NCBI GenBank assembly: GCA_037968995.1
Contig: JBBKWP010000282.1
Coordinates: forward strand, 4,426-68,425
Length of the DNA stretch: 64,000 nucleotides
From: Candidatus Xenobia bacterium
Lineage (GTDB): Bacteria > Vulcanimicrobiota > Xenobia > Xenobiales > JADMJV01
Reading direction: 5' to 3'
Position 1 is the stretch's first letter. Each line of letters opens with the position of its first letter. Shown piece after piece: positions 1 through 64,000 of this stretch. A model generated the notes under the pieces. The model did no database searches, had not been told where the DNA came from, and saw only the letters and a program-made list of their open reading frames with translations. Both the position numbers and the translations under genes were made by a program.

Positions 1-650
1 ATGTTTTCGCGACGTTCGAGGGTTCGAACCCCGTGCTTTTACAGCTTGTCGCCAAGGGACTGCTCACCGGCTATCGCCATCAGTTCAGCGGGAACAAATT
101 TTTTGGGATCGTAAAGTATCTCACGAACAAAGCCGCCGTGGTGCTGAGCGAGCAAAACCCACTGACCACTCGCAATGTTGATCCCGCCCATTTAAGGGAC
201 CCTGAGTTCGCACTTTCCGCGCTTCGTTATCGCGAGGATTCGCTTCTAGTGTCCGCCGCCCGTCGCTTGAAGAGTCGCCTAGATAAGAAAATGGACTCCT
301 TTGAGGCTTTCAACGAGTGCCAGGATCATTTGTGTACCTTGGCGCTGGCCCACATCGAACGTGCGATTTTGGAGAGTTTTCAGAACGCGGTCAACGGCTG
401 CCCGGACCCTGAAGCAAAGAAAGTCCTCTCCAAACTCTGCACCCTTTTCGCCCTCACTCGAATTGAGAAAGATGCCGGTTGGTTTTTGGAATCCGGATTG
501 CTGGAGCCCAGTAAATCTAAAGCCATCCGCAACCAAAACCTCAAGCTTTGCGCAGAACTCCGACCCGACGTTCGTTCCTTGGTCGATGCCTTTAACTTTC
601 CCGACAAGATCCTCTCAGCACCCATTGCCCTCGGCGAGGTGCCTGCCTGA
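1..650 (+). CDS. Acyl-CoA oxidase, C-terminal portion (5' end lies outside the window)
   Basis: Frame 3 is open from nt 3 to the TGA at 648-650. The translation '..ATFEGSNPVLLQLVAKGLLTGY..' resembles the TFEG(D/S)N..LLQ motif of acyl-CoA oxidases. It is followed by an all-helical ACOX-type C-terminal domain ('..LVDAFNFPDKILSAPIA'). Recognised by eye. Confidence 0.7.
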   Translation, partial: VFATFEGSNPVLLQLVAKGLLTGYRHQFSGNKFFGIVKYLTNKAAVVLSEQNPLTTRNVDPAHLRDPEFALSALRYREDSLLVSAARRLKSRLDKKMDSFEAFNECQDHLCTLALAHIERAILESFQNAVNGCPDPEAKKVLSKLCTLFALTRIEKDAGWFLESGLLEPSKSKAIRNQNLKLCAELRPDVRSLVDAFNFPDKILSAPIALGEVPA

Positions 651-1447
651 AGGTCTGTGATCCGCACTGCCACCTAGACGACCCCCTTCTCGACGACGAT
701 CTCGAAGAATGCCTCCAATTAGCCGCGGAGTCTGGAATCGGGGGGATCTTGATACCCGGTTTCGGCCCCGAACGTTGGCCACGTCAGTCGAGACTTTTAG
801 CTCTCGAAAGTCCACTCAAAATGTGGGGGGCCTTTGGGTGGCATCCTTGGGCCTTAGAGTCTTTAGAGGACCCCGCTGGGTACTCGGAGGGCCTAGAAAG
901 CGGCTTTGAGACGTTCGCAAGCCATTGGGGCCACCAACTCAAAGCCATCGGCGAATTTGGTCTCGACCGAAGTCGGATGGGGCAAAGAGTTTGCGATCAA
1001 GACCAAAGGACTGTCTTCGCCCTTCATCTCGATTGGGCTCAAACGCTAGACCTGCCGGTCATCCTTCACATCGTCAAAGCTGACGGGGCGGCTATAGAAG
1101 CTTTGAGGAACAACCCACCAAAGCGAGGCGGTGTCGTCCATTCCTACAGCAGTCATCTCGAGATGCTCCCTCGCTACGCCGAACTCGGCTTGTCTTTTAG
1201 CTACTCAAGTTCCCTGCTCAAGGTCCCGAAGGTGCAAGAGGCGCTTCGTAAAACCCCTGAGGACCGGCTCATGTTCGAAACCGATGCGCCTCAATCGCTA
1301 CGTCAAAATTTCGTAAAACCATGGGGTCCGCACCATCTCACGAAAATCGTGGAGGCGGCTTCGCAGATTTTAGGAAAAAGTGTAGAATGGTGCTGGTCCT
1401 GCCACCGTGAAAACTGCGAAAGGGTTTTCGGCCTCTATCTTTCATAA
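647..1447 (+). CDS. TatD-family metal-dependent hydrolase/DNase (start uncertain; ORF track starts at TTG 749)
   Basis: TatD motifs are present: 'GEFGLDRS', 'LPVILHIVKA', 'VVHSYSS', 'FETDAP'. The N-terminal 'CDPHCHLDD' HxH motif is encoded in frame at 656-682, upstream of the first canonical start. CTG 647 is the only near-cognate start codon available. Confidence 0.8.
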   Translation: MKVCDPHCHLDDPLLDDDLEECLQLAAESGIGGILIPGFGPERWPRQSRLLALESPLKMWGAFGWHPWALESLEDPAGYSEGLESGFETFASHWGHQLKAIGEFGLDRSRMGQRVCDQDQRTVFALHLDWAQTLDLPVILHIVKADGAAIEALRNNPPKRGGVVHSYSSHLEMLPRYAELGLSFSYSSSLLKVPKVQEALRKTPEDRLMFETDAPQSLRQNFVKPWGPHHLTKIVEAASQILGKSVEWCWSCHRENCERVFGLYLS

Positions 1448-1479
1448 TGGTTTGACCGAATATTTAGGGAGTAAGACCT

Positions 1480-2319
1480 TTGAGTACCAGCACAGTAGAG
1501 ATTGATGAGAACTACAAACTCCACCGGAGATTCGACCGCATTGGACGACTAGTCGGCGACGACGGCATGGCCAAGCTCTTCGCGTCTCGAGTGGCCGTGA
1601 TCGGCTTAGGCGGCGTGGGAAGTTTCGCCGCAGAATCTCTCGTGCGCAGTGGAATTGGGTGTGTGGATCTCGTGGACTTTGACTTGGTCTGCATTACCAA
1701 CAGTAACCGCCAGCTTCAAGCTATGAAGGGCACCATCGGGAAACCTAAAGCCGAGATCCTTGCGAATCGCCTGTCCGACGTGAATCCCAAAGCGATCATC
1801 AACGGAATTCAGTACTTTTACAACGATCGTACCTCGGAAAAGATACTGCGCCCCGCCGGTCAGCCTTTAGACTTTGTCGTGGACGCTATCGACAACGTGA
1901 CCGCGAAATGCCATCTGTTAGCGACCTGTCGTGAATGGGGCATTCCTGTGGTGACCTCGACCGGGGCCTCCGGGCGCTGGGACCCTACCGCCATTAGGGT
2001 GGAAGACTTGGGGAGAACTACAGTGGACCCTTTAGCTCGAGACGTGAGAAAAATTCTCCGAACACAATACGGCTTTCCGGACGGCAAGAAGGCTAAATTC
2101 GATATCCCGGCCGTCATTTCGACCGAACCCGCCGGAAAACCAATGGACCTGACCTATGACAACGGTGAAGGATTCCGCTGTGTCTGTCCCGGCGGTAGCA
2201 ACGGAATGCATTCCTGTGAGAAGCGCTCGGTCATCTACGGTACCGCGGGCTTTGTCACCGGCACCTTTGGGCTGGTCTGTTCCTCGGTGGTCGTTAAGAG
2301 TATAGCCGGGCCGAAGTGA
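1480..2319 (+). CDS. tcdA: tRNA threonylcarbamoyladenosine (t6A) dehydratase, ThiF/E1-like
   Basis: 279 aa. It has the 'VAVIGLGGVGSFAAESLVRSGIG..DLVDFD.VC.TNSNRQ' Rossmann/E1 motif, 'VVDAIDN', and the C-terminal 'GTAGFVTGTFG' typical of TcdA/CsdL. TTG start preceded by GGGAG about 7 nt upstream. Confidence 0.85.
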   Translation: MSTSTVEIDENYKLHRRFDRIGRLVGDDGMAKLFASRVAVIGLGGVGSFAAESLVRSGIGCVDLVDFDLVCITNSNRQLQAMKGTIGKPKAEILANRLSDVNPKAIINGIQYFYNDRTSEKILRPAGQPLDFVVDAIDNVTAKCHLLATCREWGIPVVTSTGASGRWDPTAIRVEDLGRTTVDPLARDVRKILRTQYGFPDGKKAKFDIPAVISTEPAGKPMDLTYDNGEGFRCVCPGGSNGMHSCEKRSVIYGTAGFVTGTFGLVCSSVVVKSIAGPK

Positions 2320-3263
2320 ATTCTTACCTCGGTATTCACCTCGGGCGTTTCGTTATGACTGCCCAACTGGTCACCGAGGATGGAACACCTTGTCTTTCTG
2401 AAAGGCGACGCTTTTCGGAGGGAAATGATGTGGCCTTGGGACTCGTTTCTCTCTTGGAGGAATGGAGCAGCCACCAGGCCTGGCAGACCCTAAAAGGCCT
2501 TGGTTTGGGACTTGAAAAGTCTCAGAGGCTTCATCTTCCTTCAGCACTGCTTCGAGAGCGTCTTCCAAAAAGTGCGAACTTGGTGATGCTCCCCGCCACT
2601 CAAGCGATTTTATTGGGTGCGATTCCATACGCCCCAGGTCTTTTAATCAGCCTGGGAAGCGCTCTGCGCCTTGCGACATGTGACTCGACTCACGTCTATC
2701 GAGAGTTTCGTTTGCAGGAAGGCGGCGGGGCTTGGTGGGTTCAGGAGCTATTGCGAATCTCAGAGCATAGCCCCAGACTGCGACAGCGCTTGTCCGCACT
2801 TGGTGCGAACGAGTCGCAGTTGCTGCGTGCCGTACCGTCCCTCTTGGAACTTGCGGATTACCCGGGGCCGGACCCGGTTCTCAAGATTCGTCTGGACGGT
2901 CTTTGCACCACCATCGCCAACAGTTGCCTAGGGCTCAGTTCTCGTCTTCCGGGACTCGGAAGAGTCGCTCTTTCTGGATTTTTGCATCCCAGCCCCATGT
3001 CTCAGCGCATCACTCGGAACCTGACCGAACAGGATACCCATTTACGTATACCTAAGCCCCGATTTCCCGCCTCTGTCGGCGCAGCCCTCGTGGCCTTGGC
3101 TGCCCACAAAGAGATGCAAGAACGACAACTTTTAGGGAAATCGTCCCAAAGCAGCGGAGAAGCAGCGAAGCTGGGAGATTGGGGCGCCCCGGTCGACCTG
3201 ATCAGACGCCTCTATCGCATCCGCAAACCCTTCGATAGGTATCCCAGCCCTGACGACCTATGA
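2316..3263 (+). CDS. Hypothetical protein, ASKHA (BadF/BadG/BcrA/BcrD- or GlcNAc-kinase-like) fold with degenerate phosphate-1 loop
   Basis: 315 aa. The N-terminus 'LGIHLGRFVMTAQLVTEDG' sits where the GIDGGGT loop would be. A 'QEGGGAWWVQELL' region resembles the GGWG..LGD segment, and the C-terminus has 'SVGAALVALA'. GTGA overlap with tcdA and ATGA overlap with the next gene. Confidence 0.4.
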   Translation: MNSYLGIHLGRFVMTAQLVTEDGTPCLSERRRFSEGNDVALGLVSLLEEWSSHQAWQTLKGLGLGLEKSQRLHLPSALLRERLPKSANLVMLPATQAILLGAIPYAPGLLISLGSALRLATCDSTHVYREFRLQEGGGAWWVQELLRISEHSPRLRQRLSALGANESQLLRAVPSLLELADYPGPDPVLKIRLDGLCTTIANSCLGLSSRLPGLGRVALSGFLHPSPMSQRITRNLTEQDTHLRIPKPRFPASVGAALVALAAHKEMQERQLLGKSSQSSGEAAKLGDWGAPVDLIRRLYRIRKPFDRYPSPDDL

Positions 3264-3973
3264 CAGACCCTCGACGAAAGCGCCAAAGAAACTCCTTGCG
3301 CCCAGAACAGAAACCGAAAGGGGGACTGTTTGCTGAACTGGCCTGGGGAACGGCCCTCTCACTCTATGAGTGTGTGCTTTTGGGAGACAAAGCTTGGTGG
3401 TGGAAAATGCACTACGGACTTTGGAAAGCCTATATCGGCTGGAATCCCGATCGGGTTCTCGACAGTCTAACGGACGAAGAATACCGAGACACTCTCGCCT
3501 ACGGCGAAACTCCAGCTTCCACCATCCTTCGCGCCTTAGCCATCTGTCGCCATCACTTTCCCGACGCCGACTCTCTAACGGACCTCGGGGCAGGTCGCGG
3601 TATGATCGCTATGACAGCGGCGGCCAACGGATGGGATGTACTCGCCTTGGAATACCTCAAAGAGTTCGTCAAACGCTCTGAGCCTTTAACCCGTCGTTGG
3701 GGTTGGTCCGTGGATTGGGTTCAAGGCGATTTCTTAGTCCTTCCCCTCCCCTGCAGCGACATCATCCACGTGGCTGCTACCGCTCTCCCCTTAGATACTC
3801 GCCAACTCTTGGAGAACAAGTTCGCCGCGGAATGTGGCCCGGAACAGGGAATACTTTTGCAAGACTGGATCCTCGACGAGGAGCGCTTCGAAGCCCTCGT
3901 GGGGATCCGATTGCCCGTCACCTGGGGAAGCTCCTACTTCACTCTTCATCGGCCTAAGCAGAACGTCGGCTGA
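3260..3973 (+). CDS. Class I SAM-dependent methyltransferase
   Basis: 237 aa. Motif I is 'LTDLGAGRGMIAMTAA', followed by the acidic post-I 'VLALEY' and 'VQGDF'. Translationally coupled to the upstream gene (ATGA). Confidence 0.7.
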   Translation: MTDPRRKRQRNSLRPEQKPKGGLFAELAWGTALSLYECVLLGDKAWWWKMHYGLWKAYIGWNPDRVLDSLTDEEYRDTLAYGETPASTILRALAICRHHFPDADSLTDLGAGRGMIAMTAAANGWDVLALEYLKEFVKRSEPLTRRWGWSVDWVQGDFLVLPLPCSDIIHVAATALPLDTRQLLENKFAAECGPEQGILLQDWILDEERFEALVGIRLPVTWGSSYFTLHRPKQNVG

Positions 3974-3975
3974 GT

Positions 3976-4659
3976 GTGGATTTACAGGAACCCAAGGAAC
4001 TGGGACGGAATCAGAGGTCTTTGCAAGCCAACGATTCCAACAGCCCTGCTCCCCCACTACCCGTGTCGCTACTCTCTGACCTGAGACACCGTAGCGGGCT
4101 CATGGCCGGAGCCCCCGCCCACGCAGAACTTGGGACGGCTAGACCGGCTGTGGTTTTCGCGCCACTGGTTTTACCTGACTGGGACGGTTCCATCAACGAT
4201 GCCAAATTTCTGTTCATCAAACGGTCGTCCCATATGCGTCGTCACGCCGGTCAAGTCGGCTTTCCGGGCGGCGTGATCGACGGCCAAGACGAGAACCTTT
4301 TGGAAACGGGCTTTCGTGAGTCTCATGAAGAGATCGGGCTGAGTCGTAAAACGGTGGAAGTCCTCTGTTCGCTCTCTCCGAGAGCTGTGCCCAGCGGATT
4401 CCATCTCTACCCTTTTTTCGTCGCCACGGTCCAACGCGAGTTTATCTTACAGGAATCCGAAGTCGAAGCTGTCCATCTTGTGCCGGTCCAAGAGCTTTTG
4501 GATTGCAAATTTCGAGCCGAACAGAAGGAATGGCAGGGCACTCAATATCGTGTGGTCTACTTCGATCTCGACGAGCTGTGCATCTGGGGTATCACCGGGC
4601 GGATTCTCGAAGTCGTCCTCGAAACTTTCTTCGATTGGAAACCCCGGCACAATGAGTGA
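3976..4659 (+). CDS. Nudix hydrolase, CoA pyrophosphatase subfamily (NudL/Pcd1-like)
   Basis: The 'FLFIKRSSHMRRHAGQVGFPGG' NuCoA-type motif is followed directly by the Nudix box '..GFRESHEEIGL'. GTG start 2 nt after the previous stop; an internal ATG at 4102 is an alternative start. Confidence 0.75.
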   Translation: MDLQEPKELGRNQRSLQANDSNSPAPPLPVSLLSDLRHRSGLMAGAPAHAELGTARPAVVFAPLVLPDWDGSINDAKFLFIKRSSHMRRHAGQVGFPGGVIDGQDENLLETGFRESHEEIGLSRKTVEVLCSLSPRAVPSGFHLYPFFVATVQREFILQESEVEAVHLVPVQELLDCKFRAEQKEWQGTQYRVVYFDLDELCIWGITGRILEVVLETFFDWKPRHNE

Positions 4660-5596
4660 TCTAGGTGGCCAACTTAGCATCACTTTGCTCTGCGGGGGCG
4701 TCGGAGGCGCGCGCGCAGCGCTCGCCTTGAGTGAGAATTTTCCGTCCAATCAACTCACCTTTATCGTCAACACAGGCGATGACTTTTTGCACATGGGTCT
4801 CGAGATTTGGCCAGATTGGGACACCGTCGTTTATCACCTTTCCCAACTCAGTGATGACCAACGGGGGTGGGGACGCGCCGACGAGGGACTTCGTTGCATG
4901 GAAGAGTTCGGTCGCTTGAGGGCCCCCATTTGGTTTCACCTAGGCGACCGAGATCTCGCCTTGCACGTTTATCGGACGTGGCAACTGAAATCTAAAAGTG
5001 CGCATCGCGTAGCCTCTGACATCACTAGCGCTCTTGGGATTCCAACGACCGTTTTACGCGTTACCGAGGAGAGCTTAGCGACCTCCTTACTACTCAAGGA
5101 TCGAACTGTTATGGATTTTCAAACCTGGTTCGTAGGACATCAAAGCGGACCCGAAGTCCAAGGGGTGCTGGTTCCTGGAGCCGCTCAAGCCTCCGTCACA
5201 CCGGGTGTCCTAGAAGCCATTGCTTCTTGCGACCTGTTGTTATTCGCCCCGTCTAATCCATTCTTGTCGCTGGATCCGATCCTGAAAGTCCCCGCCGTGG
5301 CAGAGGCTGTCGCGCGCCGAAGCGGACCAAAGTGGGGGATCAGCCCGCTCTGGAACGGCAAAGCTGTGAAAGGCCCCTTAGACAGCCTGCTCGCTCAAAT
5401 CGGCACGTCCCGAGGCCAACAGGGAATCGTTGACTACTTTCGTGTCTGGGTCGATAGGCTGCTCCTCCCCGAGTCCGAACGAGTAGGTCTCGTCTCTGGA
5501 GACCTAGCCTTGGAGGGATGTCGAACCTTGCTCGCCGATCGCTTGAAAAGACGTGAATTTTGCACCGATCTGAAGACACTTTGGAGCAAGCTCTGA
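4652..5596 (+). CDS. cofD: 2-phospho-L-lactate transferase (F420 biosynthesis, CofD/FbiA)
   Basis: 'ITLLCGGVGGARAALAL', 'VNTGDDF.HMGL.IWPDWDTVVYHL' and 'RGWG' are CofD hallmarks. I prefer ATG 4652 ('MSDLGGQLSITLL..'), an 8-nt overlap with the Nudix stop, over the ORF-track start 4478. Confidence 0.85.
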   Translation: MSDLGGQLSITLLCGGVGGARAALALSENFPSNQLTFIVNTGDDFLHMGLEIWPDWDTVVYHLSQLSDDQRGWGRADEGLRCMEEFGRLRAPIWFHLGDRDLALHVYRTWQLKSKSAHRVASDITSALGIPTTVLRVTEESLATSLLLKDRTVMDFQTWFVGHQSGPEVQGVLVPGAAQASVTPGVLEAIASCDLLLFAPSNPFLSLDPILKVPAVAEAVARRSGPKWGISPLWNGKAVKGPLDSLLAQIGTSRGQQGIVDYFRVWVDRLLLPESERVGLVSGDLALEGCRTLLADRLKRREFCTDLKTLWSKL

Positions 5597-6171
5597 TGAT
5601 CGCTTTTTTTCTCCCTTTCAAAGGCCTCGAGACGGCCAAGAGTCGTTGGCCGATCGACGATGCCCCGAAAAAGCGTCTGCTCTTAGAGCTCCTTCAGCGA
5701 AATTTAGAAACCGTGGCGGGCGCCGTGGGACGAAACTCGACCTACCTCGTCACTCCTGACCAACAGTGTCTCGAGCAGTTTTATCACTATCCGGGGATCC
5801 ACACCCAAGGCTTGGGTCTCAATCAGGACCTCGAAGAAGCCCGCCGCTGGATCACAGATCGAGTTGAATTAAATGGATTGGGAATTCTCCTTCCCGATCT
5901 TCCCGACCTGTCCACCAGTGATATGGAGACCCTGCTCGCGATATCGGCGGACGCGGAAGTGACACTCTGCCCCGACCACAAAGAGGTGGGGACAAATGCC
6001 ATTGTCCTACGGCCTCCAAACTGTTTAAGGTTTTGCTTCGAAGGGTCATCTTATCAACGCTACCTCCAAGAAGCCCGGTTACAGGAACGTACAATCTTGA
6101 CGGTTCGTCGATCCGGACTGGCTCAAGATTGTGACCTGCCCGAAGATTTAAGGAGACATTCGTATCTATGA
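5596..6171 (+). CDS. cofC: Phospho-lactate/enolpyruvate guanylyltransferase (F420 biosynthesis, CofC/FbiD)
   Basis: 'MIAFFLPFKGLETAKSRW' matches the P.K...AKSRL motif. 'GLNQDL', 'LPDLPDL', 'GTNAIVL' and the C-terminal 'DCDLPEDL' are also present. ATG 5596 shares one nt with the cofD TGA (TGATG). Confidence 0.7.
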   Translation: MIAFFLPFKGLETAKSRWPIDDAPKKRLLLELLQRNLETVAGAVGRNSTYLVTPDQQCLEQFYHYPGIHTQGLGLNQDLEEARRWITDRVELNGLGILLPDLPDLSTSDMETLLAISADAEVTLCPDHKEVGTNAIVLRPPNCLRFCFEGSSYQRYLQEARLQERTILTVRRSGLAQDCDLPEDLRRHSYL

Positions 6172-6911
6172 CATCTGTAAGCATCATGGGGGTCGAAAAC
6201 TTACCGGAAATCCGTGCCGGAGACGACCTCGTCGGACTCTTGTGCGACGTCCGTCCAGCCTTGACCCAAGGCGATATTCTCGTGGTCACTCAAAAAGTCG
6301 TTTCCAAGGCGGAAGGCCGTGTCGTTCGTCTCGACACCGTGAAACCGCGTCCTAAAGCCGTTACCATCGGACGCGACATGGAAAAAGATCCCGCCTTGGT
6401 CGAACTCATCCTTCAGGAGAGCCAAGAGATCCTAAGGCAAGAGCGTGGTGTTCTCATTAGTCGAACCCATCACGGCTTCGTGTGTGCCAATGCGGGTATC
6501 GACCTGTCCAACGTAGACGGGGGCCAAAGCGCTTGCTTACTCCCTAAGGATTGCGATGGATCCGCTCAGAAGCTGTATCTCGGTCTTCGAGAACGATTGG
6601 GCTTCGCGGTGCCTGTCCTTATCAGTGACAGTTTCGGTCGACCGTGGCGTCAGGGAATTACCAACGTCACACTCGGCTGCGCGGGACTGGAGCCATTATT
6701 AGACTACCGTGGGCAACACGACGGTGAGGGTTTAGAAATGAAAGCGACCGTAGCGGCCGTGGCGGACGCGCTGGCCGCCGCCACCGAACTCGTGGTCGGG
6801 AAAAGCGACGGCACCGGGGCCACCATCATTCGGGGCTACATCTTCACACCGAGCGAATCGGCAAGGTTCGGGCCGACCTTGCGAGACTGGGAACACTGCT
6901 TCTTCCGATAG
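6168..6911 (+). CDS. cofE: Coenzyme F420-0:L-glutamate ligase (CofE), single-domain form
   Basis: 247 aa. Motifs 'VVTQKVVSKAEGR', 'HGFVCANAGID.SN' and 'ISDSFGRPWR.G' are present. ATGA overlap with cofC. It lacks the C-terminal nitroreductase-like domain of FbiB. Confidence 0.85.
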   Translation: MTSVSIMGVENLPEIRAGDDLVGLLCDVRPALTQGDILVVTQKVVSKAEGRVVRLDTVKPRPKAVTIGRDMEKDPALVELILQESQEILRQERGVLISRTHHGFVCANAGIDLSNVDGGQSACLLPKDCDGSAQKLYLGLRERLGFAVPVLISDSFGRPWRQGITNVTLGCAGLEPLLDYRGQHDGEGLEMKATVAAVADALAAATELVVGKSDGTGATIIRGYIFTPSESARFGPTLRDWEHCFFR

Positions 6912-7020
6912 CCGGCAGGCGCATCCACAGCCCCCTAGGTCGAGACGAGTAAACTCTCGATGGATTTCATGTAACATCTAGGACCTTGCAAAACGTCAAC
7001 AATGCACCATACTAGACCAG

Positions 7021-7512
7021 ATGCGCGCGGGAATCCATAGAACAGACTGTTGTGTCTTAACCAGAACAAGACGTAACTTTTGGGGAGCCACACTCGCGGA
7101 AGTGATCATCGGATTGGCACTTTTCGCGATGCTTAGCCTCGCTGTCACCGGAACCCTTATCCAAACAGCCAGACTCGACACGAAAGACGTCACGCTCACG
7201 GAATCGACAATCTTGGCCGACACACTCATGGAGAGACGGGTGAGTGATGCCCGCGAATATGAACGGTACCGCGACCTGTTGGGCACGCCTGACGGCGACT
7301 ATTGGACCCTGGAGTCCGACCGACCCGACAACCTTCAGACCCGCTATATCTACAGAGTTGAGGTTTCAGAACTCAATCCAGCTATGAAGCGGGTCATGGT
7401 CTCAGTCTCCCATCGAGATTCGGCTTTCCCAATTCCAACCCCGGACTTGAGTCAAGGCCAGAACGGCGTTGCCATCACAGTGGGAACCATGATCGCGGAA
7501 CCGGCCCGATGA
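7021..7512 (+). CDS. Prepilin-type N-terminal cleavage/methylation domain protein (minor pilin/pseudopilin-like)
   Basis: A basic leader 'MRAGIHRTDCCVLTRTRRNFWG' ends in Gly. It is followed by 'ATLAEVIIGLALFAMLSLAV' with Glu at +5 and a hydrophobic helix. Confidence 0.65.
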   Translation: MRAGIHRTDCCVLTRTRRNFWGATLAEVIIGLALFAMLSLAVTGTLIQTARLDTKDVTLTESTILADTLMERRVSDAREYERYRDLLGTPDGDYWTLESDRPDNLQTRYIYRVEVSELNPAMKRVMVSVSHRDSAFPIPTPDLSQGQNGVAITVGTMIAEPAR

Positions 7513-8183
7513 AGCGTCCATACGTGATAAGTGGACTCACCCTGGCCGAAGTTCTGGTCGCTTCCTCAGCTTTTGCTTTTGTTATGATGATCGGTATCGG
7601 AACGGTCAGTGTCGTGAAACGGAGTGGGGACCAACTCAGAGGTCGAAGCGAACCACGCCAACAGTTGCGGGTCTTACTGGGCAACCTGCAACGAGAGTTG
7701 CGCGCGGCGACCTTCATCTATTCACCAAATGTAAGCCTCGATTTCGGCTCCACTTATCAGCATGAATTCACCGGCGGTCCGCCCACGGATCCCTCTGACC
7801 CTCCAGTCCAGGAGGTTGTTTTCGCAAGATCCGAGAGCGCGGCCGTCGAACCAGAATACACCGTGGAGGCGCTCTTCCTTCAACAAGACCTGGGCCCGGA
7901 CCGCGCCTATGACGGGGCCCACAAGATCGTGCTCACCCGCATCGCTCGCCAAGTGGGTGTCACGCCCGGCAGTCCGGCCGACATACAACTCACCAATCTT
8001 CCGACCAGCGACATCAACGTCCGTACGTTCGCCACCGCCACTCCGGCCGAAGGTCTTCGGATCCGCCAAACGCCCACCGGGGATGGATTGATGTTCGAAT
8101 TCGTGATCGGCCATAAGACAGAGGGAGAGAGCATTCTTTACGAGACCTATCAGACTCATCTGACCATGAGGAACAATCGATGA
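7509..8183 (+). CDS. Prepilin-type N-terminal cleavage/methylation domain protein (minor pilin/pseudopilin-like)
   Basis: The 'MKRPYVISG' leader is followed by 'LTLAEVLVASSAFAFVMMIGIG' (Gly -1, Glu +5). ATGA overlap with the upstream pilin-like gene. Confidence 0.65.
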   Translation: MKRPYVISGLTLAEVLVASSAFAFVMMIGIGTVSVVKRSGDQLRGRSEPRQQLRVLLGNLQRELRAATFIYSPNVSLDFGSTYQHEFTGGPPTDPSDPPVQEVVFARSESAAVEPEYTVEALFLQQDLGPDRAYDGAHKIVLTRIARQVGVTPGSPADIQLTNLPTSDINVRTFATATPAEGLRIRQTPTGDGLMFEFVIGHKTEGESILYETYQTHLTMRNNR

Positions 8184-10111
8184 CACATACCAGAAAAGGG
8201 TTCATGTTGGCTGCCGCACTCATGCTCGTGCCTATCTGCTTGATTCTTACCTTCAGCTTAGTGCGACTCATCATCAGCGGGGTCGGCTTCGGGCTCCAGG
8301 CACAGCAGAAAACCAAGGCATTTTACCTGGCCGAAGCGGGCCTCAATGTTGGGTTTCATGTCTTTGGCCTAGGCAACTTCACCACCGTCACCCACGAACC
8401 TGACGGCTCCAAGGTCGGCGCATCGGATGACCTCGCGGTGGTCTGGCCCGCAAATTTCGAACTGCAAAGAGACGGCGACGGATGGATCGGTTGGACCTAC
8501 GATCCGACAGTCGACGAAATAGAGAAGTCGTTCACCCGTTCAGGACTCGAGGAAAGCTACCGTTTCCGAATCTGGTTTCCCGACGAAACCAAGCCCATGG
8601 AGTGGCGGGTTGACAGTGAGGCCGTCGTCGGAAATCGGATGGCCAGCCATCATCTGGCCGGAGTCCTCGAGGATCCTCAGCAATATCTGTTGTTCGACAA
8701 CGGCGACCTGGCCGACCTCGCTCGCTCCTCCCATCAAGAACTCAAGGGACAGATACACACCAACGGCGACCTCTATTTGGCTCCGTGGAGAACGACCGGT
8801 TTCTCCAAAGGGGGGTTTTACATTGTGCCCCCTTCTACAGATACCTCGGGAAACACCATCACCGAACTCCAACTCACCGACGCCGACATCACCACCGGCG
8901 AAGACCTCATTCGGCGCCACGATTATTGGGGTCGATCCGAAGACGGCATTCAGGTCGGCGTCAACGGAAAGTCTTTAGGTACGACGTCGTCCAACTACTT
9001 CGACTCCTTGAGTCCACAATGGGACAGCGCAGGAATCGATGGAGCTCTGTCAGTTTTCGCTGGCAAAGTCAAAACGCGCGATGTGGGCGCGCGACAGAAA
9101 AGTCTTCCCCACTCTCTGACTTTCGAACCGGGTGGTTACTACGACCAACATGCAACCTTGAAGATTGGGGCCTCCTCGGCGCCTAGTAGTTGGCTAAAGA
9201 CCGTCGATGTTTACAACGAGTCTGAAAAACAAAAAGTCCGCATCGCGGAGATCGATCTAAAGAAATTAAGCGCATCCGGGCAGTGGCCTGAGAATGGGCT
9301 GCTGTACTCTTCCACTCCCATTCGTCTAACCAACGGTGCCGATTTAGGAGACGCCCTCACCGTGGTCTGCAGTGAAACCGTGTACCTCCAAGGCGATTTT
9401 AATAAAAAATATCGCAGCTCGGCAGACCTTGCGAACGACACCCATCGCGAAAAACCCGCCGCAATTATGACCGCCGACAGAATCTATAGGATCACCGACG
9501 ATATCGTCGATGACACCGAATCTAACTACAAGTTTCCTATAACCGACCCGGATCTGTTCATTCACGGTCTTCAGGAAGCCGGGACGAAATTTCGTCCCGC
9601 GACGGACCCCCCAAAGTTCCCAGGTGACCCCAACAATGTCATCGAGAGCAATGTCGTGCTGGTCGACAGCACGCCCACGGAAGACACCGCTGCCTTCGCG
9701 TTCGCCGACCAAGGTCACCCGTCCGCCTACCACCCGGGTCTCAAAGTTCGGCTCCATACCCCGCCCGGCGGAGAAACGGAATTCGTCTTTCCTTCGTCGG
9801 AAGACTTTCTGGAGAACGTGAGCGGCGTGCGTTTCGAGCATTCAGGCAGCGAGATTCATCTGCGCAACGCGACCATGGTCAGCGGTATGTTCAACGAAGA
9901 GTACAATGGCCAAGTCCGACAAGGTTCCGGGCCGACACCGTACGTCTTGCGCTCCGTCTACATCCCCCCCAGCGAATTCTGGTTCAGCGGCCCGGCCGAC
10001 GAGAAGCCGGGACTTTTTCGGAGCGCGAACGATATGGTCAGCGGGCTTTCGGGAACGCCTCTTCCCTTCGCTCTCAGGTCGGCGCGCCGTACCTTCTGGG
10101 CCGCCGAGTAG
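8180..10111 (+). CDS. Large PilX_N-like pilus-associated protein (pilin-like N-terminus lacking Glu+5)
   Basis: 643 aa. 'MTHTRKG|FMLAAALMLVPICLIL' is followed by 'QQKTKAFYLAEAGLNVG', which resembles the PilX N-terminal A..AEAG motif. The rest is unrecognised. ATGA overlap with the upstream gene. Confidence 0.5.
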   Translation: MTHTRKGFMLAAALMLVPICLILTFSLVRLIISGVGFGLQAQQKTKAFYLAEAGLNVGFHVFGLGNFTTVTHEPDGSKVGASDDLAVVWPANFELQRDGDGWIGWTYDPTVDEIEKSFTRSGLEESYRFRIWFPDETKPMEWRVDSEAVVGNRMASHHLAGVLEDPQQYLLFDNGDLADLARSSHQELKGQIHTNGDLYLAPWRTTGFSKGGFYIVPPSTDTSGNTITELQLTDADITTGEDLIRRHDYWGRSEDGIQVGVNGKSLGTTSSNYFDSLSPQWDSAGIDGALSVFAGKVKTRDVGARQKSLPHSLTFEPGGYYDQHATLKIGASSAPSSWLKTVDVYNESEKQKVRIAEIDLKKLSASGQWPENGLLYSSTPIRLTNGADLGDALTVVCSETVYLQGDFNKKYRSSADLANDTHREKPAAIMTADRIYRITDDIVDDTESNYKFPITDPDLFIHGLQEAGTKFRPATDPPKFPGDPNNVIESNVVLVDSTPTEDTAAFAFADQGHPSAYHPGLKVRLHTPPGGETEFVFPSSEDFLENVSGVRFEHSGSEIHLRNATMVSGMFNEEYNGQVRQGSGPTPYVLRSVYIPPSEFWFSGPADEKPGLFRSANDMVSGLSGTPLPFALRSARRTFWAAE

Positions 10112-10143
10112 GAGGCCGCTAAAGGCTCGGAGAAGTCCGAGTC

Positions 10144-11154
10144 ATGTCGAGTAAAACGGGTAAAATCACGGCGGGAAAAGCCAAAGAACGAATTAGCTCT
10201 TTAGAAGAGAGTATTGCCGCTCGTCAACAACGTTTGGAACAACTTGAGGCACGTTTGCAGCGAACGGATGCGCCCCAAGAGCGCCTTGTGAGCGCCAAAC
10301 AGCGACTTGAAAGACGGCTCGCACAAGAAAGAGACCAAGTAGAGAAACTCTACCACTTGCTGGAACGCAGTTCCCCCGTGAGCGAAGAGAGCGGAGAGTT
10401 TTTTGTCTCCGAAGAGATCGACGATCTCCATCGGTCTTTTGAAGAAGTCCGTCAAAACTTCGCTCAAATTCAAGCTCGAATCGACAGCCAAGAGGTCCCT
10501 CGAGACCTTACGGGTCGTCTCACCTCTTTCGAAGAACGAGTCACACGTCGAGAGGAGGTGGCCTCGGAACTTTTCGGCCAGTTGCTGTCTCTACAAACAG
10601 CCCTCGACCAAGAACGGCAAGCGATTCGACGGCTGACCCGGAGAATTCGAGAGCAGGACCAAAGCCTCGACGCTCTTCGCGAAGCGGTGGAGGATTCGGT
10701 GGTGGCCACCGTGGACTTAGCAGAGCGCATTGAAGAGCTTGAAGAAGTGGTTTCGGATAGCAAAGAAATTTCCGAACCTCCCGCCGCCATTGTCTCTGAG
10801 GAGAAGCCATGGCTTTCCGAGCTAGAAATTCTGCACGAACAAGTCGACGATGCCCGACGAGACCTCCGCATTTTAAAGGAGCAGATGGTGTTGTTGGCCC
10901 AACAGCCGCCTGGGGATGAGTCGGTCGCCTCCTCTCCGTCGGATATCGACGCCATCCTCTCGCGCATGGAGGCTTTCGACCGACGTCTCACCGAGGTAGC
11001 CGATTCAACACCTAAGACCGTGGAAGGGCCCGAAGATTCCCGTGCTTTGTGTTCACCCGCGAAGTTCGGCACGAACGGAACCTCGTCCCGTCATAAGGTC
11101 GCCCTGTGTTCGTCAGGCGCGCCTGGAACGACTCGCCCGCGTCATCAACCATGA
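10144..11154 (+). CDS. Coiled-coil protein of unknown function
   Basis: 336 aa, E/R/L/Q-rich with heptad-like stretches ('RQQRLEQLEARLQR', 'LAERIEELEEVV'). Its TGA overlaps the ATG 11151 of the next gene (ATGA). Confidence 0.5.
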   Translation: MSSKTGKITAGKAKERISSLEESIAARQQRLEQLEARLQRTDAPQERLVSAKQRLERRLAQERDQVEKLYHLLERSSPVSEESGEFFVSEEIDDLHRSFEEVRQNFAQIQARIDSQEVPRDLTGRLTSFEERVTRREEVASELFGQLLSLQTALDQERQAIRRLTRRIREQDQSLDALREAVEDSVVATVDLAERIEELEEVVSDSKEISEPPAAIVSEEKPWLSELEILHEQVDDARRDLRILKEQMVLLAQQPPGDESVASSPSDIDAILSRMEAFDRRLTEVADSTPKTVEGPEDSRALCSPAKFGTNGTSSRHKVALCSSGAPGTTRPRHQP

Positions 11155-14057
11155 CGGAGGTCGGCTCACGAATACTAAAAGCCGTCGTGATGGGCGGCGG
11201 CCAAGGTACGCGCCTGCGCCCCTTGACCTGCCATTTACCAAAACCCATGGTTCCGGTCTGCAATAGGCCGGTGATGGAATACTGCCTGGAACTCCTTCAA
11301 CGGCACGCGACGACACACGTCTACGTGACCCTCCATTATTTGGCCGACGAAGTGATAGCTCACTTCGGTAATGGCAGCGATTTCGGCCTCCGCATGCATT
11401 ACAGTGTCGAACAAGAGCCGATGGGAACCGCCGGTAGCGTGCACCTCCTGAAAGATTCGTTAGACTCCACTTTCTTCGTCGTCTCCGGTGATGCCTTGAC
11501 CGACTTCGACCTCCAGGCGGCCCTGCAGTTCCACCGAAAAAGCAAAGCCAAGGCAACCCTCGTCCTGACTCGGGTTCACAACCCGTTGGAATTTGGCGTC
11601 GTGGTAGTCGACGAAGAACATCGGATCATCCGATTCCTGGAAAAGCCGACTTGGGGTGAAGTGTTCTCTGACACCGTGAACACAGGGATATATATTCTCG
11701 AGCCCGATGTTCTCGACCTGATCCCCGCTGGGCAGGCCTTCGATTTCTCGAAAGACCTGTTTCCCCTTATGCTCGAACAAAAAATGCCCCTCTTTGGCTA
11801 TGTCGCCGAAGGCTACTGGTGCGATATCGGGACCTTGGAACAGTATCAGGACGCCAACCGCGATCTGCTGACCGGCAAGGTGGATCTCACTTTACCTGGC
11901 AAGGAGCTTCGGCGCGGAATCCACGTCGGCAAAGGCACCCGAATTCATCCAGGCGCTCAACTCGAACCGCCTCTTGTGATCGGTAAAAACTGTCGAATCC
12001 GAGAAGGCGCCCGCCTTCTTGAGGGCACCGTCGTAGGTGACAACTGCATCATAGAAGAAGGAGCCAGCCTTCATCGTGACGTGGTCTGGGAAGACACGTT
12101 CATCGGGCGAAAAGTTCGGTCAGAGGCGGCCATCATCGGTCGCAAGGTCACCCTCAAATCGCACACCGTGGTCGGTGAGGGAGCCGTACTGGCCGATGAG
12201 GTGACTGTCGGCGAAGGTGCCAATGTGTTTCCCCGAGTCAAGATCTGGCCTAAAAAGAAGGTTGAGCCCGGAGCGCACGTCTCCCTTTCACTCATTTGGG
12301 GTCAGCGATGGCCTAGTTCGATGTTCGGCCGAGAGGGCATCGTAGGCCTCGGGAATATTGAACTCACCTCAGAGTTCGCCCTCAAGTTGGGCTCAGCTTA
12401 CGGTTCGCTTTTGAGCAAAGGAAGTACCATCATCTTGGCCCGCGACAGTCACCCCGCGTCGCGAATGATCAATCGCTCGCTGATTTGTGGTCTCATTTCG
12501 GTGGGAATCAACGTTCAGGACCTTCGCATCACTCCAACTCCGGTCACTCGTTTCGTGTTACGCAACACTGCTGCGCTCGGGGGAATCCATTGCCGACTCG
12601 CCAAAGACGATGTTCGTAACCTACAGATTCAGTTCTTCGACGAGCGCGGAGTCAACGTCGGAAAGTCGGTGGAAAGAAAAATCGAAAACTCATTTTTTCG
12701 AGAAGAGTTCAGAAGGACCCTCATGGATGAGGTGGGTCACATTGACTTCCCCGGTCGTACCACCGAGCAGTACTCCGAAGAGTTCGCTTCAAAGTTGGAC
12801 CTTGAGCTCTTAAAAGAAGCTGGCTTCAAGGTCGTCGTCGACTACGGCTCGGGTGGCTCATCTACCGTTTTACCTCAGATTCTCGGACGACTCGGCTGCG
12901 AAAGCGTAAGCATCAATGCCCATCTCGATCCTATCCGAGCCCGCGAATTGCCTTTCGATTCCCCGTTGAGGCTCAATCAACTTTCCGACATAGTCACCAC
13001 TTTGCGCGCCGACCTGGGCGTTTTACTGGACCCGGTTGGTGAGCGGATGGCCCTTATCGACGACAAAGGCGAACAGATCGACGGTTCGACCCTGCTCATC
13101 CTTATGACCATTCTCGTAGGACAAACCGAAAACGGAGTCTTGGTCGCCGCTCCTGTGTCGGCTCCTTCCGTGCTCGAGAGCATCCTACTGCCCAAAGAAG
13201 GCCGGGTTGTTCGCACTGGAGTCGATTTGCGGTCACTGATGCATCGAAGCCAGTTGGGCCGCGATCGCATCCGACTCGCGGGAACCTCCGAAGGTGAACT
13301 TTTCTTTCCCGACTTTTCTTCAGGTTTCGATGCGATGTTCTCCTTCGTGAAGCTTTTGGAGTTGATGTCTCGTCATAAGGTCGCCCTATCCGAGGTCAGA
13401 GCCTTAGTACCTAAGATTCACCAAGCAAAGAAAGAGCTACCGTGCTCTAGTCTCGAAAAAGGACGACTCATGCGCCGTCTGCTCGAGGAAATGAAAGATC
13501 GAGACTTGGAGATGACGGACGGGCTCAAGATTCTCTCGCCCGGAGGCTGGGTTTTGGTAGTACCCGCGCCATCACGGCCATCGTTACTGCTGTGGTCAGA
13601 AGGGCAAACCGTCGAGCAGGCTCAGAACCTCATCAGTGAGATCTCCGACGTACTGACGAAGTTGATGGAAGCACCGGTCACCCCAGAGGAGACGACCTCC
13701 GTAACCCCGTCCTTATCGCATCAAAATCCCACCCTCCCCGAAGAGAAATCTTTCCATTTTTGGAACACTCAACGCTATTTGGGAGTACGTGCCAGGACAT
13801 TTTCTGAGTTCCTCGACACCCTTCACTACATCGAGACTTCCTCGCTAACTTACCATTTTAAGCGAGGGGATTTTTCCAACTGGGTAGAACACGAACTGCG
13901 CGATCGATGGCTGGCAGACCAGATCCGAATGCTGGAAGCCGACCCTGATCGTCTAGAATCTCTTCGCTCGAGCCTGGTTCAACTGCTCAGTCAGTCAGTC
14001 CATCATCGACCACCCGAAGAGACTAGTGGGAACTTAACAGAAAGTGAGGCGACATAG
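11151..14057 (+). CDS. Sugar-1-phosphate nucleotidyltransferase (ManC/GlmU-like NTP-transferase + left-handed beta-helix) fused to a degenerate phosphomannomutase/phosphoglucomutase-like module and an extra C-terminal domain
   Basis: The N-terminus has 'KAVVMGGGQGTRLRPLT' and 'FLEKP', followed by hexapeptide repeats (residues about 270-390). A four-domain PMM/PGM-like region follows. Its Ser loop reads 'GGIHCRLAKDD' instead of TASHNP, and its metal loop reads 'DPVGER' instead of DGDGDR. I prefer ATG 11151 to the ORF-track start 11106. Confidence 0.75.
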   Translation: MTEVGSRILKAVVMGGGQGTRLRPLTCHLPKPMVPVCNRPVMEYCLELLQRHATTHVYVTLHYLADEVIAHFGNGSDFGLRMHYSVEQEPMGTAGSVHLLKDSLDSTFFVVSGDALTDFDLQAALQFHRKSKAKATLVLTRVHNPLEFGVVVVDEEHRIIRFLEKPTWGEVFSDTVNTGIYILEPDVLDLIPAGQAFDFSKDLFPLMLEQKMPLFGYVAEGYWCDIGTLEQYQDANRDLLTGKVDLTLPGKELRRGIHVGKGTRIHPGAQLEPPLVIGKNCRIREGARLLEGTVVGDNCIIEEGASLHRDVVWEDTFIGRKVRSEAAIIGRKVTLKSHTVVGEGAVLADEVTVGEGANVFPRVKIWPKKKVEPGAHVSLSLIWGQRWPSSMFGREGIVGLGNIELTSEFALKLGSAYGSLLSKGSTIILARDSHPASRMINRSLICGLISVGINVQDLRITPTPVTRFVLRNTAALGGIHCRLAKDDVRNLQIQFFDERGVNVGKSVERKIENSFFREEFRRTLMDEVGHIDFPGRTTEQYSEEFASKLDLELLKEAGFKVVVDYGSGGSSTVLPQILGRLGCESVSINAHLDPIRARELPFDSPLRLNQLSDIVTTLRADLGVLLDPVGERMALIDDKGEQIDGSTLLILMTILVGQTENGVLVAAPVSAPSVLESILLPKEGRVVRTGVDLRSLMHRSQLGRDRIRLAGTSEGELFFPDFSSGFDAMFSFVKLLELMSRHKVALSEVRALVPKIHQAKKELPCSSLEKGRLMRRLLEEMKDRDLEMTDGLKILSPGGWVLVVPAPSRPSLLLWSEGQTVEQAQNLISEISDVLTKLMEAPVTPEETTSVTPSLSHQNPTLPEEKSFHFWNTQRYLGVRARTFSEFLDTLHYIETSSLTYHFKRGDFSNWVEHELRDRWLADQIRMLEADPDRLESLRSSLVQLLSQSVHHRPPEETSGNLTESEAT

Positions 14058-14526
14058 CGTGACGGACGAAAAAGGCAGGGACTCAAGTTTTTTTGTCAAG
14101 GCCGGGGTCCTGGTGCTGATCGGCCTCGGATGCTTCGTGCTTGGAAGCTTTGTAGGTCCAGCCTGGGGCTTGTCAGGTGAGAAGCTCCCTTACAATCAAT
14201 TCGAAAATGATGTCAAGTCAAAGGCTTACACCACAGCCTCGATCGACGGCAACATCATTGTTCTGACGACCAGCGATGGGAAAAGTCTTAGGACCGAAGC
14301 CCCCGAAGTCGGACGAGCAGTCGGGCTCCTTATTAAGTTTGAAGTTCCCGTGACGGCCTACCGACCGGTCCCCGCAAGCGGTCTCACTTGGCCAGTCCTT
14401 TTGGCACTGCTGGTGCCCTATGGAGTCTTGGCATTCTATGCTTTCGCGCTCGCCGGCGCGGCGTCTGTCGCCGGAACTCCGCTTCCGGAAGCCGAAGAGG
14501 TTTCTGAAGAGCCGGACGAGATCTGA
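14044..14526 (+). CDS. Small bitopic/two-TM membrane protein resembling the FtsH N-terminal (TM-periplasmic-TM) module
   Basis: 160 aa. TM1 is 'AGVLVLIGLGCFVLGSFVG'. The periplasmic stretch 'LPYNQFENDVKSKAYTTASIDGNIIVLTTSDGKSLRTEAP' is FtsH_ext-like. TM2 is 'WPVLLALLVPYGVLAFYAFALAG', followed by an acidic tail. No AAA+ or protease domain is present. Confidence 0.4.
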   Translation: MRRHSVTDEKGRDSSFFVKAGVLVLIGLGCFVLGSFVGPAWGLSGEKLPYNQFENDVKSKAYTTASIDGNIIVLTTSDGKSLRTEAPEVGRAVGLLIKFEVPVTAYRPVPASGLTWPVLLALLVPYGVLAFYAFALAGAASVAGTPLPEAEEVSEEPDEI

Positions 14527-14580
14527 TAGAGGCGCCAAACCCGAGCGCTTAGAGCACCGTGAGTGTTTTCCAGCCAACCT

Positions 14581-16608
14581 ATGAGCGATTCACAAGCCGA
14601 TCTCGTCCAACGCCTTCTTAAACTGCGCGAAGCCGTCGCTTATCACAACCAGCGCTATCACCAACTCGACGACCCCGAGATTTCAGACTTTGAGTTTGAC
14701 TCGTTGGTACGAACACTTCGGGACTTGGAGGTTTCGCTTCTGGACCTCGAGCCGGAAAAGACGACCGCTCTAGCGGTTGGCGCAGCCCCTTCAAAGCGAT
14801 TCCATCACGTCGAACATTCGCAACCGATGATGTCGCTGGAGAACGCGACGTCACGGACCGATCTTGAGCACTGGGTCCAACGAATGAATCGTTATGTCGA
14901 TTCGGATCTTGAGACCGTCTGCGAACTCAAAATGGATGGGCTGGCCGTCTCGCTTCTTTATGAACAAGGCCAACTCGTAAGGGCGGCGACCCGAGGGGAT
15001 GGACGCGTCGGCGAAGACGTCACTGCCAATGCCTTGACCGTTTCGAACATCCCAACCCGACTTAAGGCCGACCAGATTCCGGCGCGCCTGGAACTGCGAG
15101 GGGAAATCTACATGCCCCTGACTTCATTCGAGGGTCTCAATCGACAACAGGCTCAAAATGGGGAGCGCTTGTTCGCAAACCCTCGCAACGCGGCCGCCGG
15201 CTCATTGCGCCAGAAAGACTCTTCCGTGACCGCCTCGCGTCATCTGGCTTTTGTGGCCTATCAACTGACCGCCACTGAACCCGAGGCGAACATCGCCACC
15301 CATTGGGACGCGATGAGGTATTTGGCAGATCTTGGCCTTCCGATCAACGAGCACTCTAGCCTAGTCAAGGGGCTCGATAGGGTCTATGAGTACTGCTTAA
15401 AATGGCAGACGAACCGCCATCTCAACAACTTTGAGATCGATGGGGTGGTGGTGAAGCTCAATCGTCTGGACCACCAGACCGACCTCGGGTCGACCTCCAA
15501 AGCTCCTCGTTGGGCCATCGCCTACAAGTTTCCCCCAGAAACCCAGACCACTCTCCTGCAAGACATTATGGTTTCCATCGGTCGCTCAGGTAAAGCCACG
15601 CCCTTTGCTCTTCTTGACCCCGTTTCAGTCAGTGGGTCAATCCTAAGGATGGCGACCCTTCATAATCAAGACCAAGTCACCCAAAAAGACGTACGACCAG
15701 GCGACACGGTGATCGTTCGTAAGGCCGGCGATGTGATCCCGGAAGTCGTCGGTCCCGTCTTGTCCTTACGGCCCAAGGACTGTCCTCCTTGGAGCTTTCC
15801 CAACAAATGCCCGGAGTGCGGCGCCCCCCTGATAAGACAACCCGACCAGAGCGACACGTTTTGCTTGAATTCCGCCTGTCCAAAGCAACAGGTGCAGCGA
15901 ATCGCTCATTTTGTCTCTCGCGATGCGATGAATATAGAGCAACTAGGAGAGCGCACCATTCAAACCTTGCTGAGCAAAGGTCTGATCCGTGATTCGGCGG
16001 ACCTTTACTCCATCGATTACGATCGCTTGTTGGCCTTGCGTGGTTTTCAGCGGGCCTCGGCGGCTAAATTGGCCGGGGCCATCGAGGACTCCAAAAAGCG
16101 TCCCCTATCGAACCTCCTGCTCGCTCTAGGTATCGCCCATCTCGGTAAGGCAGGGTCGCAACTTTTGGCGCGTACGATGGGCGATATCGACCGCATCGTC
16201 AAAGCGTCGACTGACGTCATTGCCGCCGTGGACGGCATCGGACCGATCATCGCACAGAGCGTTCACGATTTTTTCGCGGACCCCCACAACCGTGACCTCA
16301 TCGAGCGTCTACGAAACGCTGGGGTCAACCTCAGCGCCCCCGATCTCCCTTCTTCGCCTCAAACTCTCGTCGGAAAGTCCCTGGTGGTCACGGGAACACT
16401 GCAAGGATTCACTCGGGAAGCCGCTGTGGAAGCCATCACAGAGTGCGGAGGAAAGTCTCCCGGCAGCGTTTCCAGACAGACGACGGCCCTGGTATTGGGA
16501 GAGGCTCCCGGCACCGCTAAAATCAAGAAGGCACAAACTTTGGGCATTCCGGTCATCGATGAAGCCGCGTTCGTGACGCTCTTGGAAACCGGTCAACTCG
16601 AGGAATAA
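14581..16608 (+). CDS. ligA: NAD-dependent DNA ligase (copy 1, canonical length)
   Basis: Domain Ia ('YHNQRYHQLDDPEISDFEFD'), the adenylation motif 'CELKMDGLAVSL', 'FANPRNAAAGSLRQKD' and 'PRWAIAYKF' are present. So are the Zn finger 'CPECGAPL..C.NSACP', the HhH region and the BRCT 'GKSLVVTGTL'. The ORF track starts at GTG 14563; ATG 14581 fits LigA N-termini better. Confidence 0.92.
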   Translation: MSDSQADLVQRLLKLREAVAYHNQRYHQLDDPEISDFEFDSLVRTLRDLEVSLLDLEPEKTTALAVGAAPSKRFHHVEHSQPMMSLENATSRTDLEHWVQRMNRYVDSDLETVCELKMDGLAVSLLYEQGQLVRAATRGDGRVGEDVTANALTVSNIPTRLKADQIPARLELRGEIYMPLTSFEGLNRQQAQNGERLFANPRNAAAGSLRQKDSSVTASRHLAFVAYQLTATEPEANIATHWDAMRYLADLGLPINEHSSLVKGLDRVYEYCLKWQTNRHLNNFEIDGVVVKLNRLDHQTDLGSTSKAPRWAIAYKFPPETQTTLLQDIMVSIGRSGKATPFALLDPVSVSGSILRMATLHNQDQVTQKDVRPGDTVIVRKAGDVIPEVVGPVLSLRPKDCPPWSFPNKCPECGAPLIRQPDQSDTFCLNSACPKQQVQRIAHFVSRDAMNIEQLGERTIQTLLSKGLIRDSADLYSIDYDRLLALRGFQRASAAKLAGAIEDSKKRPLSNLLLALGIAHLGKAGSQLLARTMGDIDRIVKASTDVIAAVDGIGPIIAQSVHDFFADPHNRDLIERLRNAGVNLSAPDLPSSPQTLVGKSLVVTGTLQGFTREAAVEAITECGGKSPGSVSRQTTALVLGEAPGTAKIKKAQTLGIPVIDEAAFVTLLETGQLEE

Positions 16609-16644
16609 AAAAAAGCCGTCTGTCCAGAGACAAACGACTTTTTT
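16606..16644. terminator. Bidirectional intrinsic terminator between convergent ligA and the 16665-17648 gene
   Basis: An A8 run is followed by an imperfect hairpin (GCCGTCTGTC-CAGA-GACAAACGAC, about 8 of 10 pairs) and then T6. It sits in the 56-nt gap between two convergent stops. Confidence 0.6.
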
Positions 16645-16664
16645 CCGTGAGAAATCCTGAGAGT

Positions 16665-17648
16665 CTAAACTTCGTAGATCCCGAGTTCGAAGAGTTGAGC
16701 CGTCATATGGCCCGGTAGAACTTGGTCGAATCGCTGCTTGGGAGGGGCAGACGCCAACTCCATCATCTTGCGAGGGTCCAGGAGAAAATTCTCGTCTTTC
16801 TTTTCCGCTCGGAAGGCGTTTCTTTCCTCAGACGCTGCGGCCGCGAATTCTCGCTCGAAGTCCAGGATGTCCTGATGATCGCGACTGCGCTCCTCAGCCG
16901 CCATGTGCCGTTGTTCCATTCCACGCATGTCCTTCATGCCCATCTCCACGGCGGACTGAATTTCGCTGGTGGGAGGCATTTCGGTACGCCATCTCTCTTC
17001 GTCTTGCTCTTGCTGGAGCTTCAGGGCTTTCTTCTTTCCGCTGACAATCATTCGACCGAGTTCTCCCTGGACAGCCGGATCGGCCAGTTGACCCGCATTC
17101 TGCTGCAGAAAACTGCGCGCGCGATCGGCTTCACTTTTGGTGAACTTGTCGATCTGGGCACCGTGTTTATTCGCCAAGCTCAATCTGTTGGCTGACTCGA
17201 AGCCTTCTCGGGCGGACTTGAACGGGGTGGTCTCAGCGCCGTTCTTCACTTTCGGTTTTCCCCCGTCATCGGTGAGGACTTTTCCTTTTCCGTGACTTCC
17301 GAACTCGGTGTCGTAATGATTTTCCTTAAAAAATTCGTCTTTTAGTTTGCTGAAATCTTTGCGCATGGAGGACTCGAGGCCCATGCGTTCTTGCAGATTT
17401 CCGGTTTGCAGTTTATGAAGACCTTCGTAAGCCTTGTCCGGATAATCGACATGAATGGAGGTGGACGCGCCGCCAAGGATTCCGCCTCTTTTGATATCCA
17501 AGCCTTTGCTCATACTGGCCTTGAGTCGATCAGCCTGCTGCGCGGTCTGCTGCTGCATCTGATTGAGTTGCCCCTGCTGCTGCTTGACTTGCGAGGCGCC
17601 TTTTATGGTATTGATGATCATTCCAATACCCATCACTGCCCACATCAT
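16665..17648 (-). CDS. Hypothetical protein with N-terminal membrane anchor and Q-rich segment
   Basis: 327 aa. 'MMWAVMGIGMIINTI' is a TM-like helix, followed by 'QVKQQQGQLNQMQQQTAQQ'. The rest is charged and helical. GGAGG lies about 9 nt upstream of the ATG. No family recognised. Confidence 0.5.
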   Translation of the reverse strand: MMWAVMGIGMIINTIKGASQVKQQQGQLNQMQQQTAQQADRLKASMSKGLDIKRGGILGGASTSIHVDYPDKAYEGLHKLQTGNLQERMGLESSMRKDFSKLKDEFFKENHYDTEFGSHGKGKVLTDDGGKPKVKNGAETTPFKSAREGFESANRLSLANKHGAQIDKFTKSEADRARSFLQQNAGQLADPAVQGELGRMIVSGKKKALKLQQEQDEERWRTEMPPTSEIQSAVEMGMKDMRGMEQRHMAAEERSRDHQDILDFEREFAAAASEERNAFRAEKKDENFLLDPRKMMELASAPPKQRFDQVLPGHMTAQLFELGIYEV

Positions 17649-17752
17649 ATCTTGTTGCCTCCGAAAGAGATTTGGTTCATAGTTACATGGTAGCTCATGA
17701 CTCGCGCCCTGACAACAGGACGGAGCTCTAGCTTCAAGGAAGTTTCGACGCC

Positions 17753-18622
17753 GTGTACAGACTGTCCCGCATAAGACTAACCGTTCTTTTCGTCGCCATT
17801 GGTTTCGCTTTCTTCCCTGTCCTCGCGGATACCGGTCGAATTCTCTGGACGCAAAAAACTGCCTGGGGAGAAATCCGGGTGCGCCAATCCGCCGATATTC
17901 GTCGGCTCTTTTTCCTGGATGGCACCTCGGAGACCGAAGAGTCGAGAATGTCTATCAAGACGCCCCATCGTCCCGTTCTTAAATACGTCCAGCAGATGGT
18001 AGCGGCCACCTCCCTGTGGGAGGCCCAAACTCAAGAAGATTCCAAGACCCTTCGCTTTCTGGTTGTGGGCTTGGGAGGCGCCGGACTGTCCAACGCCTTG
18101 GCTCATCTCTATCCGGAGTCTTCCATCACCTCCATTGAGATCGAACCCGCCGTAGTGGAGGCCGCCAAGAGATTCTTTTTTTACAAAGAGTCTGAGCGAC
18201 ACGTCACGGTCATCGACGATGCCCGCCACTTTCTAGAGAACGACCACAGCGAATACGACGTTATCTATCTCGACGCGTTCGACGGGAGCGAAGTGCCGGA
18301 GACGTTACGAACAGTTGAGTTCCTTAGTCTTCTCGACCAGCGTCTCAAGCCCCGAGGCGCTGTGATAGCCAATGTCCACCTAGTACCCCAGGAAGCCAGC
18401 CAACGCTATCGACGGTCGCTTGGAGAGGTCTTTCCCTCCGGGTTTCTCACCAAAGGACTGGCCCAGGGAGTCGGAATGTATGGACATCAGGAATTCCCCC
18501 GACTGCCCGCGGGCGCTCTTCAGATAAAGCGCTTCCAGCTTCCCCTCGACGACCTTCTAGAAACCAGCCAGCCTGAAGACCTAGACGACGTCGCCCCGTT
18601 CCACGACGAACCCCCGCCGTAG
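17753..18622 (+). CDS. Spermidine synthase-like (PABS/class I MTase fold) protein with N-terminal signal/anchor
   Basis: 289 aa. The hydrophobic N-terminus is 'LTVLFVAIGFAFFPVLA'. 'FLVVGLGGAGLSNAL' replaces GGGDGG. 'IEIEPAVVEAAKRFF' and 'YDVIYLDAFDG' are also present. Confidence 0.55.
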   Translation: MYRLSRIRLTVLFVAIGFAFFPVLADTGRILWTQKTAWGEIRVRQSADIRRLFFLDGTSETEESRMSIKTPHRPVLKYVQQMVAATSLWEAQTQEDSKTLRFLVVGLGGAGLSNALAHLYPESSITSIEIEPAVVEAAKRFFFYKESERHVTVIDDARHFLENDHSEYDVIYLDAFDGSEVPETLRTVEFLSLLDQRLKPRGAVIANVHLVPQEASQRYRRSLGEVFPSGFLTKGLAQGVGMYGHQEFPRLPAGALQIKRFQLPLDDLLETSQPEDLDDVAPFHDEPPP

Positions 18623-18632
18623 AAATGCAAGT

Positions 18633-21386
18633 CTAAGATTCGCCTTCATCGGCCAGACGCAGCCCCAAGGGCAGGGAGTCTCCGTAGAGCGCGGCGGACT
18701 CTTCTCTGGTTCGAACCGACTCGCCCCGCAATTGAGCCAGCACGCGCTCTCCCACACTTTCAGCCACTAGCGAAGATTCTACGCGGTCCCAAAGATCTGT
18801 TGCGAGGTCTCTGAGCGGGTCCCCGCAACGGGCCGCGATGGTCACCAGAGCCAGCTTCCCAAAGCTAGTACTCTGCCATCGTGACTGTAAGATACTCTCC
18901 ACCACGGGCGCCACCTCGGTGCCGGAAATCACGTGGCCGACAGCGCTGGGGTCCAAAGGCTTGCGGGCCGCCAAACGAGCCAGCAACCAGAGTTCCTCAC
19001 GGCCGCCGTCCAACCGTTCACAAAGCACCTTGGCCAGGGCCAATTTCTCGTCGGTTGAGATGCGCTCCAAACTGACCGCCATCCGCAACATCTCTTTAGC
19101 GTCCTCTTTGCCGGGATTGCCTTTGTTGCGCGTCTTGATGTGCTTTCGACCCGGCAAGTAAAGAGGATGCACTTGGTCCCAGAGATGGGACTGAGTCTCG
19201 TCGCGCAAGCCGGCGGCAACCCGGCGCCAAAGGATGAAAAACTGGGCCTTCACCGCATCGTCTCGGGAAAACTGAAGCCAAGCTTGCAAGAGCTTCTCTA
19301 ACTGCAGAACTCGCCACTCGTCGAGAGGCAGACCGAAACCGGGTCGCAAACAGAACCCGATACCGTTAAGCCAGGCCGCTTCGTACTCGGGTTCCACCCG
19401 GCGCCGGGACTCCATGGCCCAGTAGCTGTCCCATAAAGTTCGCAGCACGACCGAAGGCCACTCGTCGCGGGGCTGACCCAACACAGTCTCGAGGCCCAAA
19501 AGAAGATTCTTGGGGCGGGTCGGCGCGGCTTTCAACTGTTTCGGTTTGTAGGCAAACGTCTGAGCCACTAAGCGGCGCGCTTCCTCTACCTCGCTTCGGG
19601 CCAGGTCCGCGGACGCAGAACCCGCCACACCGTCTCGCACGGAGAACTCCAGACGAAACTCGCCCTTTCGCTCTCCTTTGCAACGGATATCTAAGGTTCC
19701 CACGGGAGTGACTTCCGCCTCGAGATGAACCTTGATCTCCTTGTCTTCAGCTCGCTCGAGATCCACCCGGGTCTGTAGAGTTGGTAGCGGCACGAGATCC
19801 GAGAGTCCGACCAGCACCCCCGCTTCGTCTTTCGGCCGCATAGACGAGGAAAAAAGTGGAAATGCCACCGGCTCACCGACTCTTAGGACAAGCTTAGGCT
19901 CCGGCAAGGTCACCAACTGTCCCTCTCGGGTAGAACTGGGTATCACGCAGACCGCCTGTCGGTCGGCTAAGCCTAAATAGTAAGAGCGGGCGGTCCCGCC
20001 TTCGACCACTAAACCATCGGTCAAACGCTGATGGCCGTACCAGGCCGCTCCCCTCGCAACCGCTAAATGTGCCTCTTCGTTCTCCAGTTCGACAACAGGT
20101 GCATCCCGTCCCAACTCCCGATTCCACTGATTCAGAATCTCAAGCACTCTCTGACGCACGACTCCTGAGGCGCAGGCGCCGCCGTTGAAGAGAACTCGGG
20201 TGGGGAAATGGTCCTCATGGGCATGAAGGAAGCGACTCAGGTGTCTTGGGATAGCCGGATCCGACTCAAAGGGTAGTCCCAACTCTTTGAGTCCTCGCCC
20301 ACCGCCCTTCAACAGTATGTCCTCATAGTCGAGGCGGGGGAAAAAACCGTCAAGCACCAGATTCAACAGTTCCGCGCGCTCGATCTCGGCGGAAAGCGCT
20401 CCGCCCAGCAGCTTAGAACCACTCCCGGGCACCACGACCGTAGCGCGGTCGGGGGCTTCATCGCCGAGCAGAAGCTCTTTACACGCCCGGCACTGCTGCC
20501 GAAGCACCCCCCACTGCAGACCGTTGAGCTTCTCGGGAAGGCGAGGCTCCACCGCGTACGCTAATGCGATGTCGAGGTTGTCTCCCCCTAACATCAGGTG
20601 GTCGCCCACCGCGACACGTTCAAGTTCGTCTCCCTGGGAGGTGCGAATCAAGGTGAAGTCGGTGGTTCCTCCGCCGATATCGCAAACCAGCACGACGTCA
20701 CCTGATTGAAGATGTTTTTTCCAGTCCTTGCGTCGACGCCAGAGCCACGAATAGAAAGCCGCCTGCGGCTCTTCCAAGAGACGCACCGGAAGACCCACGG
20801 AAGCCGCTGCTCCGGCGGTCAATTTGCGAGCCAGGTCGTCAAAACTCGCGGGAATCGTCAGCACCACTTCACTGCCCTGCAGAGAGTCCTGGGGGAACCG
20901 GTAGTTCCAAGCCTCTATGATGTGCTCGAGATAGCGTGTAATAGCCCCCACAGCCGAAACCGGTTGGAGATCGCCGGCCCGCTCCCAAGGCAACATACGT
21001 TCGGTGGGATCCACATTGCGATGAGCCAGCCAGGATTTCGCCGAAACAACACAACGTCCGGGTACACGCGAACCCTGAAATCGAGCGAACTCACCCACCA
21101 AAAACGAGCGTTGGGGGTCCCAGGGGAGCGAAGTGGATTCCGACGGGAGTTCATAATCGCCCGGTAGGTAGAGAAAGGATGGCAACAGATCCCGTTCGCC
21201 CACCTCCACCGACGAGATCCGCTGGGTGATGGGAACAGTTTCCAGTCGATTCCCTCTGGGTTCGAACCGCGAGATCGCCGTGTTGGAGGTTCCAAGATCG
21301 ATACCGACGACTTGACGGCCGGTCACCAAGATGTCATTCCTCTTCGTGTCGAACGTTGAACTCGAGCTTCCAACGTCCCGGACCAT
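18633..21386 (-). CDS. Hsp70-family ATPase, long form (about 900 aa) with about 320-aa C-terminal extension
   Basis: Hsp70 ATPase motifs 'VVGIDLGTSNTAIS', 'VCDIGGGTTDFTLI', 'MLGGDNLD' and 'VLFNGGACA' are present. The beta-rich C-domain is paralogous to that of the neighbouring Hsp70. The ATG 21386 start overlaps the upstream gene by 53 nt; TTG 21329 or GTG 21326, just after that gene's stop, are alternative starts. Confidence 0.8.
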   Translation of the reverse strand: MVRDVGSSSSTFDTKRNDILVTGRQVVGIDLGTSNTAISRFEPRGNRLETVPITQRISSVEVGERDLLPSFLYLPGDYELPSESTSLPWDPQRSFLVGEFARFQGSRVPGRCVVSAKSWLAHRNVDPTERMLPWERAGDLQPVSAVGAITRYLEHIIEAWNYRFPQDSLQGSEVVLTIPASFDDLARKLTAGAAASVGLPVRLLEEPQAAFYSWLWRRRKDWKKHLQSGDVVLVCDIGGGTTDFTLIRTSQGDELERVAVGDHLMLGGDNLDIALAYAVEPRLPEKLNGLQWGVLRQQCRACKELLLGDEAPDRATVVVPGSGSKLLGGALSAEIERAELLNLVLDGFFPRLDYEDILLKGGGRGLKELGLPFESDPAIPRHLSRFLHAHEDHFPTRVLFNGGACASGVVRQRVLEILNQWNRELGRDAPVVELENEEAHLAVARGAAWYGHQRLTDGLVVEGGTARSYYLGLADRQAVCVIPSSTREGQLVTLPEPKLVLRVGEPVAFPLFSSSMRPKDEAGVLVGLSDLVPLPTLQTRVDLERAEDKEIKVHLEAEVTPVGTLDIRCKGERKGEFRLEFSVRDGVAGSASADLARSEVEEARRLVAQTFAYKPKQLKAAPTRPKNLLLGLETVLGQPRDEWPSVVLRTLWDSYWAMESRRRVEPEYEAAWLNGIGFCLRPGFGLPLDEWRVLQLEKLLQAWLQFSRDDAVKAQFFILWRRVAAGLRDETQSHLWDQVHPLYLPGRKHIKTRNKGNPGKEDAKEMLRMAVSLERISTDEKLALAKVLCERLDGGREELWLLARLAARKPLDPSAVGHVISGTEVAPVVESILQSRWQSTSFGKLALVTIAARCGDPLRDLATDLWDRVESSLVAESVGERVLAQLRGESVRTREESAALYGDSLPLGLRLADEGES

Positions 21387-23088
21387 CGCGTTCGACGCAA
21401 TAAAGTTCCAGGGTCCCTAGTTCTGTGGCCACGGTCTCTAGCCGAACAGGAACGGATCTGGCATCGGCGCCTTCTTCCTTTAAAGTGGTGCCGATGGCGG
21501 CCAGTTGCTCGATCCCAACATCCTCCCACTCTTCGTGAACCTGTCCCACCAAATCTTCCGACTTCTGTGTCGCACCCAGAAAGGGAAATTCCACGGGTTC
21601 TCCGAGAACCAAGCCGAAGTCCTGATCCGGTACTTCTAATGAGGTCCCCTCTTCCATGCCTTGAGGCGCGACGCAGACGGCCTTGATGGGGGGTTCGATC
21701 CCAGGCACGGCCGGCATAGCGAGTTCCACACCGATGTAGTAAGCTCGAGAAAGCCCACCTCGAATGCGGATCCCGTGGCCCTTCTTCACCAAACCGTAGC
21801 GGGCCGCTCCTCTGGCCACAGCCAACTCCAAGTCCGTCCCCTCCAGTTGGCGAACGGGCTCCCCATACCAATGTTCCAGGATGTCCAAAAGTCGGGTGCG
21901 CATTTCGGCGGCTTGAAAGACACCCCCGTTGAAGAGAATGGCAGTAGGACGCCGATCGCCTAAGAAGCCCGAAAGGTGTCGAGTGATGGCGGGGTCCGAT
22001 TCATAAGGAAGTCCCAGTTCTGTCAGGCCCACTCTGCGATGACTGGTGGGCATGGTTCCAAGGTCGACCTCCGGGAAAAATCCGCCCAAAAGAACGCGCT
22101 CAGCCTCTTCGCGCGAGACGGTAATCTGCAGCGCTCCACCAATCAAAGAGCTTCCGCGGCCCGGAATGGTAATGGAAAACTCCGAAGGCTCGGAATCTCC
22201 CAAAAGCTTTTCCTTAGCTTCTCGGCATCCGTAGGTGAGAACTTGAAACTGCCAGGCGTCGAGTTTGGTCCCTTCTCCTTTGAGACGTTGGCGCACCGCC
22301 ATGGCTAAGGCCAGGTCCATATTGTCGCCGCCCAGCAAGATGTGTTGTCCCACCGCTACTCGCTCGAGGTCGAGATCGCCGTCGGCTTCGTGCACCTGAA
22401 TCAAGGAAAGGTCCGTGGTTCCGCCTCCGATATCGCAGACCAAAACCAAATCGCCTTTTTTGACCTGCTCTCGCCAACTGTCCCCGCAGTTTTCCAGCCA
22501 TGCGTAGAAAGCGGCTTGAGGCTCCTCAAGTAACGTCACCTGGTTCAAACCGGCGTTCTTGGCGGCCTCGGCGGTGAGATCTCTCGCGACAGCGTCAAAG
22601 GATGCCGGAACCGTCAAAACGACGTCCGCATCGTCTAAGGGTTCCTGCGGATATTCAAATCTCCAGGCCGACACGAGGTGACGCAGATACTCGGTCGAGG
22701 CGGCCACTGGGCTCATCGGCGTCAGGTCCTCAGCGCCTTTCCAGGGGAGGATAGGTTTACTTCGCTCCACGCCTTCTTGAGACAGCCAGGATTTGGCCGA
22801 CGATATGAGACGGTCCGGCTTCTTGGCGCCTTCCTTACGCCCGTAGACGCCTACAGCGCGCAAGTTGACCTCGTCCCAGGGCAGAGAAAGCTGTAAGGCT
22901 GACAGTTCGTGAGCACTCGGCAAGTAGAGGAAGGAAGGAAGCGTATTGCGACTCTCCACGACCCCGTTGTCAACAAGTTGAGGAATGCCGAAAACGCCTC
23001 CCTCGGGTGGGGCGTCCCCGTCCTCGCTCGCTTTGGCGTAAGCCAAGGTACAGTTGGTGGTTCCTAGATCGATTCCAAACGTTCTCAT
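21334..23088 (-). CDS. Hsp70-family ATPase, short form (no helical lid)
   Basis: Motifs 'MRTFGIDLGTTNCTLAYA', 'VCDIGGGTTDLSLI', 'LLGGDNMD' and 'ILFNGGVFQ' are present. The protein ends '..NVRHEEE'. ATG 23088 has GGAG 8 nt upstream; the ORF-track start is GTG 23106. Confidence 0.85.
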   Translation of the reverse strand: MRTFGIDLGTTNCTLAYAKASEDGDAPPEGGVFGIPQLVDNGVVESRNTLPSFLYLPSAHELSALQLSLPWDEVNLRAVGVYGRKEGAKKPDRLISSAKSWLSQEGVERSKPILPWKGAEDLTPMSPVAASTEYLRHLVSAWRFEYPQEPLDDADVVLTVPASFDAVARDLTAEAAKNAGLNQVTLLEEPQAAFYAWLENCGDSWREQVKKGDLVLVCDIGGGTTDLSLIQVHEADGDLDLERVAVGQHILLGGDNMDLALAMAVRQRLKGEGTKLDAWQFQVLTYGCREAKEKLLGDSEPSEFSITIPGRGSSLIGGALQITVSREEAERVLLGGFFPEVDLGTMPTSHRRVGLTELGLPYESDPAITRHLSGFLGDRRPTAILFNGGVFQAAEMRTRLLDILEHWYGEPVRQLEGTDLELAVARGAARYGLVKKGHGIRIRGGLSRAYYIGVELAMPAVPGIEPPIKAVCVAPQGMEEGTSLEVPDQDFGLVLGEPVEFPFLGATQKSEDLVGQVHEEWEDVGIEQLAAIGTTLKEEGADARSVPVRLETVATELGTLELYCVERDGPGRWKLEFNVRHEEE

Positions 23089-23152
23089 ACGATACTCTTT
23101 CTCCACATGGAGAGCCCTCTAAAACCTACAGGTTCAGTGCGGCTCGAACGGT

Positions 23153-23641
23153 TCAGTCGAGTTCGACTTCGGCGGGCAGCAAGATATCGGCAGCCCCCAG
23201 TACCGGCAATTGGTCTCTCTCCAGGCGCCAACCGTGATGCCGCAACACTCCTGAGAAAGGCGGGTCACCCTCGACCTTCCCTACCAGCGCAATTTCATGG
23301 GCGTCGAAACCCAATTCAACGTCTACGCGTTCGCCTTCTTTTTGCTCCATCACTGGAACCAGAGTGAGATACTGCTGCAAGATCTGCCGACAGCCCTTCT
23401 GCATGCCCCGAGCCACGGAGCCCACTTGAGCGTCAGGAAAGCCCGAAAGATCTTCCTGCAGAAAGTCGATAAAACGACCCTCCTTTTGGAAGGCAGCCAA
23501 AAGCTGAGCCGATGAAGACGTCGCTTTCACGGGCTCAGGTAAGGCCAACTGGTTCTCTTGCATCAACTCGGCAATCTTCTCAGACGTCGGGTTGTTTCTC
23601 AGGCAACGAAAGAATGCTTTAAAAGCTAGCGCCAATCCCAA
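23153..23641 (-). CDS. DUF2760-like protein (assignment from memory of the family, unverified)
   Basis: 162 aa. It has an amphipathic N-terminus 'GLALAFKAFFRCL' and a 'QKEGRFIDFLQEDL' motif. It lies between the TPR gene and the Hsp70 genes, the neighbourhood I associate with DUF2760. TTG start 4 nt after the TPR stop, with GAGGG about 8 nt upstream. Confidence 0.55.
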   Translation of the reverse strand: MGLALAFKAFFRCLRNNPTSEKIAELMQENQLALPEPVKATSSSAQLLAAFQKEGRFIDFLQEDLSGFPDAQVGSVARGMQKGCRQILQQYLTLVPVMEQKEGERVDVELGFDAHEIALVGKVEGDPPFSGVLRHHGWRLERDQLPVLGAADILLPAEVELD

Positions 23642-23645
23642 AACA

Positions 23646-25232
23646 TTAGCCCTCGGGAAGGTCTTTCATCCAGGCCCGATACAGTTCCGTTTCGTCGAGG
23701 CTCTCGATGTCCCGGAGATAACGTCCGGTGTGACGGGAAAGTCCCGCCGCGCGAGCGATCTCAAGAGCGTCTCGAAAGGCACCGACGGCTTCGGGATAGC
23801 GCTTCAGTTGTCGGTAAAGAATACCTAACTCATAGTGCGCCTCCGCACGCCAGGCTTGGGGACCCTTTTCGGGTAGCTCTTCGATGGACTCGAGGTGAAG
23901 CTTCTCTGCTTTCGCGTAATCCTTGGTCAGACGGCAGATGACGCCCTTTAAGGTTTTCAAAAACGCCAATTCGCGATCCATCTGCTGCTCGCTGAAAATC
24001 GCCTCGGCTTTGGTGGCGACTTCGTTGGCTTCAAGCGACCGGTCGGCCTTCACGTAGGCCTGCGCCAAGTCCATATAGACGCGTCCCAGGTTGATCTGGT
24101 CTTCCACGTATTGGAAAAGTCCGATGCTTTCCTTAAGATTTGTGATGGCCTCTTCGGTGATGCCGACCTGAATCAAGGACCGACCAAGGTTGCGGTAACT
24201 GTACCCGAGTGCGTAGTAGTTGCCGTTGCGGGACGAGATATCGAGATCTCGACGAAAATATTTGACGGCGGTCTCGTAATCTTCGCGGATCATATAGACT
24301 TGACCCAATTTACCGTAGAGGGTCGCCAGTTCAGAGTTGGCTCCAAGGCGACGACAGATGGACTCCGCCTTCTTGTAGGAGAAGATCGCTTCTTCCATCC
24401 GATTGTTCGCGGCGAAGGTGCGTCCAATGGAGTCGTAAACCTTAGCTTGACCGTACCGGCAACCGGCCAACTTGTAGATGCGCAGGCCCTCCAAGTGATG
24501 CTCGAGAGTCTGGCGGTGAGCCCCCCTCATACTGCACATCACTCCGAGATAGCGTCGACTGGCAGCCGCTTCCAAGCTGGGCTGGTCACCCAGGACGTCA
24601 AGAGCCTTCTGGAACGCCTCGGAGGCCGCTTGATTATTTCCTGTGCGAAAGTAGTAGAGTCCGAACTGAGAGTTATAAAGCGCGGCCAACTCCCGTTCCG
24701 CCGAATCCTCGGGCGTCTCCGGCACGAAAGCTTTGGCATCCAGCAGAAGGTTCTTAGCCTCTTCGAGCTCTCCGGTTCGTCCCGCGCTGGCCGCGATGTG
24801 ACACATCGCCTCGGCTTTCTTTTGCACCAGACCGAGTTCGTCTGCCACTTCTCGAGCCTCTTGAAAATGGTCTCTCGCCTCTTCTCGCTCCCCCCTACGG
24901 GACATAGTGACTCCCAGCCCCAACAGTGCCTCAGCCACAGCACTTCGCTCGTCGCCCTCAAGCTCAGACTCCACCACTCGACGGTACTCTCGCTGGGCTC
25001 GATCCCAGCGACCCACGACCTGGCACGCCTTGGCGTAGCGATTTCGCGCTTTGGCCACGTTGAATTCCCGACCGTCGCCGGAAAGCTTCTGGGCGGTCTT
25101 CAAGACCCGGTCGAAATGTCGCAACGCGGCCGAATAGTCAAGCCTCTTGAGAAGCTCTTCGCCTTGCTCCATCAACTCCTCGAAAGGACGTTCCTCTTCC
25201 ATCTTGGAGAGCAATTGTTCGGTTGTGCTCAT
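23646..25232 (-). CDS. Tetratricopeptide-repeat (TPR) protein, first gene of the Hsp70 operon
   Basis: 528 aa containing about 10-11 34-residue repeats with the A/G/Y/L TPR pattern (e.g. 'ALGYSYRNLGRSLIQVGITEEAITNLKESI', 'AHYELGILYRQLKRYPEAVGAFRDALEI'). No HPD J-domain motif. Confidence 0.8.
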   Translation of the reverse strand: MSTTEQLLSKMEEERPFEELMEQGEELLKRLDYSAALRHFDRVLKTAQKLSGDGREFNVAKARNRYAKACQVVGRWDRAQREYRRVVESELEGDERSAVAEALLGLGVTMSRRGEREEARDHFQEAREVADELGLVQKKAEAMCHIAASAGRTGELEEAKNLLLDAKAFVPETPEDSAERELAALYNSQFGLYYFRTGNNQAASEAFQKALDVLGDQPSLEAAASRRYLGVMCSMRGAHRQTLEHHLEGLRIYKLAGCRYGQAKVYDSIGRTFAANNRMEEAIFSYKKAESICRRLGANSELATLYGKLGQVYMIREDYETAVKYFRRDLDISSRNGNYYALGYSYRNLGRSLIQVGITEEAITNLKESIGLFQYVEDQINLGRVYMDLAQAYVKADRSLEANEVATKAEAIFSEQQMDRELAFLKTLKGVICRLTKDYAKAEKLHLESIEELPEKGPQAWRAEAHYELGILYRQLKRYPEAVGAFRDALEIARAAGLSRHTGRYLRDIESLDETELYRAWMKDLPEG

Positions 25233-25432
25233 GTCTTAATACCCTCGGTCCGCCCGCGATGCGGCGATTTTGTTGGCGCCTTCGGCGCAGGCTTCAAAAG
25301 TCTTACTGATTTTTTTTCAATGGTCAAGATTGACCGCCATCCTCAGTGCGTTCCGTCCATGAGCACCTGGCAGGTTCTAGACCTCTGAGGTCTCGACATC
25401 TGGCTGAGGTACTTGGATCACGCCGTGCTCCT

Positions 25433-25458
25433 CAAGCTCATTGAGCTCATTGAGCTCA
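25433..25458. promoter_or_regulatory. Tandem 9-bp repeats containing two perfect TGAGCTCA palindromes (candidate operator)
   Basis: The sequence 'caAGCTCATTGAGCTCATTGAGCTCAcg' lies in the 358-bp divergent intergenic region between the TPR/Hsp70 operon (start 25232, minus strand) and the lipoprotein gene (start 25591, plus strand). Confidence 0.3.
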
Positions 25459-25590
25459 CGGATTCGCGTTGTGGTGCGTCGCCTCCCCCGTCGTCTTAAC
25501 TCCACGATTATAGAAGGAGTTTGCCGCTCAGAGAGGATGGGAAAACAAACCTCCTGGACAACAGCTTTATTCTTACTCAAGGTAAAAATC

Positions 25591-26583
25591 ATGAAAAAAA
25601 CCGTTCTGCGTCTCACTCTATGCCTACTCGCTCTCGTCGCGTCAGGCTGCGGTGGCAGCGACCCGCTCGACAGCTTCAACGACACCTTCAATTCCGTCAG
25701 CCAGTCGGTCACGCAAACCGTGACCCGTGTAACCCACGTGAACTGGAACACCTACAACGTCTACCGTTACGAAGCGGACGCCTGGGTGCCTGTGATCAGC
25801 CAAGGCAACGTCCTCAGTCTGCCTCCTCTGGGCCAGCGTCCGGTCATGATCGTGCATGGTCTGGGTTCCGACATCGTTTCGAAGAGATTCGACGATGTCG
25901 CGAAGGCCTTGCAACAAGCGGGTGCGACCGCTATCCTCGGATTCGAATACGACACTCTCGATGCTGTGTCTAAAAACGGCAGCCTTCTGGTCGAGGCTCT
26001 GAATCTGCTCACCGACAACGACCCCGGTCGCCAATTTTCGCTGATGGGGCACAGCATGGGAACGCTCGTCACGAGGGTCGCTCTGGAAAGTGGCCTAACT
26101 TTCGATATCGCTCCGACCGGAAATCGTGCGGTCTTGGTGGCCGGCCCACATTTGGGCAGCGAAGTGGCCCAGGCGATTCAAGCTCGACCCAATCTGTTTC
26201 AGGAAGTCTTGCAGCTTTTAGTCTTGAACGGCAACATGGAGTTTCGTAACCTTGACGGTCGCCGAGTCGCGGTGGACGGACAGGAGCAGGGCTTCAGCGA
26301 CCTCATTCCGGGCAACTCGTTCCTGACCGGGCTCAACTTCGAAGCCGCCAATCATCACCCGCAGTTTGAGTACCGTACGATCGCGGGCAACAAGCGGGGC
26401 ACCGACTACGAAGCTATCGCCCGTCTGCTGGGCGTCTTCGAAGATGACGGTGTCGTGGGTCTATCGAGTGCCAACGCCGGGGTGATAGGTCAGGTAGCTT
26501 CAACCATCGGTAGCGGAGACCACACCACCATTACAACCAACCCAGTGGCGGTTCAGAAAATTCTAGAGTTCCTGGGATTCTAA
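25591..26583 (+). CDS. Lipoprotein, alpha/beta-hydrolase (lipase/PGAP1-like)
   Basis: 'MKKTVLRLTLCLLALVASGCGG' is a signal peptide with the lipobox LVASG|C. 'PVMIVHGLGS' and the nucleophile elbow 'LMGHSMGT' are present. ATG 25591 is preferred over the ORF-track start 25441. Confidence 0.7.
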   Translation: MKKTVLRLTLCLLALVASGCGGSDPLDSFNDTFNSVSQSVTQTVTRVTHVNWNTYNVYRYEADAWVPVISQGNVLSLPPLGQRPVMIVHGLGSDIVSKRFDDVAKALQQAGATAILGFEYDTLDAVSKNGSLLVEALNLLTDNDPGRQFSLMGHSMGTLVTRVALESGLTFDIAPTGNRAVLVAGPHLGSEVAQAIQARPNLFQEVLQLLVLNGNMEFRNLDGRRVAVDGQEQGFSDLIPGNSFLTGLNFEAANHHPQFEYRTIAGNKRGTDYEAIARLLGVFEDDGVVGLSSANAGVIGQVASTIGSGDHTTITTNPVAVQKILEFLGF

Positions 26584-27563
26584 AAGGTCGGTCTCGGTCG
26601 GTCCCACCACCAGAACAGCAGCCATCCCACGGCCAGTCCTAAGGTCACTCGGGCTGCGTGCTCGCGATGACGGACCTTCTTCTTCGTCTTCATCGCTGTG
26701 ATAGGTTGGGGTGGCGCGGCCCGATAGTGACGGACGGGACGAGTGCAAAACTCATTGAGCAGATCCGCTGCGGTATGGGCTAAAACTTCGAACGCGGCTT
26801 CCCCTAATTCCGCTGTTGCGACGGCCGGCGTTCCGAAATACCCACGATGAGCCCGAAGCGCCCGCAACCTCTTTCGGGTGCCGCTGGGCACTGGATGGGC
26901 CGGCAGCGTCTTGTATTGGCTGCCCACCAGGTGAGGTGTGATATGCAGCAGCAGCGCGGTCTCCCAACCAGCGGCATGAACGTCGCCGTTGAGCCCCGCG
27001 ACTTCGGCCTCGGTGTAAGGTCGACCCAAGCGCTTTTGTACTGCCTCATCATAGTCTCCCACCAGGAATCCTTCCAGCAGGTGCTTGGACGGGGAGATGA
27101 CTCTCATGCGAGTTTTACTCTCCAAAATTCGAGCGGCTTCGTTGAGTGCATACAGATGATCGTCGGCTCCGTGCGAGGTCAACAACACCAGTCGACGAAC
27201 TCCCAGGCGCTCCAACTCTTCGCCGTACTCCAGGAGAGCCTTGATCAACGTTTTTTTCTTCAACCGCAAGCAGCCAAGACTGGCTAGTGCGCTGGCGCCC
27301 TGGTACCAAAGCGGGAGCATCACCGCGTGCGCTTCACTTTCCGGCAGACCAACGGCGGTCACGGGAGTGACCAATTCCGCCACGCGATAGGCCAGAGCGT
27401 CACAAATGATAGGGTCCGTTCCACTGGGTAGGTGGCTGGCGTGATCTTCCAAGGGGGCCACACCAAGGAAAAAAAGGCTTCCACGATAGGCCTCTTCTCG
27501 GAGCTCGTCCCAAGTCAGTTCATCAGCGTTCTTTACGTTCATAAAATCGGCCTTCGCTCTCAT
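26580..27563 (-). CDS. Creatininase-family amidohydrolase with C-terminal basic + TM tail
   Basis: Creatininase-family metal-site motifs 'EDHASHLPSGTDPII', 'LLTSHGADDH' and 'GDVHAAGWETALLLHI' are present. The C-terminus 'VTLGLAVGWLLFWWW' is hydrophobic. Starts at ATG 27563 or 27542 avoid overlap with the upstream gene; the ORF-track start is 27665. Confidence 0.65.
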   Translation of the reverse strand: MRAKADFMNVKNADELTWDELREEAYRGSLFFLGVAPLEDHASHLPSGTDPIICDALAYRVAELVTPVTAVGLPESEAHAVMLPLWYQGASALASLGCLRLKKKTLIKALLEYGEELERLGVRRLVLLTSHGADDHLYALNEAARILESKTRMRVISPSKHLLEGFLVGDYDEAVQKRLGRPYTEAEVAGLNGDVHAAGWETALLLHITPHLVGSQYKTLPAHPVPSGTRKRLRALRAHRGYFGTPAVATAELGEAAFEVLAHTAADLLNEFCTRPVRHYRAAPPQPITAMKTKKKVRHREHAARVTLGLAVGWLLFWWWDRPRPTF

Positions 27564-27607
27564 CAATAGAGCCCCTGGTCTGCTTCCGCCCGCGGAAAAA
27601 GGGACGC

Positions 27608-28066
27608 CTAGAACACGTCTTGTCCGAATTTGGCCTCGTAGCTGTCGGCTGCCAATGCGACGCACTCCAGAGCCGCTTCGAAGCCATTCGGATTGAGCGA
27701 ATTGAGCAAGAGGTCGTAACTGGCCACGATGATATAGCTCTCTTCTTCCTCTTGAACCCCGTAGCGCGCGAAGTTCAGCTTTTCATTGAGCAAGAGAAGC
27801 TCTAGGGCCATGGTCTTGCTAATACCTTTAAACATTCCCTTGTCAACCACTAAGCAGATGGAGTGCACCGCGATCACCGGTACCTCGGGCTCTAACGAAG
27901 AGTCGCTGACGCAGACGTCCTGAGTGCGTCCATTGGGTAAACCGAAGCGGATCACGTACTGAGAGTTCTCCAGGTCGTGCTCGCCTTCGATTTCGCACTC
28001 ACCCGCCAGTTGCTCAATTCTCTTCAACACTTCGTTTGCTTGACTCAAACTCAAAACGACACCCAC
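27608..28066 (-). CDS. Hypothetical protein, possibly YbjN/T3SS-chaperone-like fold
   Basis: 152 aa, acidic. The alternating beta/helix pattern and 'MALELLLLNEKLNFARYGV' resemble YbjN-family proteins. This is a weak call made by eye. Confidence 0.35.
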   Translation of the reverse strand: MGVVLSLSQANEVLKRIEQLAGECEIEGEHDLENSQYVIRFGLPNGRTQDVCVSDSSLEPEVPVIAVHSICLVVDKGMFKGISKTMALELLLLNEKLNFARYGVQEEEESYIIVASYDLLLNSLNPNGFEAALECVALAADSYEAKFGQDVF

Positions 28067-28164
28067 TCACTTTCTGGTTGAAGATTCCAGTAAGCCCTAT
28101 CCGTTCCTGTCCCCCTGCCACTTGGTTCACCAGGTTTCGCACTCCTTAAAGAGAAAACCCTACC

Positions 28165-29613
28165 ATGAAAAACCTAGCTCTGCTGACCGATCTCTATCAG
28201 TTGACCATGCTCGCCGGCTACCATGCCTGCAACAAGATCGAGCAACGGAGCAGCTTCGAACTTTTTTTCCGTCGTCTCCCCTTTCAAGGCGGTTTTTGTG
28301 TGGCTGCGGGACTGGAGCCGGCCCTCCATTATCTTCGAAACCTGAGGTTCGAAGATCACGAGCTAGAATATCTGAAAGGCCTCGGCATCTTCAGCGACGA
28401 TTTCTTGTCCTGGCTCAAGAACTTTCGCTTCACAGCGGATGTGGACGCCGTGGCCGAGGGTGAATTGATCTTTGCCGGAGAACCCCTGATGCGAGTTCGA
28501 GGACGCCTTCCGGAGGCGCAACTGGTGGAATCGGCGCTGCTCAACATGCTCAATTTCCAGACCTTGATCGCGACCAAAGCGGCGCGACTCTATATCGCCT
28601 CGAACCGTGGGTCCGTCTTAGAGTTCGGTTTGCGACGGGCCCAAGGCGTGGACGGTGCCATTTCAGCGACTCGGGCTTCCTACATTGGGGGCTGCACGGC
28701 GACCTCCAACGTGCTAGCCGGCTACCTTCACGGCATCCCCGTACGAGGCACTCACGCCCATTCCTGGATTATGTCGTTCCCTTCAGAGCTTGAGGCTTTT
28801 CGCGCCTACGCGACCCTCTACCCGGACAGTTCCACTCTTTTGGTTGACACCTACGACACTCTGGGTTCCGGAGTTCCCAATGCCATCGTAGTAGGCCTAG
28901 AACTTAAAGGTCGCGGCCACCAACTCCAAGGAATTCGCCTCGACTCGGGAGATCTCGCGCAGCTTTCGATAGCGGCGCGTCGAATGCTGGATGAGGCAGG
29001 ATTGGAACAAACCAAGATCGTCGCTTCCAACGATCTCGACGAGCACTTGGTCGCCAACCTGCTCAGCCAGGGAGCGCGGATAGACATCTGGGGTGTCGGA
29101 ACAAGCCTGGTCACCAGTCGAGACGAACCCGCCTTAGGCGGCGTCTACAAGTTGGTCGCGGCCGCTGGGCCGAGCGGGAACCTTGAACCTCGCATTAAGA
29201 TCTCTAGTAATCCTGAAAAGATTACTGTCCCAGGAGAGAAAGACCTGTGGCGAGTCTACGATGAGCAAGGCATGATGGTCGGGGACTGCCTCACTCGGGC
29301 TGGTGAAAAGCCAGACTTCAAGACGCCTCTTGGCGTCGTGAGTCACCATCCGCACTTCGCCGAGAGTCGACGGAACCTCATGGGCCACTCGGCCAGGGCT
29401 CTGCTCCAACCCGTGATGAGACAGGGGCGGTTAATTCCTGAAGAGCGACCGTCACTCGATAGCATCCGGGATGCCTTTGTAAAAAATCTCGAGACGCTCC
29501 CGGCCGAGTGCCAACGCCGTGCCAACCCTGAAAGCTACTGGGTTGGACTCTCCGACGACCTGTTTACCTTGCGCTCCAAGATGCTCTCAGAGGCCCAAGT
29601 GCCTAGGACTTAG
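28165..29613 (+). CDS. pncB: Nicotinate phosphoribosyltransferase
   Basis: 482 aa. Motifs 'LLTDLYQLTMLAGY', 'FGLRRAQG', 'GTHAHSW' and 'GIRLDSGD' are present. Confidence 0.9.
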   Translation: MKNLALLTDLYQLTMLAGYHACNKIEQRSSFELFFRRLPFQGGFCVAAGLEPALHYLRNLRFEDHELEYLKGLGIFSDDFLSWLKNFRFTADVDAVAEGELIFAGEPLMRVRGRLPEAQLVESALLNMLNFQTLIATKAARLYIASNRGSVLEFGLRRAQGVDGAISATRASYIGGCTATSNVLAGYLHGIPVRGTHAHSWIMSFPSELEAFRAYATLYPDSSTLLVDTYDTLGSGVPNAIVVGLELKGRGHQLQGIRLDSGDLAQLSIAARRMLDEAGLEQTKIVASNDLDEHLVANLLSQGARIDIWGVGTSLVTSRDEPALGGVYKLVAAAGPSGNLEPRIKISSNPEKITVPGEKDLWRVYDEQGMMVGDCLTRAGEKPDFKTPLGVVSHHPHFAESRRNLMGHSARALLQPVMRQGRLIPEERPSLDSIRDAFVKNLETLPAECQRRANPESYWVGLSDDLFTLRSKMLSEAQVPRT

Positions 29614-30515
29614 CGTTTTTGAGCTAAGACGTAACGACAGGCACCCTGAACGATTCCCATACGGGTGCCGAGATCATCGAGAAACTTCACTATGGGCAAC
29701 ATCAAGAACTTCTGGTTGGGCTTCCGTCGGGCCATGCGAAGGTAGACGTCGAGAAAGGCTCGCCTTCGTTCTTGAAATCTGAGAGCGAACAGTTCTTCCA
29801 CACGGGCCAACACGTGCCCCTCGGTGGGCTCTGAGTGGCGGGCCAGCGCCCGGACCATATCGAATCGGTAGCGCTGTTTCCAGACCCGTCGCCAACTCCA
29901 AGGGTCGCTGCTGGGATCGCGCCATTTCACCCAGCGATGCTGGAGGACGGCGGCTTGATCAAGATTCCCGGAGGGAGGGTCGGTCGCATCGTGATATATC
30001 AGCCAGCCTCCGGGCTTAAGAGCCTTATAAATCCCGTTGAGGACTTCGCCTGGGTCTTTGCAGCGAGAGAGAATAAATCCGGCGTGGACCACGTCGAACT
30101 CCTCCTCCACGTCGGCCCAGGGATACTCCTCAACGTTCTGTTCTTTGTAGGTGACTTTGCCGAACTTTTTTCCCTCGTTGTGGAGACGATCACTGTAGTA
30201 GCGTGCCCAATCAAGAAGCCGTCCGTCGGTGTCGACAGCCTCGACTCTCACATCAGGATTCCCCTGAGCGACCGCAATGGCAAACCATCCACACCCACAA
30301 CCTAGGTCGAGTACGCGCTCGGCGCGTCGGGCCAAAACCAAACTTCGACGATGAAGGGTCAAACCTTCGAGGTAGAGCTTCAGCCACAAACGGGGGTTTC
30401 GGCGCGGATCTGGTTGGTCGGTAAACCGATGCAACGGTGACCCCCCCGCTCCGTCGAGTAGTACGTTGGGGCGGGGAAAGAGAATCGGCGGCTCGATCTG
30501 GGTCATGGCAAGCAT
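29610..30515 (-). CDS. Class I SAM-dependent methyltransferase
   Basis: 301 aa. Motif I is 'RVLDLGCGCGWFAIAVA', with 'VEAVDTD' and 'LKPGGWLIYHD' also present. Its stop overlaps the pncB stop (TTAG). Confidence 0.7.
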   Translation of the reverse strand: MLAMTQIEPPILFPRPNVLLDGAGGSPLHRFTDQPDPRRNPRLWLKLYLEGLTLHRRSLVLARRAERVLDLGCGCGWFAIAVAQGNPDVRVEAVDTDGRLLDWARYYSDRLHNEGKKFGKVTYKEQNVEEYPWADVEEEFDVVHAGFILSRCKDPGEVLNGIYKALKPGGWLIYHDATDPPSGNLDQAAVLQHRWVKWRDPSSDPWSWRRVWKQRYRFDMVRALARHSEPTEGHVLARVEELFALRFQERRRAFLDVYLRMARRKPNQKFLMLPIVKFLDDLGTRMGIVQGACRYVLAQKR

Positions 30516-30560
30516 GCGGTAAGGTTGCGCCTTCGTCCAATTCGACTCCTGCCAAAGTGG

Positions 30561-32465
30561 TTAGCGAGGGAAGGTGGAAATGCGATTCCCACCCGCGGCA
30601 CGAGCTTGGGTCAGCGCTCCGAAGGCCGCTTCTTTGAGCCGCTGGGAGTCCGAAGCGTCGTGGGGAACGCCCGCTACGCCGACGGAGACGGAAAGGCGTA
30701 GAGGCTGCCCCGGGGTGCCAAAAGTTGTCTGATAGATGGTCTGCCGAATTCTTTCAGCAATGGGTATCGCGTTCTCACGGTCAGAGTGAACCAACAGGAT
30801 GCCGAAATCGTCGGCTTCTATCCGGGACGCGGTGTCGGTGTCGCGAATGGCTTCTATCAAGAGCCCCGCCACCTGCCTGAGGACGTTGTCTAAGATCTCC
30901 CGGCCAAGTTTCTCGACCATCGGAGTGAAACCGTCGATGTCTATCAACAGCAAAGAGACCGGATAGGTGTAGCGACGTCCCCGACGCACCTCCTCTTCCA
31001 TTCTCTCCGCAAGATAGAGGCCGTTGTGAAGCCCGGTGACCGGGTCGTGCAGACCTCCACCGACCCGGTGGCGAAATTCCAAACAACGAGCCACAACCAT
31101 GGAAGCCAATTCCAGAAACTCTTCGATAGAGGAGAGGTCGGCGTCACGGTATCCTGCCGCTTCGGCCCGACTCATATAGACCACGCCCATAATCGAACTC
31201 GCCGCTTGACTGTCGGGATTGAGAAGCGGAACGACCACGGCGCTTCGCCCTTGGCCGGCCAACACTTCCACCACTCCGGAATCCGTTTCGATCCGCGAAT
31301 CATCGATTCTCAGGCTGCGCCCGCTTGAGGCAACCCAACCCACGGCCTGCTCACCCACCGGGATCGCCAGTTCTCTGAAAAAATCGGTGTCAGGAGCGTC
31401 GGCAACCTCAGGATAGAGATACTGAGTTCCTTGCACGCTCTCTGTCATGAACACCACGCAGGCCGCGCTGGGAAACCGTGACTGGAGGTGGTAGACGAGC
31501 GCCAAAAGAGTGTCTTCTAAAGACAGCGATCCTGAAATCTTGCGAAATCCATCCAGCGTAAGACTTCGAGCGTTCAATTCCTGTTCGAGGCGATTTCCTC
31601 GATCTTCGAGGGCTTGACGATCACGAACCATCTCCTCGGACATCCGGCTGACTTCCTCTTCAACTTGGCTGTCCTTCGAATTCATAGAGATACGAGTTTT
31701 GGCAAGATCCTTGTAGGCTTCTTCCAACTCCATCTGCAGATGCGCTACCTCTTTGCCCAGATGGCTCAAGCGCTGTTCTCTCTCGTTGAGGCCCTCGAAG
31801 AGGGCGTCAACTTCCTCGCCGCGCTCAGCCAACTGCTCATAAAGCATATCGGTGGCTTGAGAGGCCTTAGCCTTGACTCCCCGTGCCCGGTTGCCCTCTA
31901 AGATGGCCAGCGAATAGAGCCAAGCCATAAGGACCGAGCAAGCGGCCTGTATTCCAGACAGCGACAACCGTAGGGTCAAGGTTTCCGCGCTGATCGTTTG
32001 GTTATCGAAACTCTCCAACAAGGGTCTGGCATAGACGACGGAGTAAAACATGATACCCAGCACGGCCGCCACTAGAGCGGCCGTCAAGCCAAAGCCCGAA
32101 CAGACTTCCAGGACCGGCAGAGCGAAAACCAGTAAGAAATACGCCTCGCCATACATGTATGTAAGACCGGTGCCGAGGGCGACGTCTACAAGGATGAAGA
32201 GCGTCAACAGCGCACGACTGTCACTAAAGCTCAGCATCACCGCGGCAATCAAATGGTAAAAAACCACGCCACTGGCCACAACCCACCCGAGATCGGCGAG
32301 TTCATCAGCCATAGCCAAGGGGCGAGAATGAAAATTAGAAATCAATAGCGCAGAAATGACACCGACGATTCGCACCCCCACCAAAAAAAATCGAAGACCT
32401 CGGTTGGGTCCCGCTTCTTCCTGCGCCGGATTAGAGTCTGTGGACATGCCCAGAGAGGTTCTCAA
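30561..32465 (-). CDS. Membrane sensor: multi-TM N-domain, coiled coil, GAF, and degenerate GGDEF domain (EADDF)
   Basis: 634 aa with about 5-6 TM helices in residues 20-190 and a coiled coil ('HLQMELEEAYKDLAK'). A GAF-like region follows. The GGDEF domain has 'DPVTGLHNGLYL', 'LLLIDIDGF' and an A-site that reads 'RIEADDFGILL'. An RxxD I-site ('RDTD') lies 5 residues upstream of the A-site. Confidence 0.75.
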   Translation of the reverse strand: MRTSLGMSTDSNPAQEEAGPNRGLRFFLVGVRIVGVISALLISNFHSRPLAMADELADLGWVVASGVVFYHLIAAVMLSFSDSRALLTLFILVDVALGTGLTYMYGEAYFLLVFALPVLEVCSGFGLTAALVAAVLGIMFYSVVYARPLLESFDNQTISAETLTLRLSLSGIQAACSVLMAWLYSLAILEGNRARGVKAKASQATDMLYEQLAERGEEVDALFEGLNEREQRLSHLGKEVAHLQMELEEAYKDLAKTRISMNSKDSQVEEEVSRMSEEMVRDRQALEDRGNRLEQELNARSLTLDGFRKISGSLSLEDTLLALVYHLQSRFPSAACVVFMTESVQGTQYLYPEVADAPDTDFFRELAIPVGEQAVGWVASSGRSLRIDDSRIETDSGVVEVLAGQGRSAVVVPLLNPDSQAASSIMGVVYMSRAEAAGYRDADLSSIEEFLELASMVVARCLEFRHRVGGGLHDPVTGLHNGLYLAERMEEEVRRGRRYTYPVSLLLIDIDGFTPMVEKLGREILDNVLRQVAGLLIEAIRDTDTASRIEADDFGILLVHSDRENAIPIAERIRQTIYQTTFGTPGQPLRLSVSVGVAGVPHDASDSQRLKEAAFGALTQARAAGGNRISTFPR

Positions 32466-32529
32466 AGCCCCCTCGGCTCTCCTGGTCCGACAGAGGGTTC
32501 GAAGTTATCAGAAGGGACCATCGTGATAT

Positions 32530-35500
32530 GTGGGGTACCCTGCCGCCATGACTTCTAGGACAACGGCCGACAAAGACAGCCAACTCAAGATGGGACCTCC
32601 CGCGGCGATCCACCAACTTCTTACCCTGCTGGGCAAACGTGCCGATGTCGGACGCTTGGCATCAGCCGTGGAAGATTCTGAGAAATTGATTGTCGAAGGA
32701 GTCATTCGATCCGCTCGGGGAGCGCTATGGTCCGCCTTGCGCGGGATGCACGATCGACCAGTGGCCGGACCGTCTCTTTGGGTGACACCGTCAACAGACG
32801 GAGCCGAAGCCCTAGTGGAGGACCTAAGGGCTCTAGGCTTCGAGCAGCATCTCGTCTACTTCCCGTTCCGCGAGGAGCGAACAAAAACCGAAGACGCTCG
32901 ACCCGTGGACCCGATGCAACTCAAGGCGCTCGAGCAACTTCAAGGCCTTCCCAAGGGTCAACCGTTACTCGTGGTAGCCCCTGTGAAAGCACTGATGCAA
33001 AAGACCATGAGTCGCGAAGCCCTCGATAAGAACAGGTGGACGGTTCGCAAGGGTGAGTCGACCGACCGAGAAACCCTGATCGAGATGTTAGTCGAGGAAG
33101 GCTATCATCGGGGCAACTTGGTGGAACGTCGAGGGGAGTTCTCGGCCCGCGGCGACATCGTCGATATTTATCCCATCACTGGAGAACCTGTTCGTGTGGA
33201 ACTGTTCGGTGACGAGGTGGAGTCGATTCGCCGATTCAATCTCGACACTCAACGCTCCATCGCCGAGATCTCGGAGTTTTCCGTAAGCCCGATCTCTCAC
33301 GAAGATGAGGGATCCCATCTGGTCGACTTTCTTCCTCGAGGAAGCCTGGTCTGCTTGGAGGAGCCCGCTCAGTTGCGCCTTCAGACGTTGGAATGGTCCC
33401 ACGAGGGTTGGCATGGCGAATGGGGCGACTTCATGGCGCTTTTGACTCCGTTTCGCCAACTGTCGTTCACCACGTGGGAAGATGCCGAAAGCCGCGCTGC
33501 CTCTGAAGGGGTACAAAGAATCAGTTTCCCGTTCGAGCCTCAGCGCGTGTTTCCCGACCGAGTGGAGGGCATGTTGGGCCGGCTTCCTATTTGGGTCAAG
33601 GAGGAGCGCGCCGTATTGGTGATGAGTCGTCAGCACTCGCGTCTCGAAGAGTTGCTCACGGAGAACCGCCTGCTCTCCTCCGTATTCTCCCCCGGCAAAG
33701 GCGTGGCACTGGTTTCCAGTCCCTTGGGCGAGGGCTTCCACTTACCGGGCACGGAGGGTGAACCGACCCTGGAAGTGCTCACAGATCGTGAGATCACCGG
33801 CGCGGTTCGCCGTCGGAAGTCGCACCAAAAGGCGGAACGCGCGTCCCTCATCCGCCTCGATGAACTCAATATCGGCGACATGGTGGTCCACCTGCAGCAC
33901 GGGATTGGACGCTACGGCGGCGTTAAGACCCTCACGATTGGCGGCTTCAACAAAGACTTCTTGACGGTGGAGTACGCCAAAAACGACAGTCTGTTCGTGC
34001 CGGTGGAGCAACTCGATCTCTTGCAGCCCTATAAGGGCGTCGAGGGCAAGGGCGGCAAACTCTCCAAAATGGGCGGCCAAGAATGGGCGCGTGCGCGTAG
34101 CAAGGTCAAAAAGAACGCCGTGGAGTTGGCCGAGGACCTTTTGCGACTCTACGCCGAGCGAGAATCTTCGGTCGGGCACGCCTATCCACCGGACACCCCG
34201 TGGCAGGCGGAAATGGAAGAAGCCTTCCCGTATGAGGAGACCGCCGATCAGTTGCGTGTGATCGACGAAGTTAAGTCCGATATGGAACGTCCCCGCCCTA
34301 TGGACCGCCTGGTCTGCGGCGATGTCGGCTACGGCAAAACCGAAGTAGCCATCCGCGCGGCTTTCAAGGCCGTTTCCGAGGGTCGCCAAGTCGCCGTTCT
34401 GGTTCCGACCACGGTTCTGGCCCACCAGCATTATCAGACCTTCGCGGAGCGACTAGCAGCTTTCCCCGTGAAAGTCGGGGTACTCAGTCGTTTTCGGAGC
34501 AACGCCGAGATCAAAGCGACTCTGGAAGCCCTAGCCAAAGGCGAGGTCGATGTCATCATCGGAACCCATAGACTGCTCTCAAAAGACATCAAGTTCAACT
34601 CTTTGGGCCTGCTGATCGTGGATGAAGAGCAACGCTTCGGCGTTAAGCAGAAAGAAAAAATTAAGGCGCTCCGGAAAAACGTCGATATCCTGACGCTGAC
34701 TGCCACTCCGATTCCGAGAACCCTCAACATGGCCTTGGTCTCCATTCGCGACTTGTCGGTCATCGAAACGCCTCCAGAAGATCGCGTCCCTATCAAAACT
34801 TACCTGTTTGAATCCCATCCGGACATTTTGCGGGGAGCTATCACCAGAGAACTCCAGCGCGAAGGGCAGGTCTTCTTAGTTCACAACCGAGTGGAAAGCA
34901 TCGAGCGATTAGCCGCTGATATTCGTCGTATGCTGCCCACCGTGCGTGTCGGTGTGGGGCACGGACAGATGGGCGACGACGCGCTCGAGAAAGTCATGAT
35001 GGACTACTTGGAGGGAGAGTACGACGTTCTCGTCTGTACCACCATCATCGAGAGTGGGCTTGATATCCCGAACTCCAACACTATCATCATTAACAACGCC
35101 CACCATTTCGGACTTTCTCAACTGTACCAGATGAGAGGACGAGTGGGACGCTCAGCGCGACAGGCTTACTGCTATCTGCTCTATCCGCCTGCTCGCAGCC
35201 TCAGCGACGATGCCGTCAAGCGTCTGGAAACGATTCGCGACTTCACCCATCTGGGGGCGGGCTATCAGATCGCCCTACGCGATCTGGAGATTCGAGGGGC
35301 GGGAGACATTCTCGGCGCCGAGCAGTCCGGCAGTATCGCAGCCGTCGGCTTCGACCTTTACTGCAAGATGCTCGCTGATGAGGTGGCCACCCTGCGAGGA
35401 GAACGGCCTCAGTACGAGATCTCCGACCAACCTATCATCATCGAACTTCCGGTTCCGGCGAATTTGCCCGACGACTATATCTCGGACCCTGAGCAGAAGG

Positions 35501-35901
35501 TGGTACTATACAAAAAAATCGCCTCAGTGTTCACCTTCGAACAACTGGAAGAGGCGCGGGCCGAGCTTATCGACCGGTTTGGGAAACTACCCGAAGAGGC
35601 CAGTAACCTTTTAGCCATTGTGGACCTCAAATTGAGAGCTCGGGATCTCACCATCCCCTCGATTCGGGCCAAGGAAGGACGACTCACCATCCTCCTACCG
35701 TTCTACGGAGAACTGACGCTCAATCGGAAGCATAAACTTTGGACAACCACCGGTTGGAAAGCACACGAGGAACCCCAAACTTTGGTGATGACCGGGCTTT
35801 TTGGGGTAGCGGCGGGTAAACCGGAGTACCCACCGGGCGCTGTTCTCTTAGAGAAGGTGAAGGCGATCCTCGACCAACTTCAGCGGTGGAAGGACGGCTA
35901 G
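32530..35901 (+). CDS. mfd: Transcription-repair coupling factor
   Basis: 1123 aa. Motifs include 'GDMVVHLQHGIGRY' (CarD/RID), Walker A 'GDVGYGKTEVA', 'LLIVDEEQRFG' and helicase motif VI 'QMRGRVGRS', plus the C-terminal TRCF domain. Downstream in-frame ATGs (32548, 32590) are alternative starts. Confidence 0.93.
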   Translation: MGYPAAMTSRTTADKDSQLKMGPPAAIHQLLTLLGKRADVGRLASAVEDSEKLIVEGVIRSARGALWSALRGMHDRPVAGPSLWVTPSTDGAEALVEDLRALGFEQHLVYFPFREERTKTEDARPVDPMQLKALEQLQGLPKGQPLLVVAPVKALMQKTMSREALDKNRWTVRKGESTDRETLIEMLVEEGYHRGNLVERRGEFSARGDIVDIYPITGEPVRVELFGDEVESIRRFNLDTQRSIAEISEFSVSPISHEDEGSHLVDFLPRGSLVCLEEPAQLRLQTLEWSHEGWHGEWGDFMALLTPFRQLSFTTWEDAESRAASEGVQRISFPFEPQRVFPDRVEGMLGRLPIWVKEERAVLVMSRQHSRLEELLTENRLLSSVFSPGKGVALVSSPLGEGFHLPGTEGEPTLEVLTDREITGAVRRRKSHQKAERASLIRLDELNIGDMVVHLQHGIGRYGGVKTLTIGGFNKDFLTVEYAKNDSLFVPVEQLDLLQPYKGVEGKGGKLSKMGGQEWARARSKVKKNAVELAEDLLRLYAERESSVGHAYPPDTPWQAEMEEAFPYEETADQLRVIDEVKSDMERPRPMDRLVCGDVGYGKTEVAIRAAFKAVSEGRQVAVLVPTTVLAHQHYQTFAERLAAFPVKVGVLSRFRSNAEIKATLEALAKGEVDVIIGTHRLLSKDIKFNSLGLLIVDEEQRFGVKQKEKIKALRKNVDILTLTATPIPRTLNMALVSIRDLSVIETPPEDRVPIKTYLFESHPDILRGAITRELQREGQVFLVHNRVESIERLAADIRRMLPTVRVGVGHGQMGDDALEKVMMDYLEGEYDVLVCTTIIESGLDIPNSNTIIINNAHHFGLSQLYQMRGRVGRSARQAYCYLLYPPARSLSDDAVKRLETIRDFTHLGAGYQIALRDLEIRGAGDILGAEQSGSIAAVGFDLYCKMLADEVATLRGERPQYEISDQPIIIELPVPANLPDDYISDPEQKVVLYKKIASVFTFEQLEEARAELIDRFGKLPEEASNLLAIVDLKLRARDLTIPSIRAKEGRLTILLPFYGELTLNRKHKLWTTTGWKAHEEPQTLVMTGLFGVAAGKPEYPPGAVLLEKVKAILDQLQRWKDG

Positions 35902-36265
35902 GCGGCTTTCCGGCGGTCCATACCTCAACGGCGTAGATCCTCCAACCGTCTCGAGCCAGGATGAAGCGGACGCTGCCTGCCTGATCCCCACGAGGATTCA
36001 GCAGTTGCGTGCGAATTTGACCGGCCCCCTCAGCTTGACTGCTACCTAAACGAAGTCGCTGACTGGTGGAACCGAGCCCCAATTTTAAACTGCGAAGGAA
36101 CTGAGCCTCACCTGTTTTTCGACACTGATGACTGATCAATCTCTCGAGCTCCGGATGGAGCCAATCTCTGACAGCGGAAAAACTCTCCGTCGCCAAGGCT
36201 CGAAAGAAACCAGCGTAGGTCTCGTACAAGGTGTGCTTATGGGCCAATATGGTACCTGCGGGCAT
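35720..36265 (-). CDS. Hypothetical protein (3' third overlaps the end of mfd)
   Basis: 181-aa ORF with a GGAGG 4 nt upstream of ATG 36265. The first 125 aa or so look globular ('..VRFILARDGWRIYAVEVW'). The last 55 aa or so are P/S/R-rich and lie antisense to mfd. Confidence 0.4.
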   Translation of the reverse strand: MPAGTILAHKHTLYETYAGFFRALATESFSAVRDWLHPELERLISHQCRKTGEAQFLRSLKLGLGSTSQRLRLGSSQAEGAGQIRTQLLNPRGDQAGSVRFILARDGWRIYAVEVWTAGKPPSRPSTAEVGRGSPSPSLREQRPVGTPVYPPLPQKARSSPKFGVPRVLSNRWLSKVYASD

Positions 36266-36463
36266 ACCACCTCCAAGTGATCATCCTCCGTGCAACCTTT
36301 CGGTCACATTGGGACACTGGTAACTTATGAAATCCGTGCAACAAAGATATGAACACCGTGTTAACATGAAACTGAAACGGATCATGTTTTCAGGACGTTT
36401 TCAGGGCCTGGGCACGGAATTACCGTCGCACGGAGCCCCAAGATTCGCGAATGGGGAAAGAGT

Positions 36464-37264
36464 TCAGTGTGTCCGTTGTCCAGGCAAGAAGCCCCGTTTG
36501 AGGAAGCGGTCCACGAGAACGTCGTTGAGGTAGCGACATCCTCCGGGAACGGAACGTCTCCGACGGGGAGCCTGGGATTCTAAGGTGGCCCACGCGAAAA
36601 CATGTTCGCCCACCTGGCGTCCGCTAAAATAGGCTGTAAGCCTTTGGGAAAATCTATCTCCTAAAGCGAGAGGGAATTCGCGCAACGCGCAATTCACGTC
36701 CGCTCCAAAGTACTCTTCTAACTCCACGTCGTTGATGCAGTCCGAGAGCCAACCGCTTTCGGTCAGCAAGTGGCTTTCCTCATCCCACAGTCGCCGAATC
36801 TGTGCTTCGCTGATCTCGCGGTCCTGAGGCGTGAAGCTGATGTCCACGGCATTGATGATGAGATCAAACGTTTCGGTGGCCGACTCGGCGAAGGCGAAGG
36901 CATCCCCAACGATCAAATCCACCCTGGGATCGGAGAAAGCGTCACAATTCAGGGCACGCAACTTGGGGACTTGCGATGTCACTTCCACCAACCCGGCGTC
37001 GATCTCCACCAAGACCAAGCGTTCGACTTCGGCGAATCTCAGCACCTCGCGAGCGGTGAGTCCGATGCCGCCGCCCAAGACAAGAACTTTCTTAGGAGCC
37101 TTCGCCAAACATAGAGGCAGCGACGTCAAGAGTTCATGGAGAGGCGCCTCATCTCCACTATGAAACTGGAGGGAGCCATTGAGTGTTAAGGCAAAATGCT
37201 CCCCGTCCTCAAGCAGCGCGATGCGCTGTCGCGCCGTCGCTGTCTCGAAGACCGTCTTCATCAA
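36464..37264 (-). CDS. Spermidine synthase-like (PABS fold) protein with altered active-site signature
   Basis: 266 aa. 'LTLNGSLQFHSGDEAPLHELL' is present. 'KKVLVLGGGIGLTAREVLRF' has GGGIG in place of GGGDG. 'LVEIDAGLVEV' and 'FSDPRVDLIVGDA' are present. 'FDLIINAVDIS' stands in place of D.SDP. ATGA overlap with the upstream diguanylate cyclase. Confidence 0.6.
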   Translation of the reverse strand: MMKTVFETATARQRIALLEDGEHFALTLNGSLQFHSGDEAPLHELLTSLPLCLAKAPKKVLVLGGGIGLTAREVLRFAEVERLVLVEIDAGLVEVTSQVPKLRALNCDAFSDPRVDLIVGDAFAFAESATETFDLIINAVDISFTPQDREISEAQIRRLWDEESHLLTESGWLSDCINDVELEEYFGADVNCALREFPLALGDRFSQRLTAYFSGRQVGEHVFAWATLESQAPRRRRSVPGGCRYLNDVLVDRFLKRGFLPGQRTH

Positions 37265-38439
37265 GAAGCCTGGGCGACTTGATTACGGCCACTCTCTTTG
37301 GCCTTGTAGAGCGCTTGATCGGCACGCTTCATAACTTTGTCCCAAGGTTCTGAGGAGAGGCCGGTGGCCACGCCGATACTGACCGTGACGCCCACAGACG
37401 GTCGCTTCTTAGGAGCTTTGGATTTCTTGGAAGTGGCCTTCTTGGGTTTGGCAGCCGGACGGTTGTCGGATCGCAAGTATAAGGGTGACGACTCCACCAA
37501 AATTCGGATTCTTTCCAGTTCTTCTCGAATCTGATCGACGGTTTTGCCCGGAAAGAACAGGGTGAACTCCTCACCGCCGTATCGGTATGCTGTGCCGCCT
37601 TCTTTGACGGAAGCGATCCGGGCGGCCACCATTCGCAGGACTTGGTCACCGACTTCGTGTCCATGAGTGTCGTTGAACTTCTTGAAGTGATCAACGTCGA
37701 CCATGGCCAAGGCGAACACCGGGCCCGTATCGTCAAGAGCCTCCACCAGCGCTCTACGGCCGGGAATCTCTGTTAACTCATCGATGTATGCCAAACGAAA
37801 GCTGTGCTCGATCAAGCTCAAAAGGCAAGGCACCGTAAAGACGAGCGTCATCACGTGAAATCCAGTCACGGAAAAGCTGCTCGGGTCACGACCCAGAGTC
37901 AGGCCCAACAGAGTGCAACCCACCAGTGGCACCAGCAAGAGCGACTCCCGACCTCGACCGGATGTCTCCGCTCGGAAACGAAGAAAGAGGAGCGGTCCGC
38001 CCCACCCCAGCAAGGCCAAACCGACCCCGACCGTGGACCCGGTGTACTGAACGAGTACCGTGGCCACTCCAAGCGTCACAACCGCAGCCATTCCGCTCCA
38101 TATGAGATTGACCATCTGGAAAAACTTTTTGTCTGGAGCGGCCAAAAAGACCAATCCAGCGGATAGGTAAGAAAGGCTCAGAAAATTCGCTTCAAGACCT
38201 TGTTCTGGAACGCATGGGAAAAGAAAGGAAAAGGCCAGAGTGAGTCCGGCTATGAACGCCGACCTAGAACGAGAAAATAGATAGCCAAAAAAGGCTACAG
38301 CGCCAACAAGCGCCGCGTGCAACCAAAAAATCTCTCCGCCAGCGAAGCCCAAGACCTGATCTTGATTCAGGACGGGGTGCTCTGTCAACAGATACACCAT
38401 CGACGCTGGGCCTATCACTGATACAATCCATCTCCACAC
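37261..38439 (-). CDS. Membrane-bound diguanylate cyclase (GGEEF)
   Basis: 392 aa with about 6 TM helices. The GGDEF domain has 'DELTEIPGRRAL', 'MVDVDHFKKFNDTHGH..GD' and 'YRYGGEEFTLFF'. No RxxD I-site is present. A lysine-rich insertion 'AAKPKKATSKKSKAPKKRP' precedes 'VTVSIGVA'. Confidence 0.85.
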   Translation of the reverse strand: MWRWIVSVIGPASMVYLLTEHPVLNQDQVLGFAGGEIFWLHAALVGAVAFFGYLFSRSRSAFIAGLTLAFSFLFPCVPEQGLEANFLSLSYLSAGLVFLAAPDKKFFQMVNLIWSGMAAVVTLGVATVLVQYTGSTVGVGLALLGWGGPLLFLRFRAETSGRGRESLLLVPLVGCTLLGLTLGRDPSSFSVTGFHVMTLVFTVPCLLSLIEHSFRLAYIDELTEIPGRRALVEALDDTGPVFALAMVDVDHFKKFNDTHGHEVGDQVLRMVAARIASVKEGGTAYRYGGEEFTLFFPGKTVDQIREELERIRILVESSPLYLRSDNRPAAKPKKATSKKSKAPKKRPSVGVTVSIGVATGLSSEPWDKVMKRADQALYKAKESGRNQVAQAS

Positions 38440-38499
38440 AAGGAAAAGGTTCGCTACACTATCAGAACAACGCTCCCCCGAAGAGGAAAGCCGCCAGAC

Positions 38500-38742
38500 T
38501 TACTTTTGAAAGAAAGCCGCGTTCACTTCCAAATAGTTCTCTTGTCCCTCGGGAATATCATCGTCTGGATAGATCGCCTCGACCGGACAGACCGGTAAAC
38601 AGGCTCCACAATCGATACACTCCTCGGGATCGATGAAATACATTTCTTCGTCATCTTTGGAATGAATGCAGTCAACTGGGCAGACTTCAACGCACGCTGC
38701 GTCTTTCACGCCCTTGCACGGTTCCGTAATTATATAAGTCAT
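38500..38742 (-). CDS. 7Fe-type ferredoxin (3Fe-4S + 4Fe-4S)
   Basis: 80 aa. Cys pattern 'C-x7-C-x3-CP' ('CKGVKDAACVEVCPVDC') plus 'CIDCGACLPVCP'. Confidence 0.85.
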   Translation of the reverse strand: MTYIITEPCKGVKDAACVEVCPVDCIHSKDDEEMYFIDPEECIDCGACLPVCPVEAIYPDDDIPEGQENYLEVNAAFFQK

Positions 38743-38843
38743 CGCATCCTCCTAGTGGGTCAACCACTCTTCTAACCTTTGTGTTGCCGACTGGTTCGCG
38801 ATAGGGCCCGTCGGATTCCTTTTGCGTGCCAAGGGTCTCTTGG

Positions 38844-39182
38844 CTATTTTACCGTTACGGACTTGGTTACCCAATCGAGATAGCTTTCGCTTCCCATTTC
38901 GACGGCCGAAAATAGAAGTTCCGGTTCGTCGTACGGGTGAATCTTTTCCACCACGGCTTTCACTTCGTGAATACGCTGTCGAGTGGTCTTCACCAGTAAC
39001 AGGACCTCTTGGTCGTGACAGATCTCTCCTTGCCAACGGTACACAGACAGTAGTCCCGGCACGATGTTCACGCAGGCCGCAGCTTGTGCTTCCACCAAAG
39101 CATCCGCCAAAGCCAGCGCCACTTCTTGAGAAGGGCAGGTAATTTTACCGACAAGGTGATCGGCGGTCGAGATTACATTCAT
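38844..39182 (-). CDS. cutA: Divalent-cation tolerance protein CutA
   Basis: 112 aa. 'EVALALADALVEAQAAACVNIVPGLLSVYRWQGEI..EVLLLVKT' matches the CutA1 signature. Confidence 0.85.
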   Translation of the reverse strand: MNVISTADHLVGKITCPSQEVALALADALVEAQAAACVNIVPGLLSVYRWQGEICHDQEVLLLVKTTRQRIHEVKAVVEKIHPYDEPELLFSAVEMGSESYLDWVTKSVTVK

Positions 39183-39204
39183 CTAAAATGCTCCTCGCAG
39201 CCCT

Positions 39205-39468
39205 CTAATTTTCTGGCCAATCGCGGTCTTCTAGCGATCCGCTGTGGAGCCTATGCTCCTTGTAGCGCTTAGCGATCTCGGTCCCAAGTTCTCGATGCAG
39301 ATCGAAAACATCGCAGAGTTCGATCATCAATTCGATCAACTCATCCTTCTCGAGTCCGATGAAAGCGTTATAGAATCTGGGATACTTCGCTTCGAAGAGG
39401 GCGACCAGGTCACTGGTCAATTCCCCCATTTCGCGCTGCAGTCGTTCATCTGATAGGGGCATTGCCAT
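39205..39468 (-). CDS. Small helical hypothetical protein
   Basis: The ORF track gives 39205-39561. I prefer ATG 39468 ('MAMPLSDERLQ..'), which leaves a 128-nt divergent promoter region toward rph. No family recognised. Confidence 0.4.
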   Translation of the reverse strand: MAMPLSDERLQREMGELTSDLVALFEAKYPRFYNAFIGLEKDELIELMIELCDVFDLHRELGTEIAKRYKEHRLHSGSLEDRDWPEN

Positions 39469-39596
39469 GAAAGGTCGCTTTTCTAAAGTGCCCTCCTTCC
39501 CCTTCCCACACTCAGACGGGTGTTCAAGCGATCCTTGCCCCTTGACCGATATCCCGAGCAAAAGGGGGCCTCTATGGGGTTACCGAAGTCGAGACC

Positions 39597-40346
39597 ATGG
39601 CTAGAACCAACGACCGCGCCGCGGATTCCCTACGACCTTGGACTTTTGAAACAAACTATCTGCCCCACGCCGAAGGGTCCGTAATGATCCACTCCGGAGT
39701 GACCCGCGTTTTGTGCGCCTGTACTATCGAAGAGCGTCAACCGGGTTGGATGAACGATCCTAAGAAGGGATGGGTGAAAGCGGAATACTCTATGTTGCCT
39801 TGTTCCACCCATCAACGCAGTCGCAGAGACCACAACAACTCCAACGGGCGCACCCATGAGATTCAACGCTTGATAGGGCGCTCATTGCGTGGCGCCACGA
39901 ACCTGGAGCAACTCGGTCCCCGCACTCTCACCCTCGATTGCGATGTGATCGTGGCCGACGCCGGCACGCGCACCGCCTCGATCACTGGAGGCTGGGTGGC
40001 CTTAGTGCTCGCCTGTTCAGGCCTAGTGGAAACGGGAAAACTCAAGGAGTTGCCCTTTTCCCACCAGGTCGCGGCGCTCTCTCTGGGAATCGTGGACGGA
40101 CAAGTGATGACCGACCTTGACTATCTGGAAGATTCGCGGGCTGGAACGGACCTCAACTTGGTGATGACTTCCGACGGCGGGATCATTGAGATTCAGGGCA
40201 CGGCCGAGGGGGGCAGCTTCAGTCGCCAACAACTCGACGGCATCCTCGATGCGGGATGGAAGTCCATGCAGATTCTCTTCGACTTGCAGCGGCAGGCTTT
40301 GCGAAAGGCCGGCGTCTCATGGAACGCCGTACCGGTTGGAACTTAG
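39597..40346 (+). CDS. rph: Ribonuclease PH
   Basis: 249 aa. Motifs 'RTNDRAADSLRP', 'AEGSVMIHSGVTRVLCA', 'EYSMLP.ST..R' and 'DCDVIVADAGTRTASITG' are present. Confidence 0.93.
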   Translation: MARTNDRAADSLRPWTFETNYLPHAEGSVMIHSGVTRVLCACTIEERQPGWMNDPKKGWVKAEYSMLPCSTHQRSRRDHNNSNGRTHEIQRLIGRSLRGATNLEQLGPRTLTLDCDVIVADAGTRTASITGGWVALVLACSGLVETGKLKELPFSHQVAALSLGIVDGQVMTDLDYLEDSRAGTDLNLVMTSDGGIIEIQGTAEGGSFSRQQLDGILDAGWKSMQILFDLQRQALRKAGVSWNAVPVGT

Positions 40347-40406
40347 ACTAGACTCACTTATGACGATGCACGACCACCGCCCACACCCTTTTGAACGCAT
40401 AGACAC

Positions 40407-40784
40407 TTGCGCTCCCTGACTCGTCTGGAGGCTCACTTCCTGCGATCGGTCACGAAAGCGGTTCGAGAACGGGAAGCAAAGCAGCTTCCAGTTTCTGAAC
40501 TGTATCTTCTGTTCCCTGACGTTGGACCCGGACTGGAGTTGGCTCTCAGGATTCCCGGCTCTCCGCTTTTCTTCTTCAAAGTTCTCATCTACGGCACTCG
40601 GCCCGTTCGCTATCAACTCGAAAGTCGGGCGGGGACCTGGTCCTCGAAGTCTCGCAAACTCTGGGACCACTGTTTAGGGCCGCTGAGCCTGGTCAATGAG
40701 AAAAGCGGAATTCGTAAAAACCGCATGCAGCTTTTCTACGAAGTGACGTATCCCGAAGCTTTTTTAAAACGTCTCGGCGAGTAG
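40407..40784 (+). CDS. Possible hypothetical protein (weak call)
   Basis: 125-aa TTG-start ORF whose codon usage resembles that of neighbouring genes (CTG, CTC, TTC and GAC preferred). No motif recognised. A competing antisense ORF lies at 40317-40670. Confidence 0.3.
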   Translation: MRSLTRLEAHFLRSVTKAVREREAKQLPVSELYLLFPDVGPGLELALRIPGSPLFFFKVLIYGTRPVRYQLESRAGTWSSKSRKLWDHCLGPLSLVNEKSGIRKNRMQLFYEVTYPEAFLKRLGE

Positions 40785-40836
40785 CCAAGGGGTTTAGGCC
40801 TTTGAACCCGATACCTCGGGATTGCCGCGTCAAACC

Positions 40837-41937
40837 CTATTCGGCGTCTGGTTCGCCCCAGACCACGTAAGTTTCCCGAGCCCTCTCGCGGACCTTTTTC
40901 TCCACTTGGCTCATACGAGTTTCCATCTCGAAGGCTTCGGAATGGCGGGCCGCGAGCCTCAGCATCTCCTGCGAAGCCTTCAGACAATTCAGGGTTTCGT
41001 GATGGTACGGACCCCGCGTCGAGAGACTGATCGTGAGAGCTTTTCGCAAGAGTTGCTCAGCGATGTCGAAGCTACCAATTTCTAGGTAGAAACCCGCCAA
41101 GCGCCGGTGAATCTCACCGCACGACGCATTGAATGGGCCGAACAGACTCTCGCGCAGGTCTAGAGCCTGCTGAAATGATGCCACAACCGCGGACGTCCGT
41201 TTCTGAGCATCCACCTTCGTGAATCCCGAGACTTGCCGAGCCGCGAAATACATGGCGGCCCCAAGGTCCCCCCGTAGGGCTAGAGATGACGACAGCCAGA
41301 TGGACGAAAGACCCAGACCTTCGTCGAGAACCTCTTGAAAGTCGTCGAGCATCTGTTCACAGCGACTGAGTCGCTCTTGGCGCAGAGCCAAAAGGGCCGA
41401 AGTCAGAAAAAAGAGTGCCCGGCAGTTCGCGGACTGCGGCTCCAGCATCTGGACTCTTTTTAACAACGTTTCGGCCTGGCTGTCTCGGCCCTGGTCCGAA
41501 CATAGGCGGGCATAGAGCAACAGGGCCTGGCAAAGCAATTCTTCGCAATGATTGACTTCCAATAGGGCGATGGCTTTGCCATACAACCTCCGAGCCTCTC
41601 CCCAACGACCCTCGTCGTGAAAGAAGCAGGCGGCGTTGAGCAAACCCTTAGCCATCAACGGACTTCGTCGGTCCACGGCCTGGAAAATACGCAGCGCGAT
41701 GTTGGAAAGGTCTTCCACTCGATCGCGTTGTCCTCGCAGACGCTGAATGACCGCTAAACTGGAAAGGGAAATTGCCAATCGGGGTTCGAACTCTCCGATC
41801 AACTTGGCTTTCGAAAGCCCCTCCCAGCAGATATCCTCCGCCTTAGAAAGTCGACCGTCGTGGAACGCTTTCTCGACAGACCTTATCAACATACGCCAGT
41901 CGTGTTCTAGCGTTCTGGTTGTCTCACTACCTATCAT
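40837..41937 (-). CDS. TPR-like helical-repeat protein
   Basis: 366 aa of repeated helix-turn-helix units ('GRWGEARRLYGKAIALLE', 'LLYARLCSDQGRDSQAETLLKRV'). Confidence 0.55.
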   Translation of the reverse strand: MIGSETTRTLEHDWRMLIRSVEKAFHDGRLSKAEDICWEGLSKAKLIGEFEPRLAISLSSLAVIQRLRGQRDRVEDLSNIALRIFQAVDRRSPLMAKGLLNAACFFHDEGRWGEARRLYGKAIALLEVNHCEELLCQALLLYARLCSDQGRDSQAETLLKRVQMLEPQSANCRALFFLTSALLALRQERLSRCEQMLDDFQEVLDEGLGLSSIWLSSSLALRGDLGAAMYFAARQVSGFTKVDAQKRTSAVVASFQQALDLRESLFGPFNASCGEIHRRLAGFYLEIGSFDIAEQLLRKALTISLSTRGPYHHETLNCLKASQEMLRLAARHSEAFEMETRMSQVEKKVRERARETYVVWGEPDAE

Positions 41938-41940
41938 GAC

Positions 41941-42975
41941 ATGAACAAACGAACACTTCCCTTTGAACTCAAACCCTCGGGCGGACCATTCGACGACCCC
42001 GCTCTTTTGGTCACCCCGAGCAATTCAGACCTCTCCATTCTTTTTGATTGCGGTACCCTTCACGGATTAAAAACTCGAGACCTTCAGCGAGTCCGCTGGC
42101 TCTTCTTGAGCCACCTTCATATTGACCATCTTATCGGCTTCGACCATCTCTTGAGAACCCGCCTATTCTCTCCGATTCCATTAACCGTTTACGGACCACC
42201 GGGAACAGTGGATGTCATCGAGCACCGACTGCAGGGATACGCTTGGAATCTCACCAGCGGGTCTCCCTTCATCGTCCGAGCCCTAGAACTTCCGTGCTCC
42301 GTTTCTCTCAACGCCGAGTTCCGCTGTCACGAAAGATTCCAGCGCATTGAGATGCCCTCAACATCGGCCGGCGAGATTCCGACCGAAGACGGCACCGTTC
42401 ATCTGAGTGAACAACTCAGCGTAAAGTGTCATCATGTTCAACACGGAGTCCCATGTCTTGCGTTTCGTCTCGACCGCCAAACTCCTCGAAGATTCTCCCC
42501 CGAAACGGCCCGCCGTCTAGGACTTGCGCCGGGTCCGTGGGTCGGCCGTCTGATCGCGGGTGTTCCGACCGTCCAAACGGTCGAAGGTGTCGAGCGGGAT
42601 GAGCATTGGCTCGAAGATAAGCTCTTGAGGCCCGGAGAGCATCATCGTGTTGGGTACCTCACAGACACCTTGCTCGATACCAAACTACTGAACCAGTTGA
42701 CCGACTTTTATCGGCACGTCGATGTCTTGTGTTCCGAAGTCGCCTATCTCAAAGCGGAAAAAGACTTAGCCACTCAAAACCTTCACATGACGACCGAGCA
42801 AGTCGCTCGCCTGGCAAGCGCTTCAGAAGCCAAAGAACTCCGCCTGTTTCACCTCTCGCGACGCCACTGTGAATCCGGAAGCCTACCTCATCTTCTTGAG
42901 GTTCGGGATGGCTTTAGTGAGGCTCGGCTTCTGTCAGAACCAGCGGTTGAGAGCGATTTCGGACCTGAGCCCTAG
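41941..42975 (+). CDS. MBL-fold metallo-hydrolase (RNase Z/BN-like)
   Basis: 344 aa. It has the HxHxDH motif 'FLSHLHIDHLIGFDHLL', with later 'HGVPCLAF' and 'YLTDT' segments. Confidence 0.65.
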   Translation: MNKRTLPFELKPSGGPFDDPALLVTPSNSDLSILFDCGTLHGLKTRDLQRVRWLFLSHLHIDHLIGFDHLLRTRLFSPIPLTVYGPPGTVDVIEHRLQGYAWNLTSGSPFIVRALELPCSVSLNAEFRCHERFQRIEMPSTSAGEIPTEDGTVHLSEQLSVKCHHVQHGVPCLAFRLDRQTPRRFSPETARRLGLAPGPWVGRLIAGVPTVQTVEGVERDEHWLEDKLLRPGEHHRVGYLTDTLLDTKLLNQLTDFYRHVDVLCSEVAYLKAEKDLATQNLHMTTEQVARLASASEAKELRLFHLSRRHCESGSLPHLLEVRDGFSEARLLSEPAVESDFGPEP

Positions 42976-46610
<3,635 letters not shown>

Positions 46611-46615
46611 CTAGT

Positions 46616-47170
46616 TTATAGTCGGCGAAGAGGACGAACTCCGTCATCGTCATCAAGCTCAATTTTACTGCCCGGCATGAGACGTTGCATCCAATCCGCA
46701 TCCGTCCAACCGCGGGTGCGGCTTAAGCGACGATACCAGGCGCCGGGCAGTTCGTGCCCCACGTAACGATCACCCACTTGGATGGTCTTGGTATTGAAGT
46801 TGTGATGAACCGGCAGATCGAGCGCCTCAGCGGTTTTGTAGAGATCGATCATGGTGACACCGCCGAAACGAATGGTCTCAACGGGTTTGTCGCCCGCTCT
46901 CACCAGAAACTCCAAGGGTGCGATGTTGTCGGACGGCTTTTCCCCGATACTCCATCCTTGATAATAGTGCGAGCGCGGTAATCCCACCGCATCGGAAAAA
47001 GCTTCCACGCCGACAAAAGGTCGGTCGTTGACCAAAGCCCAATTTCCATAGAAAGGGGTGCCATTGACGTTCAGGTTCAGGTCGTATTCACAGCCTGTGC
47101 AATCGGCCGTCGCCGCTCCGCCCATTGCTAGAAGCGCGGCCGTAGCCAATCCCAAAAATAATTTCTTCAT
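46616..47170 (-). CDS. Secreted protein with two copper-amine-oxidase-N-terminal-like ('stalk') repeats
   Basis: 'MKKLFLGLATAALLAMGGAATA' is a signal peptide, and GGAGG lies 7 nt upstream of ATG 47170. 'LNVNGTPF..ALVNDRPFVGVEAFSDAVGLP' and 'FGGVTMIDLYKTAEALDLPV..NTKTIQV' resemble this domain. The ORF track starts at 47293. Confidence 0.5.
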   Translation of the reverse strand: MKKLFLGLATAALLAMGGAATADCTGCEYDLNLNVNGTPFYGNWALVNDRPFVGVEAFSDAVGLPRSHYYQGWSIGEKPSDNIAPLEFLVRAGDKPVETIRFGGVTMIDLYKTAEALDLPVHHNFNTKTIQVGDRYVGHELPGAWYRRLSRTRGWTDADWMQRLMPGSKIELDDDDGVRPLRRL

Positions 47171-47328
47171 TCTCATACCTCCCTCGGACCACGAACATCG
47201 GGTCCTACCTCTTCCAAGGTTTAACCCTTGATTGGCGTTCTCCGTTCGGCGATGGGTAGCCATCCCCTCCATGGTCGCGGGTCCTTCGAGCAAGCCGCGC
47301 GGAGTAAAGTCAGGAGGGACCTCAATCC

Positions 47329-48594
47329 TTAGTCGAGTGGCTTACCCACCACCGTGCCGCTGGGAACACCCTTCTTCTTCTTCAAAGCTGTATTGGTTTC
47401 CGGAGTCCCCGAATGTACCGTGACGTTGCGGCCCAAGGTGGCTCCGCTGGGAATCACAGAATCGCGGCCGATGATCGTGAGTCCTGTATTCAACGCTTGA
47501 GGGAGTCCCTCGTTGGGGGTGTTATCGTCCCCGTGTCCAACGCGGGCATCGGCCCGAATAATACAGTGTTTGTCTACAATGCAATTATCGACCCTGGCGC
47601 CAGCTTCGATCACGGTCTCGTGTAGGATAATGCTGTTGGTGACCACGGCTCCTTCAGCCACTCTTACTCCGGGTGAAAGGATACTGCGCTGGACGGTTCC
47701 GCTCACCAGACAGCCGTTGCTGAGCAGATTATTATCGACCTGAGCGCTCTTGCCAACACAGACCGGACCACGCTCTTGACTGCGGGTATGCACCGTGTTC
47801 TCGGTATTGTATAGGTCGAGCGCGGGGTCTTCGGACAAGAGACCGATATTAGCTTCCCAATAGGCCTGCACCGTTCCGATGTCGGTCCAATATCCCGGAA
47901 AGGTGTGGGCCCGCACGGAGGCGCCGTTCCTGAGCATTTTGGGCAGAACATCGCGTCCAAAATCCAAGCAACTCTCGTCAGCGAGAATCTTCAGCAACGC
48001 TTGACGACGAAAGGCGTAGACACCCATGGAAGCCAAGGTTTCGCGGGTGCGACGAGGCTTCTCCTCGAATCCCACGATGCGGTCGTCCGAACCTTTGACG
48101 ATCATACCGAAACGATGGGTTTCGTGAGGACTGACTCGGCGGCAGGCGACGGTCAGATCGGCTCCACTGTCCGCGTGACGCTCCAGCATCGGTCGGTAAT
48201 CCATGCTGTAAACATGGTCGCCAGCCAGCACCAAAACGTGCTCCTCAGCCTGTTCTCCAACGAACTCTAGATTGCGACGAACCGCATCGGCTGTCCCGCG
48301 CTGCCAGTCACCAAAACGTCCGCCCCTAAAAGGATGAAGAACGCGCAAGCCACCTTGCATCAGATCCAAGTCCCAAGGGGCGCCTGTTCCCAGATGCTCG
48401 CTGAGACTATGAGGACGGTACTGAGTCAGCACCGCGACATTGTAAATTTCAGAATTCACACAGTTCGAGAGAGAAAAGTCGATCAATCGATACTTCCCTC
48501 CAAAAGGTATCGCCGGGGCCGCCCGTACCTCAGTAAGAACCGAAAGACCGGGACTGGGACCACCCGCCATTATTAGGGCAAAAGCTTGACTCAT
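47329..48594 (-). CDS. Glucose-1-phosphate adenylyltransferase paralogue with divergent Gly-rich loop (GlgD-like)
   Basis: 421 aa. '[39 protein letters not shown]' contrasts with the canonical GG.G.RL....RAKPA. It retains '[10 protein letters not shown]', 'FEEKP' and the C-terminal hexapeptide repeats. Confidence 0.7.
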
Positions 48595-49859
48595 TTCGCA
48601 CGCTCCACGGTCGCTCCATCGGGAACGATTCCTGATTCAGGGAAGTCGGATTCATCGACTTCGGATTCGATCAATACATTGGACCCGATCTTGCAGCCGG
48701 CCGGGATGACGGCACCCTTACCGACCACACTGATGCCGGCCTTCAGATTATCGGGGCTTTTCTCATTGGGCGTCGTTGTGTCGCCGGCGGCCAGAACCGC
48801 TCCCGCGCCCACTCGAACGTCCTTATCCACGACCACACCCTTGATGTGGGCGCCGGGACCTACCCAGACGTCATTCATAATGACCGAATCTTCTATCACG
48901 GCCCCCGGAGAGACATATACTCCCGGCGAAAGCACCGAATTTTTGACCAAACCTTTAATGACGCAGCCGTTAGATACCAGAGCCTCCGAGACTTTACCCT
49001 GGGGTCCGACCTTCACCGCCGGCATCTCTTCAGACTGGGTCAAGATGGGCCAGCGCTCATCGTAGAGGTCCAATGCCTCTTGGCCCTTCACCAGTTCTAA
49101 GTTGGTATTAAGGTAGGAATCCACCGTACCCACATCCACCCAGTAGCCGGCGAATCGATACGACTGAACCACCGAACCGTCGTTTAGCATCGACGGGATG
49201 ATGTGTTTGCCGAAGTCGAGGTCCTGATGATTCTCATATTCTCGTCTCAAAACGCGGTCGAGAATCTTGGCGCTGAAGATGTAGATCCCCAAAGACGCGA
49301 GATTGCCCTTGCTGTGGTCTTTGGGCTTCTCAGCGAATTCGACGATACGCCCTTCGTCATCCACTTTCATAATGCCAAAACGGAACGCTTCCTCAATGGG
49401 AACTTCCATCACCGCCACGGTGAGGTCCGCGCCCTTGGCCGTATGAGCTCTAAGCATCTCCCGATAGTCCATCTTGTAGATGTGATCGCCCGAGAGGATC
49501 AAAACCGCGTCAGCGCGGTGATCGCTCAAGAAGCCAAGGTTCTGATAGATGGCGTCCGCCGTTCCGGCGAACCAGCGTTGGTGACCACGCCCTTGATAGG
49601 GCGGCAGCAAGCGGATTCCGCCGCGTGCTCGGTCCAGGCCCCAGGGCTTGCCGATACCGATGTGCTCGTTGAGACTGTGGGGCCGGTACTGGGTCAGCAC
49701 TCCCACCGTCCCTATCCCACTGTGGACACAATTCGAGAGAGTAAAATCGATGATGCGAAACTTTCCGGCGAAGGGAACCGCGGGCTTGGCGCGCTGCTCA
49801 GAAAGCACCGTCAGCCGGCTACCCTCTCCCCCGGCTAATAACATAGCGACTGTTTTCAT
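48591..49859 (-). CDS. glgC: Glucose-1-phosphate adenylyltransferase
   Basis: '[44 protein letters not shown]', '[10 protein letters not shown]' and 'FAEKP' are present, with a LbH C-terminus. ATG 49859 is preferred to the ORF-track start 49970. 4-nt overlap with the downstream paralogue. Confidence 0.88.
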
Positions 49860-49881
49860 GCCCCGTCCATTCGTAAGACCG

Positions 49882-49890
49882 TGGTATAGT
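49882..49890 (+). promoter_or_regulatory. Candidate extended -10 promoter element (TGgTATAGT)
   Basis: This is an 8 of 9 match to TGnTATAAT. It lies in the 207-nt divergent intergenic region between glgC (minus strand) and the aminotransferase gene (plus strand, ATG 50067). No convincing -35 element was found. Confidence 0.25.
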
Positions 49891-50066
49891 GTCCTTCCCG
49901 CCTTAGGATTTGGTTGGAAGCAAGATTCCCTCGGTGGAGTCCATCTCCATGAACTCAAGAATGATGCCACAACTTTCTGATGGGCTCACCTGGATGCGAT
50001 CGCCTCGAACTTGATCGGACGTATTCTTTCTGCAGGCGTTGCCTTGAGGGTGGGGAATTCGCCCCC

Positions 50067-51332
50067 ATGTCCACTGGATCTGAAATGCTCAAGCGCCGCA
50101 GCGCGGCCGTTAGCCCAGGAGTCGGGCGCCTGAACTCGCTGGTTGTTGCCGAAGGTCGCGGTGCTCTCTTGATCGATCTGGAGGGCCGCGAGTATATCGA
50201 TTTGGCTTCGGGCATCGGGGTAGTCACCGTGGGTCACAGCCACCCCAAAGTGGTGGCAGCGATCCGAGAGCAAGCAGGTAAGCTACAGCACACCTGCTTT
50301 CACGTGGCCACCTACGAACCTTACGTCAGTCTCTGTGAGAAGCTGATCGAGCTTTTCCCTCATGGTGAGGAGACCCGGGCGATGCTGGTCAACAGCGGTG
50401 CCGAAGCGGTCGAGAACTCCATCAAGATCGCCCGTCAATTCACCAAGCGTCCAGCGATCATCAGTTTCAGCGAGGGCTTTCACGGACGCACTCTTCTGGC
50501 CACCACCCTCACCTCCAAAGTAGGCTACAAACTGGGCTGCGGTCCCTACGCACCAGAAGTCTACAAATTGCCCTACCCCAACCATTTTGCCTACGGCGAC
50601 GGACTGACCGAGGAGCGATTCGTAGAGCGCGAGATCGAACGCTTCCGCGGCGCATTGATCAGTACGGTGGCCGCTGAGCAGGTGGCTGCCGTGATCATTG
50701 AGGTCGTCCAGGGTGAGGGAGGCTTTCATACCGCACCCGCTGGCTACTTGCGAGCCCTCCGGGCAGAGTGTGACACTCACGGTATCGTTCTGATTTTCGA
50801 CGAAGTGCAAAGCGGCTTCTGTAGAACCGGGCACTGGGCGGCCTATCAGCATTTTGAGGTCCTGCCGGACGTGTCGGTATGGGCCAAAGCTATGGGCGGA
50901 GGCATGCCGGTCTCGGCTGTGCTCGGTCGGGCGGAGGTGATGGACGGAGCACGGCCTGGAACCCTGGGTGGGACCTACGGTGGAAATCCGGTGGCCTGCG
51001 CCGCCGCCCTGGCCGCCATTGAAGTCATGGAAGAAGAAAAACTCTGTCAGCGAGCCGTTCTTTTAGGGACCACCATTCGCCAGAAAATGGAAGCCATCCA
51101 AGCCCGATGTTCCGGAGTTCTCGAGGTACGCGGCCTGGGGGCCATGTTGGCCATGGAACTTCGATCAGGAGCGCCCAGCATCGTGGCCCGCTGCCTGGAA
51201 CGAGGCGTTCTGATGATCACCGCGGGAGCACACGGTCAGGTCCTACGCCTTCTACCTCCGCTGGTCATCACTGACGAACACCTCGAAACGGCTCTCGCTG
51301 TCCTTGAAGAAGAGGTCTTGAGAGAGTTTTAG
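50067..51332 (+). CDS. Class III (GabT/ArgD-like) pyridoxal-phosphate aminotransferase
   Basis: Motifs 'DLASGIGVVTVGHSHPKVV', 'NSGAEAVENSIKIAR', 'FHGRT' and 'FDEVQSGFCRTG' are present, with a Lys in 'WAKAMGGG'. ATG 50067 is preferred over the ORF-track start 49980. Confidence 0.8.
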   Translation: MSTGSEMLKRRSAAVSPGVGRLNSLVVAEGRGALLIDLEGREYIDLASGIGVVTVGHSHPKVVAAIREQAGKLQHTCFHVATYEPYVSLCEKLIELFPHGEETRAMLVNSGAEAVENSIKIARQFTKRPAIISFSEGFHGRTLLATTLTSKVGYKLGCGPYAPEVYKLPYPNHFAYGDGLTEERFVEREIERFRGALISTVAAEQVAAVIIEVVQGEGGFHTAPAGYLRALRAECDTHGIVLIFDEVQSGFCRTGHWAAYQHFEVLPDVSVWAKAMGGGMPVSAVLGRAEVMDGARPGTLGGTYGGNPVACAAALAAIEVMEEEKLCQRAVLLGTTIRQKMEAIQARCSGVLEVRGLGAMLAMELRSGAPSIVARCLERGVLMITAGAHGQVLRLLPPLVITDEHLETALAVLEEEVLREF

Positions 51333-51393
51333 ATCGCTACCCAAGAGTCTTTGGGAATCCGCACCAGGAGTCGACAACCTGGACATCTCCACT

Positions 51394-51861
51394 CTAGCCG
51401 ATCAAGCTTTGAACTCCCGCGGAGAGAACGAAGTAAACCATCCAAGCGCCGAACGCGCTTGCGGCCACCATAGCGTACCGAAGCCAACTTGGCCGTTCCG
51501 AGCGAAAGAACGACAACGACGTCATATATCCGAGGGCGCAGCAGATTCCGCCCAGCGCTCCACCGGCGAAGAGTGGAATGTGCAAGACAGCGGCAAAGAT
51601 CTTTTGACCGGTCGACACGGGTGGGGCGAGATTGTACGTCTCATCCTTGTGAGTGAAGGATGGAATCGTCTCTCCCAAAGAGACGTTGGCCCTGATGGTC
51701 TCCACTTCACCTTGGTCGTTTTTCACAAGATAGTCGGAGTTTTTCTTCCCCGTTCCCTTCAGTATCTGACCGTTGACCAAAAACGAGTTCTTCCAAAAAC
51801 CCGCTCGCCATATCAGTTCTTGCTCCTTGAATCCGGGGATACGGATTGTGTAGTCTTTCAT
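51394..51861 (-). CDS. Hypothetical membrane protein
   Basis: 155 aa with a soluble N-terminal half and then about 3 TM helices ('IFAAVLHIPLFAGGALGGICCALGY', 'YAMVAASAFGAWMVYFVLSAG'). Confidence 0.45.
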   Translation of the reverse strand: MKDYTIRIPGFKEQELIWRAGFWKNSFLVNGQILKGTGKKNSDYLVKNDQGEVETIRANVSLGETIPSFTHKDETYNLAPPVSTGQKIFAAVLHIPLFAGGALGGICCALGYMTSLSFFRSERPSWLRYAMVAASAFGAWMVYFVLSAGVQSLIG

Positions 51862-51908
51862 GCTTTTCCCTCTCCTTCTTGTGAACTAAGATGAACTTTT
51901 CGTTTCCT

Positions 51909-53290
51909 CTAGGACCATTCAAACACCGTAACGGGTAGTACCAAGAGCACGCATGCCACTAACGACAGGATCACGACCAGCGGTAGACAGAATCGAAACC
52001 AGCGGTCGTAAGGTATGCCGGCGATCTGTAGGATGCCCATCGTGACCCCGCTGGTAGGAATGATGAGATTCGAGATGCCGTCGCCGAACTGGAAGGCCAG
52101 CACAGCGACTTGCCGTTCCAGACCCAGCAGATCGCTCAGCGGCGACATCAAGGGCATGGTTAGGGCGGCCTGCCCTGAGCCCGAAGGCACGAAGAAATTG
52201 AGAAAACTCTGGAAGATGAACATAAGGATGACCGAAACGGCTGGAGAGAAGCCTTCGGCGGCACTGGCCAAAAAATGCAAAATGGTATCGATGATGGCCC
52301 CCTCTTCAGCGATCACCAGCAGTCCGCGCGAGAAGCCGATAATGAGCGCTGCCAACACCACCTCAGTTGCCCCCTTGCTGAACGCTTCCACTGTTTCCTC
52401 GGCCGAAAGTCGGCCCACCGCGGATGCCAAGAGGCCCATACCCACAAACAAACCTGCGATCTCTTGAATGTACCAGTGCCACTCTTGAACTCCGTAGACC
52501 AAGAGTAAAAGTGAGCCTCCCAAAAGCATCAAAACCCAGACCCGAGCGCGCGTCATCTTAACCTCTTCGTGTACCCTCTCTTCGTCCCACTTACTGGGCA
52601 CTCCGTGCACGATGCTTTTGGTTTTATCGCCGTCGATTCGTTGAGCGTACAAACAGATGAACGCGATCGCCGTGGTCGTGAAGACCGCCCAACAGACGAG
52701 CCGATAGCCAAATCCACTTCCCGGCGGCAACTCGGCAATGCCTTGCGCGATTCCGACCGTGAAAGGATTGATGAAGGCTCCGGCAAAACCCGCACCTGCC
52801 CCTACGAACGGGATGGCAACGCCCACCACTGTGTCGTATCCCAGGGCGTGACTAAAGGGGATGGTGAGCATGACGAAAACCAACACTTCCTCAGTCATCC
52901 CGAAGGTCGCTCCCCCCAGGGAAAAAAGCGTAATCAAGAACGGTAACAGGAAGAGTTTGTAGCGAGGCTTTGCGACTCCGAAAACGATCACTTTCTCCAG
53001 AAACGCCTGAATCGCGCCTGTCCGCTGAACAATTCCAAAGGCACCCGCCACCAGAAAAACGAAGGCGATAATGTCGGCCGCAGCCACCACCCCCCGGCCC
53101 GGCGCGGTGAGAAAATCCATCAGCCCCTGACCGTTCTGCTCCACCTGTTGGTAGGTCCCGGGAACCACCACCTGCTTATTTTCGAAAGCCTTGCGCTGGA
53201 AACGTCCGGCCGGTATCAGCCAGGTCATCACTGTGAAACACACCATGAACACAGTCAACAGAGTCAAAACGTCGGGGAACTTGCGTCTCA

Positions 53291-53291
<1 letters not shown>
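51909..53291 (-). CDS. YfcC/DcuC-like (C4-dicarboxylate anaerobic carrier family) membrane transporter
   Basis: 460 aa with about 11 TM helices. The N-terminus 'RRKFPDVLTLLTVFMVCFTVMTWLIPAG.F' is typical of YfcC-family proteins. The ATG shares one nt with the helicase stop (TGATG). Confidence 0.65.
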
Positions 53292-55723
<2,432 letters not shown>

Positions 55724-55778
55724 GGCAGCCTGACTTAGGTGTCCGAGCAAAAAAAACCTGGAAAGCCCTAAGGCCTAG

Positions 55779-56750
55779 TCAAAAGAACGTCCGAAACCAA
55801 CTCCAGAAAAACTTCAGGTCGAATAGTCGCAGCCGTTGTTTGGGATGAATCGGATGGTCCGTTAAAGCCCGCAAAGCAGGATGGAGAAGCTTAGTCGAAC
55901 GATCGCGAGAGGGTTTGAGGCCGGCGAAGATCCCTTCTAAACGCTCTCTCACTTCCCTGACGGATGCAGGCCGGTCCTTGGAAAGTAACTGCAACATCTG
56001 CGCGATCAGTTGGGAGAGTTCCGCGGCCGATGCATCGGGTACGTGGTCCGTCAAGTGATCTGTCAGCGGTGGTATCACAAAACCGTAATTCTGAAGATCC
56101 GCCCGCGACAGTAGAAAGTAAGCCGTGGAACCCAGCGAATAGATGTCCGACTGCTGTGTAGTCTGGCCCCGGCCGTACTGTTCTGGGGAACAGAATCCCG
56201 GTGTCCCGAGATCTTGGGTGTCCTTCGTTTTCTTGCTGTCGTGACGGCGAGCGATCCCGAAATCGATCAGATAAACCGCGCCGTGGTCGCTCAGCATAAG
56301 ATTGGATGGCTTGAGATCTCGAAAGACCACTGGGGGACTCTGGGCGTGAAGATGCTCTAAAATATGGCAGACCTGTAAAAGGATAGGGAGTGTTTCGTGG
56401 AGCGACAAAGGCCGATCGACCTGCTCTAGCAGTTGATCCAACGGAACACCCTCTACCCGGCTCATTACGAAGGCCGGAGCGTTCCTGTCGGTAACAAATT
56501 CGTGTATGACCCTTGGACATCCGGGGTGAGATAAGGAGCCCAAAATTTCGGCTTCACGTCGAAAAAGCGCGATGGCTTCTGGCTTCTCTTTCTCCAGCAC
56601 GACTCCCAGGTCTAGTTCTTTGAGAGCCCATCGCACTCCCTCCAGTCGTTCGTCGGAGACGTCGTAGACCGCACCCATGGCGCCTTGTCCCAACACCCCA
56701 ATCAGTCGAAATCGGTCGTCGAAACGGGTCCCGGTTACTCGCAGGGCCAT
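55779..56750 (-). CDS. Serine/threonine protein kinase (kinase domain only + short tail)
   Basis: 323 aa. Hanks-type kinase motifs 'LGQGAMGAVY', 'WALKEL', 'VVFRDLKPSNLML', 'DFGIAR' and 'GTPGFCSPEQ' are present. Confidence 0.85.
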   Translation of the reverse strand: MALRVTGTRFDDRFRLIGVLGQGAMGAVYDVSDERLEGVRWALKELDLGVVLEKEKPEAIALFRREAEILGSLSHPGCPRVIHEFVTDRNAPAFVMSRVEGVPLDQLLEQVDRPLSLHETLPILLQVCHILEHLHAQSPPVVFRDLKPSNLMLSDHGAVYLIDFGIARRHDSKKTKDTQDLGTPGFCSPEQYGRGQTTQQSDIYSLGSTAYFLLSRADLQNYGFVIPPLTDHLTDHVPDASAAELSQLIAQMLQLLSKDRPASVREVRERLEGIFAGLKPSRDRSTKLLHPALRALTDHPIHPKQRLRLFDLKFFWSWFRTFF

Positions 56751-56825
56751 AGTTTGATGTTCGTGTTCGTGGTCATTAAATTTGCTTTGCGGGATTTTTC
56801 CATCGGAGTAGAAAATCCCGCGATT

Positions 56826-57233
56826 ATGAAAATCGCTATTCTTTGCGTTGTCTTTCTCGCTATACTTCAGATCCTTCTCGGCCTAGTCATTAGCGGAATG
56901 CGCCGGAAGTTCCGTTGCTCGGTAGGTGCGCCCGACGATCCAAACCACCCTCTCTTTCGAGCGCGGCTCGCTTTCTCCAATTGCGCCGAATGGCATCCTA
57001 TCTTCTTCGCCTTATTGCTGGTCCTACCCATGGGCGGCGCGCCAAAATGGTCGATATGGCTGTCTCCGGCCGTGGTCGCAGCCCGCTACCTGATGGTGGC
57101 CGGATTAGTGACATTTCCTCCCAACAAGCCAAACATCGTACGAGTATTGGGAGCGGTAGGCACCTATCTCACGGCGCTCTTACTGTCAGGATTGGTGATC
57201 GCTACTTACTGGCCGACTCCCGCTCAAATCTAG
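56826..57233 (+). CDS. MAPEG-family membrane protein
   Basis: 135 aa with 4 TM helices. 'RARLAFSNCAEWHPIFFALLLV' resembles the MAPEG R..RAH.N..E..P motif. ATG 56826 is preferred; the ORF-track start 56685 would overlap the kinase gene. Confidence 0.55.
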   Translation: MKIAILCVVFLAILQILLGLVISGMRRKFRCSVGAPDDPNHPLFRARLAFSNCAEWHPIFFALLLVLPMGGAPKWSIWLSPAVVAARYLMVAGLVTFPPNKPNIVRVLGAVGTYLTALLLSGLVIATYWPTPAQI

Positions 57234-57287
57234 AATCTCGCTCGTTCAAAAAAAGGCACGAGCTAAGAAGGTCAAGAACGCCCACCC

Positions 57288-58088
57288 ATGCTGAAGAAGT
57301 TTGCCACAGATTTATCGCGCGGCCTACGCACCATGGTGAGAGGCATAGACGCCGATTGGGATTTTGCGGAGCGTCGTAAAACCATTCGTTTCCAATGCCG
57401 CTACAAAGTTGATGTGACGTTCAAGGACACGAAAAAGGTCGCCTACGTTCTAGACTACTCGCTGGCGGGTCTTCGCTTCACTTCAACCGTCAAGTTCAAG
57501 ATTGGTGAAGTGGTACAAGTGAAATTTCCTCACCCCTTGGAAGGTTACGGCGTTCGTAGTCTCAATTGCGAAGTTATCTGGATGCGCAAAAACCCGAAGA
57601 CCCTGGAACTCGTGTGCGGGGCGCGCTTCAAAGAGACCAAGCCCCGTATGGCCGCCTCTTGGATTGCCTACCTCTTCAAAGAGAAAAAAGTTGACACCAA
57701 GGACCTGGTAGAAGACCGAAAATTTTATAGAGCAACCTGTAAGCTTGAGGTTGTAGCGAGACGCGACGACTTGAGATCCGAAGGCCATATCGTGGACATC
57801 AGTACCGAAGGTGGCTGCATCATGATTGACCAAGCCAGCGAGGAAGAGGAAACTTGGGGACTCGACATCAAGGGTCTCTCAAACCTTGAGCCGATGCACA
57901 TTAAGGCGACTGTCCTTTCCTGCGTGACCGAGGCCGAGGTTGAAGGTGAGCCCGACCCTGATGGGGAGGTACAAATAGAAGGCATCTATAGGCAAAGAGT
58001 CAAGTTCCAGACGCCTCTCGACGAGAAGACCATTCTCCTCCTGCAGAACTATATGCAGCACCTCGCCAAAGACTTCTGGGTAGGATAG
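57288..58088 (+). CDS. Tandem PilZ-domain protein (c-di-GMP receptor)
   Basis: Domain 1 has 'RRKTIR' (RRxxxR) and 'DYSLAG' (DxSxxG). Domain 2 has 'RKFYR' and 'DISTEG'. Confidence 0.65.
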   Translation: MLKKFATDLSRGLRTMVRGIDADWDFAERRKTIRFQCRYKVDVTFKDTKKVAYVLDYSLAGLRFTSTVKFKIGEVVQVKFPHPLEGYGVRSLNCEVIWMRKNPKTLELVCGARFKETKPRMAASWIAYLFKEKKVDTKDLVEDRKFYRATCKLEVVARRDDLRSEGHIVDISTEGGCIMIDQASEEEETWGLDIKGLSNLEPMHIKATVLSCVTEAEVEGEPDPDGEVQIEGIYRQRVKFQTPLDEKTILLLQNYMQHLAKDFWVG

Positions 58089-58090
58089 AG

Positions 58091-58681
58091 ATGCGACTCT
58101 CCAAGGTTGTAACCAAAACTGGGGACGGAGGAACGACAGCCCTCATCGGGGGCCATCGTGTAAGTAAAGCGTCACTCCGTGTGGCCGCCTATGGTGATGT
58201 AGACGAACTGAACTGCTGCTTAGGGCTGGCCGCCGCGCATCTCAAGGATGACGAATGTCTGGCCATCCTCAACGAACTGCAACACAGGATGTTCACTCTG
58301 GGCGCCGACCTCGCCTCTCCCATAGGCGTTGAGGTGCCCCGAATGGACACAGGCCATGTGGATCGGTTAGAAGAGATCCTCGAGGGCTTAATGGACGACC
58401 TACCGCCTTTGGAGGAGTTCATTCTGCCCGGCGGCGGACCGGGCGGTGCTGCTCTGCACCTCGCCCGTACCGTGGCCCGAAGAGCGGAACGGTCGGTGGT
58501 TCTGTTGTCGGACCAGATGGAAATCAACCCTTTGTCGATTATCTACCTGAATCGACTCTCGGACCTACTCTTTGTCATGGCCCGCGTTGGAAATAAGCGC
58601 GAAGGACAACCGGAAACCTTAGCTGACTTTTCTCAGAAAAAGAAAAGACAAACCGCTGGGACCAGCTCCCCATCTAAGTGA
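58091..58681 (+). CDS. PduO-type ATP:cob(I)alamin adenosyltransferase
   Basis: 196 aa. Motifs 'TKTGDGGTTALIGG.RVSK', 'YGDVDELN' and 'FILPGG' are present. Confidence 0.85.
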   Translation: MRLSKVVTKTGDGGTTALIGGHRVSKASLRVAAYGDVDELNCCLGLAAAHLKDDECLAILNELQHRMFTLGADLASPIGVEVPRMDTGHVDRLEEILEGLMDDLPPLEEFILPGGGPGGAALHLARTVARRAERSVVLLSDQMEINPLSIIYLNRLSDLLFVMARVGNKREGQPETLADFSQKKKRQTAGTSSPSK

Positions 58682-61164
58682 CCCTCGTCGACGCGGTTTT
58701 GGCCCAGCTAGGAAGAGCCGATCTTCCGGTCCAAGACGTTCTCCCCAACCTGACCAACCAACTTCAAACCAACCCAAACTTATGCGCGCTCATCGCACCG
58801 CCCGGCAGCGGCAAAACGCTGTTGGCTCCCATTTGGCTCTGGGAAACCGGCTCCTATCACCGGGTTTTCGTATTCCAGCCGCGTCGAGTGACCGCTCGTC
58901 TGCCGGCCTTGATGTTGCGGCAGGCCTGCGGTGCGACGGTCGGCTATCGCATCAGATTTGAACAGATGTGGGACGAATCCCGGACCAAAGTGGGCTTTTT
59001 AACCTATGGGACCGCTCTACGCACCTTTACCGACCAGAGGCCCAAGAAGCGCGATTTGTGGATCTTTGACGAGTTTCACGAGCGCCCATGGGAAGCCGAC
59101 CTCTTGTTGACTTTCGCCCGAACCCTCCAGAGTCGGGCGGCCGGACCCAGTGTCCTGTTGATGTCGGCGACTCTCGACAAAAAGGGATTACCGCCGCAAA
59201 CACCGTGCATAGAAAGCGACGGACGACTATTCCCCGTAAATATAAGCTGGGAAGTTCGAGAACCGCCGACGAGCAGTGACTCCATAGGATTGGCCAAGCT
59301 GATCGCTCGGCGCTCCTCGGAGCTTAGAGACGAGACGGCCGGCGAGCAGCTAATCTTCCTACCAAGTATGGCCTCCATCCGAGCCGTGGAGAAGACGTTG
59401 ATCTCAGATTCTCTTCCCGGTCCGGTGGACGTTCTGCACTCCGCCATCGACGAATCTAACCTGCGCCGGGTTGTGGAGCGACGGACCGATGCCGGATTCC
59501 GAAGAGTGCTCTCTACAAATATTGGAGAATCTTCCATCACTCTGCCGGGCATCGCCGTGGTGATTGACGCCGGTCTTCAGCGGCGTCCTTACAATAACGC
59601 CTTGGGACTGGGGGTGGACCTCCACAACGTGCGGGCACCTCGCGCGTCGCTGTCTCAACGAGCAGGTCGTGCCGGTCGCCTCCGAGCGGGTCGCTGTCAC
59701 CGCCTGTTCACCCAAGCCGACGAGTTGCACAGGAAAGACTTCGCTCCACCTGAGATTCAGTCCGTCGACCCTCGAACATTGGCGCTGCATCTCGCTTCCT
59801 TGGGGCTCCTGGGCTCCTGGAAATCGCTCCAATGGGCGACCCCTCCCCAACCGCGCCAACTCCAGCAGGCGCACCAATGGTTAAAAGATAACGACCTGCT
59901 CCAGGTCGACGACTTTCTCAATTCTCGAGGCCTTAGGGTCCTTGAGGCTGCCTGCTCCCCGCGGGTCGGGCTCTTCGGACTGCTGGCCTGGGAGTCTCAC
60001 TGGTCCGCGACGCGAATCGCAGACTGGACCTACGCTTTGGAAACGGGACCAGACCGCTCAGCGGAGAGGCAAGCGAGGACTCTGACCGAACTGCTGGAGG
60101 ACCGTGAGTGGATGAAGCGCCGGGATTCGCGTCTTTTGGCGAGTCTTAAGCAAACGTTCGATACGCCCGCATCCCGAAGCCCTGGCCAGCCGACGCCGCC
60201 TTCCACTCCATCTCAAATTCTTTTGAAAGCTTACGGCGACACCTTGGTGCAACTTTACGAGAACCGGGCGATCTCCCGGAACGTCGACCAAGAGGCCTTT
60301 TTCTTTCAAAGTCAGGATCCCGTCGATCGGCAGTTCGCGGTTCTTCTGCGCACATCGCCCTCCGGTGGGAGCGGAGCCAAATCACAAGTCAGCCTTTATG
60401 AGAAGGTCTCGACAGAAGAGGTGTGGGAGGAACTGTTCGCAGACCTCACCGAGACCCAAGAGTTGATTTGGAATCCGAAAACCAAGACAGTCAAAGAGGT
60501 CTGTCGAACCTTCATAGGTGCGCTTCTTCTCGAGAAGAGTTCCCGTCCGGTCCATCCTGGACCAGAAGCAGGTACGGTTCTGGAAAAACACCTCTCCATC
60601 AGCGACTTTGGCCAACAGTACCAGGAACTGGCCCGTCGTTTGGAGCTTTATTTCCAAGTCCATCCTGAACATTTCGAACATCTATCACCGGTCGCGGCCG
60701 GAGGCCCCCAAACGTCGACAGACCTTCTCGATGGGCTTCGACGAACCTATTTAGACACCGTCACGACCTGGCGTTCTTCCAGCCCGGAAGCTTTGAAAAG
60801 CCACATTCTTCAGACTCTTGGTTATCCGCTGGCCAAAAAGCTCGACGATGCCCTTCCGACCTCACTCCACCTCCCCCGCCGCCGTCGACCAGCGAACGTT
60901 GTCTACACTGACGACGGACCGCCCTATGTAGCCTCCAAATTGCAAGATTTCTTCGGTTGGACCCCGCCGGTGCTTTTGCGGGGCCGCCTGAAGCTCGTCT
61001 TTCATCTGCTGGCTCCCAACGGGCGACCAGCTCAAATCACCGAAGATCTCGACGGTTTTTGGCGGGGCAGCTATCAACAGGTGCGTAAAGACTTGCGTGG
61101 CCGCTATCCCAAACACGAGTGGCCGGTCGACCCCGCCGTTGCAGGGCAAGGAGACGACCGCTGA
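58678..61164 (+). CDS. hrpB: ATP-dependent RNA helicase HrpB (DEAH-box)
   Basis: 828 aa. Motifs 'APPGSGKT', 'FDEFHER', 'MSATLD', 'TNIGESSITLPG' and 'QRAGRAGR' are present, with the HrpB C-terminal domain. GTGA overlap with the upstream gene. Confidence 0.85.
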   Translation: MTLVDAVLAQLGRADLPVQDVLPNLTNQLQTNPNLCALIAPPGSGKTLLAPIWLWETGSYHRVFVFQPRRVTARLPALMLRQACGATVGYRIRFEQMWDESRTKVGFLTYGTALRTFTDQRPKKRDLWIFDEFHERPWEADLLLTFARTLQSRAAGPSVLLMSATLDKKGLPPQTPCIESDGRLFPVNISWEVREPPTSSDSIGLAKLIARRSSELRDETAGEQLIFLPSMASIRAVEKTLISDSLPGPVDVLHSAIDESNLRRVVERRTDAGFRRVLSTNIGESSITLPGIAVVIDAGLQRRPYNNALGLGVDLHNVRAPRASLSQRAGRAGRLRAGRCHRLFTQADELHRKDFAPPEIQSVDPRTLALHLASLGLLGSWKSLQWATPPQPRQLQQAHQWLKDNDLLQVDDFLNSRGLRVLEAACSPRVGLFGLLAWESHWSATRIADWTYALETGPDRSAERQARTLTELLEDREWMKRRDSRLLASLKQTFDTPASRSPGQPTPPSTPSQILLKAYGDTLVQLYENRAISRNVDQEAFFFQSQDPVDRQFAVLLRTSPSGGSGAKSQVSLYEKVSTEEVWEELFADLTETQELIWNPKTKTVKEVCRTFIGALLLEKSSRPVHPGPEAGTVLEKHLSISDFGQQYQELARRLELYFQVHPEHFEHLSPVAAGGPQTSTDLLDGLRRTYLDTVTTWRSSSPEALKSHILQTLGYPLAKKLDDALPTSLHLPRRRRPANVVYTDDGPPYVASKLQDFFGWTPPVLLRGRLKLVFHLLAPNGRPAQITEDLDGFWRGSYQQVRKDLRGRYPKHEWPVDPAVAGQGDDR

Positions 61165-61182
61165 TGATGGAAGGGCGCCGGC

Positions 61183-62184
61183 ATGCCCACAGACGACCAA
61201 AGCTTATCGAGCAGCCAGGACGACTCGAGACCACAGCGAGGCGAGATAACGACACGCGCCCTAGTCATCAACGACCTCAAAAAGACCTATCACGGCAATA
61301 TTGAAGCTTTAAAAGGCGTCAGTTTAGAAGTCGCCGATGGCGATTTTTTCGCTCTGCTGGGCCCAAACGGTGCCGGAAAGTCCACATTGATAGGAATCTT
61401 AACCGGCCTAGTCAACAAAACTTCTGGAGAAGTCGCCGTCTATGGTCACGACATCGACAAAGAAGTCAGCGTGGTCAAATCTTGCCTGGGTGTGGTCCCA
61501 CAAGAGTTCAACTTCAACGTTTTCGAATCGGTCTTGAACACGGTCATTTTCCAGGCCGGCTATTACGGTATCCCACGGTCTGTCGCCATGCCGAGAGCCG
61601 AGAAGATCTTGAAAGAGCTCTCTCTTTGGGACAAACGTGACCAACCGGGACGCAACCTTTCGGGCGGGATGAAACGTCGCCTCATGTTGGCCAGAGCCTT
61701 GGTTAACCAGCCTCGTCTGCTCATTCTCGACGAGCCGACGGCCGGGCTTGACATTGAGCTTCGCCGCTCGCTTTGGGATTTTTTGATCGACCTAAACGCC
61801 GCCGGCACAACCATCATACTCACCACCCACTATTTAGAGGAAGCCGAACACCTGTGCCGCAACGTGGCCATTATCGACGAAGGTCGACTCCTGATGTCAG
61901 AACCGGTTCAAGTCTTTTTGAAGAAACTCGAGACCCAAAGTTTGGTCTTCGAACTCACCGAGGACTGTGACGCTTTTCCAGAACTCGGCTCCCGCCTTTC
62001 TGGCAAGCTACTCGACTCGAAGCGGCTAGAAATCCGGGTGCCGAGAGACGTCACTTTCAACGAAGTCTTTCAACGTCTCGAGAAAGCCGGCCTGACGGTG
62101 GAGGGCCTTCGCAACAAGTCCAATCGCATCGAAGAACTCTTCATCGACCTAGTGGGCAAGAAGAAGGAAGGGCTTCAGATATGA
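61183..62184 (+). CDS. ABC-2-type transporter ATP-binding protein (YadG-like)
   Basis: Walker A 'GPNGAGKST', signature 'LSGGMKRRL' and Walker B 'LLILDEPTAGLD' are present. Confidence 0.88.
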   Translation: MPTDDQSLSSSQDDSRPQRGEITTRALVINDLKKTYHGNIEALKGVSLEVADGDFFALLGPNGAGKSTLIGILTGLVNKTSGEVAVYGHDIDKEVSVVKSCLGVVPQEFNFNVFESVLNTVIFQAGYYGIPRSVAMPRAEKILKELSLWDKRDQPGRNLSGGMKRRLMLARALVNQPRLLILDEPTAGLDIELRRSLWDFLIDLNAAGTTIILTTHYLEEAEHLCRNVAIIDEGRLLMSEPVQVFLKKLETQSLVFELTEDCDAFPELGSRLSGKLLDSKRLEIRVPRDVTFNEVFQRLEKAGLTVEGLRNKSNRIEELFIDLVGKKKEGLQI

Positions 62185-62954
62185 ATCGGCAGCAACTTTG
62201 GGTGGCATTTACCACTATCGTAAAGAAAGAGGTCGTCCGTTTCCTGCGTATCTGGACTCAGACGATTCTGCCCCCAGCCATCACGATGGGGATCTACTTT
62301 GTGGTTTTCGGTCGCTTTTTAGGTGATCGCATCCAAAACTTTGGAGACTTTACGTATATTGAATTTATTGTTCCGGGCTTAGTGATGATGGCTGTCATCA
62401 CCAACTCTTTCACCAACGTGGCCTCCTCTTTTTTCTCGTCAAAGTTCCAGAGGTCTGTGGAAGAGATGTTGGTGAGTCCCATCCCAGACTGGCTGTTGGT
62501 GAGCGCCTACGTTGTGGGCGGGGCCGTTCGAGGGATCATGGTAGGAGTGATGGTGGTGGTGGTCAGCCTTTTCTTCACCAAACTCTCCATTCACTCGCTC
62601 CCATTGGTGATCGTGTTCCTCGTGCTGACGGCGCTGACATTCTCCACCGCCGGCTTCGCGAATGGAATGATGGCGTCCAAATTTGACGACATCGCTATCG
62701 TGCCGACCTTCGTCTTGACCCCTTTGACCTACTTTGGCGGTGTCTTCTACAGCATCGACCTTCTCCCCGATTTTTGGCGTGGCTTGAGTAAGGCCAATCC
62801 CATCTTGTACATGGTCAACGGACTTCGATACGGATTTTTGGGGGTGAGTGATATACCAGTGGCCGCCGGCTTAGTCATGCTCACCTTTTTCTTCCTAGCA
62901 ACCTTTGCACTTTGTCTCATACTCATGAAGAAGGGAAAGGGGTTGCGATCCTAG
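62181..62954 (+). CDS. ABC-2-type transporter permease (YadH-like)
   Basis: 257 aa with 6 TM helices. The N-terminus 'VKKEVVRFLRIWTQTILPP' is typical of ABC-2 permeases. ATGA overlap with the ATPase gene. Confidence 0.85.
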   Translation: MNRQQLWVAFTTIVKKEVVRFLRIWTQTILPPAITMGIYFVVFGRFLGDRIQNFGDFTYIEFIVPGLVMMAVITNSFTNVASSFFSSKFQRSVEEMLVSPIPDWLLVSAYVVGGAVRGIMVGVMVVVVSLFFTKLSIHSLPLVIVFLVLTALTFSTAGFANGMMASKFDDIAIVPTFVLTPLTYFGGVFYSIDLLPDFWRGLSKANPILYMVNGLRYGFLGVSDIPVAAGLVMLTFFFLATFALCLILMKKGKGLRS

Positions 62955-62980
62955 CGGTGGGTTAAAGGGTCGTTTTCAAC

Positions 62981-63517
62981 TTGGACGAACGCGCTCCCAT
63001 GGCGACTTCAGAACATACGAAAAAATTTGGTGATGTCCATCCGTTGGGGCATCTTCTCGACGACTGGGCCGAATGGGTGGCGGAGCACGGAGATGGTTCA
63101 GTGGTCATCGAGTACGACGAAGACGATGACTCCTTTTTGGTTAACCGCGACGGCCGCAGAGCCGTTCTTTACACCTCGGACATTGACGAGAAGTTTTATG
63201 GTGAGGCTCAGGCGCTCTTCGCGGAAGCCGAAATCGGGATCCCTCCTCAACACCTGGACTGGAGTCAAACCCTCAAATTCTCAGGGAACGAACTCGTGCT
63301 GTCTCGTATTTCGTTGTCCGAGCGCGGCGACAACACCGTCCTGCTCGTCGAGGGTGCGGTACCCCTTTCTAAGATAGATTTCGCCCTTTTCGATCTGATG
63401 GTGCGAGAAGTGGCGACCATCGCGCGAGATCTTCGACGCCACCTCGCCGACGTTCTTGAGCCAGCCAAAACGAGTTCCGTAGTGGAAGCTGAAGAAGAGG
63501 CAAGCGCCGCGGGATAA
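62981..63517 (+). CDS. Acidic hypothetical protein
   Basis: 178-aa ORF (TTG start; ATG 62999 is an alternative). No motif recognised. Confidence 0.4.
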   Translation: MDERAPMATSEHTKKFGDVHPLGHLLDDWAEWVAEHGDGSVVIEYDEDDDSFLVNRDGRRAVLYTSDIDEKFYGEAQALFAEAEIGIPPQHLDWSQTLKFSGNELVLSRISLSERGDNTVLLVEGAVPLSKIDFALFDLMVREVATIARDLRRHLADVLEPAKTSSVVEAEEEASAAG

Positions 63518-63608
63518 AGTGTCCCGGTTAACATTGCGTCAACACACGGGAAGCCGTGGGCTGGTATGGTGGACTTAGGGAGAGAGAAATCTTTTTAAGG
63601 ACACAACC

Positions 63609-64000
63609 ATGATTAGGACCCGCACCCTTCTACTATATATCTTTTGCCTGGGAGTATTGACTGCATCCGTTAGCGCTCAGGTGCGCTTCGACGTCTACTC
63701 CAACCCCTACTCAGGACCTGGAGTTAACATCTCCGTAGGGAATTCCGGCAACTGCCAACCAGCATATAACCGGTCCGGTTACTATAACAGCCCGGTCGTC
63801 TATCAACAGCCCGTTCGCGGTAGGGGTCGCCGAGGATACCGTGTGGTCAACGCCAACCAGGGATATTACCAACAGGTCAACAACGGCTATTATGTCGCTC
63901 AACCTGTCGTGAACCCGGGTTATGGACAAGGTTACTACAATCAAGGCTATTATAATCAGGGTTACAACAACCAGGGTTACAATAATCAGGGTTACTACAA
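63609..64000 (+). CDS. Secreted Q/N/G/Y-rich repeat protein (3' end outside window)
   Basis: The ORF is absent from the ORF track because no stop codon is reached. ATG 63609 has AAGGA about 7 nt upstream. The signal peptide is 'MIRTRTLLLYIFCLGVLTASVSA|Q'. The frame stays open to nt 64000 and ends in (Q-G-Y-[YN]-N)n. Confidence 0.6.
   Translation, partial: MIRTRTLLLYIFCLGVLTASVSAQVRFDVYSNPYSGPGVNISVGNSGNCQPAYNRSGYYNSPVVYQQPVRGRGRRGYRVVNANQGYYQQVNNGYYVAQPVVNPGYGQGYYNQGYYNQGYNNQGYNNQGYY
63927..64000 (+). repeat. Tandem 15-nt coding repeat (CA[AG]GG[TC]TA[CT]-[TA]A[CT]-AA[CT]), at least 4.9 copies, truncated by window end
   Basis: Direct reading gives caaggttactacaat / caaggctattataat / cagggttacaacaac / cagggttacaataat / cagggttactacaa. 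Confidence 0.85.

Follow-up and report, generated by a model that had tools for sequence, protein, structure and literature searches.

A widespread three-gene module of a DUF2760 protein and two non-canonical Hsp70 paralogues, extended by a TPR gene

Results

The window analysed here, a 64-kb stretch of DNA, contains four tightly packed minus-strand ORFs, which were read out in the order TPR, DUF2760, short Hsp70 and long Hsp70 (Table 1). Their coordinates agree with the initial annotation, which had described four closely packed genes on the same strand, and the operon is real. The TPR and DUF2760 genes are 4 nt apart, and the gap between DUF2760 and the short Hsp70 gene is 46 nt to a GTG start or 64 nt to the following ATG. 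The two Hsp70 genes overlap by 53 nt if the long one begins at ATG 21386, and are separated by 4 nt if it begins at TTG 21329; this last value had earlier been given as 5 nt. The TTG is the likely start and the ATG an unlikely one, since a homologue 95% identical to the long Hsp70 (P0001) has 898 aa, the remaining close homologues, at 889-925 aa, span 97-98% of a query begun at the ATG, and a GAGGA lies 8 nt before the TTG. Its position inside the end of the short Hsp70 gene suggests that the two genes are translationally coupled. In relatives, the same junction is a 4-nt ATGA overlap.

Table 1. Genes and sequence features of the locus (positions in the window)
Feature	Coordinates	Strand	Description
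TPR ORF	25232..23646	-	528 aa; gene 1 of the operon
DUF2760 ORF	23641..23153	-	162 aa; PF10816, E 1e-42; proposed to bind the membrane and to partner the two Hsp70s
N-terminal amphipathic helix of DUF2760, LALAFKAFFRCL	23600..23635	-	aa 3-14; hydrophobic moment ~0.6
C-terminal motif of DUF2760, PAEVE[LIV] + 0-2 residues	23156..23176	-	here PAEVELD; family-wide
Short Hsp70 ORF	23106..21334	-	590 aa; lidless; NBD ~aa 8-438, linker-like GIRIRGG aa 445-451, SBDβ ~aa 455-587
Shine-Dalgarno GAGGA	21338..21342	-	read from sequence; 8 nt upstream of TTG 21329, in the 3'-terminal part of the short Hsp70 gene
Long Hsp70 ORF	21329..18633 (TTG) or 21386..18633 (ATG)	-	898 aa from TTG; NBD, SBDβ (nt 19635-19985), DUF3731 armadillo-like solenoid (nt 18654-19625)
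C-terminal motif of long Hsp70, (E/D)SLP[VLIA]GLRL	18654..18677	-	here SLPLGLRL; L, P and G invariant in alignment A1

The profile searches proposed in the initial annotation were run with Pfam and NCBIfam, and the Hsp70s are not orthologues of DnaK, HscA or YegD. The short Hsp70 matches PF00012 with 67 bits (cutoff 20.6), and scores 83 bits against the NCBIfam model of HscA (cutoff 708) and 56 bits against that of DnaK (cutoff 822). It is 42.7% identical to its long paralogue over the NBD and beta domain. Each of the Hsp70 motifs quoted earlier was found at its expected position. All the catalytic and allosteric residues checked are kept in both ATPases: D8, T11, K70, E171, D194, GGG, T199, D201, P143 and R151 do not vary among 40 short and 38 long homologues, the sole exception being a gap at E171 in one long sequence. 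Residues were mapped on a MAFFT alignment with ~25% identity to a DnaK sequence that was verified with PDB 1DKG over residues 109-273. In both paralogues the J-domain contact residues of DnaK (R167, N170, T173 and V218) are replaced and the nucleotide-cleft latches are absent, E267 being changed to R, and R56 and E264 not being kept. Loss of the cleft latches has been associated with NEF independence in HscA and HscC (Mayer 2021, PMC8215388).

Neither a DnaK-type linker nor a helical lid had been found in the initial annotation, and both absences hold, but what stands in their place had been overlooked. The VLLLDV linker is deleted in both proteins, and a short stretch that is itself conserved, G-[IV]-x-[IV]-x-G-G, takes its place. 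The short Hsp70 ends 4 residues past its final strand without a lid, and the C-terminal domain of the long one matches PF12531 (DUF3731; E 4e-59). In an AF2 model of the last 462 aa of the long Hsp70 (pLDDT 85.5), Foldseek matched the SBDs of DnaK, BiP and HscA at probability 1.0, and the helical part matched designed armadillo repeats, APC-ARM and Armc8. As modelled, then, an armadillo-like DUF3731 solenoid occupies the position of the lid. The beta-rich C-domain, already recognised as shared by the two paralogues, could likewise be identified from the model as a genuine Hsp70 SBDβ, so that these are lidless or lid-replaced Hsp70s in which the substrate-binding fold is retained. The LRL of the long Hsp70 tail is modelled as a beta strand and the only sheet of the model is the SBDβ; we infer that the LPxGLRL tail may dock on it.

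None of the four proteins contains an HPD motif, as had been noted for the TPR and 162-aa proteins. The earlier statement that no GrpE-like gene lies nearby was also upheld: no J-domain or GrpE was detected by Pfam in the flanking genes, or by phmmer with E. coli queries within the 64-kb window. Both Hsp70s seem to dispense with a J-protein and GrpE, and such proteins encoded outside the window could act in trans.

The DUF2760 family comprises 1,821 clusters at 50% identity with E<=1e-10. The AF2 model of the present member has a mean pLDDT of 85, with blocks over aa 51-130 scoring 91-96; Foldseek of this model found no structural relative (best E = 2), and no sequence match was found in the PDB. 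Between one and three TM helices are predicted N-terminal to the domain in 106/150 representatives, and nearly all of the other 44 have an amphipathic AFxxFF-type helix. The window's protein belongs with the latter, no TM helix being predicted in it. The small DUF2760 protein is thus probably membrane-binding, judging from these predictions. The description "small amphipathic partner" in the initial annotation suits this copy, but in most lineages the protein is a predicted integral membrane protein. In the tail tally of the 150 representatives PAEVE[LIV] lies at the extreme C-terminus, and the profile match runs to the last residues in most of the proteins listed. Alignment A2 shows no variation at A157, E158, V159 and E160, and conservation of at least 90% at P156.

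The 528-aa protein matches Pfam TPR_12 (E 7e-45) in 8 stretches. Relatives with a 75% identical long Hsp70 retain its gene at the same length, and synteny there extends into the flanking genes. The TPR gene is missing from locus L090 (48% identity) and wherever the trio occurs in other phyla; it is a lineage-specific accessory retained only among close relatives. A Polyangiaceae MAG (locus L091) encodes TPR, TM helices and DUF2760 in one protein directly upstream of the Hsp70 genes, and from this independent fusion the link between TPR and DUF2760 appears to be real.

The locus is therefore one copy, enlarged by the TPR gene, of a widespread module of three genes, DUF2760, short Hsp70 and long Hsp70-DUF3731. 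Of the 24 best loci in a scan of species-representative genomes, 18 had this order, and the trio was found with its order unchanged in at least 10 phyla, also on plasmids. It is kept in Proteobacteria, Desulfobacterota, Acidobacteriota, Planctomycetota, Verrucomicrobiota, Bdellovibrionota and Rokubacteria, and is carried by a megaplasmid in Comamonadaceae and by a conjugative plasmid in Bradyrhizobium; DUF2760 and the short Hsp70 also occur at one Spartobacteria and one Parachlamydiaceae locus. Conservation of the order across phyla indicates that the adjacency of the genes is not due to chance. The synteny expected from the initial annotation thus exists for the trio, and for the quartet only among close relatives. 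Identity of the short Hsp70 reaches 55-58% in MAGs bearing the labels Armatimonadetes and Margulisiibacteriota, and ~50% in Burkholderia. In P0047 the short and long Hsp70s form a genuine in-frame fusion with DUF2760 before it, and in Xenobium the genes are divided between two loci with all three retained. Since the long paralogue occurs without its partners at some loci (L001, L002, L084-86 and L089), the pair may not be obligate. Besides the trio no neighbour recurs, each Pfam family occurring in at most 2 of 108 flanking ORFs, and no conserved client or regulator gene adjoins the trio in 20 loci. The trio is widespread in bacteria yet unstudied.

The initial annotation had given the function as unknown, but deletion phenotypes have been published for MXAN_5323 of M. 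xanthus, a 925-aa non-canonical Hsp70 (PMC8265645). This is probably the orthologue of the long paralogue, an assignment based solely on protein length and primer-encoded termini: the published primers encode the N-terminus MRIVGIDL and the C-terminus AGLRLS*, which match the ends of the long family. MXAN_5323 is dispensable and cannot replace E. coli dnaK; it is upregulated in development, and its deletion reduces sporulation and H2O2 resistance and leaves motility and predation unchanged (PMC8265645). The phenotypes are mild and are shared by unrelated Hsp70 paralogues.

Discussion

We propose that the locus encodes a specialised, GrpE-independent Hsp70 pair acting at the membrane, a reading of the sequences to which we give about an even chance. 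The two paralogues would form one heteromeric ATP-driven unit on the cytoplasmic face of the inner membrane, where DUF2760 would recruit or regulate them, filling the targeting role played for HscC by DjlB/DjlC. Nucleotide exchange would be intrinsically fast, like that of HscA and HscC, so that GrpE would not be needed. The lidless short Hsp70 may handle a narrow client set, the solenoid and LPxGLRL tail may regulate or scaffold the long paralogue, and the TPR protein may be an extra docking platform in the present lineage. The physiological role might be that of a non-essential helper in stress or development. The earlier idea of a self-contained, non-canonical two-ATPase machine survives for the module, which has no J-protein or GrpE nearby; its unit is the trio rather than four genes.

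Two co-encoded and apparently translationally coupled Hsp70s, once fused (P0047), a large helical armadillo-like extension on one of them and a window devoid of GrpE would also fit an Hsp110-like split. Here the long paralogue would not be a chaperone itself, and would serve the short paralogue or housekeeping DnaK as a dedicated NEF or scaffold co-chaperone, either by NBD-NBD heterodimerisation like Sse1/Hsp110 or, like HspBP1 and Fes1, by means of its armadillo domain. A 2026 review proposes precisely such a role for bacterial DnaK derivatives (PMC13580251). We consider it unlikely, as the long paralogue has all catalytic residues and an intact SBDβ and is solitary at some loci, and its best 50 Foldseek matches are generic armadillo repeats and not HspBP1, Fes1 or Sil1. 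Moreover, both NBDs lack the latches that make DnaK dependent on an exchange factor, and hence a NEF may be unnecessary.

More doubtful is a regulatory or signalling Hsp70 module of the StkA or Ssz1 type, which would hold one specific membrane-associated regulator or enzyme active or inactive rather than serve quality control. Single-client bacterial Hsp70s are known, namely HscA with IscU, and StkA, which acts in exopolysaccharide control (PMC4319316); the strictly conserved PAEVE[LIV] and LPxGLRL tails resemble dedicated recognition peptides, and developmental upregulation of the probable M. xanthus orthologue would suit such a role. However, no client or regulator gene is conserved beside the trio in the 20 loci, the architecture of stk is different (see below), and loss of MXAN_5323 affects neither motility nor predation (PMC8265645).

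An anti-phage or conflict system using the Hsp70-type ATPases as sensor or assembly modules appears improbable. The patchy phylum distribution, the variable genomic context, the carriage on a conjugative plasmid and megaplasmids and a weak match of the short Hsp70 to PADLOC PDC-M61B (E 1e-4) are compatible with it, and some predicted conflict systems centred on GTPases contain Hsp70 components (PMC7159879). But none of the four proteins had a significant match in PADLOC, the flanking genes (with two kinases only) show no defence enrichment, and the module has neither an effector domain (nuclease, protease, TIR or pore) nor a GTPase or tubulin partner; the identities of the short Hsp70 across phyla are also unlike those of fast-evolving defence genes.

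That these are ordinary DnaK, HscA, HscC or YegD orthologues or MreB-type actin-like filament proteins, adjacent by accident, as might be thought from NBD matches to both Pfam HSP70 and MreB_Mbl and from database names such as 'molecular chaperone DnaK' or 'Hsp70 family protein', is refuted by the NCBIfam scores (to those above are added YegD-type PRK11678, 34 against a cutoff of 331, and MreB, 38 against 366), the gene order conserved over phyla, the missing lid and VLLLDV linker and, for MreB and YegD, the SBDβ.

The preferred reading, a membrane-acting Hsp70 pair, can be set against known systems. With DnaK-DnaJ-GrpE the paralogues share the actin-fold NBD, all catalytic and proline-switch residues and the SBDβ beta-sandwich; they differ in scoring ~50-80 bits against DnaK models with cutoffs >600, in having no helical lid or VLLLDV, in their altered J-contacts and latches, and in having no dnaJ or grpE nearby. 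Hsp110 is eukaryote-specific. Paired Hsp70 paralogues, one longer and diverged, are found in Hsp70-Hsp110 and in RAC (Ssz1-Zuo1-Ssb), Ssz1/HSPA14 is lidless like the short paralogue, and in the armadillo NEFs HspBP1 and Fes1 an armadillo fold is tied to regulation of the Hsp70 NBD (PMC13580251). None of these shows sequence orthology to the present pair, and the long paralogue here retains catalytic residues and has its ARM domain in cis, its NEF activity being putative.

Hop and CHIP are TPR co-chaperones that bind acidic C-termini (EEVD). Here too a TPR protein is encoded alongside Hsp70s, and the tails of DUF2760 (AEVELD) and the short Hsp70 (HEEE) are acidic. However, only in the present lineage does the short Hsp70 keep its EEVD-type tail, whereas PAEVE[LIV] is conserved even at loci without a TPR gene, and TPR binding is putative.

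The M. xanthus stk locus resembles ours as a small operon with a non-heat-shock Hsp70 paralogue, and has a regulatory phenotype. The two are not orthologous, a possibility raised in the initial annotation: a lone 540-aa StkA is followed by SCP2-like and PhaE-like proteins, and DUF2760, a second Hsp70 and DUF3731 are all lacking. MXAN_5323, the source of the only phenotype data, is of the length class of the long paralogue and has its termini with the LPxGLRL end, but DUF2760, DUF3731 and a paired short Hsp70 go unmentioned in the paper (PMC8265645).

E. coli HscC, a specialised low-abundance Hsp70, has neither the cleft salt bridges nor the residues that contact GrpE; it works without a NEF and is brought to the plasma membrane by the co-encoded membrane-anchored J-proteins DjlB and DjlC (PMC8215388). 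It is a single Hsp70 with a shortened lid, in contrast to two paralogues of which one is lidless and the other bears an armadillo solenoid, and its partner has a J-domain with HPD, whereas DUF2760 has neither HPD nor a known fold. As a specialised NEF-free Hsp70 with a co-encoded membrane-anchored partner, HscC with DjlB/DjlC nevertheless provides the best functional analogy.

Organisation of the operon and its surroundings

The TPR and DUF2760 genes are separated by 4 nt, and the DUF2760 and short Hsp70 genes by 46 nt, or by 64 nt if the next ATG is used. At the junction of the short and long Hsp70 genes, initiation at the ATG at 21386 would give an overlap of 53 nt and initiation at the TTG at 21329 a gap of 4 nt. 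We consider the TTG to be the likely start of the long Hsp70, since a 95% identical homologue (P0001) has 898 aa, the remaining close homologues, 889-925 aa long, align with 97-98% of the query that begins at the ATG, and a GAGGA sequence lies 8 nt 5' of this codon. The motifs quoted in the initial annotation were all found in the sequence. A scan for promoters and terminators was uninformative, its sites being no commoner than in shuffled sequence; the same scan gave no intra-operon terminator above chance, and no CIRCE element was found within the window.

Coordinates of the operon genes and of other ORFs in the window
Feature	Position (nt)	Strand	Basis
TPR protein, 528 aa	25232..23646	-	ORF call
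DUF2760 protein, 162 aa	23641..23153	-	ORF call
Short Hsp70, 590 aa	23106..21334	-	ORF call
Long Hsp70	start TTG 21329 (likely) or ATG 21386, end 18633	-	ORF call
Multi-domain protein, 983 aa	11106-14057	+	
Q/E/K-rich protein, 327 aa	16665-17648	-	
Creatininase, 361 aa	26580-27665	-	
ORF without Pfam match, 152 aa	27608-28066	-	

Several other genes of the window were also inspected. The 983-aa protein combines NTP_transferase, hexapeptide LbH and phosphoglucomutase/phosphomannomutase I-II domains with a C-terminal DUF5752, and a 958-aa counterpart is found near the operon in marine relatives. The creatininase ORF, which has 315 aa in relatives, overlaps the 152-aa ORF at its 5' end, and its true start is probably further downstream. 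The Q/E/K-rich protein, encoded between ligA and a methyltransferase-like gene, has no Pfam match; close relatives carry a 333-aa gene, likewise without a Pfam match, in about the same place beyond the long Hsp70.

Family assignment of the two ATPases

The profile-HMM search proposed in the initial annotation assigned TPR, DUF2760, two HSP70 nucleotide-binding domains (NBDs) and DUF3731 to the four proteins. The first operon gene encodes TPR_12 and related repeats, and the second matches DUF2760 (PF10816; 145 bits, cutoff 25, E 1e-42). Both ATPases belong to the Pfam HSP70 family (PF00012), their NBDs matching in part with scores of 67 and 43 bits (cutoff 20.6). C-terminal to the NBD of the long Hsp70 lies DUF3731 (PF12531, 'DNA-K related protein'; 201 bits, cutoff 25, E 4e-59), spanning aa 667-911 of the ATG-start ORF.

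With the NCBIfam models, the scores of both proteins fell far under the cutoffs. The short and long Hsp70 reached 56-58 and 44-46 bits, respectively, with canonical DnaK (TIGR02350 / NF001413; cutoffs 822 and 648), 83 and 60 bits with HscA (TIGR01991; cutoff 708.55), and 34 and 21 bits with the YegD type (NF008673; cutoff 331), whose NBD-only architecture also differs from that of these proteins, in which a substrate-binding beta-sandwich (SBDβ) is present. The MreB score was again far under its cutoff. HscC, considered through models and neighbourhood only, had no model among the NCBIfam matches, and no J-domain is encoded nearby. Judged by these scores, the two ATPases are not orthologues of DnaK, HscA or YegD, and the possibility raised at the outset that they might be ordinary DnaK or HscA orthologues did not hold. 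They are related to each other, with 42.7% identity across 593 columns, in the NBD and the beta-rich domain alike.

The textbook Hsp70 cycle needs a J-protein, and DnaK needs GrpE too. The initial annotation had seen no HPD motif of J-domains in the TPR and 162-aa proteins; the motif is absent from all four proteins, and neither a J-domain protein nor GrpE was found in the flanking genes or across the 64-kb window, which was searched with E. coli query sequences. Within this window the neighbourhood thus also differs from that of a canonical DnaK.

Conserved residues and domain architecture

We aligned 40 short and 38 long Hsp70 homologues to a DnaK sequence of low identity to them, of which only residues 109-273 were cross-checked against PDB 1DKG. 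In DnaK numbering, D8, T11, K70, E171, D194, G196-198, T199, D201, P143 and R151 were invariant in both families, with the sole exception of one gapped long sequence at E171. Since the catalytic and switch residues are invariant, both ATPases should bind and hydrolyse ATP and retain the allosteric switch. The columns of the VLLLDV linker were gapped in 78 of the 78 homologues; in place of the linker, the segment G-[IV]-x-[IV]-x-G-G is conserved. The J-domain contact residues R167, N170, T173 and V218 are replaced, Arg occurring at 167 in a minority of long-family sequences. The latches of the nucleotide cleft are lost: Arg invariably takes the place of E267, and neither R56 nor E264 is conserved. 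These latches render DnaK GrpE-dependent, and HscA and HscC, which function without a nucleotide exchange factor (NEF), are resembled by both families in this loss (PMC8215388).

Compared with DnaK, lobe I of the NBD is longer by about 15 residues, LPSFLYLP...LPW; this insertion is common to both families and forms a family signature; in the window it lies at about nt 22800-22960 in the short and 21050-21200 in the long gene.

The C-terminal 462 residues of the long Hsp70 were modelled with AlphaFold2 (pLDDT 85.5) as a beta-sandwich followed by an all-helical solenoid. In Foldseek the beta-sandwich matched the DnaK, BiP and HscA substrate-binding domains (probability 1.0, E 1e-4), and the helical part matched armadillo-repeat proteins; sequence or profile searches of the DUF3731 region against the PDB gave no match. 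The short paralogue probably has an SBDβ too, because its identity to the long one runs through the beta domain. It terminates 4 residues past the SBDβ and has no helical lid. On the strength of the model and the Foldseek matches, the short protein is a lidless Hsp70, and the long one an Hsp70 in which an armadillo-like domain takes the place of the lid region or prolongs it.

The DUF2760 protein and the terminal motifs

For most of the conserved domain, DUF2760 was modelled with high confidence, the 10-residue blocks covering aa 51-130 scoring 91-96. Foldseek found no structural relative of this model in the PDB (best E = 2), and sequence or profile searches found none among solved structures; a J-domain or GrpE in disguise is therefore ruled out. 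Ahead of the domain, 1-3 TM helices are predicted in 106 of 150 representatives of the family, and nearly all of the remaining 44, to which the protein of the window belongs, start with an amphipathic AFxxFF(R/K)xL helix.

Both DUF2760 and the long Hsp70 end in conserved peptides. The profile match extends to the final residues in most of the DUF2760 proteins listed, and nearly all of the 150 representatives terminate in P-A-E-V-E-[LIV] followed by 0-2 residues. In the long Hsp70 family the terminal peptide is (E/D)SLP[VLIA]GLRL. In the AlphaFold2 model the LRL of this tail forms a beta strand and the SBDβ is the only sheet, which suggests that the tail may act as a pseudo-substrate. The EEVD-like tail of the short Hsp70 is not conserved and was rejected as a general TPR handle.

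Conservation of the trio

We use the term trio for three same-strand genes in the order DUF2760, short Hsp70 and long Hsp70-DUF3731, as in the window. In a scan of one genome per species, in which the best 24 loci were true orthologues, 18 of these 24 carried the trio. The arrangement occurs in Proteobacteria, Desulfobacterota, Acidobacteriota, Planctomycetota, Verrucomicrobiota, Bdellovibrionota and Rokubacteria, and also at a metagenomic locus (L090). It is found on secondary replicons of Burkholderia and Caballeronia, and also on plasmids (L087, L088), namely a megaplasmid from Comamonadaceae and a conjugative plasmid of 110 kb from Bradyrhizobium. One Spartobacteria and one Parachlamydiaceae locus have DUF2760 with the short Hsp70. 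Among the 108 ORFs that flank 20 of the loci, neither all-vs-all clustering nor a Pfam census revealed a further conserved neighbour, no Pfam family occurring more than twice.

The long gene stands alone at L001, L002 and L089 and at three Xenobium loci (L084-86). The Xenobium genes for DUF2760 and the short Hsp70 seem to be located on a different contig from the long gene, P0192 and P0312 having a longest contig of 35,401 bp in common. At L089 (6509-10385) the lone long gene sits between a SEC-C/YchJ-like gene and a PycTM (Pycsar effector-type TM) gene. One protein, P0047, is a genuine in-frame fusion of short and long Hsp70 and the only one of that kind counted. The apparent 1,499-aa fusion P0045 (L091, 7001-11500) is a frameshift artefact, the end and stop of the short gene being present in another frame, and the 'broken' short Hsp70 of L082 reflects a 100-N scaffold gap.

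The initial annotation had treated all four genes as a unit. This stood for the trio; the TPR gene belongs to it in close relatives only. Relatives with a 75%-identical long Hsp70 retain the same four-gene order, which proves little alone because their flanking genes are kept too, and the TPR gene is absent at 48% identity (L090) and in other phyla. Independent support for a real link between TPR and DUF2760 comes from a Polyangiaceae MAG (L091). Here a gene that shares 4 nt with the start of the Hsp70 gene codes for one 509-aa protein, in which TPR repeats (about aa 10-200) are combined with hydrophobic stretches that would fit TM helices and with DUF2760 (aa 388-508). Taking this fusion as a guide, the TPR part is best described as a sporadic accessory that attaches to DUF2760.

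The L091 module is flanked by Ser/Thr kinase and STAS/SpoIIE genes. A TPR and AAA ATPase protein is encoded a few genes upstream of it (3669-4844), and a 129-aa DnaJ-domain protein 4.5 kb downstream (16073-16462).

Relation to published work

A full-text literature search found no paper on DUF2760, DUF3731, PF10816 or PF12531, and none describing the trio or the locus as a system; 'DnaK related protein' occurs as an entry in a Photobacterium proteomics table. On Hsp70-based defence systems and atypical bacterial Hsp70s, reviews only were found. These recognise DnaK, HscA and HscC as the only prokaryotic types (PMC8215388), and a 2026 review describes other DnaK derivatives as unexplored 'dark matter' for which Hsp110-like roles are proposed (PMC13580251).

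In the M. xanthus stk locus, StkA (540 aa) is followed by the SCP2-like StkB and the PhaE-like StkC (PMC4319316), whereas the present locus has DUF2760 and two Hsp70s. Orthology was rejected on this architecture, StkA being set apart by its published description. Another M. xanthus protein, the 925-aa non-canonical Hsp70 MXAN_5323, is probably an orthologue of the long paralogue, because the ends encoded by its published primers, N-terminal MRIVGIDL and C-terminal AGLRLS*, match the termini of the long family (PMC8265645). MXAN_5323 is dispensable and upregulated in development; its deletion lowers sporulation and H2O2 resistance and leaves motility and predation unchanged, and it fails to rescue E. 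coli dnaK deletion mutants (PMC8265645).

Discussion

The locus is real and conserved. It was already catalogued in the form of Pfam DUFs and 'Hsp70 family protein' entries, with one probable orthologue of mild published phenotypes. In the best-supported reading, the two Hsp70 paralogues would act jointly at the cytoplasmic membrane as a specialised, NEF-independent and probably J-independent pair, DUF2760 would recruit or regulate this pair there, and the TPR scaffold would extend the module in this lineage, the whole resembling HscC; both the interaction and the localisation are what we infer.

A far-reaching version of this idea seems unlikely to us, namely that DUF2760 represents a new type of Hsp70 co-chaperone, anchored in the membrane, that takes over the function of the J-domain, and that the paralogues form an obligate heterodimer. 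This heterodimer would correspond in prokaryotes to Hsp70-Hsp110, with its armadillo domain supplying exchange or acting as the lid, and would remodel or extract proteins at the cytoplasmic membrane without J-protein or GrpE.

Among the rivals to paired action at the membrane, the long paralogue could be an Hsp110/Grp170-type co-chaperone and NEF of its partner through an NBD-NBD heterodimer, for which the co-encoding of the paralogues and the fusion P0047 are circumstantial evidence. A regulatory role with a single client is a further alternative. Nothing in this analysis favours a conflict system: the four proteins had no significant match in PADLOC-DB v2 (best PDC-M61B, E 1e-4 over 95 residues), and the 108 neighbouring ORFs gave two kinase-model matches only and no defence-gene neighbours.

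The locus belongs to a very widespread family of DnaK derivatives, its DUF2760 partner alone numbering 1,821 clusters at 50% identity (E<=1e-10). Its value to chaperone biology is that an open question can be put to the test on a concrete example, with testable components in two probably co-translated Hsp70 paralogues, a partner predicted to be membrane-anchored whose fold has no solved relative, and two strictly conserved terminal peptides. If the machine is J-domain-free, or if one paralogue serves the other in the manner of Hsp110, the Hsp70 paradigm would be extended, and the locus would also provide a bacterial model for the origin of Hsp70-Hsp110 cooperation. Even a minor stress helper would give two Pfam DUFs a context. 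The locus is a variant of the Hsp70 machine and not a categorically different kind, and the nearest functional analogue of the module is HscC with its membrane-anchored J-proteins.
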